Shown: in pieces, positions 1-64,000 of the stretch
Layout of the letters: each line of letters begins with the position of its first letter
Numbering within the stretch: the stretch's first letter is position 1
NCBI GenBank assembly: GCA_016860985.1
Contig: BOKM01000001.1
Location: forward strand, 92,185 to 156,184
Source of the DNA: Patescibacteria group bacterium
Lineage (GTDB): Bacteria > Patescibacteriota > Dojkabacteria > GCA-002793355
Reading direction: 5' to 3'
Length of the DNA stretch: 64,000 bases
Translations under genes and position numbers: made by a program
The notes under the pieces: generated by a model
Told to the model about the DNA's origin: nothing
The model's database searches: none
Seen by the model: the letters and a program-made list of their open reading frames with translations, nothing else

Positions 1-327
1 CAAAATGCAGGTTGGCCAAAAGCAATTCAACGTTTAGACAAAGCACTTTTTCCTAAAGTTATACAAGAAAAATATCCTGGAGTCGCCGTCTCGGGCGTAA
101 GACAGTCACTCGTAAAACTACACCAAATGGAACAAGAAATTGCAAAAGCAGACGGAAAACCGCCGCGCGAGATTATTGTGTATGCGTTTACTGAAGAAAA
201 AAATATTGCATCGGAAGCTGTACTTCGTAAAAATGGGTTTACACTCGCAGAACAAACACACGAATATGACGGTGTTCAAAACCATGTATGGCACAAAGTT
301 CTTGGAAAGGACGTTGTTAATCCGTAA
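1..327 (+). CDS. C-terminal fragment of a GNAT-type acetyltransferase-like protein, truncated at the left edge of the window
   Basis: The frame is open from nt 1, so the ORF track's start at 127 is an artifact of the window edge. The C-terminus reads EEKNIASEAVLRKNGFTLAEQ, which resembles the RimJ/RimL-type GNAT motif (N-x-aS-x-vl-K-x-GF). Confidence 0.4.
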   Translation, partial: QNAGWPKAIQRLDKALFPKVIQEKYPGVAVSGVRQSLVKLHQMEQEIAKADGKPPREIIVYAFTEEKNIASEAVLRKNGFTLAEQTHEYDGVQNHVWHKVLGKDVVNP

Positions 328-790
328 TAATTATCACCTCTTTTGGTAAAGCTTCACGAATTTTTGATAAATCGAATTGTGATAGATTTTCGTTTCCAGA
401 AAAGTTGATTTTTCTAATACGTTTTAAATTACCAAGTTCAAGCGGCAAACCTGTTAGTTGGTTATTTGAGTAATCAAGCTCCTCAAGCATTTCCAATTGC
501 CCTATTTCTGCAGGTATCCCGGTCATTTGATTGTCGGATACGTCCAATTTACGCAATTTTTTTAGCTGCCGGATTTCTGCAGGAAGGGCACCTTTCAAAT
601 TATTGTTTGAAAGATCTAACTCTTCAATATCAGAATTCCCGAACACCGTTTTTGGAAATTCAGTAACCCCTGAATTTGCATAGTTTGTCGATTCGCGTGG
701 GGAATACCCAGTGTTATTCAATTGCAGCACAAGAATACCGAAGCCAATTAGCAAAACAGTTACCACTACAAGCATTATGTATTTTTTCAT
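317..790 (-). CDS. Membrane-anchored leucine-rich-repeat (LRR) surface protein
   Basis: There is an N-terminal hydrophobic anchor (MLVVVTVLLIGFGILVL). It is followed by tandem ~23-aa LRR units (LDLSNNNLKGALP, LDVSDNQMTGIP, LDYSNNQLTGLP). Confidence 0.6.
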   Translation of the reverse strand: MKKYIMLVVVTVLLIGFGILVLQLNNTGYSPRESTNYANSGVTEFPKTVFGNSDIEELDLSNNNLKGALPAEIRQLKKLRKLDVSDNQMTGIPAEIGQLEMLEELDYSNNQLTGLPLELGNLKRIRKINFSGNENLSQFDLSKIREALPKEVIIITD

Positions 791-924
791 TGTACTTACA
801 TTATATACGAAAAGGCAGAATTTCTACGAAGCACCAATCAATTAACTTGCGATACTTGCCTATTACCTCTAAAATACACATATAACTAACGCTCGCACAG
901 GTTTTAGAATAACTCAATATTAAT

Positions 925-1881
925 TTGGAGATTGAAATGCTCGACAGACTCTCACTTACATTAAAAGCAGGCAACGGTGGTCGTGGTTCTACTGCACTAT
1001 GGCATGGCAAACGTCCCTACGGAGGAGATGGCGGAGACGGTGGCAATGTCTATATCCAAGGAACAACAAACCTTTTTAGTTTTTCGTCACTTGCAAGCGA
1101 ACGTACATATAAAGCTGAAGATGGGCAAGAAGGTCTCCCACTAAACAAGTTTGGAGGCGATGGTAACGATTTCACATTATTCGTCCCGCTAACAACAGAA
1201 GTATATATCGATGGTGAATTGCGCATAACGATAGAAAAAGACGGGCAAAGAGAACTTCTTTTAAAAGGAGGTAAGGGGTCCGTCGGAAATCTTAGTATAA
1301 AAAAGCATCCACATTGGCGTATGCGAACAGACGAGGAACGTAAAGGCGAATCTGCGCAAGTTGACCTAGTGCTTAAGCTCGCAAGCGATATCATTTTTAT
1401 CGGTTATCCAAACGCCGGAAAATCGAGTCTTCTTAACAAGTTGACCAATGCAAAGGCAAAGGTTGGGGCCTACGAATTTACGACTCTCGAACCACAAACT
1501 GGCAGAATGGATGGAATAATTCTTATGGACCTTCCAGGAATAATTGATAACACTCACAAGGGCAAAGGGTTGGGTACTTCGTTTACACAACACACAGAAA
1601 AAACAAAATTGGTTGCCCACATTATTAGTCTTGAAAATGCATCAACATTCAACACCTACACCAAGATGAGAAAAGAATTATTACTGATAGACCCCACCTT
1701 TGGAAGTAAAAAAGAAGTCGTTGTACTGACAAAATCAGATGAGGTTACTCAGGATAAGTTGGAAAGCGAGCTTCGCATATTTTCCAAAAAGAAAATCGCT
1801 GCAGTTGCTTGTTCCATTCTTGACGACGCTTCAACAGAAAAGGTTAAGCAAATATTCAAAAAAGAGATACTCCCCGATTAA
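925..1881 (+). CDS. obg: GTPase Obg/CgtA; the probable start is the ATG at 937 (MLDRL...)
   Basis: The N-terminus has the Obg glycine-rich fold (GNGGRGSTALW...GGDGGDGGNVY). The Walker A motif GYPNAGKSSLLN and the G3 motif DLPG are present. Confidence 0.9.
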   Translation: MEIEMLDRLSLTLKAGNGGRGSTALWHGKRPYGGDGGDGGNVYIQGTTNLFSFSSLASERTYKAEDGQEGLPLNKFGGDGNDFTLFVPLTTEVYIDGELRITIEKDGQRELLLKGGKGSVGNLSIKKHPHWRMRTDEERKGESAQVDLVLKLASDIIFIGYPNAGKSSLLNKLTNAKAKVGAYEFTTLEPQTGRMDGIILMDLPGIIDNTHKGKGLGTSFTQHTEKTKLVAHIISLENASTFNTYTKMRKELLLIDPTFGSKKEVVVLTKSDEVTQDKLESELRIFSKKKIAAVACSILDDASTEKVKQIFKKEILPD

Positions 1882-1941
1882 ACGGTTTGCATAAACGTGT
1901 AGAAACAGTTAGGATTTCCTAACTAAGTTACACTCACGTGT

Positions 1942-3696
1942 ATGAAAAAAGAGTCACTTGTTATCCTAATTGGTATCCAGTTGCTTCTTGTACTTGCAAT
2001 TGTCTGGTGGTTTCAAGGTAAAACTACCAACAAGAATACAGGTGCAGCCGGTTCTGGAAACATATACTACGTAGCAACCAACGGAAATAACGCCAATCCA
2101 GGAACACAAACTCAACCATGGGCAACCTTTTCATATGCAAACTCGAGATTGCAGCCGGGAGACACGTTATTACTACTAAGTGGAACCTACAATCAGAAAT
2201 TAGTTATCAGTGTTTCCGGAACAGCCCAAAACAAGGTTTCCGTAAAAGCTGCCCCAGGGAATTCGGTAATAATTGACGCGCAATACGCTTTTAATCCAGC
2301 AGTTCACGTGATGGGTTCCTATGTTGATATCAGCGATTTAACCATCAAAAATGGGCAGTATATTTGTGAACTACTAAGCGGCAATTCCATAACCTCTTCG
2401 AATATAACCGTTACTGGGTGTTTTAGCCATGGAACTATGGCAGAAGGTAGCAATATTGTTGTTCAAACTCACACGATATACAACACAAACCTAGAAAATC
2501 AGGATAGAAATTATAGTAGTGGATGGGGGTCAGGTCTAAAAGTGTCAGAAGGAGCCAATGGAGTTTCACTCCGTAACAACACTGTTTATAACAACTACGG
2601 AGAAGGAATAGCAATTACTAAAGGAGCCAACGTTAATGTCAGCAACAATTTTGTCTACGATAATTATGGGGTTAATATCTATGTTGATAATTCTCACGAC
2701 GTGGTTGTCGAAAAAAACCTCTCTACTTGCACAGCAAATACTGCATACCAGAGAGACGGAAAAAGACCAAGTTCTATTTATTTTGGAATGGAAAGCTATT
2801 CAGGATGGGGAGACCAATTTTATAACGTAACAGTTCAAAATAACCTATTTGCTTTCTGTAACCATGGCATACTTTATTGGAACTCCGAGGTCGCAACAGG
2901 GGGGCTTGATCGAGTGAAGATTTATAATAATACAATTATCGGCTCAATTGATACAGCTATAACCATTAATTCCTCAGCAAACCACGCAGACACCTTTATT
3001 GTAAACAATTTAGTGCAGCAAAGTAACAATAAGCTGGCATATATTCCAAGTGCGAGTGGTTTAACTTTCCACCACAATTTTTGGACCGCAGTTCAGCCGA
3101 CAACAAACGCAAGAGGAACAGGTGACGTAATAGGACAACCGCAATTCTTGAGTATTCCTGTATACAACCAAAGAGATAGTTTCCGAATAGCTGCAAGCTC
3201 CCCAACCATAGATAAAGGAGCTGCCATACTAACGGTGGTAGATGATGTTTATGGTTCAACACGCCCATACAATATGTACGATATTGGGGCACAAGAATAT
3301 TCTCCACTAGTTCCCTCGCCAACGCCAACACCGACTCCAGAATATCCAGCTGCATTAAAAAATGTTTACACCACTTTCAGTAAACTTCGCTATAACAAAT
3401 ACGCCTCGCCTAGTCAGCTTTATTCTGGGGACACAATGTACATAAAGAACTACGACACAACAAAAATAAAGTTGATTCAAGTTTTCCTCTATGATTATGC
3501 CAAGAAAGGAAATCAGGGATTTACAAAATCTCGGGTGACAACTACCTCAATGTTTCTACGAACAAACTACTTACTTCCAACAGGAAAACGATACGCCTAT
3601 GTTGCGAAGTTCCAAGATATAAAGACGGGAATTATTGCAACAAAGTACTTTGTTGTATACACGACTACCGCGTGGAATGGGCAAAGTACTCTGTAA
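1942..3696 (+). CDS. Secreted or membrane-anchored right-handed parallel beta-helix repeat protein (pectate-lyase-fold adhesin or glycanase-like)
   Basis: There is an N-terminal TM/signal segment. The body has repeated N-N-x-V-Y-N-N-Y-G / N-N-F-V-Y-D-N-Y-G beta-helix rungs. A PTPTPTP linker precedes a C-terminal beta-rich domain. Confidence 0.55.
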   Translation: MKKESLVILIGIQLLLVLAIVWWFQGKTTNKNTGAAGSGNIYYVATNGNNANPGTQTQPWATFSYANSRLQPGDTLLLLSGTYNQKLVISVSGTAQNKVSVKAAPGNSVIIDAQYAFNPAVHVMGSYVDISDLTIKNGQYICELLSGNSITSSNITVTGCFSHGTMAEGSNIVVQTHTIYNTNLENQDRNYSSGWGSGLKVSEGANGVSLRNNTVYNNYGEGIAITKGANVNVSNNFVYDNYGVNIYVDNSHDVVVEKNLSTCTANTAYQRDGKRPSSIYFGMESYSGWGDQFYNVTVQNNLFAFCNHGILYWNSEVATGGLDRVKIYNNTIIGSIDTAITINSSANHADTFIVNNLVQQSNNKLAYIPSASGLTFHHNFWTAVQPTTNARGTGDVIGQPQFLSIPVYNQRDSFRIAASSPTIDKGAAILTVVDDVYGSTRPYNMYDIGAQEYSPLVPSPTPTPTPEYPAALKNVYTTFSKLRYNKYASPSQLYSGDTMYIKNYDTTKIKLIQVFLYDYAKKGNQGFTKSRVTTTSMFLRTNYLLPTGKRYAYVAKFQDIKTGIIATKYFVVYTTTAWNGQSTL

Positions 3697-3736
3697 TTCG
3701 AAGGCAAAAAGTTAGCAAAACGACATACTTTTGTGT

Positions 3737-3768
3737 GTTGCCTGCAACCCCTTACCGTTGCAAGCAAC
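3737..3768. terminator. Imperfect 12-bp-stem hairpin between convergent genes; possible bidirectional terminator
   Basis: gttgcctgcaac pairs with gttgcaagcaac with one mismatch. No strong U-run follows on either strand. Confidence 0.3.
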
Positions 3769-3783
3769 ACTACATAACCTCTG

Positions 3784-5682
3784 CTACCTCATAAGCATCT
3801 CGGGTTTGCTATCTGGGTAGGTTACTTTTAACGCAGCATCAAGTTTTGCTGCATCTGAAGTAGAGACCGTAGCAAACGGAAGTGCTTTTACTGCATCTGC
3901 CAAGCGTGTTTTGGTACTAAGATTTGATTGGATTACCACAGTAACGTCTTTATAGGTAAACACTACAAATACATCGGTATACATTGGCTCTGCGACTTTA
4001 AGCCTTTCTACTTCGTCTACTGCGACACCAGAATCACCAGGTTCTGAGCTCCCAGGTGCACTGTCGGCAACTGGTGACTGAGTCATCTCAAACAGTTCTG
4101 CAGTAACACTCTCACCATTAAGAGTAATGGTTGTTGAACCTTTACCTGAGAGTGAAGATTTTTCGATTCCCATCTCTGTGATTGCTGCAATTCCTTTCAA
4201 TTGTGAAGGAAGTTCAGAGATTGAAAGCCATGAGAAGGCACCTGTTCCATTATACGAAAGGTGTACTTGAGGATACGTTTTGCCCTCTTCTAGATATGGT
4301 TTGAACATATCCTTCGCATCATTGTACTGTGTTTGCCCATATGCGAGTGGTGAGTAAAAGGCTCGATCAATCATATATTTCTGGGGCTCAGGCACGAGAG
4401 TAACATACGATGAAGATAGTGACTGTAACGTATACTTGCCTGAAAGGTATACAACGTTTGATACATTCTTTGGAAGGTATTCAAGAACTGCCTTTCGGTA
4501 TTCCTCATCATACTTGTAGGCGCTGGCATCGATCGTTCGAATATCGTTTGAGAGATTGAACGTAAAATCACTTTTTACTGCATCGAAGGAAGAAACAGTG
4601 CTTGATTCTTCGACAGTGCTTCTGGAGTAAAGCATATTGCCATTCTTTACTGCATCGAGATAGATGGTTTCTTGATCGATTGAAAAATCTTTGGAATCTG
4701 CAAGTGCAACCACTACGATTTTTTGATCAAAATCCATAGAAGTAACGCTTGTACTCGCGTCTCCTTCGTTCTTTGTTGTGCAGCCGCCCATGTATGACCA
4801 CTGAACTTTGTAGTATTCTTTCCCGTTTTCTGTAACCGTGCCAAGAACTTTTGCATCCTCGCCAAAGTAGTTTTTAATTATCTCCTTTGGATCTGTATCG
4901 GTTGGAACTGGTGTTTTTTCAGGCAACGCAATAAGTGTCTGTTCTGTTCCATCGACTGGTGGTGCTGCGACATCTGCAGCTTCATCTTTTTCTGCAACTC
5001 CAGACATATACGCAAGCGGCATTACTCGTTCAACATTTTTTAATTGAACTGCGTAACTTCCACCCTTGTAGAGCCATTGCGTTGAATCAGCAATCAACAA
5101 GTAATCGTAAATATTACTTCCTGAATACGAAACATTTTTTGTATAAAGTGGAAACATTTCATCTTTTGTTGTGTAGTATTCAGAGTACTCCTCTGCACTA
5201 ACCGCCCCTTGATATGGGACCATCATCGAACATCTATTTAAGGCATCACCGATTGCATAGGTTGTCTTTGTCTTTTTGTAATTATAGGTACGTTCTTCGG
5301 GGTTTCTAATATACAAGGCACTAATCTTTTCATCTGCAGAGAGCATCGTTGCCGTAGCATCTTTTGTTCCCTCCTTTTTTGTCGAAAGATTTGCTTGTGC
5401 AATTTTTGCAAGAATAGCATCTTGCTCTGCCGTTGTGGGTGCTTTATACCAGAACTGGTAAGTAGAGGCAGCAATACCTACTGTTGCGACTACTGCAACC
5501 GCACCAAGCTGAAAAACTTTTGGTGACAGCTTCATAATAAATGATGTGATTAAATTACTGTGAGGTCGATGAGTATCTGCCTCAGAAAGTACCCTTGATT
5601 TAAGGGTATCAACAAACTCTGCCCGAGGAGTCGCGTACTCTTCGAACAATTTTTGCATTTCTTTTTCTGATTCGTTATTCAT
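3784..5682 (-). CDS. Putative anti-sigma factor: short cytoplasmic N-terminus, one TM, very large extracytoplasmic domain
   Basis: It overlaps the upstream ECF sigma gene by 8 nt, so the two are in an operon. A single TM lies at about aa 45-75 (LGAVAVVATVGIAASTY). No catalytic motifs were recognised. Confidence 0.5.
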   Translation of the reverse strand: MNNESEKEMQKLFEEYATPRAEFVDTLKSRVLSEADTHRPHSNLITSFIMKLSPKVFQLGAVAVVATVGIAASTYQFWYKAPTTAEQDAILAKIAQANLSTKKEGTKDATATMLSADEKISALYIRNPEERTYNYKKTKTTYAIGDALNRCSMMVPYQGAVSAEEYSEYYTTKDEMFPLYTKNVSYSGSNIYDYLLIADSTQWLYKGGSYAVQLKNVERVMPLAYMSGVAEKDEAADVAAPPVDGTEQTLIALPEKTPVPTDTDPKEIIKNYFGEDAKVLGTVTENGKEYYKVQWSYMGGCTTKNEGDASTSVTSMDFDQKIVVVALADSKDFSIDQETIYLDAVKNGNMLYSRSTVEESSTVSSFDAVKSDFTFNLSNDIRTIDASAYKYDEEYRKAVLEYLPKNVSNVVYLSGKYTLQSLSSSYVTLVPEPQKYMIDRAFYSPLAYGQTQYNDAKDMFKPYLEEGKTYPQVHLSYNGTGAFSWLSISELPSQLKGIAAITEMGIEKSSLSGKGSTTITLNGESVTAELFEMTQSPVADSAPGSSEPGDSGVAVDEVERLKVAEPMYTDVFVVFTYKDVTVVIQSNLSTKTRLADAVKALPFATVSTSDAAKLDAALKVTYPDSKPEMLMR

Positions 5683-6205
5683 CTTTATTATCCTCTACAA
5701 TATTAGTCGAAGTGTCTGTACATGAAAGTAGAATCCGGATTGAATGAAACGCACGTTTTTGCGTTGTACTCACATAATTCTCATCTTTTCCAAGTTGCTC
5801 GGCTATCTCTTTTATTGTTTTCTTGTGAACAAAACGGAGCTCTAGTATGTTCTTCTGCTTATCTGGTAAACGTGGAAGAAGTCGTATAAGAAGATCGACG
5901 ATATCAATATTTGACTGTGTTTCGCCATCCTCAATTGAGAGAAGTTCTTCATCCGCTTCGGTAATTGGGTACTCAGACCTCTTATACTTCACGCGCAAAT
6001 AATCAAGTAGCACAAACTTAGCAATACCAAAGAGATACTTTTTCGCATCCTTTACTTCCTTCTCACCTATTTCTTTGGCAAACCGTAAAAATGTCTGACT
6101 CGTTAAATCTTCAGCGACCTCGCGACTTAGGACTTTATAAAAAAAGTATCGATAAACCGGGCCAACTGTAGTTTCGTAAAAATATGATAATTCTTCAGAG
6201 GTCAC
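5675..6205 (-). CDS. RNA polymerase sigma-70 factor, ECF subfamily
   Basis: Region 2 is present (VYRYFFYKV...AEDLTSQTFLRFAKEI). Region 4 contains an HTH (KQKNILELRFVHKKTIKEIAEQLG). Confidence 0.85.
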   Translation of the reverse strand: MTSEELSYFYETTVGPVYRYFFYKVLSREVAEDLTSQTFLRFAKEIGEKEVKDAKKYLFGIAKFVLLDYLRVKYKRSEYPITEADEELLSIEDGETQSNIDIVDLLIRLLPRLPDKQKNILELRFVHKKTIKEIAEQLGKDENYVSTTQKRAFHSIRILLSCTDTSTNIVEDNKDE

Positions 6206-6259
6206 ACAAGAGTGTACTAGAAAGCGATAACAATGCCAATGTGAGTTGTACTAATAAAG

Positions 6260-6907
6260 GTGTACAATAAGAATATGAAAATACAATACACAATAATCAC
6301 TGCACTGATAATAGCTGCGATAATAGCAACCGTCTATGTGTATCCGTTGCTCCCAGAACTCGTTCCTAGTCACTGGAATGCACTAGGCGAAGTTGATGCC
6401 TACGCCAAAAAGAATGTACACGTCACGTTTATGCTTGGAATCTGTATTGCACTCCCGATATTTATGAGAATCCTTCCAAAACTCGATCCAAAGTACAAGA
6501 ATATACAATCCTTTGAAGGTGATTTTGCATGGTTTACCGTTGTCTTCACTCTTTTTATGATTGCACTATACGCATACACCACACTTTATGCTCTAGGATA
6601 CCAATACCCTATTCAATCATTTATCATTCCTGCCATGTCAGTACTCTTTTACACAACCGGACTTCTACTTGCAAAAGCAAAACCCAATTACTCAATTGGC
6701 TTTAGACTTCCATGGACTCTAGACAGCGAAGACAATTGGAACAAAACACACAAAATTGCTGCCTTAAGTTTTAGATATGGGGCTTTCGCGTTATTACTTA
6801 CAACACTTCTTGGTAAATACTCCTTTTCGGTGTTTATGATTGCGCTCTCCTTCATGGTTATTATACCGATCATGTACTCGTACCGACTTCATAAAACTTC
6901 ACGTTAG
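6260..6907 (+). CDS. SdpI/YhfL-family (DUF1648) integral membrane protein
   Basis: The N-terminal TM is followed by the motif VPSHWNALGEVD. Four more TM segments follow. Confidence 0.55.
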   Translation: MYNKNMKIQYTIITALIIAAIIATVYVYPLLPELVPSHWNALGEVDAYAKKNVHVTFMLGICIALPIFMRILPKLDPKYKNIQSFEGDFAWFTVVFTLFMIALYAYTTLYALGYQYPIQSFIIPAMSVLFYTTGLLLAKAKPNYSIGFRLPWTLDSEDNWNKTHKIAALSFRYGAFALLLTTLLGKYSFSVFMIALSFMVIIPIMYSYRLHKTSR

Positions 6908-7593
6908 AAAGCACTTCTAATTTGCTGAACTGCCAAAGGTAGGTTACGCCTGCCTTGACCAACTGGATAATAAACTGGGTGCGTTATGTAACACCCTAGA
7001 AATAGTTCACTTTTTCCGTGTAAATATTGACTAACTGATATTTGTTTGCCGAGCACTATTGAGGACACTTGATTACCAAACGTAATAATATGTGCGGGAT
7101 TAGTTAACTCGATTTCCTTTTGAAATAACGGTAGGTATGCCTTAAATACGCTATTAGGTAAGGGACGGGCATCGACTTGAGTACATTTTGCTAAGTTCGT
7201 AATGTACACGGAGTGTTCCGCCAAATTCTCATATACTGATATAGCAAAAGTGTCGCTCCATTCCATTGGTTTTAGCTTTATTATCTTTTGGTAAAGATAG
7301 CTATCAAGTAAGTTTAGTTCATGAAAAAGTGACCATATCTGTTTCGTTCCAATCCAAGGGGCACGTAGCCCTTTCCATTCCCTTGCTGCACTCACGTTTC
7401 TGCCGGTTGGATTCATAAATACAAAACAATACCTGGGATTTTTTATTTGTCCTGCACCATAAATACTTTTTAATTGAGGAGCACCGTGCGTTACCTGCAA
7501 CTCATCTGCATTTTCGCACAGCGACTCACATACAAGTAACGATAAGGCTTCTCTATCGCTTGACACATACATGTGAGAAAGGGTAGCATTCAC
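6904..7593 (-). CDS. Uracil-DNA glycosylase superfamily-like protein (divergent)
   Basis: Its size is UDG-like. The motif CFVFMNPTGRN resembles the MUG/TDG GINPG motif, and ITFGNQV resembles the UDG beta-strand. The call is weak. Confidence 0.3.
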   Translation of the reverse strand: MNATLSHMYVSSDREALSLLVCESLCENADELQVTHGAPQLKSIYGAGQIKNPRYCFVFMNPTGRNVSAAREWKGLRAPWIGTKQIWSLFHELNLLDSYLYQKIIKLKPMEWSDTFAISVYENLAEHSVYITNLAKCTQVDARPLPNSVFKAYLPLFQKEIELTNPAHIITFGNQVSSIVLGKQISVSQYLHGKSELFLGCYITHPVYYPVGQGRRNLPLAVQQIRSAF

Positions 7594-7600
7594 TTCTAAA

Positions 7601-8020
7601 TTGTCAATCTGCCTTATGGTAAAGATACAAAAAACGTACAGGATTTCACTTGAACAACAGATTTCCCCCCTTTCTTCTGAAAAGCATCCTGTCGTTCGTC
7701 ATGCAGTAGTAGAAGCCTCAGGAATTAAGTCTGAATTCATCAATGGTTCAGTTTTGGAAGAAAAAATTAAAGGGTTGGTAAAAGATATGGACTTCCATGC
7801 CGTAAACTACTTTGCCCACCAATTTGAGCCACAAGGTATTTCGTACGTTGTTGTGCTGGAAGAAAGCCATCTCGCGATCCACACGTGGCCAGAGAAAGGA
7901 TATTTTCATGCGGACATTGTCACTTGTACAAAAGAAGATATGGATATTCCAAGGCTAGAAAAAGTTATGAACGCGATCTTCTCACCAGAGAATTTACGAA
8001 TACTTAGACTCTACTACTAA
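7601..8020 (+). CDS. speH: S-adenosylmethionine decarboxylase proenzyme (class 1B, SpeH-type)
   Basis: The signature around the processing site, VVLEESHLAIHTWPEKGYFHADIVTC, is present. Confidence 0.8.
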   Translation: MSICLMVKIQKTYRISLEQQISPLSSEKHPVVRHAVVEASGIKSEFINGSVLEEKIKGLVKDMDFHAVNYFAHQFEPQGISYVVVLEESHLAIHTWPEKGYFHADIVTCTKEDMDIPRLEKVMNAIFSPENLRILRLYY

Positions 8021-8025
8021 ACACA

Positions 8026-8901
8026 ATGACGGGCATTACTTACGGAATCCTTGCCATGTTTGGGTGGGGGGTTGGCGAGTTTACAGCCAAAAAAGCTGTC
8101 GATGAGTATGGCGAGCACAAAGCGTACTTGTATGTGCAAGCGATCGGAGCACTTATAGCAACTTTGATTGCGTACTTTTATGGGCAATTAAGAGCAGAGC
8201 TTTTTACACTCCCACTTCTTGGACTCTCACTACTTATTGGTGCGACCTACTCTATCGCCTATCTTAACGCGTTCAAAGCATATCGTATCGGAAAGCTCGC
8301 AATTGTGTCACCAATTCTCTGCTCCTACGGAATGCTCTCTTCCATACTCGCTGCGATTTTCCTCAACCAAACGTTATCTTTTCTTCAGTTTATCGGAATT
8401 ATAGTAATTATTTCAGGTACGTTCTTACTCTCTCTAGATTTTGAAGAACTGCGTAAATCCTTTAAATTCACTGCATATCCGGGAGTAAAAGAAGCAATCA
8501 TAACCTTTCTTTTTTTCGGAATTAACAGCGTGCTATTAGATTTTACTGTCGTTGAAAGCAATCTACATCTTGTAAACACTTTAAATTCAATTTTTTCCCT
8601 ATTCACAATTTCTGCAATTTTTGTGTATTTTTCGAAATCAGATAAAGCAACTCACCCAGCTTCAATAACCAAAAACGGTATTACTTTCATGATTGCGACT
8701 GCCATCCTTACAGCTCTTGCAAACTTGTGGTTTATAATCGGATACAGCAGGGGTGATTCAATTCTCATCGCTCCAATTGGTGCTTCTTCGGGAGTGATTA
8801 CTTCGATACTTTCTTTCATCTTTTTAAAGGAGAAACTAACCAAGATTCAACTCGTCGGGATGGTTTCGACATTTGTCGGCATTATACTTATCAGCCTGTA
8901 A
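8026..8901 (+). CDS. EamA/DMT-superfamily transporter
   Basis: The protein has ten predicted TM helices and a two-repeat EamA-like organisation. Confidence 0.55.
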   Translation: MTGITYGILAMFGWGVGEFTAKKAVDEYGEHKAYLYVQAIGALIATLIAYFYGQLRAELFTLPLLGLSLLIGATYSIAYLNAFKAYRIGKLAIVSPILCSYGMLSSILAAIFLNQTLSFLQFIGIIVIISGTFLLSLDFEELRKSFKFTAYPGVKEAIITFLFFGINSVLLDFTVVESNLHLVNTLNSIFSLFTISAIFVYFSKSDKATHPASITKNGITFMIATAILTALANLWFIIGYSRGDSILIAPIGASSGVITSILSFIFLKEKLTKIQLVGMVSTFVGIILISL

Positions 8902-8902
8902 T

Positions 8903-8913
8903 GTGATATAATA
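8903..8913 (+). promoter_or_regulatory. Candidate extended -10 promoter element (TGtgaTATAAT) upstream of a ~190-nt leader for the DEAD-box helicase
   Basis: The sequence tgtgatataat gives an exact TGn + TATAAT match. It lies in the 204-bp intergenic region upstream of the helicase start. Confidence 0.3.
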
Positions 8914-9104
8914 CGCTTACAAAGCGATTCATAGGCTGCTCAACATAAATCGTAGCCTCTTTCAGAAATGAAAGTTTTGGACTAAAGCTTCGGTTGTTAA
9001 TAACTCCTGGGGCTTGTGCCTCGGGATACAGATATTCCCACATTACAAGGCATTATCAGAATTGATTGTGTCGTTTTGTGCGAACTTAATTAACAACCAT
9101 TATT

Positions 9105-10352
9105 ATGGCTTTTCGCGGAAATCACGCTCCTAGAGGCAATCATGCCGGAGCAAACAATAACAATAGAAGTCGTTTTAGGAGTGCAGCTCCACAACGAGGT
9201 CGTTCAAGAAACAGAGGAAGAGGAGAAACTTATATTGATGAACGCAAGTTTATCAATAAGGCTCAAGCTCTTGAATTAGAGGCGCCATACAAGCACTCTT
9301 TTACTTATGCAGAACTTCCAATCAATGCAACATTAAAAAATAATATTGCACAGAAAGGGTTTAACGCACCAACACCAATTCAAGATCAAGCTATCCCACA
9401 TATTCTTGCAGGAAAAGATATTCTTGGAATAGCAAATACAGGTACAGGTAAAACTGCCGCCTTTCTTATCCCCTTAATCGAAAAAGTTGCAAAAAATCCA
9501 CTCGAAAAAGTACTAATCATTACTCCAACTCGAGAACTTGCAGAACAAATTGCAGATGAATTGTACTTGCTTACTTGGGATTTACGAATGTCAGGAGCGA
9601 TGTGTATCGGTGGTGCAAATATTTCTAGTCAAATTTCACAATTGAGACGTGGACCACAATTCGTTGTTGGAACACCAGGTCGATTAAAGGATCTTATTGA
9701 TAGAAAAGTACTCAGTCTTTCTTCGTTCGGTTCAATCGTCTTAGACGAAGTTGATCGAATGTTAGATATGGGCTTTATTAATGATATTAAATTCCTTATT
9801 GGCTTCTTACCAAAAGAGAAACAATCACTCTTCTTCTCCGCAACCATGGATCGACGAATTGAAGAAATTATCAACATGATTTTAAAACCTGATCATGTAA
9901 AAGTATCAGTGAAAAAAGGTGAAACAGCTGCCCACATTGATCAAGATGTCATAAGAGTCGGTACAAGAGAAGAAAAGATAGCAAAACTTGAAGAACTGTT
10001 GCGAAAAGATGCCTTTGAGCGAGTGCTCGTTTTCATCAATATGAAATGGCACGTAGAAAAGCTCGAGCAGTATCTTCAGAAAAAAGGGTTTAAAGTTGAC
10101 TCCATTCATGGTGACAAGCGACAAAGTCAAAGAAGCCGTGCAATCGAGAACTTTAAATCAGGCCGAGTAAATGTACTTCTTGCAACTGACGTTGCAGCAC
10201 GAGGGCTTGATATCGATAATATCACTCACGTGATCAATTTTGATGTACCAAATAGTTACGAAGATTACGTTCATAGAATTGGACGAACCGGCCGAGCCAA
10301 CAAAAAAGGAACTGCCTTGACCTTCGTTCCTCATCAAAATCGAGGGTACTAG
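9105..10352 (+). CDS. DEAD-box ATP-dependent RNA helicase with an Arg-rich N-terminal extension
   Basis: The helicase motifs are all present: Q-motif, GKDILGIANTGTGKTAAF, PTRELA, the DEAD-type VLDEVDRM, SAT, and HRIGRTGRA. Confidence 0.9.
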   Translation: MAFRGNHAPRGNHAGANNNNRSRFRSAAPQRGRSRNRGRGETYIDERKFINKAQALELEAPYKHSFTYAELPINATLKNNIAQKGFNAPTPIQDQAIPHILAGKDILGIANTGTGKTAAFLIPLIEKVAKNPLEKVLIITPTRELAEQIADELYLLTWDLRMSGAMCIGGANISSQISQLRRGPQFVVGTPGRLKDLIDRKVLSLSSFGSIVLDEVDRMLDMGFINDIKFLIGFLPKEKQSLFFSATMDRRIEEIINMILKPDHVKVSVKKGETAAHIDQDVIRVGTREEKIAKLEELLRKDAFERVLVFINMKWHVEKLEQYLQKKGFKVDSIHGDKRQSQRSRAIENFKSGRVNVLLATDVAARGLDIDNITHVINFDVPNSYEDYVHRIGRTGRANKKGTALTFVPHQNRGY

Positions 10353-10354
10353 CA

Positions 10355-11224
10355 ATGACCCGGAAACGAGTACTCGTTTTTAATCCCCCGATTAGTTTTC
10401 GGGAGATTAGACGAAAACTTACTCAAAGAGTCAAACTTGTTCGAGGTTACTACCGAGATGTTGAAATTTGCTTTGAGCAAAATGGGATTACCATTAGACT
10501 AAACGGCATAGACCTTCGAGAGTTTGATTTTGTTTGGGTTTCAGGATCTTGGTCCAAACGAGATTTAGCACACGCAATTTCATTGTATTTAGCTCATTAC
10601 AATAGACCCCATACGATAGTCTCAGAAGGCGCAGGTACGAGCAAACTTGTTGATATGGTGCATTATGCGCTGCATAAACTCCCACAGCCAAAATCATATT
10701 TCTGCACAAATACTGAATACCTGCGAAGAGCTGAAGTTATTGGTGATTTTTGCCAATTCCCTCTCATTGCAAAAGATGTAAAAGGTACATTTGGAAGAAA
10801 AAGCTTTCTCGCAAACAATCTAACCGAGTTGAAACAACACCTCTTTTCGATTGACGATACAACTGATTACATTTTTCAGGAATTCATACCGAATCAATAT
10901 GATTGGGGAATAATCGTTGGAAATGGAACAATTCTCTCAGCCGAAAAAAGTTACAGAAACATTGGAAGCACCGCGTTCATGAACCATGCTTCTGCTGGGG
11001 CAAAAGAAGTTTTTGTTCCTATCGAAAAAGTTCCCAAAAAGATTGCAAAGCTAGCATTGAAAGCGAACAACATCCTTTCACTACAATGGGCAAGATCAGA
11101 CATTGTTATTGATCAAGAGACGCAAAAACCCTATATGCTTGAAACAAATCGGTCTCCGAGAATGACTCGGCGGTCAACGGAAGTTGATGCGTTTGCAACG
11201 TTTATCAACTCTTTTGGAGTATAA
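10355..11224 (+). CDS. ATP-grasp domain protein (RimK/glutathione-synthetase-like)
   Basis: ATP-grasp elements are present (PLIAKDVKGTFGRKSF, IFQEFIP, YMLETNRSP). The start overlaps the helicase stop. Confidence 0.5.
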   Translation: MTRKRVLVFNPPISFREIRRKLTQRVKLVRGYYRDVEICFEQNGITIRLNGIDLREFDFVWVSGSWSKRDLAHAISLYLAHYNRPHTIVSEGAGTSKLVDMVHYALHKLPQPKSYFCTNTEYLRRAEVIGDFCQFPLIAKDVKGTFGRKSFLANNLTELKQHLFSIDDTTDYIFQEFIPNQYDWGIIVGNGTILSAEKSYRNIGSTAFMNHASAGAKEVFVPIEKVPKKIAKLALKANNILSLQWARSDIVIDQETQKPYMLETNRSPRMTRRSTEVDAFATFINSFGV

Positions 11225-11231
11225 GCTCTGC

Positions 11232-11807
11232 TTACTTGATTATTGCTTGGTTAAACTTTGCAAACGCACGAAGTAGTGCAGGTTGCGGTTTATCTGCAAC
11301 CGGTAGCATTATCTTGAAATAATGAAGTTGGAGTTCTACTAATGTTTTGTATACAAGAAGCCCAAGTAACCACTGCCACGATACAACATTCCACCCAAGT
11401 GCAAAGGTTTCGGACATAAAATAGAAAAGTGCAATGTATTCGGCCATGTTAGGGAAGAAAACAAAAATTGAATCTTTTGTATCCGCAAGAAAATACCACA
11501 CGGTGCCAATGGTGCGCCACAACAGAAAACCTAAATACCAATAGAAAACAGGAGTGAAATACATTATAGGTAGCAGTACTAGATACTCAACGTAGTCAAC
11601 GACCTTATCGATTCTGTGGTACCACTGTTTTGGCATATTATACTTCTGAAGATAATCCCAATCCCATGCGTCAAAATATATCGCGAGCAGCATTCCCCAA
11701 AACGGAGTGATGTATATCGAAAGATAGCTCAGCAAACGTACAAAAAACATTGTCCGAACGGGCTTAAAGTTCCAATATTCTTTAAACTTTTTCAATAAAA
11801 GTGCCAT
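11232..11807 (-). CDS. Hypothetical polytopic membrane protein, rich in Trp and Tyr
   Basis: The protein has 5-6 hydrophobic helices. No family was recognised. Confidence 0.35.
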   Translation of the reverse strand: MALLLKKFKEYWNFKPVRTMFFVRLLSYLSIYITPFWGMLLAIYFDAWDWDYLQKYNMPKQWYHRIDKVVDYVEYLVLLPIMYFTPVFYWYLGFLLWRTIGTVWYFLADTKDSIFVFFPNMAEYIALFYFMSETFALGWNVVSWQWLLGLLVYKTLVELQLHYFKIMLPVADKPQPALLRAFAKFNQAIIK

Positions 11808-11815
11808 AGTGCATT

Positions 11816-12418
11816 TTAATATGTTGGATGAAGCTCTGCAATTCCTTTTCTATGATTGTATTCTCTTGCCAAGGCAAAAAGAACACTGGATAAGCGGTTC
11901 AAATAAGACAGCAACTCCGCTCGCAAGGGGTAGGTATCTGTTGCTTTAATTGCATACCTTTCAGCTTTGCGTGCAACTGTTCGCGCGATGTCGAGTTGTG
12001 AAGAGATATGCGACGCACCAGGCAGAATAAACTTTGTTAATTTCGGCAACGACTCATCGATAATGTGGATTATTTCTTCGCATTCGGTCACGTGCTGGGT
12101 GGTGATACGTGGAGATAATGTGGTGCTATTTTTATTTTCAAGCCCAAATCCAATTGCCGCAACTTCTGCTTGGGCTATAAACAACATCTCTTGCAGTAAA
12201 AACATTTTTTTACGAAGTGCTCCACCACTTTCATCGTTAAGGGATGAACGAATCAAGCCTAACCAACAGTTACATTCATCAAGTGCCCCTAACAGCATAA
12301 ATATATCGTCGCTCTTTCTAATCTGCTTTCCAGAAATGTGAGAGACTCCTGCATCACCTTTTTTTGTATAAAACATAGTTTTCATACAACATTGTATATC
12401 CGAAGCACAGAATGACAC
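11816..12418 (-). CDS. ATP:cob(I)alamin adenosyltransferase, PduO/MMAB type; the probable start is an internal Met (MFYTKKGD)
   Basis: The N-terminus reads MFYTKKGDAGVSHISGKQIRKSDDIFMLLGALDE, which corresponds to the PduO motif YTKTGDKGETSL.... Confidence 0.75.
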   Translation of the reverse strand: MSFCASDIQCCMKTMFYTKKGDAGVSHISGKQIRKSDDIFMLLGALDECNCWLGLIRSSLNDESGGALRKKMFLLQEMLFIAQAEVAAIGFGLENKNSTTLSPRITTQHVTECEEIIHIIDESLPKLTKFILPGASHISSQLDIARTVARKAERYAIKATDTYPLRAELLSYLNRLSSVLFALAREYNHRKGIAELHPTY

Positions 12419-12445
12419 AAATCACATATTGGCGTAAAATCGACC

Positions 12446-13480
12446 ATGACTCAAATCGAAACAGCAATAAACGAAACAATATCAAAAGCCAATAAAATTG
12501 TCGTTTTCTCTCACATTCGGCCTGACTGGGATGCAATCTCATCAAATTTACTTGCCTCTGAAATTCTTCGACTTCAATTTCCTGAAAAAGTTATAGTTTC
12601 TGCGATAGAAAAATGTGCAATCCCCAACGGAGAGTATCTGCCTGGTTATCAGAATATCCAAACTGGTAACGCTATGGATACTATCGAGAGAGAGAAACCT
12701 GATGTAATCATTATGACCGATTGCCCAGATTTCACTCGTATTTCCTTCGATAAAGAGGCACTCAAGCAATACTTCAGCAATAAACAGATTCCGGTAATTG
12801 GAATTGACCACCACCCAAGAGAACGAGAGCTACTTGCCGATTACATTTCGAACCATGGCTACAATGACGCCGTAGAAGAAGTTCACGTACTTTTTGTGAA
12901 AACCTTTGGATACGCAGAACCAGCAGAAACACCAAAATATATGGCGGCAGGGATTTTGAATGATACAAACAACTTCATGTTCCTTAAAGAAAATCATACA
13001 CAGACGTTGCAATACGTCGATATGATTCTCAATAAAGGTTATTTACTCGACGAGGTAAGCAGGCAAATAACACGTTACACAGGGCAACACCTGCTCGTGT
13101 TGTCGGAATTCTTTACGCACTACAATATTGACAAATATGTCACATATTTTTGGATTTCAGACGAATTCTTTCTTGCTCATCCCGAAATTCCACGCGATGT
13201 GTACAGCATTTCCAAAGATATCATTAATCACTATTTCCTCCGAAACATTTCATTCAATGAAATATTTTTGGTAATTTATCCTGAGAACACAGGGTATAAA
13301 GGCTCCTTCCGCGCACTTATCAATCGTTATGACACTACTGTTTTTGCAAAAGAATTTGGTGGAGGTGGTCAAAAACCCGCTGCAGGCTTTAACATAGAAG
13401 GCGTACCAAGTATTACAACTGCAATACAAAAGGTGCTCGAAGTGGTTGAAAAAAATCTTGAAGCTGCAAAAATGTTTTAG
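12446..13480 (+). CDS. DHH/DHHA1 phosphoesterase (NrnA-like oligoribonuclease / pAp phosphatase)
   Basis: The DHH motif GIDHHP is present. The C-terminal DHHA1 domain has a GGGQ(H)-type motif (FGGGGQKPAAGF). Confidence 0.75.
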   Translation: MTQIETAINETISKANKIVVFSHIRPDWDAISSNLLASEILRLQFPEKVIVSAIEKCAIPNGEYLPGYQNIQTGNAMDTIEREKPDVIIMTDCPDFTRISFDKEALKQYFSNKQIPVIGIDHHPRERELLADYISNHGYNDAVEEVHVLFVKTFGYAEPAETPKYMAAGILNDTNNFMFLKENHTQTLQYVDMILNKGYLLDEVSRQITRYTGQHLLVLSEFFTHYNIDKYVTYFWISDEFFLAHPEIPRDVYSISKDIINHYFLRNISFNEIFLVIYPENTGYKGSFRALINRYDTTVFAKEFGGGGQKPAAGFNIEGVPSITTAIQKVLEVVEKNLEAAKMF

Positions 13481-13547
13481 TATTATCGTCAAGCTTTGTC
13501 CACGGGTGTACACTTATTGTAAAGAATAATTTTTTCAAAAGAAATAT

Positions 13548-13913
13548 ATGAGCAAATACCTACTTTGGTGGGGAATTATTTGGCTACTTATTGGAGGAAT
13601 TGTTTACGCATTTGTGGGTAAGGAAACGCCTGATGTAATCTACGGTATTGCACTAGCAGCCTTTATTAGCCTTGTCTTTTTGTTTAAATCACTCTCAGAA
13701 CAATACGAGGGAGAAATTATTGAAGTAAAAGAAGAATCCAAATATGTTTCAGACGATGATGGCGGTTCAGTAGAAAAAACAATCGTTGCAATAATTCAAT
13801 TATCAAACGGCAAGACCAAAAAATTACAGGCGCTTAAAGGGTACGAAGTTGGGAACTACATCATAAAAAAGAAAGGCGAACCCTCTCCAAAGATATACGA
13901 GAAAAAGCCCTAA
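13548..13913 (+). CDS. Small membrane-anchored hypothetical protein
   Basis: It has two N-terminal TM segments and a Lys-rich tail. Confidence 0.35.
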   Translation: MSKYLLWWGIIWLLIGGIVYAFVGKETPDVIYGIALAAFISLVFLFKSLSEQYEGEIIEVKEESKYVSDDDGGSVEKTIVAIIQLSNGKTKKLQALKGYEVGNYIIKKKGEPSPKIYEKKP

Positions 13914-15511
13914 TTCTTACAGAGTATTTTTACATCCTTTGCATCTTCTGCTACCGTCACTTGTGCGGTTTTTGTGTCCGCAATCGCCGAAACCAAAGAC
14001 GTATAGCATGTTCTAGTGGTGCCAGTTACGTTAGCGATACCCCATCCTAAAAAGGCATCGATTGTAATGGTGGTCTTGCTTGGATCATATCCCAACTTGT
14101 AAGGGTTTGTGGTAATACTTTTTTTGCCGTCGCTCTTTGTCACTAAGAATAGCGGAAGATCACCTGCAACATAATGCCGATGGCTATACCCAATGAGTGT
14201 GTCTGTCGACTTAAAGACTCCTCTTCTGATTCTTCCGTCTGGTTTTGTTATCGCAAGTTGTATTTTCCCAACACTATTTGAATCAACTGAAACCTTTTCT
14301 ACCATCACCTGTTTTGAAAGGATATTTCCATAGTTCTGAATTTCAGCCAAAGTCCCAATAATTAGATAGTAACGAATCATCACTCGTTCTTGCTGTTGGA
14401 GATTCAGTTTATAAACAATAGCCCCTGCTTTTCCACCGTTATCTGGATTTAAGTCACTAGGGATAGCCCCATACACGCCAGCAAGACGTACAATACCTGG
14501 TTTTGTCTCGAGAGGGAGTTGTCTGCTTGGCGAGAATACAATTCCTAGACCAACACTTGAAGGCGAAGTTCCATTAAGTACCGCAATCCAACCGTTTGTT
14601 TCGTTTCTTTTAACAACGGTTTTATCTGAATCAATAAACTGTGTGTCTTTATCGACCCAACGATACGAACCATCAGGCTTGCTGACCACTTGATACGGTA
14701 AAGTGCTCGGTCGCACCGCAAACCAAGGACTTACAAAATGATCCATTGGAACAGTTCCACCCCAGCGAGAGTAAATGTGCGTTACCTCAATAACACCATC
14801 ACCAAGATCTCTTAGTTCTTTCGTGTAGAGCAATTGATTATCCTTCCACGTAAACGGTATATGCGCGTGTTGTGGCCAAGATTCCCAAGAAACTGCTTTG
14901 CCATCATCTGATTTTTGTAATGGCATAGAAAAGTTATAAAGTGAATGGGACAAGAGTTTCTTATTTGGATCAACATCGCTTTTTCTGTACACACCGGCTT
15001 CGTGAATATCCCAATCGACTTTTGTATTCATTTGCTCGATATCAGATGAAGAAATAACCTGTTGCATCACCTCGTCAACCCACTGACCGTGCGTGACTCT
15101 CTGGTATGGCATTGTTTCTCCGTAACCATCTACATAAAGTGAATAAATTTGCCCACCTTGACCAAGCTTTAGCGTCCAGTTCTTATACGACTTCTTTGAA
15201 TCAGATTCTTTATGCACTAGCATTGCTTTGAATACTTTTGATTCGTCAACTCCATTTTGAACCCATTTATGGAGATTATTCGTGCTGGAGATGTTTAGTG
15301 TGTATTTTCCAGGATTAATATACGCACCCGCATTACTTTTTGGAACCTGTAGGTATTGTGTGGAATCTGCTTGATACGCTTCGCTTTGAGTGCTCTCAAA
15401 CAATGTGTCTCGGTTAAGAAGTACTAAGGGGACACCAACAGCGAATATTCCAGAAATGGCAAACAATGTAACTCGAAGAACGATATTAGTCTTCTTTTTG
15501 GGCAATTGCAT
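13910..15511 (-). CDS. Large membrane-anchored extracytoplasmic protein of unknown function
   Basis: An N-terminal TM (LRVTLFAISGIFAVGVPLVLL) is followed by about 500 aa of Trp/Tyr-rich beta-type sequence. No motifs were recognised. Confidence 0.45.
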   Translation of the reverse strand: MQLPKKKTNIVLRVTLFAISGIFAVGVPLVLLNRDTLFESTQSEAYQADSTQYLQVPKSNAGAYINPGKYTLNISSTNNLHKWVQNGVDESKVFKAMLVHKESDSKKSYKNWTLKLGQGGQIYSLYVDGYGETMPYQRVTHGQWVDEVMQQVISSSDIEQMNTKVDWDIHEAGVYRKSDVDPNKKLLSHSLYNFSMPLQKSDDGKAVSWESWPQHAHIPFTWKDNQLLYTKELRDLGDGVIEVTHIYSRWGGTVPMDHFVSPWFAVRPSTLPYQVVSKPDGSYRWVDKDTQFIDSDKTVVKRNETNGWIAVLNGTSPSSVGLGIVFSPSRQLPLETKPGIVRLAGVYGAIPSDLNPDNGGKAGAIVYKLNLQQQERVMIRYYLIIGTLAEIQNYGNILSKQVMVEKVSVDSNSVGKIQLAITKPDGRIRRGVFKSTDTLIGYSHRHYVAGDLPLFLVTKSDGKKSITTNPYKLGYDPSKTTITIDAFLGWGIANVTGTTRTCYTSLVSAIADTKTAQVTVAEDAKDVKILCKN

Positions 15512-15564
15512 TTATAACGATGTAATAAATTACCAGTTAAGGTAACATATTTTTTCATATTGCA

Positions 15565-15594
15565 CAAAAAAAGGGGCAGGTATTACCCTGCCCC
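15565..15594 (-). terminator. Rho-independent terminator for the RRM-protein gene
   Basis: On the minus strand the hairpin ggggcagg / cctgcccc has a 5-nt loop and is followed by a U8 run. Confidence 0.6.
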
Positions 15595-15618
15595 TTCTGT
15601 TGATTTCAACTTTCGACT

Positions 15619-15978
15619 TTATCGTCGTCCGCCAAATCCACCACCGAAGCCTCCTCGGCCTCCGCGATCACCACCAAAGCCACCTCGGCTTGGTCTGCGA
15701 TCACCACCACCGAATCCACCACCAAAGCCACCTCGGCTTGGTCGTTCTTCACGTGGTCGTGCTACGTTGACGACGAGTTCTCGCCCTTCAACTTCCTTTC
15801 CGTTCATTGCTTCTATAGCTGCTTGGACTGCTGATTCATCTTTGAATGTGATGAATGCAAATCCCTTACCCATAGGCTTGTATGAGTCGGTAATCTCACC
15901 ATATTGTGAGAAAATTTCGACTAATGTTTCGATCTTTGTTTCGAACGCAACATTGCCGATAAAAATTTTATTCTCCAT
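15619..15978 (-). CDS. RRM-domain glycine-rich RNA-binding protein
   Basis: RNP-2 (IFIGNV) and RNP-1 (KGFAFITF) motifs are present. The C-terminus is (GGFGG/RGG)n. Confidence 0.85.
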   Translation of the reverse strand: MENKIFIGNVAFETKIETLVEIFSQYGEITDSYKPMGKGFAFITFKDESAVQAAIEAMNGKEVEGRELVVNVARPREERPSRGGFGGGFGGGDRRPSRGGFGGDRGGRGGFGGGFGGRR

Positions 15979-16094
15979 GGAAACCCATGATAGATTAACT
16001 AAGACAGTTGGAAATACCGACGCTGACCGGAATTTGTCTCTCGGGGCGTAACAATACTCTTACCTGACGTACAATTATAGCACAAATCTAGATT

Positions 16095-16484
16095 CTATGA
16101 ATGGTGTTCGGCAGCTTCTGCAGCATCTGCCTCTGCTTTTGTTGCGTGAATTGTGCCTTCTGGATGATTTGGAGGAGCATAAATCGTGTAAAGCTTTACC
16201 ACCTCTGTACCTGTATTAATAATATTGTGCTCTGCACCAGCAGGAACAATAACCACGTCATCATCAACAATAATCTGCTCTTCTCCATTTATGACAACCG
16301 TTGCCAAACCCTCTTCAATTCGGAAGAACTGGTCAACATTTGGGTGAACTTCTACTCCAATTTCTTCCCCCGGTTTTAAGGACATCACTACAAGTTGCAT
16401 ATATGTACCTGTATAAAGGACTTTTCGGAAATTCTTATTTTGTAATGTGTCGTTTACAATATTACTGACAAAACCTGTTTTCAT
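16095..16484 (-). CDS. Cupin-domain protein
   Basis: The cupin motifs G-x5-HPN-x-DQFF-x-EG and VVIVPAGAEHNIIN are present. Confidence 0.6.
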   Translation of the reverse strand: MKTGFVSNIVNDTLQNKNFRKVLYTGTYMQLVVMSLKPGEEIGVEVHPNVDQFFRIEEGLATVVINGEEQIIVDDDVVIVPAGAEHNIINTGTEVVKLYTIYAPPNHPEGTIHATKAEADAAEAAEHHS

Positions 16485-16555
16485 TATAAATAAATATTAG
16501 CTTAACTACTTCAACTATACTCCACCCGCACTTGGTTGTGAAGTATAATTAGAAA

Positions 16556-17836
16556 ATGCAAACACTGAAAAAACGCGTATTCACGTTCAAAGATGCCTCA
16601 CAGCAAACTGCAAATGGGGTGATTGTATATTGGATGTCGAGAGACCAGCGTGTAAATGACAACTGGGCACTTCTCCACGCACAGCAACTGGCAATCTCTT
16701 ATAAAACACACCTTCATGTCGTATTTGTTCAGCAAAATCAGTTCCTACAGGCTCGAGAGAGGGTCTTTGAATGCATGAGAAATGGATTAGCTTTAGTTGG
16801 GCAAGAATTGTTTGACCTCAATATTACCTTCGAGATATTAACCGGTTTACCTCAAAACGAATTACCTAAATATCTGGACAAAGTAAAAGCTGCTACCCTT
16901 ATCACCGACTTTTCACCCTTAAAAATAAAGACTGATTGGCTAAAGAATCTTGCGCCACGAGTGAATTGTTCTATTCACGTCGTAGACGCCCACAACATAG
17001 TCCCACCCTGGATTTCATCGTCAAAACAAGAGTATGCTGCACGAACGTTTCGCCCCAAAATTACATCCTATTTAAACGATTACCTTTCTGAGTTTCCAAA
17101 AGTAGTTCGACATCCTTTCGGACACGCAAAAAGATCCAACTCCTCCAAAACACCCGTTGGGATCGTCCACTCCGATTACCGCCAAGATATTGAGCGAACT
17201 CTCTCAAATTACGATAATCGCAATAATCCAGTAGCACATGCAACTTCAAAACTTTCGCAAGCGATACACTTTGGGCACGTAAGCGCTCAAAGACTCGCGC
17301 TTTTGACTCAATCACTTCCACAAACACCTGCGCGGGATTCATTTTTTGAACAGCTGGTGGTACGCAGAGAGCTTGCAGAAAACTACTGTTACTATAATGA
17401 GAATTACGACAACTTTGAGGGATTTCCTTTATGGGCACAACAGACCCTGCGCGTCCACTCGATAGATAAACGACCATACATCTACACTACCGATCAATTT
17501 GAACAAGCTATTACACATGAACCCTTCTGGAACGCAATACAAAAAGACTTGGTCAAAAACGGATACTTAAATGGGTATCTCCGAATGTACTGGGCAAAGA
17601 AAATTCTAGAATGGACTCCAAACCCCATGATAGCCCAAGAAATAGCTATTTATCTAAACGACAAATATCAATTTGATGGTCGAGACCCCAATGGGTATAC
17701 CGGTATTGCGTGGGCAATCGGAGGTGTACACGATAGGCCGTGGTTTACTCGCGAGATTTTTGGAACAATTAGGTACATGAACGAGTCAGGGGCAAGAAGA
17801 AAGTTCGATGTGGATGAGTATATTAAGCAAATTTGA
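16556..17836 (+). CDS. phr: Deoxyribodipyrimidine (CPD) photolyase, class II
   Basis: The C-terminal class II signature is present: YLRMYWAKKILEWTP...LNDKYQFDGRDPNGYTGIAWAIGGVHDRPW...IRYMN. Confidence 0.85.
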   Translation: MQTLKKRVFTFKDASQQTANGVIVYWMSRDQRVNDNWALLHAQQLAISYKTHLHVVFVQQNQFLQARERVFECMRNGLALVGQELFDLNITFEILTGLPQNELPKYLDKVKAATLITDFSPLKIKTDWLKNLAPRVNCSIHVVDAHNIVPPWISSSKQEYAARTFRPKITSYLNDYLSEFPKVVRHPFGHAKRSNSSKTPVGIVHSDYRQDIERTLSNYDNRNNPVAHATSKLSQAIHFGHVSAQRLALLTQSLPQTPARDSFFEQLVVRRELAENYCYYNENYDNFEGFPLWAQQTLRVHSIDKRPYIYTTDQFEQAITHEPFWNAIQKDLVKNGYLNGYLRMYWAKKILEWTPNPMIAQEIAIYLNDKYQFDGRDPNGYTGIAWAIGGVHDRPWFTREIFGTIRYMNESGARRKFDVDEYIKQI

Positions 17837-18407
17837 GCGCTTTCTTCGCTGCAAAGATTCCGAGAACAACTCCCCCAACAATATCAATTGTGTAGTGTCC
17901 ATGAGTTGTAAGGAGTGCGAATATTTCAGCGACGATTAGAGTTTCAAACAACGTAATCCACTTACGATTTATTCCCCATCCTTCTGCAAGAAATCTGGAA
18001 AGTACTAGACTCGCCGTATGCCCAGAAGGAAACATTCCAACGAGAGGATATCTCTCCAAAAAGCCGTAAATTTCGACGTCTCCTGTAGGATCGCCAATCG
18101 GCGTTACCAAATTAAGTAAGGCACGAATACTTCCCATTACTGCAAAAGCAAACAACACATTTGTTACTCTATTCAGTTTGAATTGAGATAGAAATACAAC
18201 AAGTACAATTCCAAATACAACTATGCCATCAGCCCATTTTGCCAACCAAGGGAGATGCGGAAGTAGTCTAAAGGCAACATCATCAAGAATTGGTCTATTT
18301 GGAAAATATGACTTGATCAGATAATCACTAAGAAGAATAAGCCCTCCCGCAAGGGCAGCAAAAAAAGATGCAATTATTAATTTTTTGATTTGCTCTGCTT
18401 GCGACAT
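17823..18407 (-). CDS. PAP2-family membrane phosphatase (type 2 phosphatidic acid / undecaprenyl-PP phosphatase-like)
   Basis: The PAP2 motifs are present: PSGH, and SR-x5-H-x3-D (SRFLAEGWGINRKW...THGHYTIDIVGG). Confidence 0.65.
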   Translation of the reverse strand: MSQAEQIKKLIIASFFAALAGGLILLSDYLIKSYFPNRPILDDVAFRLLPHLPWLAKWADGIVVFGIVLVVFLSQFKLNRVTNVLFAFAVMGSIRALLNLVTPIGDPTGDVEIYGFLERYPLVGMFPSGHTASLVLSRFLAEGWGINRKWITLFETLIVAEIFALLTTHGHYTIDIVGGVVLGIFAAKKALKFA

Positions 18408-19127
18408 ATTCAGAGAGATGATACGCTAATGAATAATTTCACGCAACACTTCATGCCGCATAAAGTGACACTGTTATCAGTCGGATTTGTGACACATGAT
18501 GTCAAACGATATATCGTTTCTAAACCAGATAATTATACCTTTGAACCAGGGCAAGCGACTGAAGTTTTTATAGACAAACCAGGCCTTCGAGATGACAAAC
18601 GACCTTTTACTTTTACCTCAAGACCAAACGATAGGATTCTTGAATTTACTATCAAGTCATATCATGATCACAATGGAGTCACACATGCGCTGTGGGATTT
18701 AAAACCTGGAGACTCTTTATATGTTGACGAGGCATTCGGTGCGATAAAATATCAAGGCCCGGGGCTTTTTATTGCAGCGGGTGCAGGTATTACCCCATTT
18801 TTATCAATCGTGAGAGACTTGTGGGCGAAGGGCGAACTTCACAAATCACATCTTTTGTACTCCAACAAAACAAAGGCAGATATCATCAGCGAACATGAGC
18901 TTACGCACTACTTTACCCAGCAAGATAACGGCATTTTGATGACACTAACTCGAAAATCGGCAATCGGCTACATTTCTGGAAGAATTACAGAAGCGATACT
19001 CAAGGAATACTGTCCGCACCCAAGTGGTAGAGCTTATATTTGTGGTCCAAAAGGTTTTGTCGCAGCAATGAAAGAAATCACTACAAAAATTGGGTTTGCT
19101 GAAGAATCACTTGTTACTGAGAAATAG
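18390..19127 (+). CDS. FNR-like FAD/NAD(P)-binding oxidoreductase
   Basis: The FAD-binding motif RPFTFTS (R-x-Y-S type) and the NAD-binding motif GAGITPF are present. Confidence 0.6.
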   Translation: MLCLRHIQRDDTLMNNFTQHFMPHKVTLLSVGFVTHDVKRYIVSKPDNYTFEPGQATEVFIDKPGLRDDKRPFTFTSRPNDRILEFTIKSYHDHNGVTHALWDLKPGDSLYVDEAFGAIKYQGPGLFIAAGAGITPFLSIVRDLWAKGELHKSHLLYSNKTKADIISEHELTHYFTQQDNGILMTLTRKSAIGYISGRITEAILKEYCPHPSGRAYICGPKGFVAAMKEITTKIGFAEESLVTEK

Positions 19128-19195
19128 CTTACCTCACGTTCACACTAGTAGAATTTTTTAGCGTTTCATTATTTTCTGCTGACTTTATAAACAAC

Positions 19196-19232
19196 AAAAA
19201 AGGTGACAGAATCACTTCCATCACCTTTTTGT
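19196..19232. terminator. Bidirectional terminator hairpin between convergent genes
   Basis: The stem ggtga...tcacc is flanked by an A-run 5' and a T-run 3'. Confidence 0.45.
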
Positions 19233-19240
19233 TGAAATGC

Positions 19241-19567
19241 CTATTTCTGGAATTTCTTTACGACAACTTCCCATTCGCTCATCAATTTTTCTTTGAGCGC
19301 AAGAAGGTCTTCTTTATCAAAAGTTTTGACTTTCTCATACATCGCAGTTACTTCTTCTACTGCATTCTCGTATGCTTCTTTTGAAACTTTCTTTGCATTT
19401 TTTAACATCTTTTCAACATCTTTACGCATTTGTTTTGCGTATTCTGCAAGATCTTTTCGAAGTTCTTTTCCAGACTTTGGTGCGGTAAGTAAGCCAGTTG
19501 CAACTCCAACGGCTGCTCCAACTACGGCTCCTGTGGCAAGTCCTTTAAGGAATGATTTCATACTCAT
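19241..19567 (-). CDS. YtxH-like protein (DUF948)
   Basis: The YtxH signature GLLTAPKSGKELRKDL is present. A coiled-coil tail follows. Confidence 0.6.
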   Translation of the reverse strand: MSMKSFLKGLATGAVVGAAVGVATGLLTAPKSGKELRKDLAEYAKQMRKDVEKMLKNAKKVSKEAYENAVEEVTAMYEKVKTFDKEDLLALKEKLMSEWEVVVKKFQK

Positions 19568-19602
19568 AATAAATAGGCAGTGATTTTATATATACCACTA
19601 TA

Positions 19603-20097
19603 CTATATGTGCCCTGTTGCTTCAAGCATTCCGATGTATGCGATAGCAACAGCATCGGCAACATCATCAGTTTTGAATTTCTCTTCTATAGAAAAAAGTG
19701 AACTAATGGCTGCTTGCATCTCCTTTTTAGTTGCTTTACCTGTTCCCACAATTTTCTTTTTTAGTTGCATCGGATGCAATTCCCTAATTTCTAGATTTTC
19801 TAATGCAGTAGTAACCTTCAAAACTCCCCTTGCCTCTGCGATAAGCATTGCCGTCTTTGCATTAATTGAAAAAAATAGTTTTTCGATAAAAACAATATCC
19901 GGTGAATGTGTGTGAATAAGTTGCTGCAAATCGATTGCAATCTCGGCAAAGCGCGCCGCAGAATCTCTCGTTTTATCTGTGGTTATTAACCCGTAATGTA
20001 CAAGTTCTATTCCCTCATCGGTTTCTCGAATAATTGCCCACCCGAGGCGATCAATTCCTGGGTCAAGACCTAATACAATCATACTGCAGCATACCAA
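19603..20097 (-). CDS. ruvC: Crossover junction endodeoxyribonuclease RuvC; the probable start is the internal MIVLGLDPG, about nt 20082
   Basis: The catalytic motif MIVLGLDPGIDRLGWAII is present. The RuvC fold carries the acidic catalytic residues. Confidence 0.85.
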   Translation of the reverse strand: MVCCSMIVLGLDPGIDRLGWAIIRETDEGIELVHYGLITTDKTRDSAARFAEIAIDLQQLIHTHSPDIVFIEKLFFSINAKTAMLIAEARGVLKVTTALENLEIRELHPMQLKKKIVGTGKATKKEMQAAISSLFSIEEKFKTDDVADAVAIAYIGMLEATGHI

Positions 20098-20852
20098 ATA
20101 TGTTGAACATCTTGCTGATCGTCGAGGATACTCAAAAAAGATTCAAAACTACCCCATTTTTCATCTGCAAGAGTAATCGGTGTATTTGCTTCAAAGTGTT
20201 GTCCAGATCCAACTATGCTGTAACCGAGCTCGCGTATTCGTGAGGCAACCTGAGCAAGCCTATTCATTGGTACTTTTACCTGTAAAATGCTTTCTTCATC
20301 TGGATCTTCGGTGATATCTTCAATTTCTGGAACATCCATAAGCTCAAACGTAGCAGACTCTTTATCCACAGGAATTTCGGTATCCGATTCTCCAAACTTT
20401 TCTGCTGATTTTGTTTTAACACAACGTACCGTAACACGACCTGATTCAGTAAATTGCCACATTACGGCGCCAATTGAACCGAGTTCCCCTCCGGATTTCG
20501 AAAATATATTACGAATCTCATTAACTGTTCGATTTTTGTTATCAGTAATTGCAGAAACAACTACAGGAATTTTAAAAGGACCATATCCCTCGTACACTAC
20601 CTTTTCGAGTTGTGTAGTTGAGTCTTCGCCAGTTCCCTTTTTGATTGCTCTTTCGATATTGTCTTTTGGCATATTTACAGAGCGTGCATAGTCGACTGCG
20701 ATACGTAAGGTCAAATTGTGATTGGGATCGCCACCTCCATCACGTGCTGCGAGTATGATTTGCTGTGCAGCTTTAGTGAAAACCACTCCGCGTTTTGCGT
20801 CTGCCTTTCCCTTTGCTTGCTGAATGTTGTGCCAATGTGAATGTCCTGCCAT
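20079..20852 (-). CDS. yebC: YebC/PmpR-family transcriptional regulator
   Basis: The N-terminus reads MAGHSHWHNIQ..KGKADAKRG.VFTK. It lies upstream of ruvC, which is the conserved arrangement. Confidence 0.9.
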   Translation of the reverse strand: MAGHSHWHNIQQAKGKADAKRGVVFTKAAQQIILAARDGGGDPNHNLTLRIAVDYARSVNMPKDNIERAIKKGTGEDSTTQLEKVVYEGYGPFKIPVVVSAITDNKNRTVNEIRNIFSKSGGELGSIGAVMWQFTESGRVTVRCVKTKSAEKFGESDTEIPVDKESATFELMDVPEIEDITEDPDEESILQVKVPMNRLAQVASRIRELGYSIVGSGQHFEANTPITLADEKWGSFESFLSILDDQQDVQHIWYAAV

Positions 20853-20937
20853 GAAGAATTATACAACGAACAACAACCTCATTGACCAGTTTTAGTGCAG
20901 TGATACAATCCTATAACATAACTTTAAAAGTCATTCT

Positions 20938-22137
20938 GTGACTATAGAAACACTACTTTCGAGAGTTTCATTTGACCGAGACCCCATATCAGACACTAAA
21001 ATTGGTGAAACTGTTTATTATTCCGAAAACGCACATTTGCAAAAACTTGATATTTCACAAGGTGCTTGGAATCGCCCCAATTTGGAGCATTTCAAAGAGA
21101 CAGTACAAAGTGAACTTCGAAATCCCGCGAGTTCAGCAAATATTCGCCAGATTGCACTAACCCACGCGACACTATGGCACCAAGAATTGCAACTTGTTCA
21201 TGGTAAATCCGAAGAACAGGCACAAGAAATTACTAGAAAAGAGATTGAACGTGTAGCACTTCTTGCACAAGAAGTACCAGAGTTTAAGAACTTTTCTGAT
21301 GTGGTCTACGACTCAATGGAGTTTTATAGACAAAAGGAGGGACTTACCACCATTCCTGGTCTAACAAGCGAAAACGGAATACAAGCGACTAAAGAAGAAT
21401 TTGGTACGGATTTACTTTACGTTCTTCTTGTGGACTTAAGATTTAGAACTGGGAACGGAGATATTATTGGTTTAAATCATGACGCTGTAAAAGCACTAAG
21501 CACAGAAGATATTGAAGAAGCAAAACGTAGGCTTGTATCGATACTAGAACATGCAGACGAGAAAACCCAGGAAGCCTCATTTTCAATGCGACATATTCAC
21601 AAAACCATTCTTTCAACTCCAGACGAAGCAGACAATGCCTATTTAATTATGAGCCGGGCAGCAGCCAAAGCATACCATGGCGGCCCAGACACACTATTGC
21701 AGAATGTTAGGGCGATGTTTTGGTTTATTGCAAGTCACCTTGAAGGCGAGCAGGTACCAGAATTGACTTCTCTTCCGATGAAAGAAGAAAAAATTCCATT
21801 TGCCCCCCCACGAGAAGTTCCAAGATGGATAAAACGAATCACGAAACTAGCGGTACTCGGAAGCGGATACTATTTATGGCAGCAGGCACGAGATCTTAAC
21901 AATCGAATTATGGGCAATAACCACGAAGGGTGCGTGGTTTCAGGTATGGTACGTATAGAAAGAGTTACCTTTAACATCGGCACTTTTCTAACGGCATGGC
22001 ATTATGTAAGTAATGCACTCGCACGGATAGATGCTGCAAAAAACTACGAAGAATTCGCGAAGAGTGCTGCATTTTTCCCTGGCGCTGCACTACTTACTGC
22101 AATCGGAGAAACAATTGCATCAAAGGTCGAAGTTTAG
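20938..22137 (+). CDS. Hypothetical protein, paralog A of a tandem pair
   Basis: The N-terminal ~230 aa align to the N-terminus of the next ORF. No known motifs were found. Confidence 0.45.
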   Translation: MTIETLLSRVSFDRDPISDTKIGETVYYSENAHLQKLDISQGAWNRPNLEHFKETVQSELRNPASSANIRQIALTHATLWHQELQLVHGKSEEQAQEITRKEIERVALLAQEVPEFKNFSDVVYDSMEFYRQKEGLTTIPGLTSENGIQATKEEFGTDLLYVLLVDLRFRTGNGDIIGLNHDAVKALSTEDIEEAKRRLVSILEHADEKTQEASFSMRHIHKTILSTPDEADNAYLIMSRAAAKAYHGGPDTLLQNVRAMFWFIASHLEGEQVPELTSLPMKEEKIPFAPPREVPRWIKRITKLAVLGSGYYLWQQARDLNNRIMGNNHEGCVVSGMVRIERVTFNIGTFLTAWHYVSNALARIDAAKNYEEFAKSAAFFPGAALLTAIGETIASKVEV

Positions 22138-22210
22138 GCATTTTGTTCGCTTGACGAAGACTCTGGATTTTGTCATAATGTCTTGACACTATAGTCTTAC
22201 AAAGAGTATA

Positions 22211-24193
22211 ATGTCCTATAATAAATTTTCTACTGTCAAAATGACAACTAGAGAGCCAGAAGCAAACGAATATGGAATGCAATTAGGTCGAACATATTTT
22301 GCACCTCGACCAAATGAAAAAGGTGCAATCACTTTTCACGCAGAAACTCTAAAAGATGGGGAATTCCTTTCACCTGAAGCAACAAAAGAAGGTCGAGAGG
22401 CAATTCACTCAGCGCTTACAAAAAAAGACAACGTTTCAACTCCAGAACTCGTCGCCTCACTCTACGCTATTCGTGTAAGTGAAATTCATAATCAAACAGG
22501 CGCAAACGAAGCTGAAGCACAAAAAATTGCCGACCGTGAAATTGAAATTGTAAACGAACTTGTAACGAACAACGAAGCGTTTAGAACAGCTACACAAGCA
22601 GCTTATGAAAAAATGCAGGCCGATGCAGCAGAAAAGGTAGCTTCAAAAAAGATTCCAGCATTAACAAAAACAAACGGTGAGGTCGCAAGTCTTGCGGAAT
22701 TTCAAGTCGATGTCGCTTATCTTATGTTGCAAGATCTTTCTCACAACGCATCCCAAGTAAATGCAAGAACCAGATTCACCGCAGTTGCAGCATTACAACC
22801 TGAACAAGATGCAGAAACGAGAGCAGACGCATTCAACGAATTGTTAACAACTGCAGCAGAAGAAGCCTCAAAGGCAACTCCTCTTGAAAAAGCAGACGAC
22901 TACAACCCGAATATTGATCAAGATCACACTACTGCATTCACAGTACTAAGTGCAGCAATGGCACGCGCTTATTCACGCCATGCATTTGCGCACAATGCAG
23001 GTGTCTCTTGGAATATTCTTCTAAAGAAAGAAGTTCTTGATAGGTTCCTAGAGAAAACCCCTGAAGATGATGGCAGTGGCACAAGTGAACCAGCACCGCA
23101 ACCAGGTGGTGAGCCAGGTCCAACTCCAGAACAACCTGCAGCAGACACGCCAGAAGCCGAATCAACCGAGCAAAAGAAACCATTCATGGAAGCATTAATC
23201 GATGGGCTTCGAGCAAATCACAGAGGTATTATCACAGCAGCAGCTATTTTGACTGCAGCCGGTGGTGCCGCATACGAAATTGGACGAAGAAGAGGGCAAA
23301 ATCCCGATAACAATGCAGTAGTCACTCGATTAATGCAAGCAGGAGCTTTTGCAGGTGTAGGACTTGCAGGTGGCTTAATTGCTCGAAATATCGCAAGAAA
23401 CCTTGACAATGCTTCCGACACAACAGAAGCAAACGAAACGAGAAGTACTCTCGCCTATGGATTAGGTGCGGCAGCAGTATTCTATGTTGCACAAGCACTT
23501 TACAGAAATCAAAGACGAGCAGCACGTAACACTGCTAGTGGCGAACCAGCAGCAGGTGAAGGTGAACCAATAAACCCTGATGCTCCAAATACTGTAAATA
23601 CTGGTATTGCTGCGTTAGATAGATTTATCAATGCAATACGTGCAAACGACAGAGCACTTTCTGAAAGAAAGCTTCAAAGAGATTTTAACCTTGAACTTCA
23701 AGGTGCAGAGAACACATCTAAAGCAAGGATTGAAGCTGTATTAAACGTTGTTGCAAAAACAAATGAAGTTGACGAACAAATCAGCATTGTCCGAACATTA
23801 TCAAGCAGTATTAAATCCTTCATGGGTAAAACCCTTAAAATCGAAGGAAAACCACTTGAATTAGTTGGAACAATGATTGACTTGGTACTCAGCGTTGGTC
23901 AAGCCAATGAAAGAATCGAAAACAAGGGTGCGGATATCCTTGGTGTTTTGAAGGTGTTGGACGACATGAGTGTTGCACAAACAGGGGCAGAACGAATTCA
24001 ATCAATTGTGAAAGAAATTGGTAATTGGTTATTCGTTGATCCAAAGAAACAGCTTGAAGAGCAAGCAGCTCATAATGCTCGAATTCAAGAAATGATTAAG
24101 GAATTCGAGGAAGCAAACCTTTATCCTGAACAGCAAGCTATGAACAGAGATGGTAGCGGCACTCCCGCACCAGAACCAGTGGCAGCGACATAG
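22211..24193 (+). CDS. Hypothetical protein, paralog B, with a Pro-rich linker, three Gly/Ala-rich amphipathic or TM segments, and a C-terminal coiled-coil region
   Basis: Its N-terminus is homologous to the preceding ORF (EAEAQKIADREIEIVNEL vs EEQAQEITRKEIERVALL; IPALTKTNGEVASLAEFQVDV vs IPGLTSENGIQATKEEFGTDL). Confidence 0.45.
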   Translation: MSYNKFSTVKMTTREPEANEYGMQLGRTYFAPRPNEKGAITFHAETLKDGEFLSPEATKEGREAIHSALTKKDNVSTPELVASLYAIRVSEIHNQTGANEAEAQKIADREIEIVNELVTNNEAFRTATQAAYEKMQADAAEKVASKKIPALTKTNGEVASLAEFQVDVAYLMLQDLSHNASQVNARTRFTAVAALQPEQDAETRADAFNELLTTAAEEASKATPLEKADDYNPNIDQDHTTAFTVLSAAMARAYSRHAFAHNAGVSWNILLKKEVLDRFLEKTPEDDGSGTSEPAPQPGGEPGPTPEQPAADTPEAESTEQKKPFMEALIDGLRANHRGIITAAAILTAAGGAAYEIGRRRGQNPDNNAVVTRLMQAGAFAGVGLAGGLIARNIARNLDNASDTTEANETRSTLAYGLGAAAVFYVAQALYRNQRRAARNTASGEPAAGEGEPINPDAPNTVNTGIAALDRFINAIRANDRALSERKLQRDFNLELQGAENTSKARIEAVLNVVAKTNEVDEQISIVRTLSSSIKSFMGKTLKIEGKPLELVGTMIDLVLSVGQANERIENKGADILGVLKVLDDMSVAQTGAERIQSIVKEIGNWLFVDPKKQLEEQAAHNARIQEMIKEFEEANLYPEQQAMNRDGSGTPAPEPVAAT

Positions 24194-24237
24194 CAATTAA
24201 CTTTGAGTGGTAACTAAGGAATACCACCTAAAGTATA

Positions 24238-24271
24238 GAAAAGAGGCCAGCTTTCGCTGGCCTCTTTTTTT
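24238..24271. terminator. Strong bidirectional rho-independent terminator
   Basis: A perfect 9-bp stem (gaggccagc / gctggcctc) has a 4-nt loop. It carries a T7 run 3' on the plus strand and an A-run 5', which gives a U-run on the minus strand. Confidence 0.7.
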
Positions 24272-24363
24272 ATACATTTGCGATAGACACAGCTAAACTC
24301 ACTATTTCTGTTACATGAATAATTGCCGAAAACCAAGGTTTGAACTCAAATAATGATTGTTCC

Positions 24364-26790
24364 TTACTCCCCCTTATTTTCTACCCACCTCTGGATCTTT
24401 TCTTCTATCACATCTCGGGGAACAGCATACTTTTCACGTGATTTCTGTTTAATAATGTCTTTGTACCCAAAAGGTTGATACCTAAAGGGCATAGATACTG
24501 CGCTAAATGGCTCTGAAATACGGTCATTAATCGTCATTCGAAGATAAAGGTGGTAATTCGGCAAAGATAGAATATCTTCAGGGGTCACATACGGCGCAAA
24601 TTCTTGCGAAAGTACCATCGCGTCTTTTTGGCTAACGCTAAAGGTAATCATTGTACCAACATTACCAAAAATACCCGCTCGCATTTCAATGGGGAGTTGT
24701 TCGGTAAATTGATGGTTAATTACCAAAGACAAACGATATTTTCGCGCCTCGGAAAGGATATTCACAAACGCATCGGTCGTAAAGCTTTGCACCTCATCTA
24801 TATACAAACTAAAGTCGTTGCGTTCGTCATCGGGCATGTCTACCCTTTCCATTGCTGCGGTGTAAATACGAGCAATGAGCAAACCTCCAAGAAGTGACGT
24901 ATTTTCTTCGCCGATTCGACCTTTCGAGAGATTGGCTATAAAGATCTTTTTGCTGTCAATCATTTCTCGTATATTAAAGGTCGATTTTGTTTGACCAAGA
25001 ATATTTCGTGTAATACGTGGAGAAAGATAACGGCCGATTTTGTTTTGAATTGGCGCTACAGTATCCGAAAGAAGCTTTCTGTTTTCTTCAATCATGCTGA
25101 ATTCTTCTCTCCAAAAGCGAAGAATCATTGGATCTTTTACGTGCGACAAAACTCTTCGCCTATATTCTCCATCCGTTAACATGCGCTGAACAGAAAGGAG
25201 TGTTGTCCCTTGAGAATCGAGTGCAGAAAGAATTGTATTGTAAAGAATATACTCTAAACGTGGCCCCCATGAATCAAAGTACTTTTTAAACACGCCAATA
25301 ATATTGTCTGCAACTAAGTCGCGCTGTGACTTATCTTTAACGTATATTGGGTTAAAACCGACTGGATATTCAACATCTCCAGGGTTAAAGTAAATGACAT
25401 CATCAACACGATGCGCAGGAATGTGATCGAGAATAAACTCAGCTGTTTCTCCGTGTGGATCGATAAGTCCAACACCTTCGCCTGCCATAATATCCGAAAC
25501 AATCATATTTCGCATAAGAACCGTTTTACCAGTACCTGTACGACCAATAATGTATGCATGGCGACGTTTATCATTCTTTTTTATGCCAAACATCTGACTT
25601 TCACCACGGTAATTTGTTTTTGCGATTATCGTGCCTTCGTCGATTGGGAGATCTACAGGTGGTGGTAACTTTCCTGCTGTTGTTACAAACAATGACGTTG
25701 CTCCGCCGGTTGTATTCGGCAGATGGTACAACGATGCGATTTCTTCAATATTAAGAATCTCTGGGTGCTGCAAACTCAAGTAACGCTCCTTCATATGAGT
25801 AAATACTTGCAACGGCGCTTTTGCAAGGTGAAGGGAGAAAGCATTTAAGTGTGCGGTTGCATATTGCCTAAAAGAGGCAGCAATCCCTTCAAATATCTGA
25901 ACTGCTCTAGTTGGTTCACTACTTTTCGCTAATATTCTAATTGAAACCTGAAATCCTTGTTTTTCTGCCTTTGCCTCAACTCGCTTAATTTCTTCTTCTT
26001 GATATGGTTCGAGACGTACAGTAGGTGCTTTTGGCTGTTGCTGAGGTTTTGTTGGATCATAGGTTAATGAATCAAAAAAATATCGAAAGAATCCTGAAAT
26101 AACACCCCAAAACGCCTTCCAAAATCCCCCACTTTTATCAAATATATTACTACCCTCAGCTCTCAGTGCAGAAATATACTTTTGCGAAACCTTTTGCCAC
26201 AGGTTTGGGTACGGTCGAATAGTAAACTGAATCCACGCTTCTTCGTCGCCGTGTAACTCGCTAATTGCACCAGTAATGCCAGAAAGGGGGTCGACATCAA
26301 AATCCTTAAAGGTTTTTAAAGGGAAAATATGTTCTCGTTCAAGAATAATTTCGCCGGCAGAAACCTGAACCGTAGAATCCCACATTGTGGCTGTATCCAT
26401 ATAATCGGGAATAACAGAAATTTCTGCTGCCGGGTACTGTGCGTACACCTGCCCTTTTACAAACGATGCAATTTCTTCGTTCACAATAATAAAAAACTGT
26501 ACTCCTACTTTTGAGTTCGCAGCCAGCTCGAGTGAAAGCATTGGTACTGTGGCTGTTTCCTTGTATAACCCATGTAAAGAGGCAAACAGCTGCTCAGCTG
26601 CAAGTGGCGTTTTATCGTTATTACGTGGAACTGCAATTTTAAGTACTACTTTTTTATTTCCGAGTAATTTTTCTTCTGCACCACTTGGAAAGGCTTCATC
26701 CCCCTTCTTTTTTGTTGCAAAAAGAGCAATCACCAGTACAAACAATATAACAACGAGAAGTATGAGAAGAAGGACTAAACCGAGATTCAT
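24364..26790 (-). CDS. Membrane-anchored P-loop ATPase of the VirB4/TraG-VirD4/FtsK-HerA clade
   Basis: There is an N-terminal TM. Walker A (YIIGRTGTGKTVLM) lies at about aa 420 and Walker B (FSLYIDEVQSF) at about aa 655. The clade-typical ARKYRLSLVINHQ motif follows. Confidence 0.55.
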   Translation of the reverse strand: MNLGLVLLLILLVVILFVLVIALFATKKKGDEAFPSGAEEKLLGNKKVVLKIAVPRNNDKTPLAAEQLFASLHGLYKETATVPMLSLELAANSKVGVQFFIIVNEEIASFVKGQVYAQYPAAEISVIPDYMDTATMWDSTVQVSAGEIILEREHIFPLKTFKDFDVDPLSGITGAISELHGDEEAWIQFTIRPYPNLWQKVSQKYISALRAEGSNIFDKSGGFWKAFWGVISGFFRYFFDSLTYDPTKPQQQPKAPTVRLEPYQEEEIKRVEAKAEKQGFQVSIRILAKSSEPTRAVQIFEGIAASFRQYATAHLNAFSLHLAKAPLQVFTHMKERYLSLQHPEILNIEEIASLYHLPNTTGGATSLFVTTAGKLPPPVDLPIDEGTIIAKTNYRGESQMFGIKKNDKRRHAYIIGRTGTGKTVLMRNMIVSDIMAGEGVGLIDPHGETAEFILDHIPAHRVDDVIYFNPGDVEYPVGFNPIYVKDKSQRDLVADNIIGVFKKYFDSWGPRLEYILYNTILSALDSQGTTLLSVQRMLTDGEYRRRVLSHVKDPMILRFWREEFSMIEENRKLLSDTVAPIQNKIGRYLSPRITRNILGQTKSTFNIREMIDSKKIFIANLSKGRIGEENTSLLGGLLIARIYTAAMERVDMPDDERNDFSLYIDEVQSFTTDAFVNILSEARKYRLSLVINHQFTEQLPIEMRAGIFGNVGTMITFSVSQKDAMVLSQEFAPYVTPEDILSLPNYHLYLRMTINDRISEPFSAVSMPFRYQPFGYKDIIKQKSREKYAVPRDVIEEKIQRWVENKGE

Positions 26791-26801
26791 GCTATGACAT
26801 T

Positions 26802-27818
26802 CTACCTGTTAAGTAAAAATACTACAATATCGCCTGTTGTAACGATTCCGGGAGGTCGGCCGACTCGAATTTCGACTCTTCCTTCTGCAAACGAACTTTT
26901 AATCATTGCGAGTGTTCTGGAATACGATGTTTCGTTTTTTACATAAATAACCGCCATTTTATCTTGCAGAGGTTCATGAGTCGCATTTCCGACCCTTGAA
27001 ATATCAATACCCAACATTGCCCACTTTCTTGAGAAGATGCTTGCATAACCTTCTATCACGGTTGCGTTGTAGACTTCAACAAAAGCTTGTTCCTGAGCAA
27101 TATCAGAAATTTCAAAAAAGGCAGGGAACTGCTCTTTGAACGCATCAAACGTGATAACAGCGACTTCTGAACTATCGTCTAATTCGCGTATCTGAAGTAA
27201 TGCACTATTAAAGCGTTTCTTATCTCCCTTTTCGACGAGTGAAAGAATTTCCTGCGTTTCTGCAACAGTAAGTGAAGAGCTTAGTCCAGCTTCTTTATCT
27301 TCTACAATAACATACTCGATAGGAATACCGCTGGTTAACGCCAATTGCTCAAGTACATAGCAATAGTTTACCTCTCCGGTTTCTAAACGACTTAATCGAA
27401 CAAATTCACCGACTTGAGTCGACGTAAAGTTTTTTGAAAAATAGACTGGTACCCAATCCTTTTCTCTTAACTCAATAGACTTTAGGCCACTTACCCCACT
27501 AGGCGCAGTTAAGAACAGTTCTTGAACCTCTGCTCCAGAAGTTTTAAACACCACTCCGTACATTGGTTTTGCCTTTACAGAAAGAAACGTTGCATCGCAA
27601 GCAGAAAAGAGTTGTGCGTTTGGCTTATAGGATTCTGAAATTAACTTGTAGATGTACTGCCAACCGAGCAAAACTACAGCAACAATAATACTAACAGCGA
27701 ACGCAAGTTGTAAGGCTTTAATGAGAAAAGAATACACAGACGGAGAAATCGAAAGCTTTGGCTTTACCTTGGGCTTTTGCTTCATTACATTGTGACCGGC
27801 GCGACGTGGGGGCATCAC
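26802..27818 (-). CDS. Membrane-anchored extracytoplasmic protein in the dcw neighbourhood; possibly an FtsQ/DivIB-like or LytR-like accessory protein
   Basis: It has a single N-terminal TM and an alpha/beta ectodomain of about 280 aa. It sits between mraY and the ATPase. No motif was recognised. Confidence 0.35.
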   Translation of the reverse strand: MMPPRRAGHNVMKQKPKVKPKLSISPSVYSFLIKALQLAFAVSIIVAVVLLGWQYIYKLISESYKPNAQLFSACDATFLSVKAKPMYGVVFKTSGAEVQELFLTAPSGVSGLKSIELREKDWVPVYFSKNFTSTQVGEFVRLSRLETGEVNYCYVLEQLALTSGIPIEYVIVEDKEAGLSSSLTVAETQEILSLVEKGDKKRFNSALLQIRELDDSSEVAVITFDAFKEQFPAFFEISDIAQEQAFVEVYNATVIEGYASIFSRKWAMLGIDISRVGNATHEPLQDKMAVIYVKNETSYSRTLAMIKSSFAEGRVEIRVGRPPGIVTTGDIVVFLLNR

Positions 27819-27852
27819 GTTATCATACGATATTTTGAGTATCTAGGCAACG

Positions 27853-28956
27853 CTAACCAAAATACACTTGTGCCAAGATTGCTAGAAAAACAATACCGAG
27901 ATTGAATAGCCAGAACCGCATAACGACTTTTGGTCCAGGCCACCCCAAGGCCTCAAAATGATGGTGAACTGGTGCTATTTTGAAAATCTTTCGTTTTAAG
28001 AAGCGGATCGATAGGAGCTGTATTGTGCTTGTTGCTAAGTCAAATAAGTACGGAAGCATTAAGACAATGAGGGCTGGTAAGAGGTTACCGTACAAACCAA
28101 GCAATAGAAATACTGGTCCCATAGGCATCGCCCCTGGGGCACCCATATAAAATCGTGCAGGTGGAATATTAAAATACAAGTACACGATTAATACACCAAG
28201 CAGCACACCTACTACCGCAAGCGCAGTTGTATTTGGAGACGTAAAGAAGTTTGCAGGGTACGCAAGCATCAAAAGGGTAAAACCGAGTAACGTAATTATA
28301 TACATTCCCGAAGAAAGCCCATCAATTCCATCGATAATTTCGGTCGCATATGAAAAGAACGTTGAAACGATTGCCAATCCCACAATACCCAGAACAGAGT
28401 TTAACTGAAGCGAGAGTCCAAGTAAGTCTACTGATTTTATTCCTGCAACATGAACGATAAGCAATGCAACTCCAACATTTACGGCCATCGAAACTAGTAA
28501 TTTTCCGACTCGCCACTCGAATTTATTCTGAAACTCACGAAAAGCAACGTTATTCTTTGTTACTACATCTAAAATAGCATCGACCATTCCATATAATCCA
28601 ACAAGAAGCATGATTAAGGCAGCGGCTTTTATAAGCGGAATGTGCCAGAAGGCAAGCAACAAAACTGCTGGAACCGTAAGCCAAATCAAAATACCACCAT
28701 TGCTTGGTGTCCCCGAATCTTTCGCGTGGATTTTCATCCATTCTTCGTTTGCCTTACTAGGCATTGCAATATGCTTAATTGTGAATTGAAGCTTATAAAG
28801 CATATTTATGAGAGGAACAACCCAAAGTCCGGCCGAAACCGCGCCGATAACAACCCACAGTGCGACTTCTTTGACCATGAAGAATGAGATTGAGGTAAGC
28901 ATATTTTGTGTATTATTTAATTCTTGGTACGCCAAGATCGTCTTTGATTGTATCAA
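27853..28956 (-). CDS. mraY: Phospho-N-acetylmuramoyl-pentapeptide transferase
   Basis: The MraY motifs DGIDGLSSG and KIAPVHHHFEALGWPGPKVVMRFW are present. Confidence 0.9.
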   Translation of the reverse strand: MIQSKTILAYQELNNTQNMLTSISFFMVKEVALWVVIGAVSAGLWVVPLINMLYKLQFTIKHIAMPSKANEEWMKIHAKDSGTPSNGGILIWLTVPAVLLLAFWHIPLIKAAALIMLLVGLYGMVDAILDVVTKNNVAFREFQNKFEWRVGKLLVSMAVNVGVALLIVHVAGIKSVDLLGLSLQLNSVLGIVGLAIVSTFFSYATEIIDGIDGLSSGMYIITLLGFTLLMLAYPANFFTSPNTTALAVVGVLLGVLIVYLYFNIPPARFYMGAPGAMPMGPVFLLLGLYGNLLPALIVLMLPYLFDLATSTIQLLSIRFLKRKIFKIAPVHHHFEALGWPGPKVVMRFWLFNLGIVFLAILAQVYFG

Positions 28957-30649
28957 ATATTTTCATCCATAGGGGAAGTACCGTTAAGTTCGCTAAATCG
29001 CCCTTTCTTGGATTTTCAATTTTTACTAACATAATAAAGCGAGCATCTATGGCCGGAGAAAAACCAACGAAGGTTACATTTACTCTATCCTCGTAATAAC
29101 CGGACGTATCTGCTCGTGCGACCTGGGCTGTACCAGTTTTACCGGCTATACTGTATACACCTTTATATTTTGCCATATCTTTGCGAGTAAATGTTGCATA
29201 TTCCATCATTTTTGCTACTTTATCTGCAGTTTCAGGTGTAAATATTTGGCCCGCACTTGAGGGCTTAATAATGATTTCCTCTTCGTTGTTATATATCTTT
29301 TTTACAAGCATTGGCTGCATTCGTTCCCCATGATTTGCAAGAGCAGAAAGTGCCGATGCCACCTGCAATGGCGTTGCTGAAATTGCTTGACCATACGAAG
29401 TAGTTGCAATATCGATTTTTAACCACTTATCTGGTGTCTTGAGAAAACTGGTTTCCTCTTCGTGAATGCCGATACTAGAAGAAGCACCAATCCCCAATTT
29501 AAGTAGGTAATCGTACATTGAAGCTGCACCAACTGACAACCCATACGTTGCAGCACAAATGTTATCAGAATACTGAAGAGTTTCTTTTGGCGTTATCTTT
29601 CCATACTTAACGAAGTTAAAGTTGTAGATTGTCTTATCATCCATTTTTAACTTTCCAGTATCGTTACAAATATCATCTTCATCTAGTTTTCCATCGTCCA
29701 TTGCCATTGCAATGGTAAGTGGTTTTTGTACTGACCCATATTCATACGGACTCGAAACAACCTTGTTGCGAAAAACCGATACATTCTTAATCTTCCAGAA
29801 CTCATTAGGGTCATAATCAGGATAATTAGCCATTGCGATTATCTCACCCGTTTTTGGTGCAAGAATTATCACACTTCCCGCATCTGCTCGCTGCTCTTGC
29901 ACGCCTTCTTCGAGTAATTTTTCAACCTTTTTCTGAATTCCTGAGTTGACAGTTAGAACAATGTTTTTACCTTCACGGTATTGAACGTTTTTGTATTGCT
30001 TACTGATAATCGCCTTTCCACTTAAATCTTTTTCCTGCTGACTTGCACCTTCTTTCCCTTTTATATCACCCCAAAAAAAGCCTTCAATTCCATAATTACC
30101 TTTTGGCCGCCCGAAACTGTCTGTACCCACATACCCAATAATATGTGAAAACAGCTCACCATTCGGATACAACCTCTTTATTGAGTCCTCGGTATATACT
30201 CCAAGTAGCTTTTTTTCTTCCAAAATTTCTCGTTGCCGCTTATTAATTCCTCGATAGATAACTTGGTAGGTTAACCTATTATCGTTAAATCCCGAAGTTA
30301 ATTCTTCGACCTCTACATCAAGCACGGACGAAATTTCTTGAAAAATTGTAGCTTTTTCCTTTAAAAATTTTGCCTGATCAACTCCATTTGTTAATGAAAT
30401 TATCACATTCCAAGAAGGGCTATCGACCGCAAGCACAACACCATCTTGAGTATAGATGGTACCTCGTTTGGTAAACACGTCCTGTTCTGAGTTTAACTGT
30501 GCAGAGGCAAGCGCACTAAAGCGCTCGTAACTACCTACCTGCCAGCGAAATAACTGAACCACAACAAGGAGAAACAACAAAACGATTGAACCAAAAACAA
30601 AAGTCGGAAAATCAATTCTTTTACTAGTAGGAACTTTTTTATTATTCAT
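28913..30649 (-). CDS. ftsI: Class B penicillin-binding protein (FtsI/PBP2-type transpeptidase)
   Basis: An N-terminal TM is present. The transpeptidase motifs are SVQKP (S-x-x-K), YSDN (S-x-N-like) and KTGTA. Confidence 0.85.
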   Translation of the reverse strand: MNNKKVPTSKRIDFPTFVFGSIVLLFLLVVVQLFRWQVGSYERFSALASAQLNSEQDVFTKRGTIYTQDGVVLAVDSPSWNVIISLTNGVDQAKFLKEKATIFQEISSVLDVEVEELTSGFNDNRLTYQVIYRGINKRQREILEEKKLLGVYTEDSIKRLYPNGELFSHIIGYVGTDSFGRPKGNYGIEGFFWGDIKGKEGASQQEKDLSGKAIISKQYKNVQYREGKNIVLTVNSGIQKKVEKLLEEGVQEQRADAGSVIILAPKTGEIIAMANYPDYDPNEFWKIKNVSVFRNKVVSSPYEYGSVQKPLTIAMAMDDGKLDEDDICNDTGKLKMDDKTIYNFNFVKYGKITPKETLQYSDNICAATYGLSVGAASMYDYLLKLGIGASSSIGIHEEETSFLKTPDKWLKIDIATTSYGQAISATPLQVASALSALANHGERMQPMLVKKIYNNEEEIIIKPSSAGQIFTPETADKVAKMMEYATFTRKDMAKYKGVYSIAGKTGTAQVARADTSGYYEDRVNVTFVGFSPAIDARFIMLVKIENPRKGDLANLTVLPLWMKIFDTIKDDLGVPRIK

Positions 30650-30983
30650 TGCTACTAATTACTTGAGAACCTGGATTCACATACAACACTTTGCTTGGCG
30701 ACGTGACATACCCAGCTGCTCTTTCGGCGACCAAAAACTTACTAGAACGAAGTATAGCATTTTGCTCTTCATAATCTAGATAAGTTGTATTGAGCATTCT
30801 ACTTTGAGAATCCATTACACCTACCATTTGGGCAACAGGTTCATAACGCGCAGCTACTACGAATTGAGTCAACACAAGTGCACATGTGAGAAGAAATGCA
30901 GTTACATTGAAAATGTTTGATGAATTCGTCTTTGAGATATTACTTTGCATGTTTGATTGTGTACAATTTAGCACTTCGCGCAC
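30642..30983 (-). CDS. ftsL: FtsL-like small bitopic division protein
   Basis: The gene sits between rsmH and ftsI. It has a single TM and a short ectodomain. Confidence 0.45.
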   Translation of the reverse strand: MREVLNCTQSNMQSNISKTNSSNIFNVTAFLLTCALVLTQFVVAARYEPVAQMVGVMDSQSRMLNTTYLDYEEQNAILRSSKFLVAERAAGYVTSPSKVLYVNPGSQVISSNE

Positions 30984-31911
30984 GTGGATTTACGCGTATT
31001 TCTTTGGCAGAAGGCAGAATGATCTCTGCTTTTGCTCTTACTGTTTGCAAAAAATGATTAACAACTTGCTCCTCGGCACTGTGGTACGTCATAACCAGAA
31101 GTACACCACCAGGTAACAAGCGAGAAAATGCGACTGGGAGGACTTCCTGCAAGTTCCGTAACTCTGTATTCACTGCGATACGCAGAGCAAGAAACAGCAA
31201 GGTTGCGGGATGAATCCTCCCTTTTGAGTTAGCTCGTATTGGGACTACTTTATAAGCAATATCCGTAAGTCTCTTAATATCATTCGAATTGCCAAAGGCC
31301 TTCTCTGTTCTTGCGTTTAAAATTTCATGTGTCAGCTTTGCCGCCAGAGGACCTGGCATTCCGACAGTGTCCCTAAATAAGGAGGCCATTTTCTTATAGG
31401 TAAGAAGGTTCAATAAATCATAAGCAGCTACAGCATACAAATCTGGGCTCATTCGCATATCTACTTTACCGCTTCCCGTAAAACTAAATCCTCTTTGTTT
31501 TTGTACAAGCTGTCGTGATGAAATACCGAGATCTAACAACATTGCAGCTATTGAATTACCGTAGCCAGTTTTTTTGGAAATTGAATCTAATATCTGCGGT
31601 AGGTGCGCAAAATTGTCTTTCGCAACAATCCACTTTGTGCTTGAATCAGCAGACTCTAATAGTGTTGGTGCGGTTTTTCCTTGAGTTTGGAATGCTTCAA
31701 GTCCAGAAAAGTCCCAATCGATACTCAATAGTCTATTTGCATCAAAAGCATTCACTCGTTTTTCAAATATTGCAGAAGAATGTCCACCGTCACCAAAGGT
31801 TCCATCAACGATCCATCCTTGTTTAGGGGCGACGGCAATTTCATCCAGCGTTTCCTGCAACAAAACTGGCTTGTGATATATTTTTTTGGCTGCAGATACA
31901 GTTGTATTCAT
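30940..31911 (-). CDS. rsmH: 16S rRNA (cytosine1402-N4)-methyltransferase RsmH/MraW
   Basis: The motifs HKPVLLQETLD and VDGTFGDGGHS are present. Confidence 0.9.
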   Translation of the reverse strand: MNTTVSAAKKIYHKPVLLQETLDEIAVAPKQGWIVDGTFGDGGHSSAIFEKRVNAFDANRLLSIDWDFSGLEAFQTQGKTAPTLLESADSSTKWIVAKDNFAHLPQILDSISKKTGYGNSIAAMLLDLGISSRQLVQKQRGFSFTGSGKVDMRMSPDLYAVAAYDLLNLLTYKKMASLFRDTVGMPGPLAAKLTHEILNARTEKAFGNSNDIKRLTDIAYKVVPIRANSKGRIHPATLLFLALRIAVNTELRNLQEVLPVAFSRLLPGGVLLVMTYHSAEEQVVNHFLQTVRAKAEIILPSAKEIRVNPRARSAKLYTIKHAK

Positions 31912-31912
31912 G

Positions 31913-32392
31913 TTACGATGATTCCTTTACTGAAATAAGCTCCTGTGCAATGCCATCGGCATTTTCTTCAAGATATGCAGCGCGTTCGTCCCATCGGTTT
32001 TTCTCCCACACTTCGACCCAATTCACGAGGCCGACAAAGACAACTTCCTTTTCTTTTCTGTCAGAATATACCGTATCAGCATATTTTCTAAGAGTTTCAG
32101 GTACAACAATTCGGCCTTGAGAATCTGACGACATCTCGAATGCGCTACCTACAAGAAAACGTAGTGACTCTCGAGCATTTCTATCCAAGAATGAGCGATT
32201 CTCCATAGGTTCAATAAGTTTTTCCCACGACTGCTCTGGGACAATAAGCAAACAACCTTCATACCCTTTGGTTACGACGAACTTATCACCAAGCTTTTTT
32301 CTTAAATACGAAGGAAGTGCAATTCGATGACCTGCTACAACTTTTCCCGTGTACTCTCCAATGAGTTTTGCAGATTCACCAGTTTTCACCAT
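31913..32392 (-). CDS. mraZ: Transcriptional regulator MraZ
   Basis: The two MraZ half-domains are present (GEYTGKVVAGHRIALP...). It is the first gene of the dcw cluster. Confidence 0.85.
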   Translation of the reverse strand: MVKTGESAKLIGEYTGKVVAGHRIALPSYLRKKLGDKFVVTKGYEGCLLIVPEQSWEKLIEPMENRSFLDRNARESLRFLVGSAFEMSSDSQGRIVVPETLRKYADTVYSDRKEKEVVFVGLVNWVEVWEKNRWDERAAYLEENADGIAQELISVKESS

Positions 32393-32468
32393 ACTTCACC
32401 ATTGTAACTCGATTTTTATTGTTTGTAAAGTACTTATTCGCTCAAAATACAATAAAAAGTGAAGAATT

Positions 32469-32966
32469 TTACGTTAGCCTTTTACGGAGTAATTCATAAA
32501 TCGAAATACTCGTGGCTTCGGCGACATTAAGCGAGTTCTTAGCCCCATTCATGGGCAATTGCACAAGGACAGGTAGCGTCATAAGCAGTTCAGCATCCAA
32601 ACCAGTTACTTCATTCCCGATATAAAGGAAAATCGGCATTTTAGGTGGTTCCCATTCAAATATAGAAATTGCACGTGGTGAAAGTTCTAGACCTACATGA
32701 ACAACGTTTTTAACTGCAAGCAATTGTTCCAATTGCGCTTCACACCAAGGTACTGAGGCTGCTGCTCCCAGTGCTGTTTTATCGACTTTCGGATGAATTG
32801 GAGAGGGCGTATACCCTGCTGTTACGACTGCCGTATTTCCTGCACCATCTGCCGTTCGCAAAATTGCACCGACGTTATACGCTGAACGGATATTACAGGC
32901 AATAACATATAGTTGAATTGAGCTGTTTTGCAAGAGACTCTCTATCGTTTGGCTTCCTTCACTCAT
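32469..32966 (-). CDS. SPOUT-class (SpoU/TrmH/TrmL-family) RNA 2'-O-methyltransferase
   Basis: The SPOUT motifs NVGAILRTADGAG, GNEVTGL and PMNGAKNSLNVAEA are present. Confidence 0.7.
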   Translation of the reverse strand: MSEGSQTIESLLQNSSIQLYVIACNIRSAYNVGAILRTADGAGNTAVVTAGYTPSPIHPKVDKTALGAAASVPWCEAQLEQLLAVKNVVHVGLELSPRAISIFEWEPPKMPIFLYIGNEVTGLDAELLMTLPVLVQLPMNGAKNSLNVAEATSISIYELLRKRLT

Positions 32967-35040
32967 AAACGGATTTTAACTGAAAAAGCTCATTTTGTGA
33001 ACCTTTATGCAGCTTGTAAATTGGATAAAGCTCCATTGCTTCTTCTACTTCTGAAACATTAGTAAGTGAGGCGACCCTAAGTTCAGTGCTTCCTGCTTGC
33101 TGCAATCCAAGTATAGTGCCACTTCCTCTTGACTTAAGGTCATACTCTGCAACATCAATGCCTTTTGAGTGAGTGCAAAAATACTCAAGCCGCTCCATCG
33201 CTGTGTCCGAGGCTTCAGAAGAAAAGAGCAGACAAAAACTCTGTTTATTTGACCTACCTACCCTTCCTCGTAACTGATGAAGCTGCGCAAGTCCAAATAA
33301 ATCCGCACCATGAACTCCGATTACTGTTGCCCCCGGAGCGTCAACTCCTACTTCGATAACCGAGGTAGAAAATAACACTTGAATTTCACCCTGTCGAAAT
33401 TTTTCCATAATCTCATTCTTTTCGTTATCTTTCATTCCTCCATACAACAATGCACTCGTCACACCAGAGAAATACTCTGTTTTTAACTGATCTGCCATTT
33501 CAAGTAACGATTGCTTCTCACCACCCTCTTCGGCGAAAATCCTTGGGAAAACAAGATACGCTTGCTCTCCCTTATCAATTCTAGCGCGCATCCATCGATA
33601 AGTTAGATCTTCTTTACCGTATGGCACTACTTTTGAAACGATTTCTTTTCGCCCAATCGGCTTTTGAGAAAGAATCTCTGTCGAAGAAAAGTTTAAAAAT
33701 GAAAGCGCAAGACTTCGGGGAATAGGCGTAGCGGAAAGTGTAATAAGATATCTGCCACTCGACTGAAGCGACATTCGCTGTTCGACGCCAAAACGATGCT
33801 GCTCATCAATACACACGAACTTTACTTTTGAATTTTTTATTAATTCTTTGGTATGTAAAATTGCCTGAGTTCCAAAAACTACTTGCCCTGCTTGTTCAGA
33901 AAAAGCTTTCCGCTTTCCTGATATAAATGAGATTATAATTTCTGGATCACCAATAAGTTCGAGTAACTTCTGTGCCACTTGCTCATGCTGTTGTGCAAGA
34001 ATGACAGTCGGTGCAACAACGAGAGAAATATGCCCCAGTTTGGCGTAGGCGAAAGCAAAGAGATGAGCGATTATTGTTTTGCCACTTCCGACATCACCGT
34101 AAACCAATGTGTCTAATGTTCCATCTCGCTCAATTACAAGAAGAAGGTTATTCAAAACCTCTTTTTGCGAATCGGTAAGCGTAAAACTAAGCTTAGGAAT
34201 CCACATACCAAAGAGTTTTGCACATGCACGTGCAATGTTCTTCCCTTCACTATTACTTGTACTTGAAATTTCTCTGTGTACTGTTTTCGCTTCGTAACAT
34301 TCTTTTAGTTGATGCAATTCTTGAATGGCAATTCGACGCTTAGCAGGCAAAAGGGCTGATAGTTGCTGCGGCGAGTGTAATGTTACGAGTGCTTCACCAA
34401 GTGATGGTAACCCCTTTTCATTTAAAGTATCTAACGGCAAAGGATCAACCAAAGCAGCGTCAGGTAAAAGTTTTGAGATAAATGAATGAATATAGGTACT
34501 TGTAAGTGTTTTAATCCTTCTGTAGATAGGTGTTATCCTTCCGAGTTTTTTTAGCTCACCTCTCTCTGAATAACTTTCAAATTTAGGGGAATTAAATTGA
34601 AGCGTCGCCCCTTCTTTTTTCACTTTTCCAAACAATACATATTCTAAACCTTGCTGAATCTCGTTCTGAATATACGACTGGTTAAACCACAGTGCCTTTA
34701 TCTTTTTACCATCAGTCTTATCAATAAAAGTTGCAGTAATAAGAGTAATTCCTCGCTTTGTCCTTATAACGGAACACTTTTCAGCGGTACATTTTACGGC
34801 TATCTTTACAACAGTTGACTTCCATTCTGGCTGTTTTTGTACAAAATCATATACCTGACTAATTGTGAGAATCTGAGAAGAATCTTCGTATGTATAGGGG
34901 AGATATATTAACAGCTCACGAACGTGATGGATTCCTGCAGCAGTTAGCAACGATTGCCTTTGAGGCCCAATACCTTTTACAACACTTATCGAGTCTGCAA
35001 GCTGCATGCTAGCTAAACACAATAAGTAAAGGAAGCGCAA
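32959..35040 (-). CDS. recG: ATP-dependent DNA helicase RecG; the probable start is the internal MQLADSI...
   Basis: The Walker A motif GDVGSGKT, the DExH-type motif CIDEQHRFG, the TATPIPR motif and the HQLRGRVGR motif are all present. Confidence 0.85.
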   Translation of the reverse strand: MRFLYLLCLASMQLADSISVVKGIGPQRQSLLTAAGIHHVRELLIYLPYTYEDSSQILTISQVYDFVQKQPEWKSTVVKIAVKCTAEKCSVIRTKRGITLITATFIDKTDGKKIKALWFNQSYIQNEIQQGLEYVLFGKVKKEGATLQFNSPKFESYSERGELKKLGRITPIYRRIKTLTSTYIHSFISKLLPDAALVDPLPLDTLNEKGLPSLGEALVTLHSPQQLSALLPAKRRIAIQELHQLKECYEAKTVHREISSTSNSEGKNIARACAKLFGMWIPKLSFTLTDSQKEVLNNLLLVIERDGTLDTLVYGDVGSGKTIIAHLFAFAYAKLGHISLVVAPTVILAQQHEQVAQKLLELIGDPEIIISFISGKRKAFSEQAGQVVFGTQAILHTKELIKNSKVKFVCIDEQHRFGVEQRMSLQSSGRYLITLSATPIPRSLALSFLNFSSTEILSQKPIGRKEIVSKVVPYGKEDLTYRWMRARIDKGEQAYLVFPRIFAEEGGEKQSLLEMADQLKTEYFSGVTSALLYGGMKDNEKNEIMEKFRQGEIQVLFSTSVIEVGVDAPGATVIGVHGADLFGLAQLHQLRGRVGRSNKQSFCLLFSSEASDTAMERLEYFCTHSKGIDVAEYDLKSRGSGTILGLQQAGSTELRVASLTNVSEVEEAMELYPIYKLHKGSQNELFQLKSVYE

Positions 35041-35266
35041 CCATTGAAAAAATTACTGCAATCGCAAAAAGGAGAAGTAAAAACTGCCGTGTTCTCTTTT
35101 TTATTTCAAGAAACATTGCAGCTTGTTTTTTTGCTTTTTGTTCCTTAAGTAATAACACTTCTCTTTGTGAAAGATGCTTTGTATTGCTGTCGTGTGAATT
35201 ACTTACCCTTTCAAGTTGACTCGTCTGGGGTTGTATTGCAGACAACTTGCTCTTTTTGGATTTCAT
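35009..35266 (-). CDS. Possible small Lys-rich membrane protein with a C-terminal TM
   Basis: This is an ORF-track ORF with a C-terminal hydrophobic helix. There is no family evidence and it may be spurious. Confidence 0.2.
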   Translation of the reverse strand: MKSKKSKLSAIQPQTSQLERVSNSHDSNTKHLSQREVLLLKEQKAKKQAAMFLEIKKRTRQFLLLLFAIAVIFSMVALPLLIVFS

Positions 35267-35320
35267 AGTACCATTATAACATGGTGTTCGGCGCCTTTTT
35301 AGTTAAAAATATGAAATAGA

Positions 35321-37993
35321 ATGAATACAATGTCCCTGCATTCAAAACCAAAGCAACCTAAATCATTCCAATTTGTCGCAGTTAAAGCAGCACAAAAAGG
35401 TGCGCAAAAAAGAAGGAACGCTCAACACACCGGAAAGAAGATTTTCTTTACCCTACTCGGAATATTCTTCGGAATGTTCGTTATCGCAGGTATCGTTGGT
35501 GCGATTCTTGTTACAGGGTATGTCGGAACGATTAATGCCTCACTCCCAGATGCCGGAAAGCTTGCGACTCAAGACCTTGAACAAAGTACAAAGATTTACG
35601 ACAGAAAAGGAAAAATCCTTTATACAGTATATGGAGATATCAACCGAGAATTCGTAACACTCGATAAAATTCCTGAAAAAACTAAATGGGCACTTCTTGC
35701 GGCAGAAGACATAGAGTTCTATGAACATAAAGGCATAGATGTAACAGGAATTATTTCTGCAGGGCTCGACTACCTTCGTTCTGGGACCAGAAGCTCACGT
35801 GGAGCAAGTACCATTACTCAGCAGCTCGCACGAAACGTGGTACTTTATAAGGTACTTGGGTCAGATGCATATGATGTAAATGTAACCCGAAAACTAAAAG
35901 AAATGCTTATTGCATTCCAGCTCGAGAACAAACTTACAAAAGATCAAATTCTTGAGTTATACATGAACGAAGTAGCGCTAGGTGGAACTGTTTACGGCTT
36001 TCAAACTGCTTCACGTGCATACTTTAACAAAGACGTTGGACAGCTCTCACTTGCCGAAAGTGCGCTTCTTTCGGTAGTACCTCGATACCCTACCGGTTAT
36101 AGCAACGACCTCTACAATGGAGATTTTGAAGATGTACGGAAATATCGAGATATTGTTCTAGACCTCATGTTAAAGTACAAAGATAGAACAGGTGTCACAC
36201 AAGAAGAAGTTGACGCTGCAAAAAAGGAAGATATCGTTATTACCCCAGGAAAAGTAAATATTACAGCTCCGCATTTTGTGTTCTATGTCATTCAACAATT
36301 AGAAGCACAGTTTGGTATAGACGCAGTGCGGTCAGGCGGACTTCGTGTTTATACCACTCTTGATTTAGATACCCAAAAAGTAGCAGAAGAAGAACTCAGA
36401 AAGCACATCAACAATGTAAAAAATACTTATAAAGTGTACAACGGTTCTGTTGTGATTAATAATCCAAAAAATGGCGAAGTGCTTGCGATGGTCGGCTCCG
36501 TTGACTACAACAATACGAAAGATAAACGAGTTGACGGCAAGGTCAATGTCGCAGTTATGAATCGCCAAATGGGTTCTTCTGTTAAGCCCTATACGTACCT
36601 CGCTGCTATCCATAAAGGATACAACCCCGGAACCCTTGCTCCCGACATTAAGATGACCTTTGGAGCATATAAACCAGAGAACTGGAACTTTAAGTACGAC
36701 GGACTTTTAACAATGCGTCGAGCATTAAACCAATCACGCAACCTATCTGCGGTTTATACACTTCAAATGATTGGAGGCACAGACGTTTTTCTTGATACTG
36801 CAAAAGAACTCGGTATCACGACACTTACACAAAGAGATCGCTATGGCCTTTCGATTACACTAGGAGCAGGAGAAATGAAACTCATTGAGCATTCGAATGC
36901 ATATGCAGTATTTGCAAACAAAGGAAAGCGAAATGATATTTCTACTATCCAAAAAGTAACAGATGCAAAAGGTAACGAGTTGTATAAAAGCAATCCAGAG
37001 AAAACAGCAAAGAGAGTATATTCCGAAGAAGAAGTATACCTTTTGAACTGGATTATGTGCATGATGCCTCCAGGAGACAAAGATAAACACGTACCACAGT
37101 ACTATTCAGCTGCAGGTCAAACACTTTGCGGAAAAACAGGCACAACAAACGATCAAAAGGACTTGGTTACAATGCTCTACTACCCAAGACTTGTTGTTGG
37201 CGTTTGGACAGGAAACAATAACGGAGACAGAACCTACGGTTGGTCTGAAAATGTTCCAATTGTTATTGCCAATAACATCATGAAAAGACTCGTTCCAAAA
37301 TACGGCAAAGAATTCTATACTCAACCAGCCAACATCGGTTTTACAACAGTTTGTATTGACACAGGACTTACGGCAAGCGGGTCAGTCAACTGTAAGAAGT
37401 TCACTACCCCAATTATTAAAGGCAAAGGCCCAGCTGTCGACAATGCACACAAAACGCTTCCAATCTGTACCAAAACGGGTAAAATCGCGAGCAACGAATC
37501 AGAAGCAAGGGCTGCGGGCTTAGTGAAAGACACCCTTTACCTTGATTTCAAACTACCAAACTCAAGTCAACAAGCAGCTTACGACAAATACGTTACCGAA
37601 AAACTCAAGTATAAGCTTTGGAAAGATAAACCCGAAGAAGCACCTTGTTTGCCTGACGTTACTGTAGTGTTCCAAACTCCAATAGATGGAGCTTCTTATG
37701 AGCCTGGGGATAACATCAACGCTTCTGTACAAGCCTCTTCGCCCAGCGGAATTTATGCGGTTCAGTTTACCATTGGGTCAACAACCTACTCGAGTACTCT
37801 TGTTGGATTCAAATATGTTTGCGATGGATGTAAAGTCCCAAATGGTGCGAGTGCAGGCAACTTACAAATTACAGCAAAAGCAACAGATACAGCTGGTAGC
37901 ACTGGCACCTCAGTAAAAATTGTAACAGTTACTACTCCCACTCCAACTCCTACACCCTCAGGAACAGTAATCCCTACTCTCCCACTGCCATAA
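35321..37993 (+). CDS. Class A penicillin-binding protein (bifunctional glycosyltransferase/transpeptidase, PBP1A-type) with a C-terminal Ig-like/TPTPTP extension
   Basis: The GT51 motifs EDIEFYEHKGID and GASTITQQLARN are present. The transpeptidase motifs are SSVKP, SRN and KTGTT. Confidence 0.85.
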   Translation: MNTMSLHSKPKQPKSFQFVAVKAAQKGAQKRRNAQHTGKKIFFTLLGIFFGMFVIAGIVGAILVTGYVGTINASLPDAGKLATQDLEQSTKIYDRKGKILYTVYGDINREFVTLDKIPEKTKWALLAAEDIEFYEHKGIDVTGIISAGLDYLRSGTRSSRGASTITQQLARNVVLYKVLGSDAYDVNVTRKLKEMLIAFQLENKLTKDQILELYMNEVALGGTVYGFQTASRAYFNKDVGQLSLAESALLSVVPRYPTGYSNDLYNGDFEDVRKYRDIVLDLMLKYKDRTGVTQEEVDAAKKEDIVITPGKVNITAPHFVFYVIQQLEAQFGIDAVRSGGLRVYTTLDLDTQKVAEEELRKHINNVKNTYKVYNGSVVINNPKNGEVLAMVGSVDYNNTKDKRVDGKVNVAVMNRQMGSSVKPYTYLAAIHKGYNPGTLAPDIKMTFGAYKPENWNFKYDGLLTMRRALNQSRNLSAVYTLQMIGGTDVFLDTAKELGITTLTQRDRYGLSITLGAGEMKLIEHSNAYAVFANKGKRNDISTIQKVTDAKGNELYKSNPEKTAKRVYSEEEVYLLNWIMCMMPPGDKDKHVPQYYSAAGQTLCGKTGTTNDQKDLVTMLYYPRLVVGVWTGNNNGDRTYGWSENVPIVIANNIMKRLVPKYGKEFYTQPANIGFTTVCIDTGLTASGSVNCKKFTTPIIKGKGPAVDNAHKTLPICTKTGKIASNESEARAAGLVKDTLYLDFKLPNSSQQAAYDKYVTEKLKYKLWKDKPEEAPCLPDVTVVFQTPIDGASYEPGDNINASVQASSPSGIYAVQFTIGSTTYSSTLVGFKYVCDGCKVPNGASAGNLQITAKATDTAGSTGTSVKIVTVTTPTPTPTPSGTVIPTLPLP

Positions 37994-38062
37994 TAACGCA
38001 GTGCAAAAAACATATTGTGTAGAAGCTATATGCCTTGTCCTTAATAGAGAAATGACTATTAC

Positions 38063-40639
38063 CTATATGATTTTCCCGCCTAGCTTTGCCATTTCGGCAA
38101 TATACTTGGCACGATATAGTCGTAGCTGTGTATCTGCAAGCGAACCGTTTTTAGGGGTAAATATCAAGCGGTGCGTGACCTGTTTGAAACCTTCCCGCTT
38201 TTGGTAAATGTCTATTGGAACTTGTTTTACTGCCGTTTCACCTTGCAACTCTACGTTAACTTTTTGGTATGCCAGCATTACATTTTCATATTGCACTTCG
38301 ATTGGAAACTCAAAACAGTAATCTTCGGTTACAAGCGGGAATTTACTAGGTTCTCTATACTGAGGTTCTAGTGATGCATATTGCGCAATTCTGTTTAATG
38401 AGAATTCTGCGATAGCCACCTGTTTGGTTAATCCAAAGGATTTTCGAACCATCGTTGCGGGCTCGCCAATTACTCCTATAAATACATTCGTTCCTTTTTC
38501 AAGCAACAACGCGCTTCTTCCGCTTCTTAGTGCGACCAATAATTCTTTTGCCCAAGAAGGAATGTTATTACTTATCTTTTTAGGAAGGTCAGAAATATGT
38601 GCCGTACGAATTTCAACATGGAGTTGTTGCATGTACTGCTCAATCAGATGCTTTAGTGTAAAGAAACCTGGTTGTACGGAGTCATCAACAATACCGACGG
38701 CAATATGCTCATCTTCGATTGGAAGTCCTAACTCATCAATACCAAAACGTGCCTCTGGCATATGATAGGTAGATAGATCTTCACCAGAATAATTCAATCC
38801 CTTTCGAGAGATTTTACCAAGTTCAAAGAGTGCAAAGCGATTTGTGTTGTATTGATTCTTGGCAAGTTGTTCAATCAACCCTGGTGCAATTTGTTTTCTC
38901 ATATACTGCACATCTGGTGAGATTGCATTTACAATCGAGCGAGCATCGGTGATTGGCATCTGGCAACGATCATAAAGTGCCTTACTGACAAAACTAAAAT
39001 TCATTGCTTGAACAATTCCAATACTCGAAAGTGTTTCAAAAGAAGCTTGTTTGATTTGCTCGTAGCGAGAGAGTGGAATGCCGAAAATCCCCCGTTTAGG
39101 AAGTTCAGGAACAATCTCCTTATATCCTACGATTCTTGCAATTTCTTCGTACACATCCTCATCGATTGCAATATCTGGACGCCATGACGGAGTATCAATG
39201 CGGTACATGCCGTTCTTTTTGACTACTTCGCACCCTAGCGCTTTTAAGATTGCAACAACACGGACGGGAGATAGAGCAATACCGATAAACTGCTCCATTT
39301 TTTCGTGAGAGACTACAAGCGATGAGCCCAATTTTTGTGGGAGATATTCGTCGGCAATACTAGACACGACTTCAGCACCACAAAGTTCTTGAAGTAGATG
39401 TACTGCACGAAGCAATGCTCTCGCAGTTTTTTCTGGATCCTGTTTTCGAGAAAACACAACTGAGGCATCGGTTGTGATGCCCAAGCTCATACTTGTGTTT
39501 CTGATTGCATATTTGTTAAAAACTGCTGCTTCAAGAATAATTCTTGTTGAGTTTTCTGTAATTCCTGAGTCTTTACCACCAATAATACCTGCAATGCCAA
39601 GTGGCTTTTCCGAGTCTGTAATAAGTGGTGCGATTGCTGGCAGAACTTTTTCTTTGTTATCAAGAGTAACAATTTTCTCACCTGCCTTTGCATACCGTAC
39701 ATCAATAGTATATTCAATTCTATCTTCGCGTTTTTTGTGCACAAGAGTTGATGCATCAAACGCATGCATTGGCTGCCCATATTCGAGCATCACGTAATTT
39801 GTAATATCGACAACGTTATTAACCGAACTAACACCAAGTTTTGAGAGGTAATGTTGCAACCACTGTGGCGATTTCCGAACCTGTACCCCATCTAGAACAA
39901 TTGCCGAATAACGCTCCACCGCTTGAGTTGCTGAAATAACAATTTTTAACGCACAGGGCATTACTTTATCAAATTCAGGCCCAAGTAAGTTTGGGATAGA
40001 AAGAGATGCTTTTTGCCACTCTGGTATGATCAACTCGAAGCCATAAAGAGCTGCAATTTCTCTTGAGATACCTACTATTGAAAAACAATCTCCACGATGA
40101 GTTAATGATTTGTTTTCAATTTCGAAAATAACGTCATCAAGTTCAAGTGCGACGGAAAGCGATTCTCCAGCAACAAGTTCGTGCTTTAATTCTTCTGGCA
40201 GCAAAATCATTATTCCTTCGTGATTATCGCTTAGACCTAGTTCTTTTTCACTTGCAAGCATACCGACTGACGGAATTCCTGCCATCGTTCTAATACCAAT
40301 TTCGATAGGTTCTCCGCTTTCAGATTTGATAGAGGGGACAATCCCACCGACAGGGATATATGGTACAAAGTCACCCTTACTAATATTGTGTGCTGCAGTA
40401 ACAACTGTTACTGGTTCGGTTTTTCCAATATCAACATTTGCTATGATAAGTTTCTCTGATTTTGGATGATCTTCGACCGAAAGGATTTTGCCGACAACAA
40501 TTCCCTCAAACTTTTTTGATAAGTCCTCAACTGATTCTACCTCGGCAACAGATGTCCATATTCGAGAAATAAGCTCAGGAACAGGGATACTACTAACCTC
40601 AGGCACATACTTCTTAATCTGGTTTAATGAGTATTTCAT
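38063..40639 (-). CDS. pheT: Phenylalanine--tRNA ligase beta subunit
   Basis: The N-terminus reads MKYSLNQIKKYVP. B3/4 and B5 domains are present. It overlaps pheS by 4 nt. Confidence 0.9.
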   Translation of the reverse strand: MKYSLNQIKKYVPEVSSIPVPELISRIWTSVAEVESVEDLSKKFEGIVVGKILSVEDHPKSEKLIIANVDIGKTEPVTVVTAAHNISKGDFVPYIPVGGIVPSIKSESGEPIEIGIRTMAGIPSVGMLASEKELGLSDNHEGIMILLPEELKHELVAGESLSVALELDDVIFEIENKSLTHRGDCFSIVGISREIAALYGFELIIPEWQKASLSIPNLLGPEFDKVMPCALKIVISATQAVERYSAIVLDGVQVRKSPQWLQHYLSKLGVSSVNNVVDITNYVMLEYGQPMHAFDASTLVHKKREDRIEYTIDVRYAKAGEKIVTLDNKEKVLPAIAPLITDSEKPLGIAGIIGGKDSGITENSTRIILEAAVFNKYAIRNTSMSLGITTDASVVFSRKQDPEKTARALLRAVHLLQELCGAEVVSSIADEYLPQKLGSSLVVSHEKMEQFIGIALSPVRVVAILKALGCEVVKKNGMYRIDTPSWRPDIAIDEDVYEEIARIVGYKEIVPELPKRGIFGIPLSRYEQIKQASFETLSSIGIVQAMNFSFVSKALYDRCQMPITDARSIVNAISPDVQYMRKQIAPGLIEQLAKNQYNTNRFALFELGKISRKGLNYSGEDLSTYHMPEARFGIDELGLPIEDEHIAVGIVDDSVQPGFFTLKHLIEQYMQQLHVEIRTAHISDLPKKISNNIPSWAKELLVALRSGRSALLLEKGTNVFIGVIGEPATMVRKSFGLTKQVAIAEFSLNRIAQYASLEPQYREPSKFPLVTEDYCFEFPIEVQYENVMLAYQKVNVELQGETAVKQVPIDIYQKREGFKQVTHRLIFTPKNGSLADTQLRLYRAKYIAEMAKLGGKII

Positions 40640-41700
40640 ATTGTTGACTGAAGAAATCTTATATCACTTGCGAAGAGAGAACGAATATCTTGAATTCCAT
40701 TTCGTTGCATGACCATTCGATCAAGCCCAAGACCCCATGCAAAACCGCTATACTCTTTTGGATCAAAACCGCCTTCTCGTAAAACGTTAGGATGAATCAT
40801 GCCGGCGCCTACTAGTTCTAACCAGCCCGTATGTTTACAAGAAACGCAGCCAACACCGTCACAAAACGGGCATTGCCCCATGTATTCGATTCCCGGTTCG
40901 ACAAATGGAAAATAACCAGGCTGAATTTTTCCAACGACTTTTCTTCCGAAAAATGCTTCAACAAAGGCATTAATGGTGGCAATCATATTACTCACACTCA
41001 CGCCTTTATCGATATACAACCCTTCTATTTGATAAAAAGTATGACCATGCACTGCGTCTGCAGCTTCGTTTCGGGCGACCCTTCCGTAGATAACTGCTCT
41101 TAACGGCGCAGTCTTAAGATGGCGCATGATTCTAACCTGCATATTTGAGGTATGTGGTGTTGGAATGAGATTATCTTCTGTTCTGAAAGTATCCCAATTT
41201 TGGCGGGCAGGATGCTCTTTTGGCATATTCAACGAGTCGAAAACGTAGTAATCAGTATCTAATTCGCGACCTTCAAAGGGGATAAATCCCATCGAAGTAA
41301 AAATATCGAGCATTCTGTTGATTTCATACTGTAATGGATGTGGCGTACCAATGGAATCAAACGGAGCGACATGTGGATTGCTTACGTGAAAAGGAGCAGT
41401 GACATCAATATCACGCTGTTCATCTTTTTCTATCGATTCCTTGTTTGCAAGAAATAAGAGTGCTCTTTCAATATCCGACTCAATGGATTTTTTGGCTTCA
41501 TTAACCTTTGCGCCTACAAGAGGACGGTCTTCAGGTGATAGCTCTTTAAGCGATTGCAACAACTGTTGCAAAACACTCCCTTTTCCAGAAAATTCATTAC
41601 GAACGGCATATACCTCTTCAAGCGTATTTGCCTTTGAAAGTCGTGCAGTTACCTGCTTAAGAATACTACCCAACTCACTCTCGATTGTTTTTTTTGACAT
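40636..41700 (-). CDS. pheS: Phenylalanine--tRNA ligase alpha subunit
   Basis: The class II motif 3 (GFAWGLGLDRMVM) is present. Confidence 0.9.
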   Translation of the reverse strand: MSKKTIESELGSILKQVTARLSKANTLEEVYAVRNEFSGKGSVLQQLLQSLKELSPEDRPLVGAKVNEAKKSIESDIERALLFLANKESIEKDEQRDIDVTAPFHVSNPHVAPFDSIGTPHPLQYEINRMLDIFTSMGFIPFEGRELDTDYYVFDSLNMPKEHPARQNWDTFRTEDNLIPTPHTSNMQVRIMRHLKTAPLRAVIYGRVARNEAADAVHGHTFYQIEGLYIDKGVSVSNMIATINAFVEAFFGRKVVGKIQPGYFPFVEPGIEYMGQCPFCDGVGCVSCKHTGWLELVGAGMIHPNVLREGGFDPKEYSGFAWGLGLDRMVMQRNGIQDIRSLFASDIRFLQSTI

Positions 41701-41711
41701 GTGGCATATGA

Positions 41712-42050
41712 CTAACCTAATTTCGCGATCTTTGCAAAGATCTCAGGTTGTTTAACAGCTAATTCTGCGAGCATTTTTCTGTTAAGTACAACCTTCGCGG
41801 TTTTTAGGTTTGCCATAAACTTTGAGTAGCTTATTCCAAAGCTCTCTAAAGCAATGCCAATTCGCTGAATCCAAAGTTTTTTGAATTGTCCAGCTCTTTT
41901 CTTACGATCTACGTAAGAATATTGTTTTGCATGCAAAAGTGTTTCGATTGCCTTTCGGACATGTGTACTGTGAGACAATCTATAACCCTTTGCTCTGTCT
42001 AAAATCTTTTTATGTCGTCGTGCGGTGACTATACCACTCTTTACTCTCAT
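41712..42050 (-). CDS. rplT: 50S ribosomal protein L20
   Basis: The sequence MRVKSGIVTARRHKKIL..AKGY is present. Confidence 0.95.
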   Translation of the reverse strand: MRVKSGIVTARRHKKILDRAKGYRLSHSTHVRKAIETLLHAKQYSYVDRKKRAGQFKKLWIQRIGIALESFGISYSKFMANLKTAKVVLNRKMLAELAVKQPEIFAKIAKLG

Positions 42051-42052
42051 GC

Positions 42053-42244
42053 TTAACCTTGCAATAGCTTATTCCATGGATATTTTCGAACAGAGTCAAC
42101 TTTCTTTGCACCTGTTCGAGCACGTGCAGAAGACGATTTTTTACTTCGTAAATGTGCCGAAAAAGCTCGCTTACGGACCAATTTGCCGTTTGGAGTTCTC
42201 TTTACTCGGGCCATTAATGTTTTGTTTGTTTTGAGCTTTGGCAT
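42053..42244 (-). CDS. rpmI: 50S ribosomal protein L35
   Basis: The sequence MPKLKTNK...AHLRSKK is present. Confidence 0.9.
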   Translation of the reverse strand: MPKLKTNKTLMARVKRTPNGKLVRKRAFSAHLRSKKSSSARARTGAKKVDSVRKYPWNKLLQG

Positions 42245-42248
42245 CTAA

Positions 42249-42881
42249 TTATTTTTTCGATTTAACCAAGACAAAGATGTTTTTACCCTTTTCCTGAATG
42301 CTGATGATAGTACAGGATTCTTCAATTTTTGTCAACAAGACATCTTTGAATTTTCTTGCGACTTCTTCGGTGATTGGCCACCGTCTCATGATTGTAATTT
42401 TGACCTGATCTCCTTTACCAACAATCTCGAGAATCTTCTCTACTTTTCGATCCAAGTCTCCACCTGCTATCTTAGGGCTAATTTTTACTTCCTTTACTTG
42501 AATCGTTTTTTGATGTTTTCGAATCTCCTTTTCCTTCTTTTTGTGCTGATATTTGAATGATTCCCATGTGATAATTTTGCAGACGGGAGGTTTCGCCTGT
42601 GGTGCAATCATCACTAAATCCATTTCCTCTGCTTCGGCTCTTTGTATTGCGTCGCGCGTATCCATAACACCAAGATTTTCACCCTGTGAATCTACAACAC
42701 GGACTTCTGGCGCAGTAATTGCTTGATTTCGTGGAAATTCTTTTTCTAACGGATCAAAAATCTGCATTCGTGGTCGAGGAGTGTATCCTCCTGATGAGTA
42801 TCCACCTGGCCTTCCGCCACCAAAACGATTAAAAGAACCACCTTGGCGTGGCTTGAATGTTGAGAACCGATTATCTCGCAT
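42249..42881 (-). CDS. infC: Translation initiation factor IF-3
   Basis: The conserved core APEVRVVDSQGENLGVM...DLVMIAP is present. The true start may be internal, near nt 42767, or a non-ATG codon. The ORF-track version carries a Gly/Arg-rich N-terminal extension. Confidence 0.85.
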   Translation of the reverse strand: MRDNRFSTFKPRQGGSFNRFGGGRPGGYSSGGYTPRPRMQIFDPLEKEFPRNQAITAPEVRVVDSQGENLGVMDTRDAIQRAEAEEMDLVMIAPQAKPPVCKIITWESFKYQHKKKEKEIRKHQKTIQVKEVKISPKIAGGDLDRKVEKILEIVGKGDQVKITIMRRWPITEEVARKFKDVLLTKIEESCTIISIQEKGKNIFVLVKSKK

Positions 42882-44674
42882 TATACTAATTGTGACTTAA
42901 TTGATTTAGTTACCACTTCGTTCTGTAAATCTTTAATGAATGATTCGATATCAAGTAATCCGATATCACCCTTGCCTTGGATTCGAACCGAAATTGCATT
43001 TGTGTTTTGCTCTTTTTCTCCAACAATAAGCATGTAAGGAATTTTTTCTTCTTCTGCCTGCTTAATTTTACCTTCTAGAGGTTCGGGGTCAAGATCTGTT
43101 GTTGCGTGTATACCCCTTTCGTTAAGATATTTTGCCACTTTTTCGGCATATAACTCTTGTTTGCTAGTAACAGGAATTACCCGTGCGTGTTCGTATGTCA
43201 TCCATAACGGAAGTAACCCTGCGTAATGCTCGATAAGTGTTGCAATTACTCGTTCGAGCGAACCACTTAAGGTAGTTCGCATCACTAATGGAACATGCGA
43301 TTCTCCATCGCTACCCATATACGAAATTTGCTGCTCAACAGGGAGCGTGTAGAATATTTGAATTTTTGAAAGCCTTCGCTTTTGTTTTAACGAATCCTTA
43401 ACTGTCAAAATAATTTCGGGCTCTGTAAGTTTGTGTTCAGGAATTTCTTCTGAGATTGAAATCGTATGCTTCTTAGAAATACTCCTTAACAACAGCACCA
43501 GTTGTGCAAATTCATTCTTTTGCGCTGCTGTAACCTGAGGTGGCAATCTATACTGGACTTCAAAATCGAAAAAACCGAGTTCTCTGGCAAAACGAACAAT
43601 TTCGACAAGCTGACTCTCTATCTCTTTCTCTAAATGCTCACGGGCGCAAACGGTCGTAATAGTATCTTGAGTAAACTCTCTCGCTCTGTGTAAGCCTTCT
43701 AATTCGCTAATTTTTTCGTAACGTAGTAGCTTTCCAATTTCTCCGACTTTCCATGGCAAATCTCGATAGCTATGTTCTTTCCAGGAAAACATACGCAAAT
43801 GCGCACCAATAAACTGTTGCCTTACAGCGTACCATTTTTCAGCATCGTCTGAGACATTTTTTGCAAGCAACTTTTCGGATTGAGGTTGAGTCTCAAGATA
43901 TTCTTGTTCTGCTTGGGCGAGTAGCGGTGTTTCTACAAATTCGGCACCAAGTTGACGTATTTTCAGCTTAATTAACCCTGCTACCGCATCACGGACAAAT
44001 CGCCCACGAGGGTTCCAAAATATCAGTCCAGTACCAACTTCTGGGTCTACAGAGAAAAATCCAAGTTTCTTACCCATCACGCGATGGTCTCTTCGTAAAA
44101 GTTCTGCTTGAAATTCTTGAAAATCTAAAAGTTCTTGTGCAGAAGGAAAACAGACTCCAGAAATCCGGGTAAGCATTGATCGTTTATCGTCCCCTTTCCA
44201 GTATGCGCCTGAAACATCGAGTAGCGCTGCGTTTTCTAATACTGCTGTTGACATTATCGGCAATGGAAACTTCGTTGTATCTTTAAACGCATCTTCTCCG
44301 ATAACCAATACATCAACCTTCTTTGTTGTAATCTCGTCTAAGATTTCTCGTTTGTATGGTTGTTCCTTCTCTGTAAAGTACTGTAGAGCGTCGTCTCGTA
44401 CAACGGTTTTTACCGCCATCTTAAGATTTGCCCTAGCAAGTTCTAGCATTTTTGATTGAATTGCTGGAAGTTCGTCAAGACTAATAGGGGTATCGAACTC
44501 AACATCATAATAGAAACCGTTTTCAGAAAGTCCGTTTTCGCCGAGCTTTGCGTCTTTATGCAATTCGGAAACAGCCATAGCAAGTAGGTGTGCTGCTGCG
44601 TGGCGTAATGTAGAAATGTCTATAGTACTCATATCGAGATACAGTATTATACCTTTACGAGAGGACCTTATCAA
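42881..44674 (-). CDS. thrS: Threonine--tRNA ligase, lacking a TGS domain; the probable start is the internal MSTIDIS, about nt 44632
   Basis: The N2/editing motif RHAAAHLLAMAV is present. The class II core and the anticodon-binding domain are present. Confidence 0.9.
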   Translation of the reverse strand: MIRSSRKGIILYLDMSTIDISTLRHAAAHLLAMAVSELHKDAKLGENGLSENGFYYDVEFDTPISLDELPAIQSKMLELARANLKMAVKTVVRDDALQYFTEKEQPYKREILDEITTKKVDVLVIGEDAFKDTTKFPLPIMSTAVLENAALLDVSGAYWKGDDKRSMLTRISGVCFPSAQELLDFQEFQAELLRRDHRVMGKKLGFFSVDPEVGTGLIFWNPRGRFVRDAVAGLIKLKIRQLGAEFVETPLLAQAEQEYLETQPQSEKLLAKNVSDDAEKWYAVRQQFIGAHLRMFSWKEHSYRDLPWKVGEIGKLLRYEKISELEGLHRAREFTQDTITTVCAREHLEKEIESQLVEIVRFARELGFFDFEVQYRLPPQVTAAQKNEFAQLVLLLRSISKKHTISISEEIPEHKLTEPEIILTVKDSLKQKRRLSKIQIFYTLPVEQQISYMGSDGESHVPLVMRTTLSGSLERVIATLIEHYAGLLPLWMTYEHARVIPVTSKQELYAEKVAKYLNERGIHATTDLDPEPLEGKIKQAEEEKIPYMLIVGEKEQNTNAISVRIQGKGDIGLLDIESFIKDLQNEVVTKSIKSQLV

Positions 44675-45257
44675 CTAAGCCGTATTTCACTGCTTCGTCT
44701 GCCGACATCCAATTATCAAGTTCTGTATCTTGCGTCACCTTTTTCACATCTTTTCCGGTATGTTTCGCGAGAATTTCGTTGAGAAGCATTTTGTTCTTTT
44801 GCATTTCGGCATTTTCGATCATCAATTCTGTTGCAGTCATTCGTGGCAAGCCTGTTAACCTAACCTGATGAATCATTACTCTTGAATGTGGGAGCATAAA
44901 ACGCTTTCCAGGTGTGCCTGCTGACAAAAGAATCGAAGCCATTGAAGCGACCATCCCCATTCCTATCGTCACAATATTTGGCTTTAGGTACTGCATTGCG
45001 TCGTAAATTGCTAACCCAGCAGCCACTGAGCCCCCTGGGCTTTGAATATACATTTGGATATCTTCTTTTGCATTTTCTTTTTCAAGGAACACCATTTCAG
45101 CAATAATAATATTTGCCATTTGATCGTTAACTGGACCATTAACAAATATGATTCGGTCTTTTAGCAATCGTGAAAATATATCGTAATACGATCTGTTTCC
45201 TCTTCGGTCTTCTTCAAATACCGTAGGTACAATTAAGTTTGCTGTCTTGTCAGTCAT
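44655..45257 (-). CDS. clpP: ATP-dependent Clp protease proteolytic subunit
   Basis: The ClpP catalytic region (GMVASMASILL, the Ser-His-Asp context) is present. It lies downstream of tig. Confidence 0.9.
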   Translation of the reverse strand: MTDKTANLIVPTVFEEDRRGNRSYYDIFSRLLKDRIIFVNGPVNDQMANIIIAEMVFLEKENAKEDIQMYIQSPGGSVAAGLAIYDAMQYLKPNIVTIGMGMVASMASILLSAGTPGKRFMLPHSRVMIHQVRLTGLPRMTATELMIENAEMQKNKMLLNEILAKHTGKDVKKVTQDTELDNWMSADEAVKYGLVDKVLS

Positions 45258-45298
45258 AAAGAATTATAGCAGTCTCACATGGAAATTGCCAAAACCCA

Positions 45299-45856
45299 CT
45301 AAAGAAGCCTTCTTGGTTTTAAAAGTACCCCAAAAAAGGAGATTAGCGCGAGTGTACCCATAACATAGAACAAACTCGTAAACCCGAACTTGGTTGCCAG
45401 GTAGCCACCAAGAATTGCTCCCGCGGCGACCAATACATTGCTTAAGACCTTCCAAAGTGAGTATTCTTTGACGTGTTTGTTTTTATCAATATGCTCTGCC
45501 ACCATTACCTCAAAAGCAGGAGTTCCTACTGCTTCTCCGAGACCAAGGACCACCTGAACAACGAGTAGTGAATAAAAATTACCAGCAATTAGGAACATGA
45601 ACCACCCAAAAGCTCGTAATAGATAGCCAGCAAGGAGTAAATATTCTTTCTCCTTAATCGTATCTCCGAAAGAAGCAACGATCAGGGACCCTATTGTTGC
45701 GACGAACATATATGTTGCCCACAAAATCGACACCGTAGCAACGCTTTGAGTAATTCCTTCAGCATAAAGCGAATAGAGTGGACCAAGAATACTCCCTCCA
45801 AACACAAAAATACCATTGTATAAAAACAAGACCTTGAGCGCTTTATTATTTTTCAC
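45299..45856 (-). CDS. Half-size (6-TM) MFS-like membrane protein; possibly a truncated transporter
   Basis: It has six TM helices and an MFS motif-A-like loop (GDTIKEKEY). No second MFS half lies downstream. Confidence 0.35.
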   Translation of the reverse strand: MKNNKALKVLFLYNGIFVFGGSILGPLYSLYAEGITQSVATVSILWATYMFVATIGSLIVASFGDTIKEKEYLLLAGYLLRAFGWFMFLIAGNFYSLLVVQVVLGLGEAVGTPAFEVMVAEHIDKNKHVKEYSLWKVLSNVLVAAGAILGGYLATKFGFTSLFYVMGTLALISFFGVLLKPRRLL

Positions 45857-45926
45857 TTGCTAGGTTACCAGATAAATTTCACGAGTACAAAGATGAGCAT
45901 TCACATTCAGCTAAATATTGCCAAAC

Positions 45927-45999
45927 TGCCCCAGGCGAGAGTCGAACTCACAACCTTTCCCTTAGGACGGGACTGCTCTATCCATTGAGCTACTGGGAC
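45927..45999 (-). tRNA. tRNA-Arg (anticodon CCU); no CCA is encoded
   Basis: The cloverleaf has a 7-bp acceptor stem with one G-U pair (GUCCCAG/CUGGGGC). The D-arm is GCUC/GAGC. The anticodon loop is GUCCUAA and the T-loop is UUCGACU. Confidence 0.8.
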
Positions 46000-46012
46000 C
46001 GCTCACGTACCG

Positions 46013-47131
46013 TTACGCCTGAACTTGGTCGTTTACTTCAATCCCTGGTTCTTCGTGTGGAATCAAGCCAATTTCTACCCGGAACAACTGCACTGCTTTG
46101 TACATTGCAGCGGTTTGAATAATAACGTCAACTTGTCGCTGTGAAAGTTTGTCTTCTGGTTTTACTCGGAGTGAAGAAGCAGCATAGTTCACGAATACAA
46201 CATCTTTTGGATCTTGTGTATCGATCTTAATCTTTCGCTCTCTAATGAATAAAGTCCAGAATACATCTTCTCTGAAGCGCTTTTCAGCTGCATCCGATAC
46301 TTCTTTGTTATATTCTTCTTCGGTTTTATTGTAGTGCTTCAAGTAATCAGCAAAGGTAATTCCGTATTGTTTGAATTGCTCTTCTTGCGCTTCTCTATTA
46401 CTTTTTACACTCTTTTCTACTGCTGAAGCAGGTACTTCAATCTTCATGGACTCAACCGCCTTTGAAAGTGCTTCGTTTACTAATTTGTCTTCTTCTTGGT
46501 GAAGTTTTGCATGCTCCAATTCCTCTACCAATAACTTTTCAAGCTCTGCAACTGTTTTTATATTTGGGATCTTCATCTGCGACTCAACCCAAGCATCCGA
46601 CATTTCTGGGTATGTGGTCTTTTCTTCATCTTTTGCTTTCTTTAGCCACTCTTCCCACAAATTCTTTTTTGCAGTCTCTACATCTTCTGGTTTGACCTCA
46701 GTATTTGGAGGAGTAACCTTTAGCTTCGAAGTATCTGGAAGCTTGTAGTCAGGAAGTCTTTCGATTTTAATTGTGTAACTTAAAGGACTCTCTACCATCG
46801 TAAAATTGACCTTTTCGACCTCTGGTGAGGTAGTTGCAATAATTCCTTCGTCGGTCAATAACTCTTCGACAGAATAATTAACCATAAGGTTTGTAAGGTC
46901 TTTCACTAAGTCTGAGTAAATTTGCTGTTCTACCTGCTCGCGTGGGGCTGCACCTTTGCGAAATCCTTTGATTTCGACCTCTTTGCTTCTTGCGGCAAAA
47001 AGCTTTTCGTAAGCATCTTTTTGAACTGCTCCGTTTACGGTAATTTCGTAAGTATAAACGTTACCTTCTTGTGAAAGTACTTTTTTAGATCCAATTAATT
47101 TTTGGGCTCCTGGTTCTAATAATTGTGCCAT
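46013..47131 (-). CDS. tig: Trigger factor (short form)
   Basis: The N-terminal ribosome-binding signature GFRKGAAP is present. It lies immediately upstream of clpP. Confidence 0.8.
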   Translation of the reverse strand: MAQLLEPGAQKLIGSKKVLSQEGNVYTYEITVNGAVQKDAYEKLFAARSKEVEIKGFRKGAAPREQVEQQIYSDLVKDLTNLMVNYSVEELLTDEGIIATTSPEVEKVNFTMVESPLSYTIKIERLPDYKLPDTSKLKVTPPNTEVKPEDVETAKKNLWEEWLKKAKDEEKTTYPEMSDAWVESQMKIPNIKTVAELEKLLVEELEHAKLHQEEDKLVNEALSKAVESMKIEVPASAVEKSVKSNREAQEEQFKQYGITFADYLKHYNKTEEEYNKEVSDAAEKRFREDVFWTLFIRERKIKIDTQDPKDVVFVNYAASSLRVKPEDKLSQRQVDVIIQTAAMYKAVQLFRVEIGLIPHEEPGIEVNDQVQA

Positions 47132-47146
47132 GGTAATAACGATAAA

Positions 47147-48265
47147 TTAACTTTGGGATTGTAGCATAGAATTGAGTATTTCGACACTATCGTTATATCT
47201 TTGCAGTCGTTTTACTCGACTGGTATAGGATGGAATTGACTCGATTGTCATACCTACCAAGTTTGGAATTTTTGCAAGTGATTGAATATTACGCTTGTAG
47301 TCTACATACTCTTCTTCAGTCATATGCGTTAAATCTGAATGAGAGTCAAAATTCTTTGCGTAAAATATCGGCTTTGCATCAAGTAAGTGCGCTTCATTAA
47401 AATTCAAGTGCGCATAATACAATTTATTTTTTAAGCGCCGAATAAAGTAATCTTGGTATTTAAAGTGCTGGAGGGATTCTGGCGTAAATTGGTGTTCCGT
47501 ATGCTTTATCCCGTGAGCGTACATAAATCGAGCATACGAATTCGCATGTCCCCAATCAAATAGTACTCCATAATAAGAATCATCAAGTTCATTCATCAAA
47601 CGCTCAAAGAATTGGGCATCACCTAGAAAAGGAGAATAACGTTCATGCCGTCGCTTTAGCCACGGCATATTCTCAATGACAAGCCGTACATTCTGTTCAC
47701 GGAGCAACGGAAGTAATTTCTTTGCAACTTTGGTTATTGACTTAATAATCTCCTTTTCTGACTTATTTGGGTCAGAGGGCAACGGATGTGCAATAAGTAC
47801 TTTGTCTTGCTCTTGTGGGGCAATTGCTTCAAACAAATGCAAATGAGAATACAAGCAAAGTAACGTGGTTGATGAATACTCTGTAATGTCCAGCACGTTT
47901 TCAAGATACGACTTGCGTGCTGTTTGGAAGACTTTTCCATCGTCAATATATGGGGCATGCATCGAACGCACAGACAAGCCCATTTCTACAAATCGTTTCA
48001 CCACAAAATCATTCAACATCCAATGTTTTGAAAACATACCAAGAAACGAGGGAACAATTTCTACATATAAATCCTTACTCTGACCTTTTGCATAAACCGA
48101 ATTATCAATACCTGGAAGGAATCGAAAAATACTTTTCAGAAATTGAATTCCAAGTAAACCAAAAATATATCGCAATGCTGAGTTACGGCTTCGCTTTTCA
48201 ATACCTTGATAATTATAAGTTATCGAGGATGATGTCTGGTTATTATTCTTCATATTGCTCCACAA
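47147..48265 (-). CDS. Xylose-isomerase-like TIM-barrel / AP-endonuclease-family-2-like protein
   Basis: The motifs HAPY, LVIENMP and DWGHAN resemble the metal-ligand pattern of TIM-barrel sugar-phosphate isomerases and endonuclease IV. Confidence 0.4.
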   Translation of the reverse strand: MWSNMKNNNQTSSSITYNYQGIEKRSRNSALRYIFGLLGIQFLKSIFRFLPGIDNSVYAKGQSKDLYVEIVPSFLGMFSKHWMLNDFVVKRFVEMGLSVRSMHAPYIDDGKVFQTARKSYLENVLDITEYSSTTLLCLYSHLHLFEAIAPQEQDKVLIAHPLPSDPNKSEKEIIKSITKVAKKLLPLLREQNVRLVIENMPWLKRRHERYSPFLGDAQFFERLMNELDDSYYGVLFDWGHANSYARFMYAHGIKHTEHQFTPESLQHFKYQDYFIRRLKNKLYYAHLNFNEAHLLDAKPIFYAKNFDSHSDLTHMTEEEYVDYKRNIQSLAKIPNLVGMTIESIPSYTSRVKRLQRYNDSVEILNSMLQSQS

Positions 48266-48902
48266 CTTTATCTGCGATTATAACGAGGCGTTCATCGCTC
48301 GTCCACAGTGGATGGCACGTCACTAAGGTCAATTGCGAATTAAGTGTCTGTTGTAATACATACGAATCACTCACATTCACTATCTGTTTCGTACGAACTC
48401 GATAGTGAATCGTACCTTCTTCGGTTTGGATGGTAATTTCATCTCCTTCTTTCACCCAATCCAGATGATAAAATGTGTCCTTATGAGGTGGTAACTTCAA
48501 AAAACGGTGCCCAATAACTACCACATTTCCGTTAGGAGCGAATGGAGATGCAGAAGGATAATGCCAAAAGCCACGATTCAAAGTGTCTTCGTCCTTTCCT
48601 TCCAGAATTCGACCTTCGATGCCAATTCTCGGTATTTTTAATACTGCTTGCACTTCCGATAAAGACGGGTATTGTAATGACGTTTCTAATTCTTCAGGGA
48701 TAAACTCGATTTCTCCACCAGTGCTACGAAATACTTCTACCTGCGTATTTGCCGTACTCAGTCCAGATTCAACTGCAAGTTGATTGCCAATAATTACAAT
48801 ATCCGTTTGAAATAAAAAAACGATCAAACCAAGAAGCAGTACAAGCGTCGCTGCAATAAATCTTTTTTTCAGTTTTTGTAACTCTCCGTCAGTTCTTGTC
48901 AT
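48243..48902 (-). CDS. Sortase (class A/E-like transpeptidase)
   Basis: An N-terminal TM is present. The catalytic His lies in VVVIGHRF. The active-site Cys motif TLVTCHP is present, as is a downstream Arg. Confidence 0.8.
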   Translation of the reverse strand: MTRTDGELQKLKKRFIAATLVLLLGLIVFLFQTDIVIIGNQLAVESGLSTANTQVEVFRSTGGEIEFIPEELETSLQYPSLSEVQAVLKIPRIGIEGRILEGKDEDTLNRGFWHYPSASPFAPNGNVVVIGHRFLKLPPHKDTFYHLDWVKEGDEITIQTEEGTIHYRVRTKQIVNVSDSYVLQQTLNSQLTLVTCHPLWTSDERLVIIADKVVEQYEE

Positions 48903-49876
48903 GTGTCCTTTTTTATTATACTATCAACCATATAGTAAGTTTTTACAAACAAATTCTTATGGCACCAGAACAGGCACCTCAAAAAGCAAACTCACAGAGC
49001 AACGAACCTGTCATCCCACCAACTCCGCAGCCTGTTTACTCAACGACACAAGCACCAAAGAAAGATACTGCGCTCGCTGGAATCCTCTTTTTAGTTTCAG
49101 TGCTTCTGTTGTGTGGACTTATTGTAACGTTTATCTACAAAACAGCAAAGACATACAAGCTTGCCACACCGATTCTTGCCTCGCTTCCTGCAACTAACAA
49201 AACCGGAGCACTATTACTTGAAGGCTCCGCGCCAAAGAACTCAACCGTTGAACTCTCCACGCTTTCACAAAGTTATACAGTTAAAGCTGGAAAAGACGGA
49301 TCTTTTAGCCTACCTATTACGGTTGAGAACGATGGAAAGGTTAGTATCTCGGCAGTCGCACGAAAGAAAATACTGTTTCTCACTTTTACGAGCGAGAGAA
49401 GCTCAGAAGTGTCAACAATCGTTGACAGAGTTGCGCCAACACTTAAGATTGTTTCTCTACCAAAAACGGTGACGACCTCTACGTTTAATCTAAAAGGCAC
49501 GAGCTCCGAAGAAGCAACTGTTATCATTAAGCTCAATAATCAAGAAGTAAAAATCGCAGCAAAACCAAACGAGCAATTCTCGCAAAAGCTAACGTTTAAA
49601 CCTGGAAAAAATGAAATTGCAATAAAAGCCATCGATATTGCGAATAACGAGTCTGCAGAAGCGACAGTAAGCACAACGTACGCCACAGGGAGCGTCTATA
49701 TTCCTGGTGGTAAAAACACTGGCAATCTTCCTGATTCATCAGGTGAATTACAAATGGCGCTTTCCTCAGTTTTCGGTCGTTGGATCGCATTTGCCGCAGT
49801 CGTAATTGGCGGATTGGGATTTATTGCATCACAAGGCGTTGTCACGATTATAAAACTCATTAGAAAAGAAGTCTGA
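48896..49876 (+). CDS. Surface protein with Ig-like repeats and a C-terminal sortase-type sorting signal (LPDSSG + TM + KLIRKEV); the probable start is at MAPEQ, about nt 48959
   Basis: It has an N-terminal signal/TM. The C-terminus reads NLPDSSGELQ, then a 24-residue hydrophobic stretch, then a basic tail. The gene is divergent from the sortase gene. Confidence 0.5.
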   Translation: MSCVLFYYTINHIVSFYKQILMAPEQAPQKANSQSNEPVIPPTPQPVYSTTQAPKKDTALAGILFLVSVLLLCGLIVTFIYKTAKTYKLATPILASLPATNKTGALLLEGSAPKNSTVELSTLSQSYTVKAGKDGSFSLPITVENDGKVSISAVARKKILFLTFTSERSSEVSTIVDRVAPTLKIVSLPKTVTTSTFNLKGTSSEEATVIIKLNNQEVKIAAKPNEQFSQKLTFKPGKNEIAIKAIDIANNESAEATVSTTYATGSVYIPGGKNTGNLPDSSGELQMALSSVFGRWIAFAAVVIGGLGFIASQGVVTIIKLIRKEV

Positions 49877-49916
49877 CCGTACCTGTTTTTGGTAGAAAAT
49901 GCTATGATGAAGCAGT

Positions 49917-50543
49917 ATGTCACTGCTGACCAGAACGCACAAAATTATTCTTTGGCTCATTATACTGATTTCGGTACTTTCGCTCGGAATACTTCTCTAC
50001 CTTGATTATCGTAAAGGTGAAGTACTCTCAGTTACAGATTCAAAAACGGTTACCGTGACCGGTGATATCCCGCATATTATTGCTATTCAGATAAAGCCTG
50101 AAAGCCGAATACCACCTGCCGGCAACGATGAACTACCTCTTGAAATTGAAATTCGCCCGCCAGGATCACTTATTCCTGTCACAGCAATATCAGCAACTGC
50201 TACTTCTACTGGCGATGCCTCACTAGGGACCATCTCATCAGTATTGCTTCCACCTGGAACTTACGACATCGCAGTAAAAGGACTCTCCCACCTCAGAAAG
50301 GTTTTTCCAAACCAAAACTTTGACGGTCCTGTTGTTAGAACATATACACTCACTCTTCCTCAACTGCCAGCTGGAGATGCAAACCCCACAGCAGATAATT
50401 ATGTGAATTCGCTCGATATTTCATATCTTACGTTAAAGCTCTATGGAAATGACCTCCGTGCTGATTTGACTCATGATGGAACTGTAAATTCGCTCGACTA
50501 CGCTGCGTTGCTACGTAACCTGTCAACTTCCGGGGATAACTAA
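49917..50543 (+). CDS. Membrane-anchored protein with a C-terminal dockerin-like tandem repeat
   Basis: The two repeats are DANPTADNYVNSLDISYLTLKLYG and DLTHDGTVNSLDYAALLRNL. They match the dockerin Ca-binding loop-helix repeats (D-x-N/D-x-DG-x-VNSLD...LL). Confidence 0.55.
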   Translation: MSLLTRTHKIILWLIILISVLSLGILLYLDYRKGEVLSVTDSKTVTVTGDIPHIIAIQIKPESRIPPAGNDELPLEIEIRPPGSLIPVTAISATATSTGDASLGTISSVLLPPGTYDIAVKGLSHLRKVFPNQNFDGPVVRTYTLTLPQLPAGDANPTADNYVNSLDISYLTLKLYGNDLRADLTHDGTVNSLDYAALLRNLSTSGDN

Positions 50544-52171
50544 TGAATAGAAAACTATTTTTTTTAATAGCTTTTGTAGCCTTCTTTTTCGTTCCAGAAA
50601 AAGTTTTTGCAGCTAGCGCTGAGTTTTCAATTTCTCCTGCCAGCGCAACACTCATTCGAGGCTGCACTCAACAAGCCAGAGTAATGATTCAAGTAGATGC
50701 TGCCACCACTAATGCTGCCGATATCATCATAAATTACGACACGAGTAAGATAGAGATTATCGACGCGATGCCGTCAATTCCTGGAATACAAATTTTGTCT
50801 GGTGACGCGTTTGAGAGCTATGCTGGAAATATCGTAAACACAAGTACAGGAGAAATTAAACTCGTTGGATACTCTTCGAGTGGGACCACCACAGGTTCCG
50901 CGACTTTCGCGACCATACTTTTTAAATCACTTCCACTAGCGACAAATGGAGGGTTCACATTTCTGTTTACTGGAGCAAACCCCTATAACTCACTTGATTC
51001 GAATATTGCAGATGCAACTACTTCCTTTGATTTACTCTCAGGTGTGTCTAATTCGAATTACAGCTTTGTAAATGGCAGTTGTGCTTCTGATACCACGGCA
51101 CCGACGATTACATATGTTTCCCCGAAGCCATTAACGAATAATATTCTTCCTAACGCACCTTTAGTGATTAAACTTGAAGATGCAGGGTCCGGTATTCTGC
51201 TACCGACTCTTAAAATCGTTGTAAATGGAATTTTATACACTTCTACAAGTCCTGAAGTATCGATCTCAGGTACACCTAACTCGTCTACTGTTACCTTACT
51301 ACCTGCAACGCCATTTCCTACTAATGCGGTGAGTGTAGTTACCGTTATGGTACAAGATGCTGCAGGAAATCAAAAGACACTCAGTACAAGTTACAACAGT
51401 GCATATACATGCCCAAGCACGATAATCACTAATAACAACTGCCCTCCTACAACTACTCCATCAACCGATAAAGAAGGAACAAGTCCTAAAATTACTGTAC
51501 AAGCAGATACATTGATAAATTTAAAGAATCCTTGGAAAATTAAGATTGTATTAGAAGATTCCGACGGAATTTCCTTGGACTCATTCTCAGTAACCCATGG
51601 ACTAAACATCTATTCATTTGCCGGTACACCAAACCAATTGACACAAACCGGCACAAAGACTAACTACAATGTGTTTCTCACTCTTAATCCAGAAGATATT
51701 ATTGTTACTGCAGACGGGAGTATTGTTCTTGTAATTAGGGTTACAGACTTAAAAGGTAACTCACGCATAGAAACAGTGACAATCCGTACTAACCTGCCAC
51801 AAAGTGTAAAGCCAATTGCAACAACTGTAGCTGTTAAAAATGATTTGCTCTCTGAGATTTATACATACGCAATAACACCCGCAATTATTGGTTTCTTTGT
51901 TGGATACCTTATCTTACTTACCATGCAACCTGTTATTGCACACGTTCAGACACCAACCGGAAAACCAGTAAGGTTTGCACGAGGGTATTATGTATTTAAA
52001 AATGGAAAATCTCAGAAACTTTTTGGATCGTACAATGGAACAATACATGGAAGAATTCCAAGAGAAACGGTCATGCTCATTATCCAAAAATATGGATACA
52101 AACCGCAAAGCTTACCTATTTCACCGTCAATAAAACACAATCCACCCAAAATCAGCTTGTCTGAGATTTAG
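50543..52171 (+). CDS. Secreted, C-terminally membrane-anchored protein with an N-terminal cohesin-like domain and Ig-like domains
   Basis: A signal peptide is present. The block ...ARVMIQVDAATTNAADIIINYDTSKIEIID...GEIKLVGYS...ATFATILFK resembles the cohesin beta-sandwich. Its start overlaps the stop of the dockerin gene (TAATG). Confidence 0.45.
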   Translation: MNRKLFFLIAFVAFFFVPEKVFAASAEFSISPASATLIRGCTQQARVMIQVDAATTNAADIIINYDTSKIEIIDAMPSIPGIQILSGDAFESYAGNIVNTSTGEIKLVGYSSSGTTTGSATFATILFKSLPLATNGGFTFLFTGANPYNSLDSNIADATTSFDLLSGVSNSNYSFVNGSCASDTTAPTITYVSPKPLTNNILPNAPLVIKLEDAGSGILLPTLKIVVNGILYTSTSPEVSISGTPNSSTVTLLPATPFPTNAVSVVTVMVQDAAGNQKTLSTSYNSAYTCPSTIITNNNCPPTTTPSTDKEGTSPKITVQADTLINLKNPWKIKIVLEDSDGISLDSFSVTHGLNIYSFAGTPNQLTQTGTKTNYNVFLTLNPEDIIVTADGSIVLVIRVTDLKGNSRIETVTIRTNLPQSVKPIATTVAVKNDLLSEIYTYAITPAIIGFFVGYLILLTMQPVIAHVQTPTGKPVRFARGYYVFKNGKSQKLFGSYNGTIHGRIPRETVMLIIQKYGYKPQSLPISPSIKHNPPKISLSEI

Positions 52172-53229
52172 ATTGATAACGGAAACGGTATTCCAAACAG
52201 CACCGCAATACCACTCAGGATATTAAGAAGAGCAAAGAGCAGAATCAAGAATCCAGAGGTATAACCAAATAACCCTTTGCCAAAGCGGGCAACATTGTTT
52301 GCGGCACCAAGCGTTATTAGTAAGAGTACTGGCAAAGTGCCAAGTGCAAAGGCACCCATTACCAACGCTCCCTGTGTAAATGAGGCAGTAGAAACAGCAT
52401 AAAGCTGCATAGACTGTGTAAATGCGCACGGAAGAAAGAACGTAGTAACACCAACAATAACTGCCTGTGTTGTGCCCGCTTTATCGTCAAATACGCCAAA
52501 CAATTTTGAGAGTGACTTTGGTAGCACAAGTTTTGGAAGTCGAATACCGACCAAATCAGCAGCAATTGGAATCATGACGACTGCTATTACGACTTTTAAG
52601 ATTGCGCTCCCAACCGCATTAATATGAATAATACGTCCGAGTAAGCCAATAATACCACCCAGTATAACGAACCCTACAATACGAGCAAGGTGAAAAGACC
52701 ATATCGCAGTTGACTTCTGTTCAGCAGCAAACTTTGAAGATAGAGTTAGCGCAACTCCACCAACAACGGCCATACAGGTAGACAACGACGCAATAATTCC
52801 GAGTAAAAATATTGCTGGAAGCGTAATACTTTCTGGGTTAAAAAATGTTGCGATTTGTAAATTTTGCAACAAAAGAAAGATACTCATAAGGGAAGTAGCA
52901 AGCAAAAAGGATAGCGCAACTGTTTTTTTTGAGCGTTGCGTTGTCGCACTTACATTCACAATCCTATACCCGTGCTTCTCTATTTGGTCTGATATTTTTC
53001 TTTCTAGCTCTGTTTGGTTAATATCCATTCCAAGAGTTATCTCAACTTTTTGTTTTTTTGAATCGGCTGAAACCTTAACCACTCCCTGCTGTTTCCGAAT
53101 CGTTTCTTCCATAAATAACTCGCAGGAATCGCAATGCATTCCGTCAATTGTCAATTCACATTTTTTGAGAGTATTCATACTACTGGAACCGAAGAGTAAA
53201 GTTATACATTCCCATAGAACATCCTGCAA
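52168..53229 (-). CDS. HMA (heavy-metal-associated) domain fused to a polytopic permease (DsbD/CcdA- or TauE-like); the probable start is MNTLKK, about nt 53178
   Basis: The N-terminal HMA domain has the CxxC motif in TIDGMHCDSCEL. It is followed by about 7 TM helices. Confidence 0.5.
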   Translation of the reverse strand: MQDVLWECITLLFGSSSMNTLKKCELTIDGMHCDSCELFMEETIRKQQGVVKVSADSKKQKVEITLGMDINQTELERKISDQIEKHGYRIVNVSATTQRSKKTVALSFLLATSLMSIFLLLQNLQIATFFNPESITLPAIFLLGIIASLSTCMAVVGGVALTLSSKFAAEQKSTAIWSFHLARIVGFVILGGIIGLLGRIIHINAVGSAILKVVIAVVMIPIAADLVGIRLPKLVLPKSLSKLFGVFDDKAGTTQAVIVGVTTFFLPCAFTQSMQLYAVSTASFTQGALVMGAFALGTLPVLLLITLGAANNVARFGKGLFGYTSGFLILLFALLNILSGIAVLFGIPFPLSI

Positions 53230-53569
53230 TTATCGTTTTTCCCTGTTTTTGCGGAGGAATGCGAAGGTCAGTACTTCCAGTTGGTGGAAGAAATTTTTCG
53301 ATTTGAAGTTCTGAAATAAGAAGTGAGGCGCTACAATCATATGTGTTATTTGTAACAAATCGCAAGGTGACCTCTTTGTTTGCCGGCAAGACTAATTCCT
53401 TAGGGAAATAACCACCTTTAACGGTAACAACTCCATCAGCCTGGGATTCAGTTGGCAGGATTGTTTGTTGAGGTTGCGGCGGCTTGCCAAAAAATAAAAT
53501 TGCAAGAAAAATTACCAAAAAGGATACTCCGAGCACAATCCATTTTTTGGGAATCACGACACTACTCAT
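53180..53569 (-). CDS. Membrane-anchored cupredoxin-like domain protein
   Basis: An N-terminal TM is present. Candidate metal ligands are ...CSASLL...GCSMGMY. This protein type is commonly paired with metal transporters. Confidence 0.4.
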   Translation of the reverse strand: MSSVVIPKKWIVLGVSFLVIFLAILFFGKPPQPQQTILPTESQADGVVTVKGGYFPKELVLPANKEVTLRFVTNNTYDCSASLLISELQIEKFLPPTGSTDLRIPPQKQGKTIIAGCSMGMYNFTLRFQ

Positions 53570-54114
53570 TCCTGCCTTCCTTCTACCGCAGCAAGTAATA
53601 CCGCACAGGCGAATGCAACTCGCTTATCGATCAATGCTTCATTAACCTCAATATCCATCACATACCTAAAAGGATTGAACTGTTGCTGAAAACCACCTGC
53701 ATCTTGGGTTCCCACTCTCATATCAAACCGTTGAGGTACTAAGTTAGTAAGCAATCTACGTACCAAAGCCAAGGCACCTGATTCTTCTTGAACTATCGCA
53801 AGCTCGTTATCGCCTGGTGAATAAATATGCCATTCGTCACGGAGCATCGAGCGAAATCCCATTCTACGTATAGCGCCTAAATTCTGACCGCTTTCTGCAT
53901 CGACAACATCGTATATTGCATTGAAGTCAATGATATTCCTTGCTTTGATAGAAACAAGGGGCTTTGTCATTGCCTGGTCAACAAAAATCGTTAATTCTTC
54001 TCGTAACTTAAATGCTTTTTGCTTAGCATATCCAACCAAAGATCCGTCTTCACTAGTAATCGAGAACTCTTTACCTAAAAGCACAAAGAACTTTCTTCGT
54101 AATGTGTATTTCAT
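53566..54114 (-). CDS. LURP-one-related (DUF567, tubby-like fold) protein
   Basis: The N-terminus reads MKYTLRRKFFVLLGKEFSITSEDGS, which is the typical LOR-family start. Confidence 0.5.
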   Translation of the reverse strand: MKYTLRRKFFVLLGKEFSITSEDGSLVGYAKQKAFKLREELTIFVDQAMTKPLVSIKARNIIDFNAIYDVVDAESGQNLGAIRRMGFRSMLRDEWHIYSPGDNELAIVQEESGALALVRRLLTNLVPQRFDMRVGTQDAGGFQQQFNPFRYVMDIEVNEALIDKRVAFACAVLLAAVEGRQE

Positions 54115-54120
54115 GAGTCA

Positions 54121-54753
54121 TTATACCCCATACTGCTCACAGATTGGGAGAACTTCTAGTAAATTTGAAATAGTTGGGACGGTGCTGAGTGTGTCTGAAG
54201 TTTTGCGGTTACACCAAATAGGCCTAAATCGTGGCATATGTCGAGCCAATTTTTCGATAACATTTCTATCATCATCAACAATTATGACATCATCTGGTAA
54301 TTTTTCTAACGCGTCTATGCCAGTTTTTTTAGGGTCTATTATCACTAATTCTTTTTCAACATATTCAAGAATTCCTGTCGCTTCTATCCGTAGTCTTTGA
54401 TATCCTGGTACTGCTGCAGAAAAAATACCGATTTTCCACCCTCGTTTTACGAATTCTGTAAGTGTTTGTTTTACTTCAGGAAACACAAACTGAGCGATAT
54501 AACTCGGGGTTGTGAGATAGATTTTGATGATATCACTTGGCACAACCGAAAATAGTTCTGCCATAAACTGAGCATAGCCTTCTGGTGTGAATTCAAGATG
54601 GTCAACGCTACTGACATAGGCGCGCATTCCTTCCTCGACTTGGGCAGCTGTCAATTGAGTAATAGTTGCAACGCGATTTGCTTGCTCAAGCTTAAGCGAA
54701 TCGGTATCAAGTAGCGTTCTATCGAAATCAAAATATATAACGCTACTCTTCAT
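54121..54753 (-). CDS. HAD-superfamily hydrolase
   Basis: Motif I is FDFDRTLLDT (DxDxT). The C-terminal motif IIVDD is present. Confidence 0.6.
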   Translation of the reverse strand: MKSSVIYFDFDRTLLDTDSLKLEQANRVATITQLTAAQVEEGMRAYVSSVDHLEFTPEGYAQFMAELFSVVPSDIIKIYLTTPSYIAQFVFPEVKQTLTEFVKRGWKIGIFSAAVPGYQRLRIEATGILEYVEKELVIIDPKKTGIDALEKLPDDVIIVDDDRNVIEKLARHMPRFRPIWCNRKTSDTLSTVPTISNLLEVLPICEQYGV

Positions 54754-54806
54754 GCCGCATTTTACCCTAGTATTATTAACTTGTCAGCCATAAGGTACAA
54801 TACTTT

Positions 54807-55496
54807 ATGATTCCAATTGGTGATAGCCATAAAACAGGTAAGTTGCCCGTAGTCACAATACTCATACTGTTCATCAATATCGCAGTGTTTTTTGTAGAAC
54901 TAACTGCGCCAGATATTGAGGCTTTCTTTTTGCAGTATGCATTTATTCCGGCAAATTTTATTCCGACACAACTCTCGACCTGGGCACCGATTATCTCTGC
55001 TGCTTTTTTACACGGTGGGATTTCTCATATTCTCTTTAACATGCTGTTTCTTTGGGTATTTGGTGACAATGTAGAAGAGTCGTTAGGGACTATTCGTTTC
55101 ATTTTGTTTTATCTTGGGGCAAGCATTGCAGCTGCGCTCTTGCAATATATTATTGAGCCGAGTTCTGCAATACCCATGATTGGAGCCAGTGGTGCAATTG
55201 CAGGAATACTCGGATACTATCTCGTTGTATTTCCAAGACATACAATACAAACACTACTTTTTTTTGCGGGAGGAATATTTGTGAGAGATCTACCTGCGCA
55301 AATATTTTTGGCATATTGGGCGATTACACAGTTTTTTAGTGGATTTGGTTCATTGGTTACTGCACAAGATGGTGGAACCGCTTGGTTTGCGCATATCGGT
55401 GGGCTACTGTTTGGCGTTATTATCGGCTTACTGATGAAACAGTGGCAAACTTCTAGAAATTACTCGTACGTTTCGCCTCCGTTGTCTTATCAGTAA
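54807..55496 (+). CDS. Rhomboid-family intramembrane serine protease
   Basis: The catalytic Ser lies in GASGAIAG and the catalytic His in AHIGG. The motif HGGISHILFNMLFLWVFG is present. Confidence 0.85.
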   Translation: MIPIGDSHKTGKLPVVTILILFINIAVFFVELTAPDIEAFFLQYAFIPANFIPTQLSTWAPIISAAFLHGGISHILFNMLFLWVFGDNVEESLGTIRFILFYLGASIAAALLQYIIEPSSAIPMIGASGAIAGILGYYLVVFPRHTIQTLLFFAGGIFVRDLPAQIFLAYWAITQFFSGFGSLVTAQDGGTAWFAHIGGLLFGVIIGLLMKQWQTSRNYSYVSPPLSYQ

Positions 55497-55962
55497 ATAA
55501 TATCCCATTAAGATGATCATTTTCGTGTTGAATAACACGAGCGACAAAACCATCACATTTTACCGTTCTCACATTACCGTTTTCATCAGTGTACGTTAGT
55601 CGAATTCGTTTATGACGCGAGACCTTTCCCGTTACATGAGGAATGCTTAGACAACTCTCGTCTCTCATGTCTGTTGCCTCTCCCAAAAATTCTAGTTGAG
55701 GATTGATAAAAATTTGAAAGGAATTTTGCTGTGACACTCGTACTACAAAGAGGCGAAGAGGCGCACCAATTTGTATTGCAGCAAGCCCTGCACTTCGCCA
55801 ACCCTCTGTCGTGACAGTTGATTCAGCAATCTCAACCAAACGACTACAAAGCAGCTTTATTTCTTGGGATTTTATTCTGTCTTTCTCGATTGGGTCAGAT
55901 TCTTGCCGTAAAAAACTTTCGTGTGTCGCAGTTGTGAGAAGCGCAAACTCCATTATTTGCAT
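55453..55962 (-). CDS. def: Peptide deformylase
   Basis: The motifs GLAAIQIG, ESCLS and HENDHLNG are present. Confidence 0.85.
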   Translation of the reverse strand: MQIMEFALLTTATHESFLRQESDPIEKDRIKSQEIKLLCSRLVEIAESTVTTEGWRSAGLAAIQIGAPLRLFVVRVSQQNSFQIFINPQLEFLGEATDMRDESCLSIPHVTGKVSRHKRIRLTYTDENGNVRTVKCDGFVARVIQHENDHLNGILFTDKTTEAKRTSNF

Positions 55963-56333
55963 TCGCCTCTAAAAAATGACCATTCTTCACAAACCTTTCC
56001 ACTTTTAAGCGTACACAATCCAACTTGTCCGAGTTCTTGGTCAACAATCTCCAGTGTGCCACCGTTCTCTTTACAAAAAACAGAGGCTGGATTTGCCATT
56101 CCAACCGTGTTTGTTGGTATAGGTGTAGCAGTATCGATGAATACTCTTCCATCAGGAGTGGTACAACGTGCTGGGTACTGAAGTGTTATGGCAGGATACA
56201 AAGCTATACAATGTTCGAACGTTTGAATTTCGGAAGATTTTTGTGCTGGAATACCAATCCACACGTACCACATCGCGATAAACGCGAGAGCAGTTGCAAG
56301 CCCTATTGCCCAATAAATGTTATTGTTTTTCAT
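55953..56333 (-). CDS. Membrane-anchored DUF333-domain protein
   Basis: An N-terminal TM is present. The Cys-rich block MANPASVFCKENGG...CEEWSFFRGEC matches DUF333. Confidence 0.5.
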   Translation of the reverse strand: MKNNNIYWAIGLATALAFIAMWYVWIGIPAQKSSEIQTFEHCIALYPAITLQYPARCTTPDGRVFIDTATPIPTNTVGMANPASVFCKENGGTLEIVDQELGQVGLCTLKSGKVCEEWSFFRGECK

Positions 56334-56368
56334 TAATTGAAGAGCAAATTAAGTAACCCATTATGGCA

Positions 56369-56653
56369 CTAAGCACGTGAGGCTTCAATATGGGCTGCAA
56401 TAAATTGAAGTTTTTCTTCTCGCGTCATTTGCTTAATTTCATACTCTCGTTTTGCTGCGCTTTTTCTATTGGGAAAGCGTTCACTAATTAGTAAGCTCAC
56501 CGGTCTACGCGCTGCAGTGTATTTCGCTCCACTATCAAGATTATTGTGCTCATATATTCTCCGCGCGACATCTGTGGTTATACCGGTATAGAGCGTTTTA
56601 TCTGCACACTTAACGATATACACAAAATATTCCATGCTACATTTTTTGAACAA
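56369..56653 (-). CDS. GIY-YIG nuclease-domain protein (UPF0213/YhbQ-like); the probable start is the internal MEYFVYIV
   Basis: The GIY-YIG core is present: FVYIVKC...LYTGIT...R...EH, with a conserved Arg and Glu. Confidence 0.7.
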   Translation of the reverse strand: MFKKCSMEYFVYIVKCADKTLYTGITTDVARRIYEHNNLDSGAKYTAARRPVSLLISERFPNRKSAAKREYEIKQMTREEKLQFIAAHIEASRA

Positions 56654-57038
56654 ATTGCTTCATTGGCTCAACTATTTCTGAAATTTCAGTGTATTCTATA
56701 AATAGGTCAGCAACTCCTCGTATTGTGTCTCGTACTGTTGTCCCCTTTTTGGTCGCGATGATTATTTTCTTTTTTAGTGCGTAGGCCATTCCAAGCTCAA
56801 CAATTCTCCCCGTTCCTGGACCATCAAAATCAATAAAGAGTGCGTCACACTGCTCGAGTTCTTCTAATGCACTTTTCATAAGTAAACGAGAATCGAAAAA
56901 CATTTTTTCGTAGTGTTCAACATCCCGTATAAAGCAGAAGTCTTGATAACCTGCTTCTTTAATTAAGGAGCATAGCTTTTCGATTTCTGCTTTGTTATCT
57001 GCTCCAGCGAAATGGGCGGTGATGTAGATTTTATTCAT
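56637..57038 (-). CDS. Nucleoside 2-deoxyribosyltransferase-like protein
   Basis: The Rossmann-like pattern KIYITAHFAG...ELGMAYALKKKII resembles the NDT catalytic-Glu region. Confidence 0.45.
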   Translation of the reverse strand: MNKIYITAHFAGADNKAEIEKLCSLIKEAGYQDFCFIRDVEHYEKMFFDSRLLMKSALEELEQCDALFIDFDGPGTGRIVELGMAYALKKKIIIATKKGTTVRDTIRGVADLFIEYTEISEIVEPMKQFVQKM

Positions 57039-57684
57039 TAATTTTTATCAATAATTTTATGCGATTAATCTCTTGTGTAAGTTTTTCTACATAACCCAAT
57101 TCGACATATTTCTGCGCGAGAGGCATAAAGACATCAATCGTTTCCCTGACATACCGCTTATATTTAGGTAAATTGTTGCCAACGGTTGTCGGAACTATAC
57201 ACGAGAGATTTGAAAGCCGATCTTCGATTTTTATGATTGAAGCGAGTCTATTTTCACTAAGGCGAATAACATAATTTTTATTTATTTCATATTTTTCGAT
57301 TTCCGTCAGTGATTCACTATTTTCTCTATCATCCTTTGTCAAAAAACGTATTGCAGCAGCAATCTCTTCGCCAAATTGTGCTTTAACTTGCTCAATTGAC
57401 ACATCTTTTGAATCTTCTACTGAATCATGCAGTAAACCACAGATGAGTAGCTCCTTGAAATGAGAATTCCCTAGGTATTTTTCAATGATTTTCACTCCCA
57501 TACTCCAGATGTGCTCTTCAAGATATGGTGTACCGCTATCTCTTTTCTGATCTTGATGTGCAAGGATTGCAAATTCGATTGCTTTTTCAATCTGATGGTA
57601 ATCCGCAGGCCGAAAACTGGCTTTTTTGAGCCGATTAAGAAAAGTACTTTTTGTGGTAAATGGTAGTGAATCCGAATTCATCAT
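57031..57684 (-). CDS. Stand-alone RelA/SpoT-type HD-domain protein (small alarmone hydrolase, (p)ppGpp pyrophosphohydrolase-like)
   Basis: The motifs AIEFAILAHQDQKRDSGTPYLEH, CGLLHDSVEDS (the HD-ED motif) and FGEEIAAAIRFLTK are present. Confidence 0.65.
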   Translation of the reverse strand: MMNSDSLPFTTKSTFLNRLKKASFRPADYHQIEKAIEFAILAHQDQKRDSGTPYLEEHIWSMGVKIIEKYLGNSHFKELLICGLLHDSVEDSKDVSIEQVKAQFGEEIAAAIRFLTKDDRENSESLTEIEKYEINKNYVIRLSENRLASIIKIEDRLSNLSCIVPTTVGNNLPKYKRYVRETIDVFMPLAQKYVELGYVEKLTQEINRIKLLIKINE

Positions 57685-57728
57685 GTCAGATTATAGCGGA
57701 TAACAGTGTTTTGAAAGAGATACACAAA

Positions 57729-57842
57729 GGGATTCGGTCACCACGCGGAAGTTTTGTTCTCTTTGCTCCAAAACATCACGCTCCCTGGTTCTTTTGACAA
57801 CAAATTGTTGTTGACTCACTCCCGTTTCGAATCCCTCTGTTG
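57729..57842. repeat. Copy A of a ~115-bp tRNA-trailer-associated element; inverted relative to copy B
   Basis: The reverse complement aligns to 59529-59647. The 5' 55 nt are about 93% identical and the overall identity is about 80%. It contains an internal hairpin (caacaa...ttgttg). Confidence 0.6.
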
Positions 57843-57961
57843 AATCTTCCTTTTTATTAAAATTCTCTCTTTCATTCCGTTTTTAGAAAAATTCGGTTCA
57901 TGACCGTAACTAAAAAGAACTGGTTTCTTTTTAGTAGGGAATGAGAGAATTTTAATGAAAA

Positions 57962-58048
57962 CGGAGAGGGAGGGATTCGAACCCTCGATACGGAAAACCG
58001 TATGCTACTTTTCGAGAGTAGTGCCATCAACCACTCAGCCACCTCTCC
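57962..58048 (-). tRNA. tRNA-Ser (anticodon CGA) with a long variable arm; no CCA is encoded
   Basis: The acceptor stem is GGAGAGG/CCUCUCC. The D-stem has 3 bp. The anticodon loop is CUCGAAA. The 18-nt variable arm forms a hairpin. The T-arm is GAGGG-UUCGAAU-CCCUC. Confidence 0.85.
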
Positions 58049-58131
58049 GTATTTCTCCCGTATTATAGTATGCCTACAGATATCCGTCTATCACTCGTTG
58101 CACGATTAAAAACTTCAGAGTACAGTATTTT

Positions 58132-58764
58132 ATGAACAATGTTAGAACACTTCTTCCACCTCTTTTTCAAGATTTTGGACCATCTTCGTCACTAGAAACC
58201 GCGATTGCCGAAAATAGATGGATTGCGACTGTAAACTTATGGATTTTGCAGACAGAGCCTGTCCCTTCGATTCTCTATCAACAACGAAGCATGAATAAAA
58301 GTTGGGCTCCAGGCAAACTTGATGTCGTAGCAGGCGGAAAAGTAGACGAGGGGGAGTCACTCATTGAAACATTATTACGGGAAACCAAAGAAGAGATCGG
58401 GCTCGATGTTCCGCCTTCGGCGTGTACATACATTGGAAAACGGCTTCATGTTGGCGAAACGCAGTATGGATTTCAAAATACCGTATTAAACCTTTACTTC
58501 ACAGTATACAACCAACCCCTTTCTGAATATGTTCTACAGAAAGAAGAAGTCGCTGGAATTTATAACCTTGATATTGATCTGCTTCTTAAACTACATCGTG
58601 GAGAGCTGGAGAGTTTTTGGGCAACAGGCCTGGATGATAGTGGTAGTGAATCTAAAATCAACATTACACCAGCATTGTTCCCTGAAAATTGGGATAACTA
58701 CCACCAAAAGATTGCAGAACTAGCCAAAAAGTATTTTGAAGGTGTAGCAGATATAGTGTATTAG
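58132..58764 (+). CDS. NUDIX hydrolase
   Basis: The Nudix box is GGKVDEGESLIETLLRETKEEIGLDV. Confidence 0.8.
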   Translation: MNNVRTLLPPLFQDFGPSSSLETAIAENRWIATVNLWILQTEPVPSILYQQRSMNKSWAPGKLDVVAGGKVDEGESLIETLLRETKEEIGLDVPPSACTYIGKRLHVGETQYGFQNTVLNLYFTVYNQPLSEYVLQKEEVAGIYNLDIDLLLKLHRGELESFWATGLDDSGSESKINITPALFPENWDNYHQKIAELAKKYFEGVADIVY

Positions 58765-58797
58765 TACCCTTTTACACACACTTATTTGCGAGTATAA

Positions 58798-59394
58798 TTG
58801 TTCATGAATAGAAATGATTTTATCGTTGCACTTCAGCAACAACTTGAACCAAATATAGTTCGCCATTCTTTCGCAGTAGAAGCGTGTATGGAGGGTATAT
58901 ATGACTATCTTCAGTCACAAGGTCGTATCACAGCCTCAGAACCAGATAAAGCTGATTGGCTACTCGCAGGGCTCATCCATGATTGCGACTTCGGTGGAGA
59001 ATTCAAAGCAGAACACCCAGCACACACACGTGATATGTTAAAAAAATACAATCTCGAAATTTCTGATACTGTTCTCAATATCGTCAAAGCACATGCACCT
59101 GAACTTACTGGTTATGCACCCCAAAATCTTGCCGAATGGTCAATCTTTTGTGTTGACAGCTTAACTGGTTTAATAACTGCAGTAGCGTATGTTTACCCCT
59201 CAAGAAAGATTGCAGACGTAAAAGTATCATCTGTGCTAAAACGATTCTTAAAAGAACCAAAATTTGCTGCAGGAACACGAAGAAACGAAGTGGCAATGTG
59301 TGAAAAAGCAGACGGGCTTAACATTCCTCTTGAAAAGTTCATAGAAATCTCGCTAACATCGATGCAAAGAATAGCTCCAGCTCTAGAGTTATAA
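58798..59394 (+). CDS. HD-domain phosphohydrolase
   Basis: The H...HD metal motif is present (HSFAVEAC...GLIHDCDFGG). Confidence 0.55.
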   Translation: MFMNRNDFIVALQQQLEPNIVRHSFAVEACMEGIYDYLQSQGRITASEPDKADWLLAGLIHDCDFGGEFKAEHPAHTRDMLKKYNLEISDTVLNIVKAHAPELTGYAPQNLAEWSIFCVDSLTGLITAVAYVYPSRKIADVKVSSVLKRFLKEPKFAAGTRRNEVAMCEKADGLNIPLEKFIEISLTSMQRIAPALEL

Positions 59395-59408
59395 GCAAGC
59401 TCACAAAA

Positions 59409-59481
59409 AGCTCTCGTAGTCTAATCGGATAAAACACTAGCTTCCGGAGCTGGATTTGTGGGTTCGAGTCCCGCCGAGAGC
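59409..59481 (+). tRNA. tRNA-Arg (anticodon CCG); no CCA is encoded
   Basis: The acceptor stem is GCUCUCG/CGAGAGC. The anticodon stem-loop is CUAGC-UUCCGGA-GCUGG. The T-arm is GUGGG-UUCGAGU-CCCGC. There is one non-canonical pair in the D-stem. Confidence 0.7.
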
Positions 59482-59528
59482 ATATTGTATCTGGTATATG
59501 ATTTAGACAGACAGATACGATATGCATA

Positions 59529-59647
59529 CAACGAGGGATTCGAAACGTGAGTGAGACAACAACAATTTGTTGTCGAAAGAACCGGGGGTCGAGGAGCGAG
59601 CGTTTTCAGAGCAAAGGAATGAAAATGCCGCGAGGTGACCGAGTCCC
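59529..59647. repeat. Copy B of the ~115-bp tRNA-trailer-associated element
   Basis: It aligns to the reverse complement of 57729-57842. It contains a perfect 8-bp hairpin (gacaacaa-caat-ttgttgtc). Confidence 0.6.
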
Positions 59648-59660
59648 GCCGAGAGCATAT
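59640..59660 (+). repeat. 21-bp perfect direct duplicate of the tRNA-Arg(CCG) 3' end (cgagtcccgccgagagcatat); att-like
   Basis: It is identical to 59464-59484, which runs from the tRNA T-loop to 3 nt past the 3' end. Confidence 0.6.
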
Positions 59661-59672
59661 ATAACAAAATCC

Positions 59673-60740
59673 TTAAACCAAGAACATATTAATCAATTTC
59701 TGAAAGAGATTGTTGTTGTTCATATACTGATCAAAGATAATGTGTTCAATTCCAGCATTTTGGGCAAATTGTGAATCGACTTCACTATCACCGAAATAGA
59801 TGAATTCTTTTGGAGGAATTCCTATTCTGTTGATTAAGTCGGACAAACAATAGGGATTCGGTTTTTTGTACCCTGCGTCAGCACAAGAAATTATCTCGTC
59901 AAAATAGGCGGAGATTCCATTGTACTCAAGTACTTTATTGAGTAATACTTTTGAACGATTGGTACAAATATACAATTTACGACCACGCTGCTTGAGCAGC
60001 TGTAACATTTCGATAACACCATCAAAAAGCTTCATTCTCTGAATATTCTCCTGCTGAATGACCTTATCGTAGGCAAGCAATTTTTTGATATCTGCCTTAA
60101 TTCCAAGATCCTTTAAAATAGTCACATATAAATCTTCAATCGCCATACCTCTTACGGAGTCATGTATCTGACAGATTAAATCAAAGTCGGCTGCAGGTAC
60201 TTGCGAGGTTATGGAGCGTGCAATTGTTTCTCCGCAGAATTTCCTTCCATCGACCAACGTATCATCTAAATCGAAGACAAAGGCACGCTTTGGAGCACTA
60301 CGTTCCTGGTCATTTTGGGCGTTTGAGGCGTTAGCTTCATCGCCATCAGTAAAAAAATATCCTAGTGGTTTTCCAACAATAACTGCGATTTGCTCCAATC
60401 GCTCAACCGAAAGTGGTACAGCACCAAGTTCATAACGACTAACCATTACTTCGGTGCATTTTAAGCGATCAGATAACTGTTTTTGCGTGAGTCCGACCTC
60501 TTGCCTTGCTAATTTTACTTTTTCTCCAATTGACAACTTCATCGATGAATTATACATCCCATTACTAGTACTGCCAATATGTGCACTGTCGTGTATGGCT
60601 AGGATATGATACGATTCTGATATGGAACTCCCAATTTCGCATAAAATAGTTTCGCAGCTCACACGTGTTGAGTACTTACTTGCAACACTCCCCAGAGGTA
60701 TTGATTTTGACTCATTTCTAAAAAAGCAGTCTAAAGACAA
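59673..60740 (-). CDS. Fusion protein: XRE-family HTH DNA-binding domain plus a HAD-superfamily phosphatase domain; the probable start is the internal MKLSIGEK, about nt 60542
   Basis: The HTH is KVKLARQEVGLTQKQLSDRLKCTEVMVSRYELG. HAD motif I is FVFDLDDTLVDG. HAD motif IV is GDSEVDSQFAQNAG. Confidence 0.6.
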   Translation of the reverse strand: MSLDCFFRNESKSIPLGSVASKYSTRVSCETILCEIGSSISESYHILAIHDSAHIGSTSNGMYNSSMKLSIGEKVKLARQEVGLTQKQLSDRLKCTEVMVSRYELGAVPLSVERLEQIAVIVGKPLGYFFTDGDEANASNAQNDQERSAPKRAFVFDLDDTLVDGRKFCGETIARSITSQVPAADFDLICQIHDSVRGMAIEDLYVTILKDLGIKADIKKLLAYDKVIQQENIQRMKLFDGVIEMLQLLKQRGRKLYICTNRSKVLLNKVLEYNGISAYFDEIISCADAGYKKPNPYCLSDLINRIGIPPKEFIYFGDSEVDSQFAQNAGIEHIIFDQYMNNNNLFQKLINMFLV

Positions 60741-61683
60741 TCAAACGACTGATGTACTCACACTTGCTGCCACAACAGATTACACGATAGACGAGGAAAC
60801 TGCACGCATGTTACTGGAATCAAAAACTGGTTTTCCCACACAACAGAATTTCAGGTTTCTCTTCAACTGCATTACAGTCCTTCATTCTGCGCGAAACCTT
60901 CGAGAGAACGCTTTTAACTCTGCCCTTTTGCAACAATACAACAAACTCATTTCAGATGGATTTACTGACTTTTGGGAAGAAGGTAAAGTTCGAGCTGCAC
61001 ATGAGACCCCTGCCACAACATACGACAGTTTACGGAATAAGCCTCCACATTTTGAGTATCAAATGTGGATTGATGTGCGACAGACGCTCAGTTACTCGGA
61101 ATCAATTATTCATCCACTTCTCTCTGCCGCTTCAACACTTTACCATCTTATTTACAGCTACCCATTTTTGCAGTTTAATCTTCAAACAGCACTTCTGAGT
61201 ACAAATGCTAACGTTCGCCCTTCTCGCTACTATGCATCAGGAACGGTCTCAACAATAAAAGCTGCATGGAATACCCTTCATCGTACTGATTTTACATTCT
61301 CACCTGCCCCACACCACTTCACCCAATTCAGTGAGAGATTTATAGATGAATACTTGTCACAACTTGAAAGCATCCACGACACACTTACACACAGGACCTC
61401 ACTCCCAAGTCACATCAGAACATCGCTAAACGACAGGCAATTAAAAATTCTCTCTTATTTCAAACAATACAAAAAGATTACACGAAAGAAGTACGCGAAA
61501 ACGATGAAGGTTGCGATTGCTACCGCATTCAGAGATCTTAATGACTTAGCCTCAAAAGGGCTTATTGCGACCGTTGGAAAAGGAAGAGCAACAAGCTATA
61601 TTCTCCCAAACCAAACAGAAGCAGAACTCCGCCAAGAAACTATGCCACAAAGAGAAGTTATCGCTACTGTAATCGACGACTAG
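60622..61683 (+). CDS. Fic/DOC-like protein with a degenerate active-site motif and a C-terminal winged HTH
   Basis: The position equivalent to HPFx(D/E)GNGR reads IHPLLSAASTLYHLI. The C-terminus (LNDRQLKILSYF...RDLNDLASKGLIATVGKGRATSYIL) matches the Fic-associated wHTH. Confidence 0.45.
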   Translation: MELPISHKIVSQLTRVEYLLATLPRGIDFDSFLKKQSKDNQTTDVLTLAATTDYTIDEETARMLLESKTGFPTQQNFRFLFNCITVLHSARNLRENAFNSALLQQYNKLISDGFTDFWEEGKVRAAHETPATTYDSLRNKPPHFEYQMWIDVRQTLSYSESIIHPLLSAASTLYHLIYSYPFLQFNLQTALLSTNANVRPSRYYASGTVSTIKAAWNTLHRTDFTFSPAPHHFTQFSERFIDEYLSQLESIHDTLTHRTSLPSHIRTSLNDRQLKILSYFKQYKKITRKKYAKTMKVAIATAFRDLNDLASKGLIATVGKGRATSYILPNQTEAELRQETMPQREVIATVIDD

Positions 61684-63230
61684 TTGCTACCAGAGGTTAA
61701 GCGGGCCAAGATCAGCTTGTCTACTTGCTGTGGATTGGCCTTTCCTTGCAATTCTTTCATAGCCTGACCAATCAGGAACTTATACGCATTAGGGTTCTTC
61801 TGCATATCTGCAACTACTTTGGGGTTTGAAGCTACTACTTTTTCAACAACTGCTTGAATTGCCGATTCATCGTTTACCATTTCCAAACCATTCTCACGGA
61901 TATATGTTTCAGGATCAATTCCAGATTCAAACATTGCGACAACCACCTGCTTTGCGCTCGGAGCGGAGATCTTCGAACTTTTGAGCAATTGGACAAGCGC
62001 AACGAGCTGTTTTGGCTGTATTTTCAACTGAGAGAGTTTAGATTTTGACGCTTTCATTAGCGCAACAACTTCTCCTACAAACCATTTTCCAACTGCGACG
62101 ATTACTTCTTTGTCTTCAACTCCCTCAATTGCTTTTTCAAACCACTCAGCTTTTGCTTTGGTTGCGGTCAGCGTTTCTGCAAGGGCTGCATCCACACCAT
62201 AATCATTTATATAGCGTGCTTTTTTCTCTGACGGCAGTTCACCAAGTGTCTGCCGAAGCTCCTGAATCTCTTTTTCTGTATAAATAATTGGCGGAATATC
62301 AGGCTCAGGAAAGTAGCGATAATCATTTGCTTCTTCTTTTACACGCTGAGAATACGTTACTCCTGACAAATCACGCAAGCCACGAGTTTCCTGTACAGGG
62401 ATCTCTCCCTTTTCGAGTATCTCTTGCTGCCTGTTGTATTCATAGGTAATAACTTTTTCTAAAACAGAAATTGAGCCGATGTTTTTGACCTCAACCTTAT
62501 ATTTCGGAAGTGACGTTTCGCCAGTTTTACGTAAAGACATGTTCAGCTCAAAGCGCATTTGCCCCTTCTCCATATCCGCATCACTTACGCCGATATATTT
62601 CACAATTTGCTTTAAGCGCTTTGCGAACGATAGCACTTCTTTAACATCAGAAAAATCGGGTTCTGTAACAACTTCGACAAGAGGGACCCCTGACTTATTA
62701 AAGTCCAGCAAGGTTTTTGTCTCAGAATGAATTGATTTTCCAGTATCTTCTTCCATATGTACCCTGGTAATTCGGATTTGTTTCTCACGAGAACCGGACA
62801 AATCTATATTCACATTTCCTTCGTATCCAAACGGCAAATCGTACTGAGAAATCTGATAGGCCTTTGGGAGGTCTGGATAAAAATAGTTCTTTCTATCAAA
62901 CTTTGAAAACATATTGATATTGCAGCCGAGTGCCAAAGAGAGTCTAATGCATTGCTCAATTGCTTTCTTGTTTGGAACTGGCAGCGCACCTGGCAACCCT
63001 AAACAAACCGGACACACGTGACTATTCGGGGCTGCGTTAAAATACTTTGCATCACATCTACAAAACATTTTTGACTTCGTTTTTGCCTGAATGTGAATCT
63101 CAAGCCCAATGACTATTTCGTATTTCATATTATTTTGCAATTCTCGTTTGATATATATATGCAGTATCGAGTACCAACTGCTCTGCGAACTGTGGACCAA
63201 AAATCTGCATTCCAATTGGTAGGTTTTCAT
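61680..63230 (-). CDS. gatB: Asp/Glu-tRNA amidotransferase subunit B; the probable start is the internal MKYEIVIGLEIH, about nt 63128
   Basis: The motif YEIVIGLEIHIQ is present. The Cys cluster reads FCRCD...CPVCLGLPG. A C-terminal YqeY-like tail is present. Confidence 0.9.
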   Translation of the reverse strand: MKTYQLECRFLVHSSQSSWYSILHIYIKRELQNNMKYEIVIGLEIHIQAKTKSKMFCRCDAKYFNAAPNSHVCPVCLGLPGALPVPNKKAIEQCIRLSLALGCNINMFSKFDRKNYFYPDLPKAYQISQYDLPFGYEGNVNIDLSGSREKQIRITRVHMEEDTGKSIHSETKTLLDFNKSGVPLVEVVTEPDFSDVKEVLSFAKRLKQIVKYIGVSDADMEKGQMRFELNMSLRKTGETSLPKYKVEVKNIGSISVLEKVITYEYNRQQEILEKGEIPVQETRGLRDLSGVTYSQRVKEEANDYRYFPEPDIPPIIYTEKEIQELRQTLGELPSEKKARYINDYGVDAALAETLTATKAKAEWFEKAIEGVEDKEVIVAVGKWFVGEVVALMKASKSKLSQLKIQPKQLVALVQLLKSSKISAPSAKQVVVAMFESGIDPETYIRENGLEMVNDESAIQAVVEKVVASNPKVVADMQKNPNAYKFLIGQAMKELQGKANPQQVDKLILARLTSGSN

Positions 63231-64000
63231 TGTTTACACCAACCGGGACTGAAATGCAGGGTAGTCCTGCAAGGGCGCTAGATTCGGTCAACATATCAGC
63301 GAGCTCTCCGAATAGTGGGTTATTTTTAGTTACACCCTGCTCAGGAGCAACGGTAGGCATTGTTGGTCCAATAATTACATCTACTTGCTTAAAGGCGTTA
63401 GCGAAATCTTGGATAATTAGCGTTCTAACTTTTTGTGCTTTCTTGTAATATGCATCGTAGTATCCTGCGGAAAGTGCGTAAGCTCCTGTCATACTTCGCT
63501 GCTTCGCTTCGTTTCCAAAACCTTCTCCTCTATTGTATGCAATTTGATCGAGTACCGATTCTGCTTTCTTTTCTGATACATGTCCATATCGAATTCCGTC
63601 AATTCTGGCCAAATTCGAAGATACCTCACTTCTACATACGATGGTATACACCGCAACTGCATATTTTGGATCAAGTAAATCAATATCGACAAGTGTTGCA
63701 CCAAGTTTTTCATATTCTGCCAGCATTTCACGCACACGCGCACTCACCTGAGGGTCAATCCGTTCATCCAAAAACTGCTTCGGAATCCCTATCTTCAAGC
63801 CCGTGTGGTCGGCAGAAAGAGCCTTTCTATACTCCACTTTTTCAACTGGAATTGTTGTTGCATCGTGTGAATCCTTTCCGGCAATAATATCGGTTACCAG
63901 CGCACAATCTTCGACACAATTTGCGAGAACCCCTGGTCGGTCAAGCGAGGATCCCATTGCAACGACTCCATAACGGCTGTTACGCCCATACGTAGGTGCA
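63130..64000 (-). CDS. gatA: Asp/Glu-tRNA amidotransferase subunit A, C-terminal part; the gene continues beyond the right edge of the window
   Basis: The frame stays open upstream of the ORF-track Met (…PTYGRNSRYGVVAMGSSLDRPG), which matches the amidase-signature region. The stop abuts the gatB start. Confidence 0.85.
   Translation of the reverse strand, partial: APTYGRNSRYGVVAMGSSLDRPGVLANCVEDCALVTDIIAGKDSHDATTIPVEKVEYRKALSADHTGLKIGIPKQFLDERIDPQVSARVREMLAEYEKLGATLVDIDLLDPKYAVAVYTIVCRSEVSSNLARIDGIRYGHVSEKKAESVLDQIAYNRGEGFGNEAKQRSMTGAYALSAGYYDAYYKKAQKVRTLIIQDFANAFKQVDVIIGPTMPTVAPEQGVTKNNPLFGELADMLTESSALAGLPCISVPVGVNNENLPIGMQIFGPQFAEQLVLDTAYIYQTRIAK

What the first reader, a model, noticed from the sequence alone, without database searches (positions are those of the whole stretch)
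57685..59672. tRNA-Ser / NUDIX / HD / tRNA-Arg cassette bracketed by a ~115-bp inverted repeat and a 21-bp tRNA 3'-end duplicate
Two tRNA genes are transcribed outward from a 1.4-kb pair of nucleotide-hydrolase genes. The tRNAs are Ser-CGA on the minus strand at 57962-58048 and Arg-CCG on the plus strand at 59409-59481. Each tRNA is followed, in its own transcriptional direction, by a copy of the same ~115-nt element. The two copies, at 57729-57842 and 59529-59647, are about 80% identical. Their 5' half reads CAACaGAGGGATTCGAAACGkGAGTGAGwCAACAACAATTTGTTGTC, is about 93% identical between copies, and contains a conserved hairpin. Copy B ends in an exact 21-bp duplicate of the tRNA-Arg 3' end (59640-59660 = 59464-59484). 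Copy A ends in a 9-nt match to the T-loop/3' region of tRNA-Ser. A duplicated tRNA 3' end is the classic footprint of tyrosine-recombinase integration at a tRNA attB. Here the duplicates are only about 155 bp apart and no integrase is present. The structure could therefore be a decayed or excised island scar, a MITE-like miniature element that targets tRNA 3' ends, or a conserved tRNA-trailer processing/termination module. As inverted copies, the two elements also bracket the whole cassette like terminal inverted repeats. None of these arrangements is described for this lineage, as far as I know.
Basis: seen in the sequence. Interest (0 to 1): 0.72.

Follow-up and report, generated by a model that had tools for sequence, protein, structure and literature searches.

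The report
Gene-less hairpin cassettes behind tRNA genes
Two old copies of a small, gene-less, hairpin-forming DNA cassette sit just behind two tRNA genes. The same cassette family carries a backward and a forward copy of the neighbouring tRNA's tail around a conserved ~100-base folded core. It piles up behind a tRNA gene in another lineage of ultra-small (CPR/Patescibacteria) bacteria, and I could not find it described anywhere.

Summary
Two ~115-nt homologous elements lie downstream of tRNA-Ser(CGA) and tRNA-Arg(CCG), and copy B ends in an exact 21-bp copy of the tRNA-Arg 3' end.

With relatives, the elements resolve into a repeat unit S-T-A-M:
- S: the tRNA 3' end, from C56 of the T-loop.
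- T: a palindromic spacer or terminator.
- A: an antisense copy of S, ending at T54.
- M: a ~100-nt three-way-junction module with conserved junctions and a conserved apical loop.
Each unit is followed by another S.

One metagenome pattern hit and its ClpB-syntenic relatives carry the same module behind tRNA-Tyr in a second Patescibacteria lineage. There it forms arrays of 1-3 units, intact next to the tRNA and decayed distally. A covariance model built only from tRNA-Tyr copies recovers both window copies as the only window hits. Thirty of 42 base pairs covary, with almost no G·U pairs.

No Rfam family matches. No integrase, transposase or reverse transcriptase (RT) lies in the 64-kb window. 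No phage, plasmid or viral-contig copy was found.

Best reading (0.45): a new family of non-autonomous cassettes that integrate at the tRNA T-loop and bring their own tRNA 3' end. They may integrate as folded single strands; no enzyme was found.

The idea that the two copies bracket the NUDIX/HD genes as terminal inverted repeats is not supported.

The parts
57961..58049 (-). tRNA-Ser(CGA). Its last 18 nt from C56 form the proximal S arm of unit A.
   Evidence: ARAGORN; Rfam tRNA 56.2 bits.
57838..57960 (-). T_A: the palindromic spacer between tRNA-Ser and element A. It has 29-nt arms and inner A/U-rich hairpins, and it continues the palindrome into the tRNA 3' end.
   Evidence: Inverted repeat I3, 57845-57873 / 57939-57967, 86% complementary. 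DNA fold of S-T-A is -31 kcal/mol, z -6.1. Conserved in L027 and L030.
57826..57837 (-). A arm of unit A: GAGGGATTCGAA, the reverse complement of the tRNA-Ser T-stem 3' strand plus T-loop (positions 54-65).
   Evidence: 12/12 match to the antisense tRNA 3' end.
57737..57825 (-). Module M of unit A: junction ACG, hairpin H1 (about 57797-57814), a long hairpin H2 with apical loop GAGCAAAGAGAA, and a terminal GGTGAC.
   Evidence: Model R1, built from tRNA-Tyr copies only, hits 57722-57841(-) at E=0.012. Model R2 gives 59.6 bits. Fold.
57728..57736 (-). Distal S arm of unit A: CGAATCCCT, a sense copy of the tRNA-Ser T-loop and T-stem. The next ~25 nt are a decayed copy of the tRNA tail and of the start of T_A. 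The TATAAT box of the HD_4 gene follows.
   Evidence: Read. Orthologous arms in L027, L029 and L030.
59410..59482 (+). tRNA-Arg(CCG). Positions 59465-59485 are the proximal S arm plus 3 nt of trailer.
   Evidence: ARAGORN; direct repeat D3.
59483..59532 (+). T_B: the palindromic spacer (TATTGTATCTG...CAGATACGATA) plus a decayed outer part of the antisense arm (TGCATACAAC).
   Evidence: DNA fold of 59462-59544 is -17 kcal/mol, z -5.2. Antisense alignment.
59533..59544 (+). A arm of unit B: GAGGGATTCGAA. It is of the Ser type, not the Arg type, and it pairs with the Arg-type S arm through a U·G pair.
   Evidence: The L001/L030 ortholog has GGGGCGAG at this place.
59545..59639 (+). Module M of unit B: hairpin H1 (59556-59573), the GGGGGTCG foot of H2 from 59585, apical loop GAGCAAAGGAA (59609-59619), and a terminal GGTGAC (59634-59639).
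   Evidence: R1 hits 59529-59654(+) at E=0.0025. R2 gives 79.5 bits. RNA fold is -43.8 kcal/mol, z -3.56.
59640..59660 (+). Distal S arm of unit B: an exact 21-bp copy of the tRNA-Arg 3' end from C56 plus 3 nt of trailer.
   Evidence: Direct repeat D3, 100% identity.

Best explanation
The two elements are old, vertically inherited and partly decayed copies of a previously undescribed family. The family consists of small, gene-less DNA cassettes that integrate at the 3' end of tRNA genes in Patescibacteria (CPR bacteria).

A cassette has four parts:
- S: a replacement copy of the tRNA 3' end, starting at C56 of the T-loop.
- T: usually the cassette's own palindromic spacer or terminator.
- A: an antisense copy of the same tRNA 3' end, running back to T54.
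- M: a ~100-nt module that folds into a three-way junction. Its closing stem P1 is A paired with the next S. It also has a variable hairpin H1 and a long hairpin H2 with a conserved foot GGGGTCG/GRCC and a conserved purine-rich apical loop.

It also regenerates an intact tRNA in front. Later cassettes therefore enter next to the tRNA and push older ones outward, where they decay.

The A·S stem reproduces the duplex of the tRNA-gene target, and the stems are almost free of G·U pairs. I therefore infer that the active form is a folded single DNA strand recombined by an enzyme supplied in trans. This would be analogous to integron attC sites or to the CTX-phage attP(+) hairpin.

Shown: the architecture, the homology across three tRNA species and two lineages, the covariation, the arrays and their polarity, and the imported S and T.

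Inferred: mobility itself, the single-stranded intermediate, and the identity of the recombinase. In the window both copies are probably no longer active.
For: 1. One architecture at every copy. The antisense arm matches the local tRNA tail 24/24 in L037, 24/25 in L033, 20/21 in L035 and 12/12 at the window Ser copy. It always ends at TTCGAA, position 54. The sense arm always starts at C56.

2. Homology. Model R1, built only from tRNA-Tyr copies (L037 and L039), finds both window copies as the only window hits, plus the Arg copies of L001 and L030. Model R2 finds the untrained minimal Ser copy of L030 at E=4e-6. It finds nothing in ~150 kb of unrelated control loci.

3. Structure. 89.6% of cells are paired, against 30-44% when the partners are slid. 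30 of 42 pairs show double-sided changes. No shuffle of 500 reaches the observed value.

4. A DNA-like signature. There are 70 double-sided changes against only 7 one-sided (G·U) changes. The four intact tRNA-Tyr copies have 177 Watson-Crick pairs and 3 G·U pairs. The S-T-A palindromes are near perfect (DNA fold z -19.7 and -16.8).

5. The duplication is of DNA, not of mature tRNA. It runs past the tRNA end into the trailer (21 bp in the window). In L037 it runs through the whole terminator, about 70 bp.

6. The cassette imports its own S and T. In L035 the tRNA-proximal unit has a terminator T1 that differs from T2 of the next unit, and T2 is the terminator seen in L037, L039 and L041. In L001 and L030 the working tRNA ends in GAGGGCA (a U3·G70 pair). 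The distal copy there keeps GAGAGCA, as in the tRNA of the window and of L002.

7. Arrays with polarity, and copy-number differences between genomes with 79-91% identical ClpB. L041 has no module, L037 has 1, L033 has 2, L035 has 3, and L039 has 1 plus 2 remnants. The intact copy is always next to the tRNA. The unit order differs between L033 and L035. This is the pattern described for serial integration at tRNA genes (tycheposons, doi 10.1101/2020.12.28.424599).

8. Many copies decay: the L029 deletion and the L002 remnant, and the diverged L027 copy.
Against: - No recombinase, transposase, Rep protein or RT lies in the 64-kb window or next to the module in L033, whose ORFs were scanned against Pfam.
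- The gene tables of L035, L037 and L039 list no recombinase family near the arrays. Several of their small neighbouring genes have no Pfam hit on record.
- No excised or circular form and no clean empty site has been seen.
- In the window lineage both copies sit at the same place in all relatives, including a remnant in L002. Nothing shows recent movement there.
- The sense strand folds better than the antisense strand as RNA in 8 of 8 copies. The conserved unpaired stretches are purine-rich. In L001 and L030 no terminator separates the tRNA from the module. All three points would also fit a co-transcribed RNA.
- The family is known from only 13 module copies at about ten loci in two lineages.
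- The narrow pattern scans of 185,579 species genomes and of the viral contigs found no further copy.
Confidence: 0.45

Rival explanations
1. The module is a structured non-coding RNA. It would be either a tRNA 3' trailer or a small RNA gene placed behind tRNA genes. Its closing stem must contain the tRNA's own 3' sequence, for example to borrow tRNA-processing enzymes, to act as an antisense regulator or decoy of the tRNA 3' end, or to control read-through. Under this reading the arrays are duplicated genes and pseudogenes.
For: - The module always has the same orientation as the tRNA.
- It has a three-way junction with strong covariation and conserved purine-rich junctions and loop.
- The sense strand is more stable than the antisense strand as RNA in 8 of 8 copies. 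Copy B has z -3.56.
- In L001 and L030 only 14 nt, with no terminator, separate tRNA-Arg from the element.
- In L037 the module is followed by its own copy of a canonical terminator.
- The core is conserved between two Patescibacteria lineages.
Against: - G·U pairs are very rare: 7 one-sided against 70 double-sided changes, and 3 G·U in 180 pairs in the intact copies.
- The repeat extends beyond the mature tRNA end into the trailer and terminator.
- Strong bidirectional terminators lie between the tRNA and the module in the Tyr loci.
- No sigma-70-like promoter was found in front of the module.
- Many copies are truncated or decayed, and L041 has none.
- The module matches no Rfam family.
Confidence: 0.2
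2. The direct-inverted-direct arrangement (S-T-A...S-T) is a by-product of replication template switching. The switches would occur at two natural palindromes: the TTCGAA-centred T-arm and the terminator. This is the tandem-inversion-duplication or ODIRA type of event. The perfect stems would be created and kept by the same process. The module would be filler or a hitch-hiker at the unstable palindrome centre.
For: - The junctions lie exactly at palindromes: the TTCGAA of the T-loop and the terminator loop.
- L041 has S-T-A without a module.
- The stems are nearly free of G·U, as expected if one arm is copied from the other.
- Template switching is documented to create and maintain hairpins and inverted triplications (PMC8794818 and PMC4689423, listed).
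Against: - A ~100-nt module with the same junction and loop sequences sits at this junction behind three different tRNA species in two lineages. Local copying errors cannot produce that.
- The module is not derived from the tRNA.
- In L035 the proximal unit has a terminator different from the resident one. It was therefore imported, not copied locally.
- Both a sense and an antisense copy of the T-loop flank the module.
Confidence: 0.15
3. The elements are ordinary scars of integrase-encoding prophages or genomic islands that integrated into the tRNA genes and later lost their interior. What remains would be attL, attR and the arm next to attR.
For: - The tRNA 3' end is directly repeated.
- The proximal tRNA tail in L001 and L030 is imported.
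- The proximal-new, distal-old polarity is the one described for tRNA-integrating elements.
Against: - All eight loci retain the same unit of at most ~230 bp, with no integrase fragment or any other gene.
- Independent deletions would not stop at the same boundaries each time.
- The antisense copy of the tRNA tail and the three-way-junction module are not features of classical attP arms.
- No copy occurs in 2.9 million viral contigs (five patterns) or in the phage and plasmid records.
Confidence: 0.1

Closest known systems
tRNA-integrating genomic islands, tycheposons and cis-mobilizable elements (tyrosine-recombinase attL/attR)
   Same: Integration is at the 3' part of a tRNA gene. The element brings a replacement tRNA tail. 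A partial tRNA copy remains at the far end. Serial integrations put the newest element next to the tRNA and decayed ones distally (doi 10.1101/2020.12.28.424599).
   Different: Units are 150-230 bp with no gene at all. No integrase lies nearby. There is an extra antisense copy of the tRNA tail and a conserved folded module. The homology starts sharply at C56.
Integron gene cassettes and their attC sites
   Same: These are arrays of small, promoter-less units. Each ends in an imperfect hairpin whose two arms are inverted copies of the recombination core. Structure is conserved more than sequence. They recombine as a folded single strand (established knowledge; PMC4792948 listed).
   Different: The R''/R' consensus (RYYYAAC/GTTRRRY) is absent. 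No IntI gene or attI site is present. The target is a tRNA T-loop. The central part is conserved rather than variable.
CTX-phage attP(+) and other Xer-exploiting elements
   Same: Two inverted target-like sequences about 90 nt apart fold in single-stranded DNA into a hairpin that mimics the chromosomal target. After integration, one junction carries the inverted copy, the ~90-nt spacer and the hybrid site (PMC3442271 listed; the details are from memory).
   Different: The target there is dif, not a tRNA gene. CTX carries a phage genome. Nothing here shows that XerC/D is involved.
IS200/IS605-derived palindrome-associated transposable elements (PATEs) and other MITEs
   Same: They are short and non-coding, have no classical protein gene, carry subterminal hairpins and have asymmetric ends. 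A 2-4-nt repeat (CG or CGAA, CGAG) flanks the module.
   Different: No TnpA or TnpB gene was seen. The inverted arms are copies of the local target, not fixed element ends. Every copy found is behind a tRNA gene, although the scan patterns required part of the tRNA T-loop.
Tandem inversion duplications / ODIRA inverted triplications
   Same: Both show a direct-inverted-direct order of a short segment, with junctions at short palindromes.
   Different: The junction is occupied by a conserved module shared between unrelated tRNA loci, and the terminators are imported.
Single-strand origins (ssoA) of rolling-circle plasmids
   Same: Both are ~130-200-nt, strand-specific, extensively paired structures with a conserved short motif in the terminal loop. 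The loops here read AAGCGA or TAGCGA; CS-6 is TAGCG(T/A), recalled from memory.
   Different: No Rep gene or double-strand origin is present. The resemblance is a lead only and was not tested.

Membership tests
Classical tRNA-targeting integrative element (tyrosine recombinase) | Direct repeat of the tRNA 3' part at both ends (attL/attR) | tested here: met
   21/21 bp at 59465-59485 = 59640-59660. About 70 bp in L037.
Classical tRNA-targeting integrative element (tyrosine recombinase) | Integrase gene inside the element or adjacent to it | tested here: not met
   No Phage_integrase, recombinase or transposase domain in about 57 window ORFs or in the 8 scanned L033 ORFs. The units hold no ORF.
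MITE | Fixed terminal inverted repeats shared by all copies and by a parent IS | tested here: not met
   The inverted arms differ with the neighbouring tRNA (Ser, Arg, Tyr) and equal its 3' end. No parent IS was found.
MITE | Target-site duplication of fixed length | tested here: inconclusive
   CG or CGAA (Ser, Tyr) and CGAG (Arg, L001) flank the module, but the boundaries are ambiguous by 2-4 nt.
Integron cassette / attC | R'' RYYYAAC and R' GTTRRRY boxes at the hairpin foot | tested here: not met
   The foot sequences are ...ATTCGAA / CGAAT... No GTTRRRY is present (read).
Integron cassette / attC | Array of units next to an intI gene and attI site | tested here: not met
   Arrays exist, but no tyrosine recombinase gene lies in the window or in the scanned ORFs of L033.
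IS200/IS605 PATE | TnpA(Y1) or TnpB elsewhere in the genome with matching ends | not testable with these tools
   Only 64 kb of the genome is available, and it holds none.
tRNA pseudogene or tRNA-like RNA | Match to the tRNA model, or similarity of the interior to the tRNA body | tested here: not met
   There is no tRNA hit over the elements at E<=10. ARAGORN finds only 3 tRNA genes. Module against tRNA body gives p 0.04-1.0 against shuffles.
Any Rfam 15 family (including hammerhead, HDV-like, twister, tmRNA, SRP, YrlA) | Covariance-model match | tested here: not met
   Searches give only tRNA and sub-threshold miRNA-hairpin noise.
Intrinsic terminator / plain tRNA trailer | G+C-rich hairpin followed by a T run directly after the tRNA | tested here: inconclusive
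   T is a canonical bidirectional terminator in L037. None is predicted in the window spacers. The module itself is not a terminator.

The most novel reading that the evidence does not exclude
These are members of a new class of non-autonomous mobile DNA: ~200-nt rod-like single-stranded minicircles (S-T-A-M). Their stem mimics the duplex of a tRNA gene's T-arm and acceptor end, and their conserved three-way-junction head serves as the landing pad, or the single-strand origin, for host or helper enzymes. They would integrate at C56/G57 of the T-loop, rebuild the tRNA with their own tail and terminator, and accumulate as arrays. That would make them a tRNA-targeted analogue of integron cassettes or CTX-type hairpin integration, in bacteria with minimal genomes.
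Probability: 0.25. Interest if true: 0.85.

Novelty: new variant of a known kind. Interest (0 to 1): 0.66.

Why it matters
Patescibacteria have tiny genomes and few recognised mobile elements, yet this family shows repeated, polar remodelling of the DNA behind essential tRNA genes without any nearby recombinase.

If the cassettes move as folded single strands that imitate their target, they would extend hairpin-mediated integration to tRNA genes. So far that mechanism is known from integrons and Xer-exploiting phages. They would also point to an unidentified trans-acting enzyme in CPR bacteria.

If the module is instead an RNA, it would be a new structured RNA class physically coupled to tRNA 3' ends.

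There is also a practical consequence. The long palindromes and repeated tRNA tails break short-read assemblies exactly here: three species' contigs end at these sites. They also create partial tRNA copies that annotation pipelines can misread.

Tried and rejected
- Rfam, at gathering and at permissive thresholds, on the window region and on five related loci. Only tRNA and spurious miRNA-precursor hits to the long hairpins appeared.
- Hammerhead and other ribozyme cores were checked by eye against the junction strands. The 7-nt CUGANGA strand is absent.
- Internal module as a pseudo-tRNA or tRNA-derived sequence: rejected.
- Scan of genome contigs with GAGCAAAG..GGTGACCGANTCC gave 19 hits. 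All were unrelated coding sequence (an Acidobacteriota HTH gene) or chance. The pattern was too narrow, and it consumed the only scan.
- Five viral-contig scans gave nothing, or one G+C-rich chance hit, L034.
- blastn against the phage and plasmid collections gave no match.
- Sigma-70 promoter scan: no promoter in front of the modules.
- L002 as an empty site: rejected after alignment showed a decayed 3' half of the module.
- G·U against A·C mismatch counts as a test of strand-specific RNA selection. The result was biased by the folding algorithm and is not decisive.
- Retro-element origin (antisense arm as a primer-binding site, target-primed reverse transcription) was considered because in L033 the antisense arm starts with TGG opposite an encoded CCA. 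It was set aside for three reasons. The repeats include non-tRNA trailer. No RT is present. Group II introns are reported absent from Patescibacteria (PMC13011429).
- Literature searches found no description of such an element.
Full report
**1. The observation**

ARAGORN and Rfam place tRNA-Ser(CGA) at 57961-58049(-) and tRNA-Arg(CCG) at 59410-59482(+). The two genes are transcribed away from a NUDIX gene (58132-58764) and an HD gene (58804-59394).

The repeat finder gives three features:
- A 55-nt inverted repeat, 93% complementary: 57783-57837 / 59533-59587.
- A second inverted repeat of 31 nt, 81% complementary: 57729-57759 / 59617-59647.
- An exact 21-bp direct repeat: 59465-59485 = 59640-59660.

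The conserved 42-nt and 20-nt cores each occur exactly twice in 64 kb, against none in 100 shuffles.

**2.

Read in the direction of its tRNA, each element begins with GAGGGATTCGAA. This is the reverse complement of the tRNA-Ser T-stem 3' strand plus T-loop. Each element ends with a sense copy of the tRNA tail that starts at C56 of the T-loop.

The two ends pair into stem P1 and enclose two hairpins. Copy B folds to -43.8 kcal/mol (z -3.56). Copy A folds to -38.3 kcal/mol (z -1.76).

The spacer between each tRNA and its element is itself a palindrome that continues into the tRNA 3' end. As single-stranded DNA it has z -6.1 on the Ser side and z -5.2 on the Arg side. Inverted repeat I3 is part of it.

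**3. Relatives of the window organism**

The NUDIX and HD_4 proteins have homologs named Woesebacteria or Patescibacteria. Contigs from six further samples were fetched.

- The Ser-side element is present at the same place, between tRNA-Ser and the HD_4 promoter, in every relative.
- L030/L031/L032 (70% HD_4 identity) carry a minimal form without hairpin H1.
- L027/L028 carry a much diverged ~190-nt form.
- L029 carries a form that lost its 5' arm by an 89-nt deletion between GAAACC microhomologies.
- The Arg-side element in L001 and L030 has the same 3' half as the window copy. It has a different 5' arm (GGGGCGAG) and a different H1 hairpin sequence.

The 93% identity between the 5' halves of the two window copies is therefore most simply a gene-conversion tract inside this genome.

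In L001 and L030 the functional tRNA ends in GAGGGCA (a U3·G70 pair). The distal copy keeps GAGAGCA, the sequence of the tRNA in the window and in L002. The tail now used by the tRNA was thus imported, and the original tail was displaced.

L002 at first looked like an empty site. Alignment shows that it retains a decayed 3' half of the module and of the tRNA tail.

**4. A second lineage**

A scan of the metagenome collection used a pattern drawn from the conserved loop and 3' foot. It gave one hit, FLOH01000029.1 (L033), directly downstream of tRNA-Tyr(GTA). Its ClpB neighbour has homologs named Pacebacteria or Patescibacteria. Five syntenic loci from JGI, ENA and NCBI assemblies were fetched through ClpB homologs.

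The repeat unit is clear in these loci. In order it reads:
- S: the tRNA tail from C56.
- T: an AT-rich bidirectional terminator palindrome.
- A: the antisense tail, 24/24 in L037, 24/25 in L033 and 20/21 in L035.
- M: the module, followed by the next S.

S-T-A forms a near-perfect palindrome with arms of about 45 bp (DNA fold -51 and -49 kcal/mol, z -19.7 and -16.8). In L037 the direct repeat covers the tail plus the whole terminator, about 70 bp.

Unit number varies between genomes with 79-91% identical ClpB:
- L041: no module; only S-T and a decayed A remain.
- L037: one unit.
- L033: two units.
- L035: three units.
- L039: one unit plus two truncated remnants.

The copy next to the tRNA is always the intact one. 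Two module subtypes occur in opposite order in L033 and L035. In L035 the proximal unit has a terminator (T1) unlike that of the second unit, and the second unit's terminator is the one found in L037, L039 and L041.

**5. Homology and structure**

Covariance model R1 was built only from the L037 and L039 modules. In 149 kb it finds both window copies as the only window hits: 59529-59654(+) at E=0.0025 and 57722-57841(-) at E=0.012. It also finds the Arg copies of L001 and L030 and the other Tyr copies.

Model R2 was rebuilt from nine copies. It scores the window copies at 79.5 and 59.6 bits. It recovers the untrained minimal Ser copy of L030 at E=4e-6. It finds nothing better than E=6 in ~150 kb of unrelated loci.

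On the model-based alignment:
- 89.6% of cells form pairs, against 30-44% when the partners are slid.
- 30 of 42 pairs show changes on both sides.
- No shuffle of 500 reaches the observed covariation score.

The alignment is fitted to the model, which inflates these numbers somewhat. Independent single-sequence folds of eight copies give the same three-way junction.

The conserved, mostly unpaired parts are:
- the junction after the A arm, (A)ACG or AGG;
- GAGC or GAGAC before the H2 foot;
- the foot itself, GGGGTCG...GRCC;
- the apical loop, RAGCRAAGNGAA.

The module is not in Rfam. It is not derived from the tRNA body.

**6. DNA or RNA?**

The stems change almost only by double substitutions: 70 double-sided cells against 7 one-sided cells. 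The four intact Tyr copies have 177 Watson-Crick pairs and 3 G·U pairs. From general knowledge, structured RNAs usually carry many more G·U pairs. This points to complementarity being set at the DNA level.

On the other side, the sense strand is more stable than the antisense strand as RNA in 8 of 8 copies. The conserved loops are purine-rich. In L001 and L030 nothing separates the tRNA from the element. The evidence is therefore mixed, with a lean towards DNA.

Two further facts fit DNA events and not constraints on a mature RNA:
- The repeats include trailer and terminator sequence.
- Distal copies decay freely.

**7. Mechanism**

The data fit serial integration of a small unit (S-T-A-M) into the T-loop of the tRNA gene. 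The unit supplies the new tail and terminator, and the old tail is displaced. This is the logic of tRNA-targeting islands, including the polarity of new proximal and decayed distal copies (tycheposons).

Three things are unusual:
- The unit has no gene.
- No recombinase lies within reach.
- The unit carries an antisense copy of its own attachment sequence. In a single strand, A pairs with S and rebuilds the duplex of the target, capped by the conserved module.

That arrangement is what integron attC sites and the CTX-phage attP(+) hairpin do. I therefore propose a folded single-strand intermediate and an enzyme acting in trans. This step is inference.

The terminator between S and A also makes functional sense. 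It prevents read-through that would pair the antisense arm with the tRNA's own tail.

**8. Rivals**

- A structured RNA (0.2).
- Replication template switching at the T-arm and terminator palindromes (0.15). This explains the direct-inverted-direct order and L041. It does not explain a conserved module at three tRNA species or the imported terminator.
- Scars of ordinary integrase elements (0.1). This does not explain identical gene-less units at all eight loci.

**9. The NUDIX/HD 'cassette'**

The two elements face each other only because the two tRNA genes diverge. The gene order is the same in L030, and no inversion was seen. There is no evidence that the hydrolase genes are cargo.

**10. 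Limits**

- Only about ten loci (13 module copies) from two lineages were seen.
- No genome-wide view of the window organism is available.
- No expression or population data could be examined.
- Resemblances recalled from memory are leads, not tests. These are the GCGAAGC DNA mini-hairpin, the CS-6 motif of ssoA origins, and the details of CTX integration.

Noticed in passing
L001:1, L002:1, L026:1 (= window 57961) and L023-L025:1 (= window ~57844): Short-read (Logan) contigs of three related species all end exactly at the tRNA-Ser 3' end or at the antisense arm of copy A. The palindromes and repeated tRNA tails seem to break assemblies here.
   Followed up: partly
window 24364-26790 (-): An 808-aa protein with a TrwB/VirD4-type coupling-protein domain and a HerA-like ATPase domain. 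It is a possible DNA-transfer or DNA-uptake component in an otherwise housekeeping stretch.
   Followed up: no
window 59673-60740 (-) and L002:1587-1708: The HTH+HAD hydrolase gene next to copy B is absent in L002, where tRNA-Arg is followed directly by the 353/357-aa gene. The long ORF in the window overlaps the divergent gene 60622-61683 by 118 nt, so its true start is probably ~60540 (289-294 aa in L001 and L030).
   Followed up: partly
L035:6263-6367: The second cassette of the L035 array carries an extra ~105-nt insert with its own hairpin, exactly at the module/S junction (the T-loop position). The junction may have been hit a second time.
   Followed up: no
L041:5836-5925: tRNA-Tyr is followed by the terminator palindrome and a decayed antisense tRNA tail, but no module. 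This is either a deletion product or the palindrome without a module.
   Followed up: partly
L037:5903-5909, L039:5987-5993; L035:6052-6057 (TAGCGA): The apical loops of the Tyr-type modules contain GCGAAGC, which I recall as an unusually stable DNA mini-hairpin. L035 has TAGCGA, which resembles the CS-6 motif of ssoA single-strand origins. This is from memory only and was not tested.
   Followed up: no
window 45299-45856 (-) and 45927-45999 (-): A 185-aa MFS transporter fragment lies beside tRNA-Arg(CCT). This third tRNA of the window has no cassette downstream.
   Followed up: partly
window 57697-57702 (-): The TATAAT box in front of the HD_4 gene lies immediately after the distal S arm of copy A. 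The same holds in L027, L029 and L030. The cassette end may therefore now form part of that gene's promoter region.
   Followed up: no
L003:3842-3929: A more distant NUDIX homolog (51% identity) also sits near a tRNA-Ser gene (anticodon TGA), but the models found no module there.
   Followed up: partly

Follow-up and report, generated by a model that had tools for sequence, protein, structure and literature searches.

Within the 64-kb window (i.e., the whole stretch of DNA that was analysed), two divergent genes, which encode an HTH-HAD protein and a Fic-like protein, are separated by a 79-bp promoter region, with their start codons ~80 bp apart. Both ORFs of this pair, which had been singled out in a first-pass annotation, are present in the ORF list at the coordinates given there (Table 1). 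The neighbourhood consists of housekeeping genes (def, rhomboid, NUDIX, HD, and gatCAB), GC content is uniform over the locus, and the Fic-like gene is convergent with gatB, the two stop codons overlapping in a CTAG (positions 61680-61683). Comparisons by tblastn identified a core synteny of HD, tRNA-Arg, HTH-HAD, Fic-like, gatCAB, response regulator, and MurJ genes in Dojkabacteria-like Patescibacteria.

Table 1. Features of the locus, in window coordinates, with the evidence for each.
Feature	Position	Strand	Evidence and remarks
tRNA-Arg (anticodon CCG)	59410..59482	+	ARAGORN; Rfam tRNA 57.4 bits
20-bp direct repeat, copy 1 (tRNA-Arg 3' end + TAT)	59466..59485	+	Exact match, 0 expected in shuffles
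20-bp direct repeat, copy 2	59641..59660	+	155 bp downstream, just before HAD stop codon
HTH-HAD gene, 289 aa	59673..60542	-	ATG at 60542 = M67 of long ORF; Pfam, homologues, alignment
HAD-IA phosphatase domain, motifs I-IV intact	59739..60278	-	Pfam HAD_2, E 2.5e-28
XRE/Cro-C1 HTH	60354..60515	-	Pfam HTH_3, E 3.4e-9, residues 76-129 of long ORF
HTH-HAD promoter	60549..60577	-	-35 TTGGCA (60577..60572), -10 TATAAT (60554..60549); promoter scan, 11/12 match
Operator-like element around HTH-HAD -35	60563..60586	-	Family alignment of upstream regions
TGATACGAT element, extended -10-like	60607..60615	+	Ends 6 nt before Fic-like ATG
Fic-like gene, 353 aa	60622..61683	+	Fic fold without catalytic residues, C-terminal wHTH
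HPLLSAASTLY, residues 164-174	61111..61143	+	Helix before Fic loop; aligns with FICD HPVEFAALAHY
True Fic slot S-YPFLQFNLQT-A, residues 179-190	61156..61191	+	Aligned to I-HPFIDGNGRT-S (profile and family alignments)
wHTH region	61423..61605	+	Pfam HTH_DeoR 21.3 bits (cut-off 21); aligns with 8cil wHTH, E 2e-7
gatB	61680..63125	-	ORF list, tblastn synteny; Pfam GatB in relatives
gatA (amidase)	63130..64000	-	ORF list, synteny; truncated at window end

The minus-strand protein matches both Pfam HTH_3 (PF01381; 37 bits, cut-off 23) and Pfam HAD_2 (99.8 bits, cut-off 23.8), and the four motifs that define a HAD-IA phosphatase with a C1 cap, i.e., I (DxDxT), II (S/T), III (K), and IV (GDxxxD), are all intact; the description of this gene as an XRE HTH joined to a complete HAD domain is thus borne out. 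In an alignment of 30 homologues, the motifs (DLDDT, CTNR, K, and GDSEVD) vary little or not at all, with invariant columns at D96/D98/T100, T199, K232, and G256-D257-x3-D261, and the C-terminal tail (IIFDQYxNNxNLFxKLxNMFLE) is also conserved. The AF2 model (mean pLDDT 87) places a helical cap at residues 104-170 and joins the two domains by a disordered linker. A reading of this ORF as a 355-aa protein with a TTG start was rejected, as the homologues (289-294 aa), the promoter, and the NCBI call (289 aa, MFZ6022767.1) favour the downstream ATG. The 66 upstream codons are not real, since the homologues start at MKLSIGEK and a conserved -35/extended -10 promoter occupies the "MYNSS" codons, in agreement with the start originally proposed; with M67 as the start, the HTH begins 5-10 residues from the N-terminus. 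While the fusion had been called uncommon, it is not rare in this lineage; HTH and HAD domains occur together in ~80 of the 120 clusters among the matches listed. HTH-less HAD orthologues with 55-64% identity are present in the same phyla, and the HTH-HAD proteins themselves are 55-75% identical across phylum-level Patescibacteria lineages, as would be typical of a housekeeping gene. A literature search on HTH-HAD fusions in CPR retrieved no relevant reports.

With regard to known phosphatases, the HAD domain shares a Rossmannoid core, a C1 helical cap, and motifs I-IV with SP_2064 (2GO7; Foldseek E 3e-11, TM 0.78 on the target) and other HAD-IA enzymes, from which the HTH-HAD protein differs by its N-terminal XRE HTH and its conserved C-terminal tail; Foldseek found no PDB match to this protein beyond the HAD domain. 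Domain-level matches to NCBIfam models of the phosphoglycolate phosphatase, YjjG, and CTE7 types range from 1e-21 to 1e-16, and the best scores against the corresponding equivalogs (76-77 bits) are below the cut-offs of 170-225. No substrate emerged when structures and sequences were searched with the HAD domain; a nucleotide or sugar phosphate would be our guess from the neighbouring NUDIX, HD, and deoxyribosyltransferase genes. BirA, NadR, and PutA each combine a DNA-binding domain with a metabolic enzyme and repress their own or pathway genes. The HTH-HAD protein likewise combines an enzyme with a DNA-binding domain, but the literature searched holds no HTH-HAD example.

The architecture of the HTH-HAD promoter, which ends 6 nt before the ATG, is conserved in seven loci, including those from Shapirobacteria and WWE3. 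Around the -35, the upstream regions of the family share an operator-like inverted repeat with the consensus AGTAGTA-TTGACAG-TACTAGTA; the version in L009 or L017 (two of the relatives' loci, which are designated by such numbers below) reads AGTAGTATTGACAGTACTAGTA, while the window copy has an intact right arm, GTACTAGTA, but a degenerate left arm. A search of the 64-kb window for further copies of this element (≤1 mismatch), as a sign of a regulon, returned the native site only. An HTH dimer would probably repress its own gene at the inverted repeat centred on the -35, and such autorepression would tie the level of the enzyme, and perhaps its substrate occupancy, to transcription. The conserved repeat at the gene's own -35 supports the earlier suggestion of an enzyme-coupled regulator, which is plausible.

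For the plus-strand protein, the top nine PDB matches in Foldseek are all Fic-wHTH proteins (E 3.5e-5 to 8e-4; AF2 model with pLDDT 76), and a profile of the broad family of related sequences matches 8cil (E 1.5e-20), 4rgl (3.4e-12), and FICD (5e-11), which corroborates the Fic layout with a C-terminal wHTH that had been read from the letters. The window protein alone misses the Pfam Fic (PF02661) threshold (17.9 vs 24 bits), and a Pfam Fic match at E ≤ 0.01 is found in 18 of 49 broad-family members. Loss of the AMPylation residues was confirmed by alignment with characterised Fic proteins. Their position had been misplaced in the first-pass annotation by about 15 residues; HPLLSAASTLY lies too far upstream, and the true slot is YPFLQFNLQT (residues 180-189), the counterpart of IHPFIDGNGRT in FICD, of HPFDDGNGRIG in 8cil, and of the reference HPFx[DE]GNGRx. 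Compared to the AMPylation motif HxFx(D/E)GN(G/K)RxxR, the slot YPFLQFNLQTAL (a back-mutated form would read HPFLDGNGRTAR) keeps P, F, and N alone, with His replaced by Tyr, Asp by Gln, Gly-Asn-Gly by Phe-Asn-Leu, and Arg by Gln, and with Leu (residue 192) in place of the second Arg. In the profile alignment, the Ser and Glu of the class II inhibitory helix (S/T)xxxE(G/N), represented by SLAIEN in 4rgl, appear by eye to fall opposite hydrophobic consensus residues. The catalytic His is absent in 97 of 116 related sequences that could be aligned through the Fic core, while 12 carry the canonical motif, and the Fic-wHTH clade includes at least about 100 clusters (50% identity) that lack this His. 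The Fic-like protein is therefore no Fic toxin, since every catalytic residue is missing, and it is probably inactive as an enzyme. A literature search on Fic domains in Patescibacteria found no relevant reports.

Conservation in the broad dead-Fic family peaks in the wHTH, with invariant columns at R272, Q273, R304, D305, and Y326, and this C-terminal domain (DeoR-like/SoFic-like_C) places the protein among the SoFic-like Fic-wHTH proteins. Upstream of the Fic-like gene, TGATACGAT is invariant in all nine distinct loci, regardless of what lies upstream (ABC transporter, HD gene, or tRNA), and it occurs exactly once per locus at that position and almost nowhere else; a search for further copies in the 64-kb window, again as a sign of a regulon, found the native site only. 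No inverted partner was found at a consistent distance when 120 nt upstream and 80 nt downstream were searched in the nine loci, so that TGATACGAT, having no dyad partner, is more in keeping with a promoter element than with the operator of a classical dimer. A palindromic operator of the CccR type at the Fic-like promoter is, on the same grounds, unsupported.

Relatives were identified in a metagenome scan (2 loci only) and a genome scan (5 loci only), so that neighbour statistics are based on ~14 lineages. The divergent adjacency is retained in 9 of the 14 narrow-family lineages whose context is known, and the tree suggests that it is ancestral; the genes are ~80 bp apart in the window, P0001, P0002, L001, L009, and L011, and 610 bp apart, with a 175-aa ORF between them, in L012, while P0006 and P0012 carry the HAD gene on the same contig as the Fic-like gene. 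The Fic-like gene is found without the HAD gene in five lineages (L002, L006, L007, L008, and L004), i.e., about a third of the narrow family, and the HTH-HAD gene, from a family that is widespread in Patescibacteria, is found without a Fic-like neighbour in L017 and L018 (Shapirobacteria, WWE3). The most divergent member of the narrow family is L004. More distant dead-Fic relatives, in the broad family, are single genes in housekeeping contexts. The steadiest neighbour of the Fic-like genes is gatCAB; the content of the interval between the HD and Fic-like genes differs among relatives. Conservation of the pair, as the first-pass annotation had asked for, thus extends to adjacency in most lineages, but each gene also occurs alone. 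We consider it somewhat probable that the two genes encode separate, chromosomally fixed regulators, an autoregulated HTH-HAD phosphatase and a dead-Fic DNA-binding factor, which are neighbours by ancestry and form no obligate module.

The original view of the pair, namely a toxin-antitoxin, abortive-infection, or defence module belonging to an element inserted at the tRNA, appears extremely improbable from the evidence collected here. A tRNA-Arg does lie 190 bp away, with its 3' end duplicated over 20 bp, and the second copy of this repeat may be what remains of a past integration or excision event; nevertheless, the repeats enclose 155 bp only, both genes lie outside them, and no integrase, recombinase, phage gene, or mobile element was found nearby, so that of the proposed integration site only the tRNA-Arg(CCG) and the repeat stand. 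In L008 and L009, the same tRNA is likewise located in the interval from the HD gene to the Fic-like gene. While the variable HD-to-Fic-like interval and weak PADLOC matches to the SoFic C-terminus (E 5.6e-5) and the HTH of RmrA could be taken to favour a defence function, these matches are partial and at the domain level, the SoFic model matching only the C-terminal 95 residues, and the neighbours are housekeeping genes in a locus that is flat in GC and syntenic across Dojkabacteria. In addition, the dead motif of the Fic-like protein leaves no toxin, a small alpha-inh antitoxin ORF is absent, and the phosphatase, conserved to the extent of a housekeeping gene, occurs elsewhere on its own. 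The locus is thus not evidence of a new defence or toxin system, and both genes look like ordinary chromosomal regulators. A functional regulatory module of another kind, in which the HTH-HAD protein acts at the shared intergenic region to control the Fic-like promoter, or the reverse, and the amount of the Fic-like DNA-binding protein follows a phosphometabolite signal, is also unlikely. It would account for the apparently ancestral divergent layout, for the linked genes in P0006, P0012, and L012, and for the presence of an operator-like repeat ~30-45 bp upstream of the -10 of the Fic-like gene; by contrast, the promoter element of the latter is identical beside other upstream neighbours (ABC transporter, HD gene, tRNA), the HTH-HAD gene has the same promoter and repeat where no Fic-like gene is nearby, and the two genes of L012 have an ORF between them. 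It is nevertheless conceivable that the two genes are functionally coupled to some extent via their common 79-bp region, since the adjacency has been kept in so many lineages and is apparently ancestral.

A link of the Fic-like protein to translation, either as regulator of a gatCAB operon or as a non-catalytic binder that uses the SoFic-type target surface, with EF-Tu as the ligand, strikes us as quite unlikely. EF-Tu is an AMPylation target of SoFic, and gatCAB is directly downstream in all narrow-family loci examined except L009 (3.8-kb insertion) and L004 (absent), with an operon-like arrangement in L001 and L006, where the start of gatC overlaps the stop of the Fic-like gene by 8 nt, and in L002, where the two are 1 nt apart. 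In the window, L007, L008, L011, and L012, however, the gatCAB block is inverted and convergent, and co-transcription with the Fic-like gene is therefore not required; broad-family members lack a gatCAB neighbour, and the association may be plain synteny inside one narrow clade. Continued enzymatic activity of the Fic-like protein, which would use a non-canonical active site made up of the segment DFWEEGKVRxxHE and Y-H...Y-P-F...N residues, also seems distinctly doubtful. Variant Fic motifs are found in Doc, a kinase, and in AnkX, which catalyses phosphocholination. The charged segment DFWEEGKVRxxHE is strongly conserved in the narrow family and could represent a new ligand or catalytic site, and many charged or aromatic residues near the flap and the motif are invariant there (D116, W118, E119, E120, K122, R124, E128, Y174, N186, Q188, and T189), but only R124, P181, and N186 survive in the core of the broad family, where conservation is highest in the wHTH, and hydrophobic or neutral residues have taken the place of the phosphate-binding nest and of both arginines.

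The reading of the Fic-like protein as a separate DNA-binding regulator is consistent with what is known about other Fic-wHTH proteins. CccR of Yersinia pseudotuberculosis (PDB 7XUX), which represses its own promoter and still regulates as an H192A mutant (PMC9755527), shares the N-terminal helical part, the Fic core, and the C-terminal wHTH with the window protein (Foldseek hit 2, E 4.2e-5, 357 columns); its regulation acts via the wHTH, the catalytic His being dispensable. Unlike the window protein, CccR retains an intact HPFxxGNGR and is a toxic, T6SS-secreted protein that AMPylates targets, and its operator is a palindrome (AGATAATCAT-N26-ATGATAATCT), whereas the Fic-like loci show a single conserved 9-mer. 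SoFic of Shewanella oneidensis (3EQX/3ZCN) binds its own promoter, <100 bp from the start codon (bioRxiv 10.64898/2026.07.09.737422), and in CbFic2 of Coxiella burnetii (8CIL), the best match in both sequence and fold (Foldseek E 3.5e-5), the wHTH contributes to DNA binding (PMC10628234). Both share the wHTH signature LNxRQ...TAxRDL...GxGRxxxY with the Fic-like family but are active (de)AMPylases with HPFxDGNGR and an inhibitory helix of the TSAIEG type; in the window family, the positions of the former are not conserved, and those of the latter appear not to be. Retention of the Fic fold with a lost or altered AMPylation motif has precedents in AvrB (PMC2686095) and in Bartonella Beps with non-canonical FIC motifs (PMC8401265, PMC7842960); by contrast with the core-genome, wHTH-bearing Fic-like family, these are secreted, host-targeting effectors without a wHTH. 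From the domains, motif states, synteny, and conserved cis elements observed we infer DNA binding and autoregulation. The Fic-like protein would descend from class II Fic-wHTH AMPylases (SoFic, CccR, CbFic2), with its catalytic His and metal-binding acid lost, along with both arginines and the phosphate nest (Gly-Asn-Gly), and the helical scaffold and a highly conserved wHTH retained; it would most likely be a purely DNA-binding factor, corresponding to the regulatory half of CccR or SoFic, and may bind the invariant TGATACGAT at its own promoter.

To our knowledge, Fic proteins have been studied almost exclusively as AMPylating toxins and effectors. In its widest form, our proposal would place the window protein in a Patescibacteria-wide clade of Fic-wHTH pseudoenzymes that turned wholesale from AMPylases into core-genome DNA-binding regulators and that, in Dojkabacteria, is wired to gatCAB or translation, as operon regulator or non-catalytic EF-Tu binder; we rate this composite claim as rather improbable. 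If true, this would be the first natural "dead Fic" transcription factor family, and a large CPR core-genome clade that has lost catalysis and kept the wHTH would provide natural evidence that the transcription factor role of CccR and SoFic can stand alone. The clade would also offer a handle on how gene expression is controlled in organisms where very few regulators can be recognised, and the HTH-HAD family, found in several Patescibacteria phyla, is a candidate for an enzyme-regulator of salvage metabolism, which is poorly understood in these reduced genomes.

Two further observations concern RNA. The spacer between tRNA-Arg and the HTH-HAD gene (59483-59672) is structured (folding z = -4.9) and belongs to no known family, as an Rfam scan of positions 57700-61800 matched two tRNAs only, everything else being far below threshold. 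Shine-Dalgarno and -10-like signals were also surveyed roughly across the window, with a result too unspecific to prove genome-wide leaderless expression. For the two genes described here, the conserved promoter ends 6 nt before the start codon in each case, which suggests that both mRNAs are leaderless, with predicted starts at 60542 (-) and 60622 (+); promoters at this distance provide cheap, testable evidence of leaderless expression in Patescibacteria.

The divergent pair under study comprised two ORFs in the ORF listing of the window: a minus-strand gene fusing an XRE-type helix-turn-helix to a HAD hydrolase (HTH-HAD) and a plus-strand gene for a Fic-like protein. GC content was flat along the window (~40%), matches of the window's genes were Patescibacteria MAGs, and related loci carried the title Candidatus Dojkabacteria. 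A 1.05-Mb NCBI contig encodes a protein identical to the minus-strand one, and another MAG has both genes under consecutive accessions, MFZ6022766.1 (annotated as hypothetical protein) and MFZ6022767.1 (annotated as HAD-IIIA family hydrolase, 289 aa).

Coordinates of features in the window and, where named, in relatives' loci (L numbers)
Feature	Coordinates	Strand	Remark
Second HAD	54121-54753		HTH-less
Nucleoside 2-deoxyribosyltransferase-like	56637-57038
HD_4 / RelA-SpoT-type hydrolase	57031-57684
tRNA-Ser			between HD_4 and NUDIX genes
NUDIX	58132-58764
HD	58798-59394
tRNA-Arg (CCG)	59410-59482	+
Direct repeat, 20 bp, exact	59466-59485; 59641-59660		tRNA-Arg 3' end
Spacer	59483-59672		190 nt
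HTH-HAD	59673-60542	-	289 aa
HTH-HAD -10	60549-60554	-
Fic-like 9-mer element	60607-60615	+
Fic-like gene	60622-61683	+	353 aa
CTAG shared by Fic-like and gatB stops	61680-61683; L007 7026-7029		4-nt overlap
Lineage-specific ORFs	L009 6473-7039; L011 3817-4518; L012 7443-7970		HD-Fic-like interval

In Pfam, the Fic-like protein alone scored 17.9 bits for Fic, below the threshold of 24, and was barely above threshold for HTH_DeoR. Its Fic homology is secure, since a profile built from 49 members of the broad family matched the solved structures 8cil (CbFic2; 1.5e-20), 4rgl (3.4e-12), and FICD (5e-11), and since the best nine Foldseek PDB matches of its AF2 model (pLDDT 76), among them 8cil, 7xux (CccR), SoFic, and 7cb8, were all Fic proteins with a winged HTH (wHTH). 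The narrow family of close relatives is small (18 clusters); a profile search covering 1.8 billion representatives revealed a continuum from these relatives, with YPFxxFNxQ, to many full-length proteins of ~347 aa with an xPFxxxNxxT slot, and reached canonical HPFxDGNGR Fic proteins at E values of 1e-15 to 1e-10. The wHTH (LNDRQ...TAFRDLNDL...GKGRATSY) is the most conserved part across the entire family; one 2918-aa protein, P0142, matches it in four separate stretches (profile positions 268-333, E 3.4e-38), carrying the DNA-binding module in tandem, which is unusual.

The first-pass annotation was right that the catalytic residues are absent, but the HPLLSAASTLY it took for the slot is the preceding helix (residues 164-174), where FICD reads HPVEFAALAHY. 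In the alignments, the catalytic loop is YPFLQFNLQT (residues 180-189), opposite HPFIDGNGRT; substitutions have removed the His, the acidic residue, both glycines, and both arginines, and P, F, and N alone are kept. Among 116 core-aligned related sequences, 97 have lost the His, seven keep only the His, and 12 are canonical. CccR (7XUX) represses its own promoter via its wHTH and continues to regulate when made catalytically dead by H192A (PMC9755527); SoFic, which AMPylates EF-Tu, binds its own promoter <100 bp from the start codon (bioRxiv 10.64898/2026.07.09.737422); and in CbFic2 the wHTH contributes to DNA binding (PMC10628234). On the simplest reading, the window protein would be a regulator-only descendant of such enzymes. 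A non-canonical enzyme using the conserved DFWEEGKVRxxHE segment is less supported. That segment lies in residues 107-138 (NKLxxDGFxDFWEEGKVRxxHE...D..R), which are invariant in the narrow family, occupy the place of the GxxR segment and target-binding flap of canonical Fic proteins, and were modeled with low confidence (pLDDT 47-62).

Each gene carries its own upstream element. The HTH-HAD promoter reads AGTAGTA-TTGACAG-TACTAGTA, N6, TGTATAAT, N6-8, start codon, occupies the 'MYNSS' codons, and is conserved from Dojkabacteria through Shapirobacteria to WWE3. This overlap, together with homologues that start at MKLSIGEK, bears out the downstream start proposed earlier, the preceding 66 codons being non-coding. 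With just 6 nt between the -10 and the ATG, a leaderless mRNA is probable. An inverted repeat centred on the -35, of which the window copy retains only the right arm intact, is a natural candidate site for autorepression by the XRE HTH. Upstream of the Fic-like gene, the 9-mer TGATACGAT stands at -15 to -7 of the ATG at all narrow-family loci, whatever the upstream neighbour, with one copy per locus and essentially none elsewhere in ~230 kb scanned. It resembles an extended -10 (TG-n-TACGAT), separated from the start by 6 nt, with no Shine-Dalgarno; its total invariance, even at the non-consensus CG, suggests an extra constraint. No dyad partner of TGATACGAT was found at Fic-like loci. Shared control of both genes via the 79-bp intergenic region is conceivable from their divergent layout and less supported than separate regulation. 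HTH-HAD likewise lacks a Shine-Dalgarno in the window, and four other Patescibacteria homologues (L017, L018, L020, L022) also have a -10 located 6 nt before the start and no Shine-Dalgarno. In a crude survey, TANNNT occurred 5-8 nt before a candidate start in 31 of 55 long window ORFs and even a lax Shine-Dalgarno in 23; leaderless mRNAs may be common in the source genome.

Gene order in relatives is evidence against an obligate module. It runs from HD (196 aa) through an optional tRNA-Arg and an optional HTH-HAD to the Fic-like gene, and on to gatCAB, a response regulator, and MurJ. HTH-HAD lies beside the Fic-like gene in the window, P0001, L001, L009, and L011, on the same contig for P0002, beyond a 175-aa ORF in L012, and, as a HAD on the same contig, for P0006 and P0012; L002, L004, L006, L007, and L008 have none beside it. 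This HAD-positive state is scattered over a neighbour-joining tree, which fits an ancestral adjacency lost several times. In Shapirobacteria and WWE3, HTH-HAD lacks a Fic-like neighbour and is surrounded by NDK, ClpP, and trigger-factor genes, and distant dead-Fic genes are solitary, beside GroEL, UvrC, and the like. The HD-to-Fic-like interval is a small hotspot, with tRNA-Arg and HTH-HAD in varying combinations and lineage-specific ORFs of 175-233 aa.

A toxin-antitoxin or defence module at a tRNA integration site, as previously proposed, is very unlikely: the genes occur separately in relatives, the genes around the pair in the window have housekeeping or nucleotide-handling roles (deoxyribosyltransferase-like, HD_4, NUDIX, HD, def, rhomboid), PADLOC gave nothing beyond domain-level matches, and no integrase is present at the locus. 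The tRNA-derived repeat does exist, but its copies enclose only 155 bp and both genes lie outside. The spacer folds much better than shuffles (z = -4.9, 0/200), contains a perfect 8-bp hairpin (GACAACAA/UUGUUGUC), and had no match in Rfam; repeat and spacer could represent the remnant of an integration, or a small RNA that lacks annotation. A link of the Fic-like protein to gatCAB and translation is also less supported than the regulator-only reading. gatCAB is its most constant neighbour, co-directional in three lineages with stop/start overlap or near abutment, and convergent with it, in inverted orientation, in the window and several relatives. The stop overlap in the window and L007 leaves no space for terminators; in other relatives the entire cassette is flipped, with an 8-nt overlap between gatC and the Fic-like stop (L001, L006).

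The locus holds new variants of kinds already known and no new system; its weight lies mainly in the dead Fic-wHTH clade, for its size and core-genome status, and in the conserved Patescibacteria HTH-HAD family, neither of which was found described in the literature searched. The earlier observation was largely correct, its interpretation only in part.

HTH-HAD itself, in the simplest reading, would be a phosphatase with separate autoregulation. Pfam assigned HTH_3 (37 bits, cut-off 23) and, after it, HAD_2 (99.8 bits, cut-off 23.8), and in the AF2 model (pLDDT 87) a disordered linker connects an HTH to a capped HAD-IA domain. Across 30 aligned members, motifs I (DLDDT), II (CTNR), III (K232), and IV (GDSEVD) are invariant or almost so, and an unusual C-terminal tail (IIFDQYxNNxNLFxKLxNMFLE) is as strongly conserved. 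Foldseek and phmmer matches were confined to the HAD part and fell on HAD-IA phosphatases whose substrates are mostly not known, and no NCBIfam equivalog threshold was met. Both domains occur together in ~80 of 120 clusters listed, with 55-75% identity between phylum-level lineages. Because the family is large and HTH-less orthologues (~220 aa) exist, the primary role seems to be that of the enzyme, with the HTH added on as a regulator. The window also encodes a second, HTH-less HAD, and the run of nucleotide-handling genes directly upstream of tRNA-Arg (56637-59394) may be a salvage cluster, a weak hint to the substrate class of HTH-HAD.
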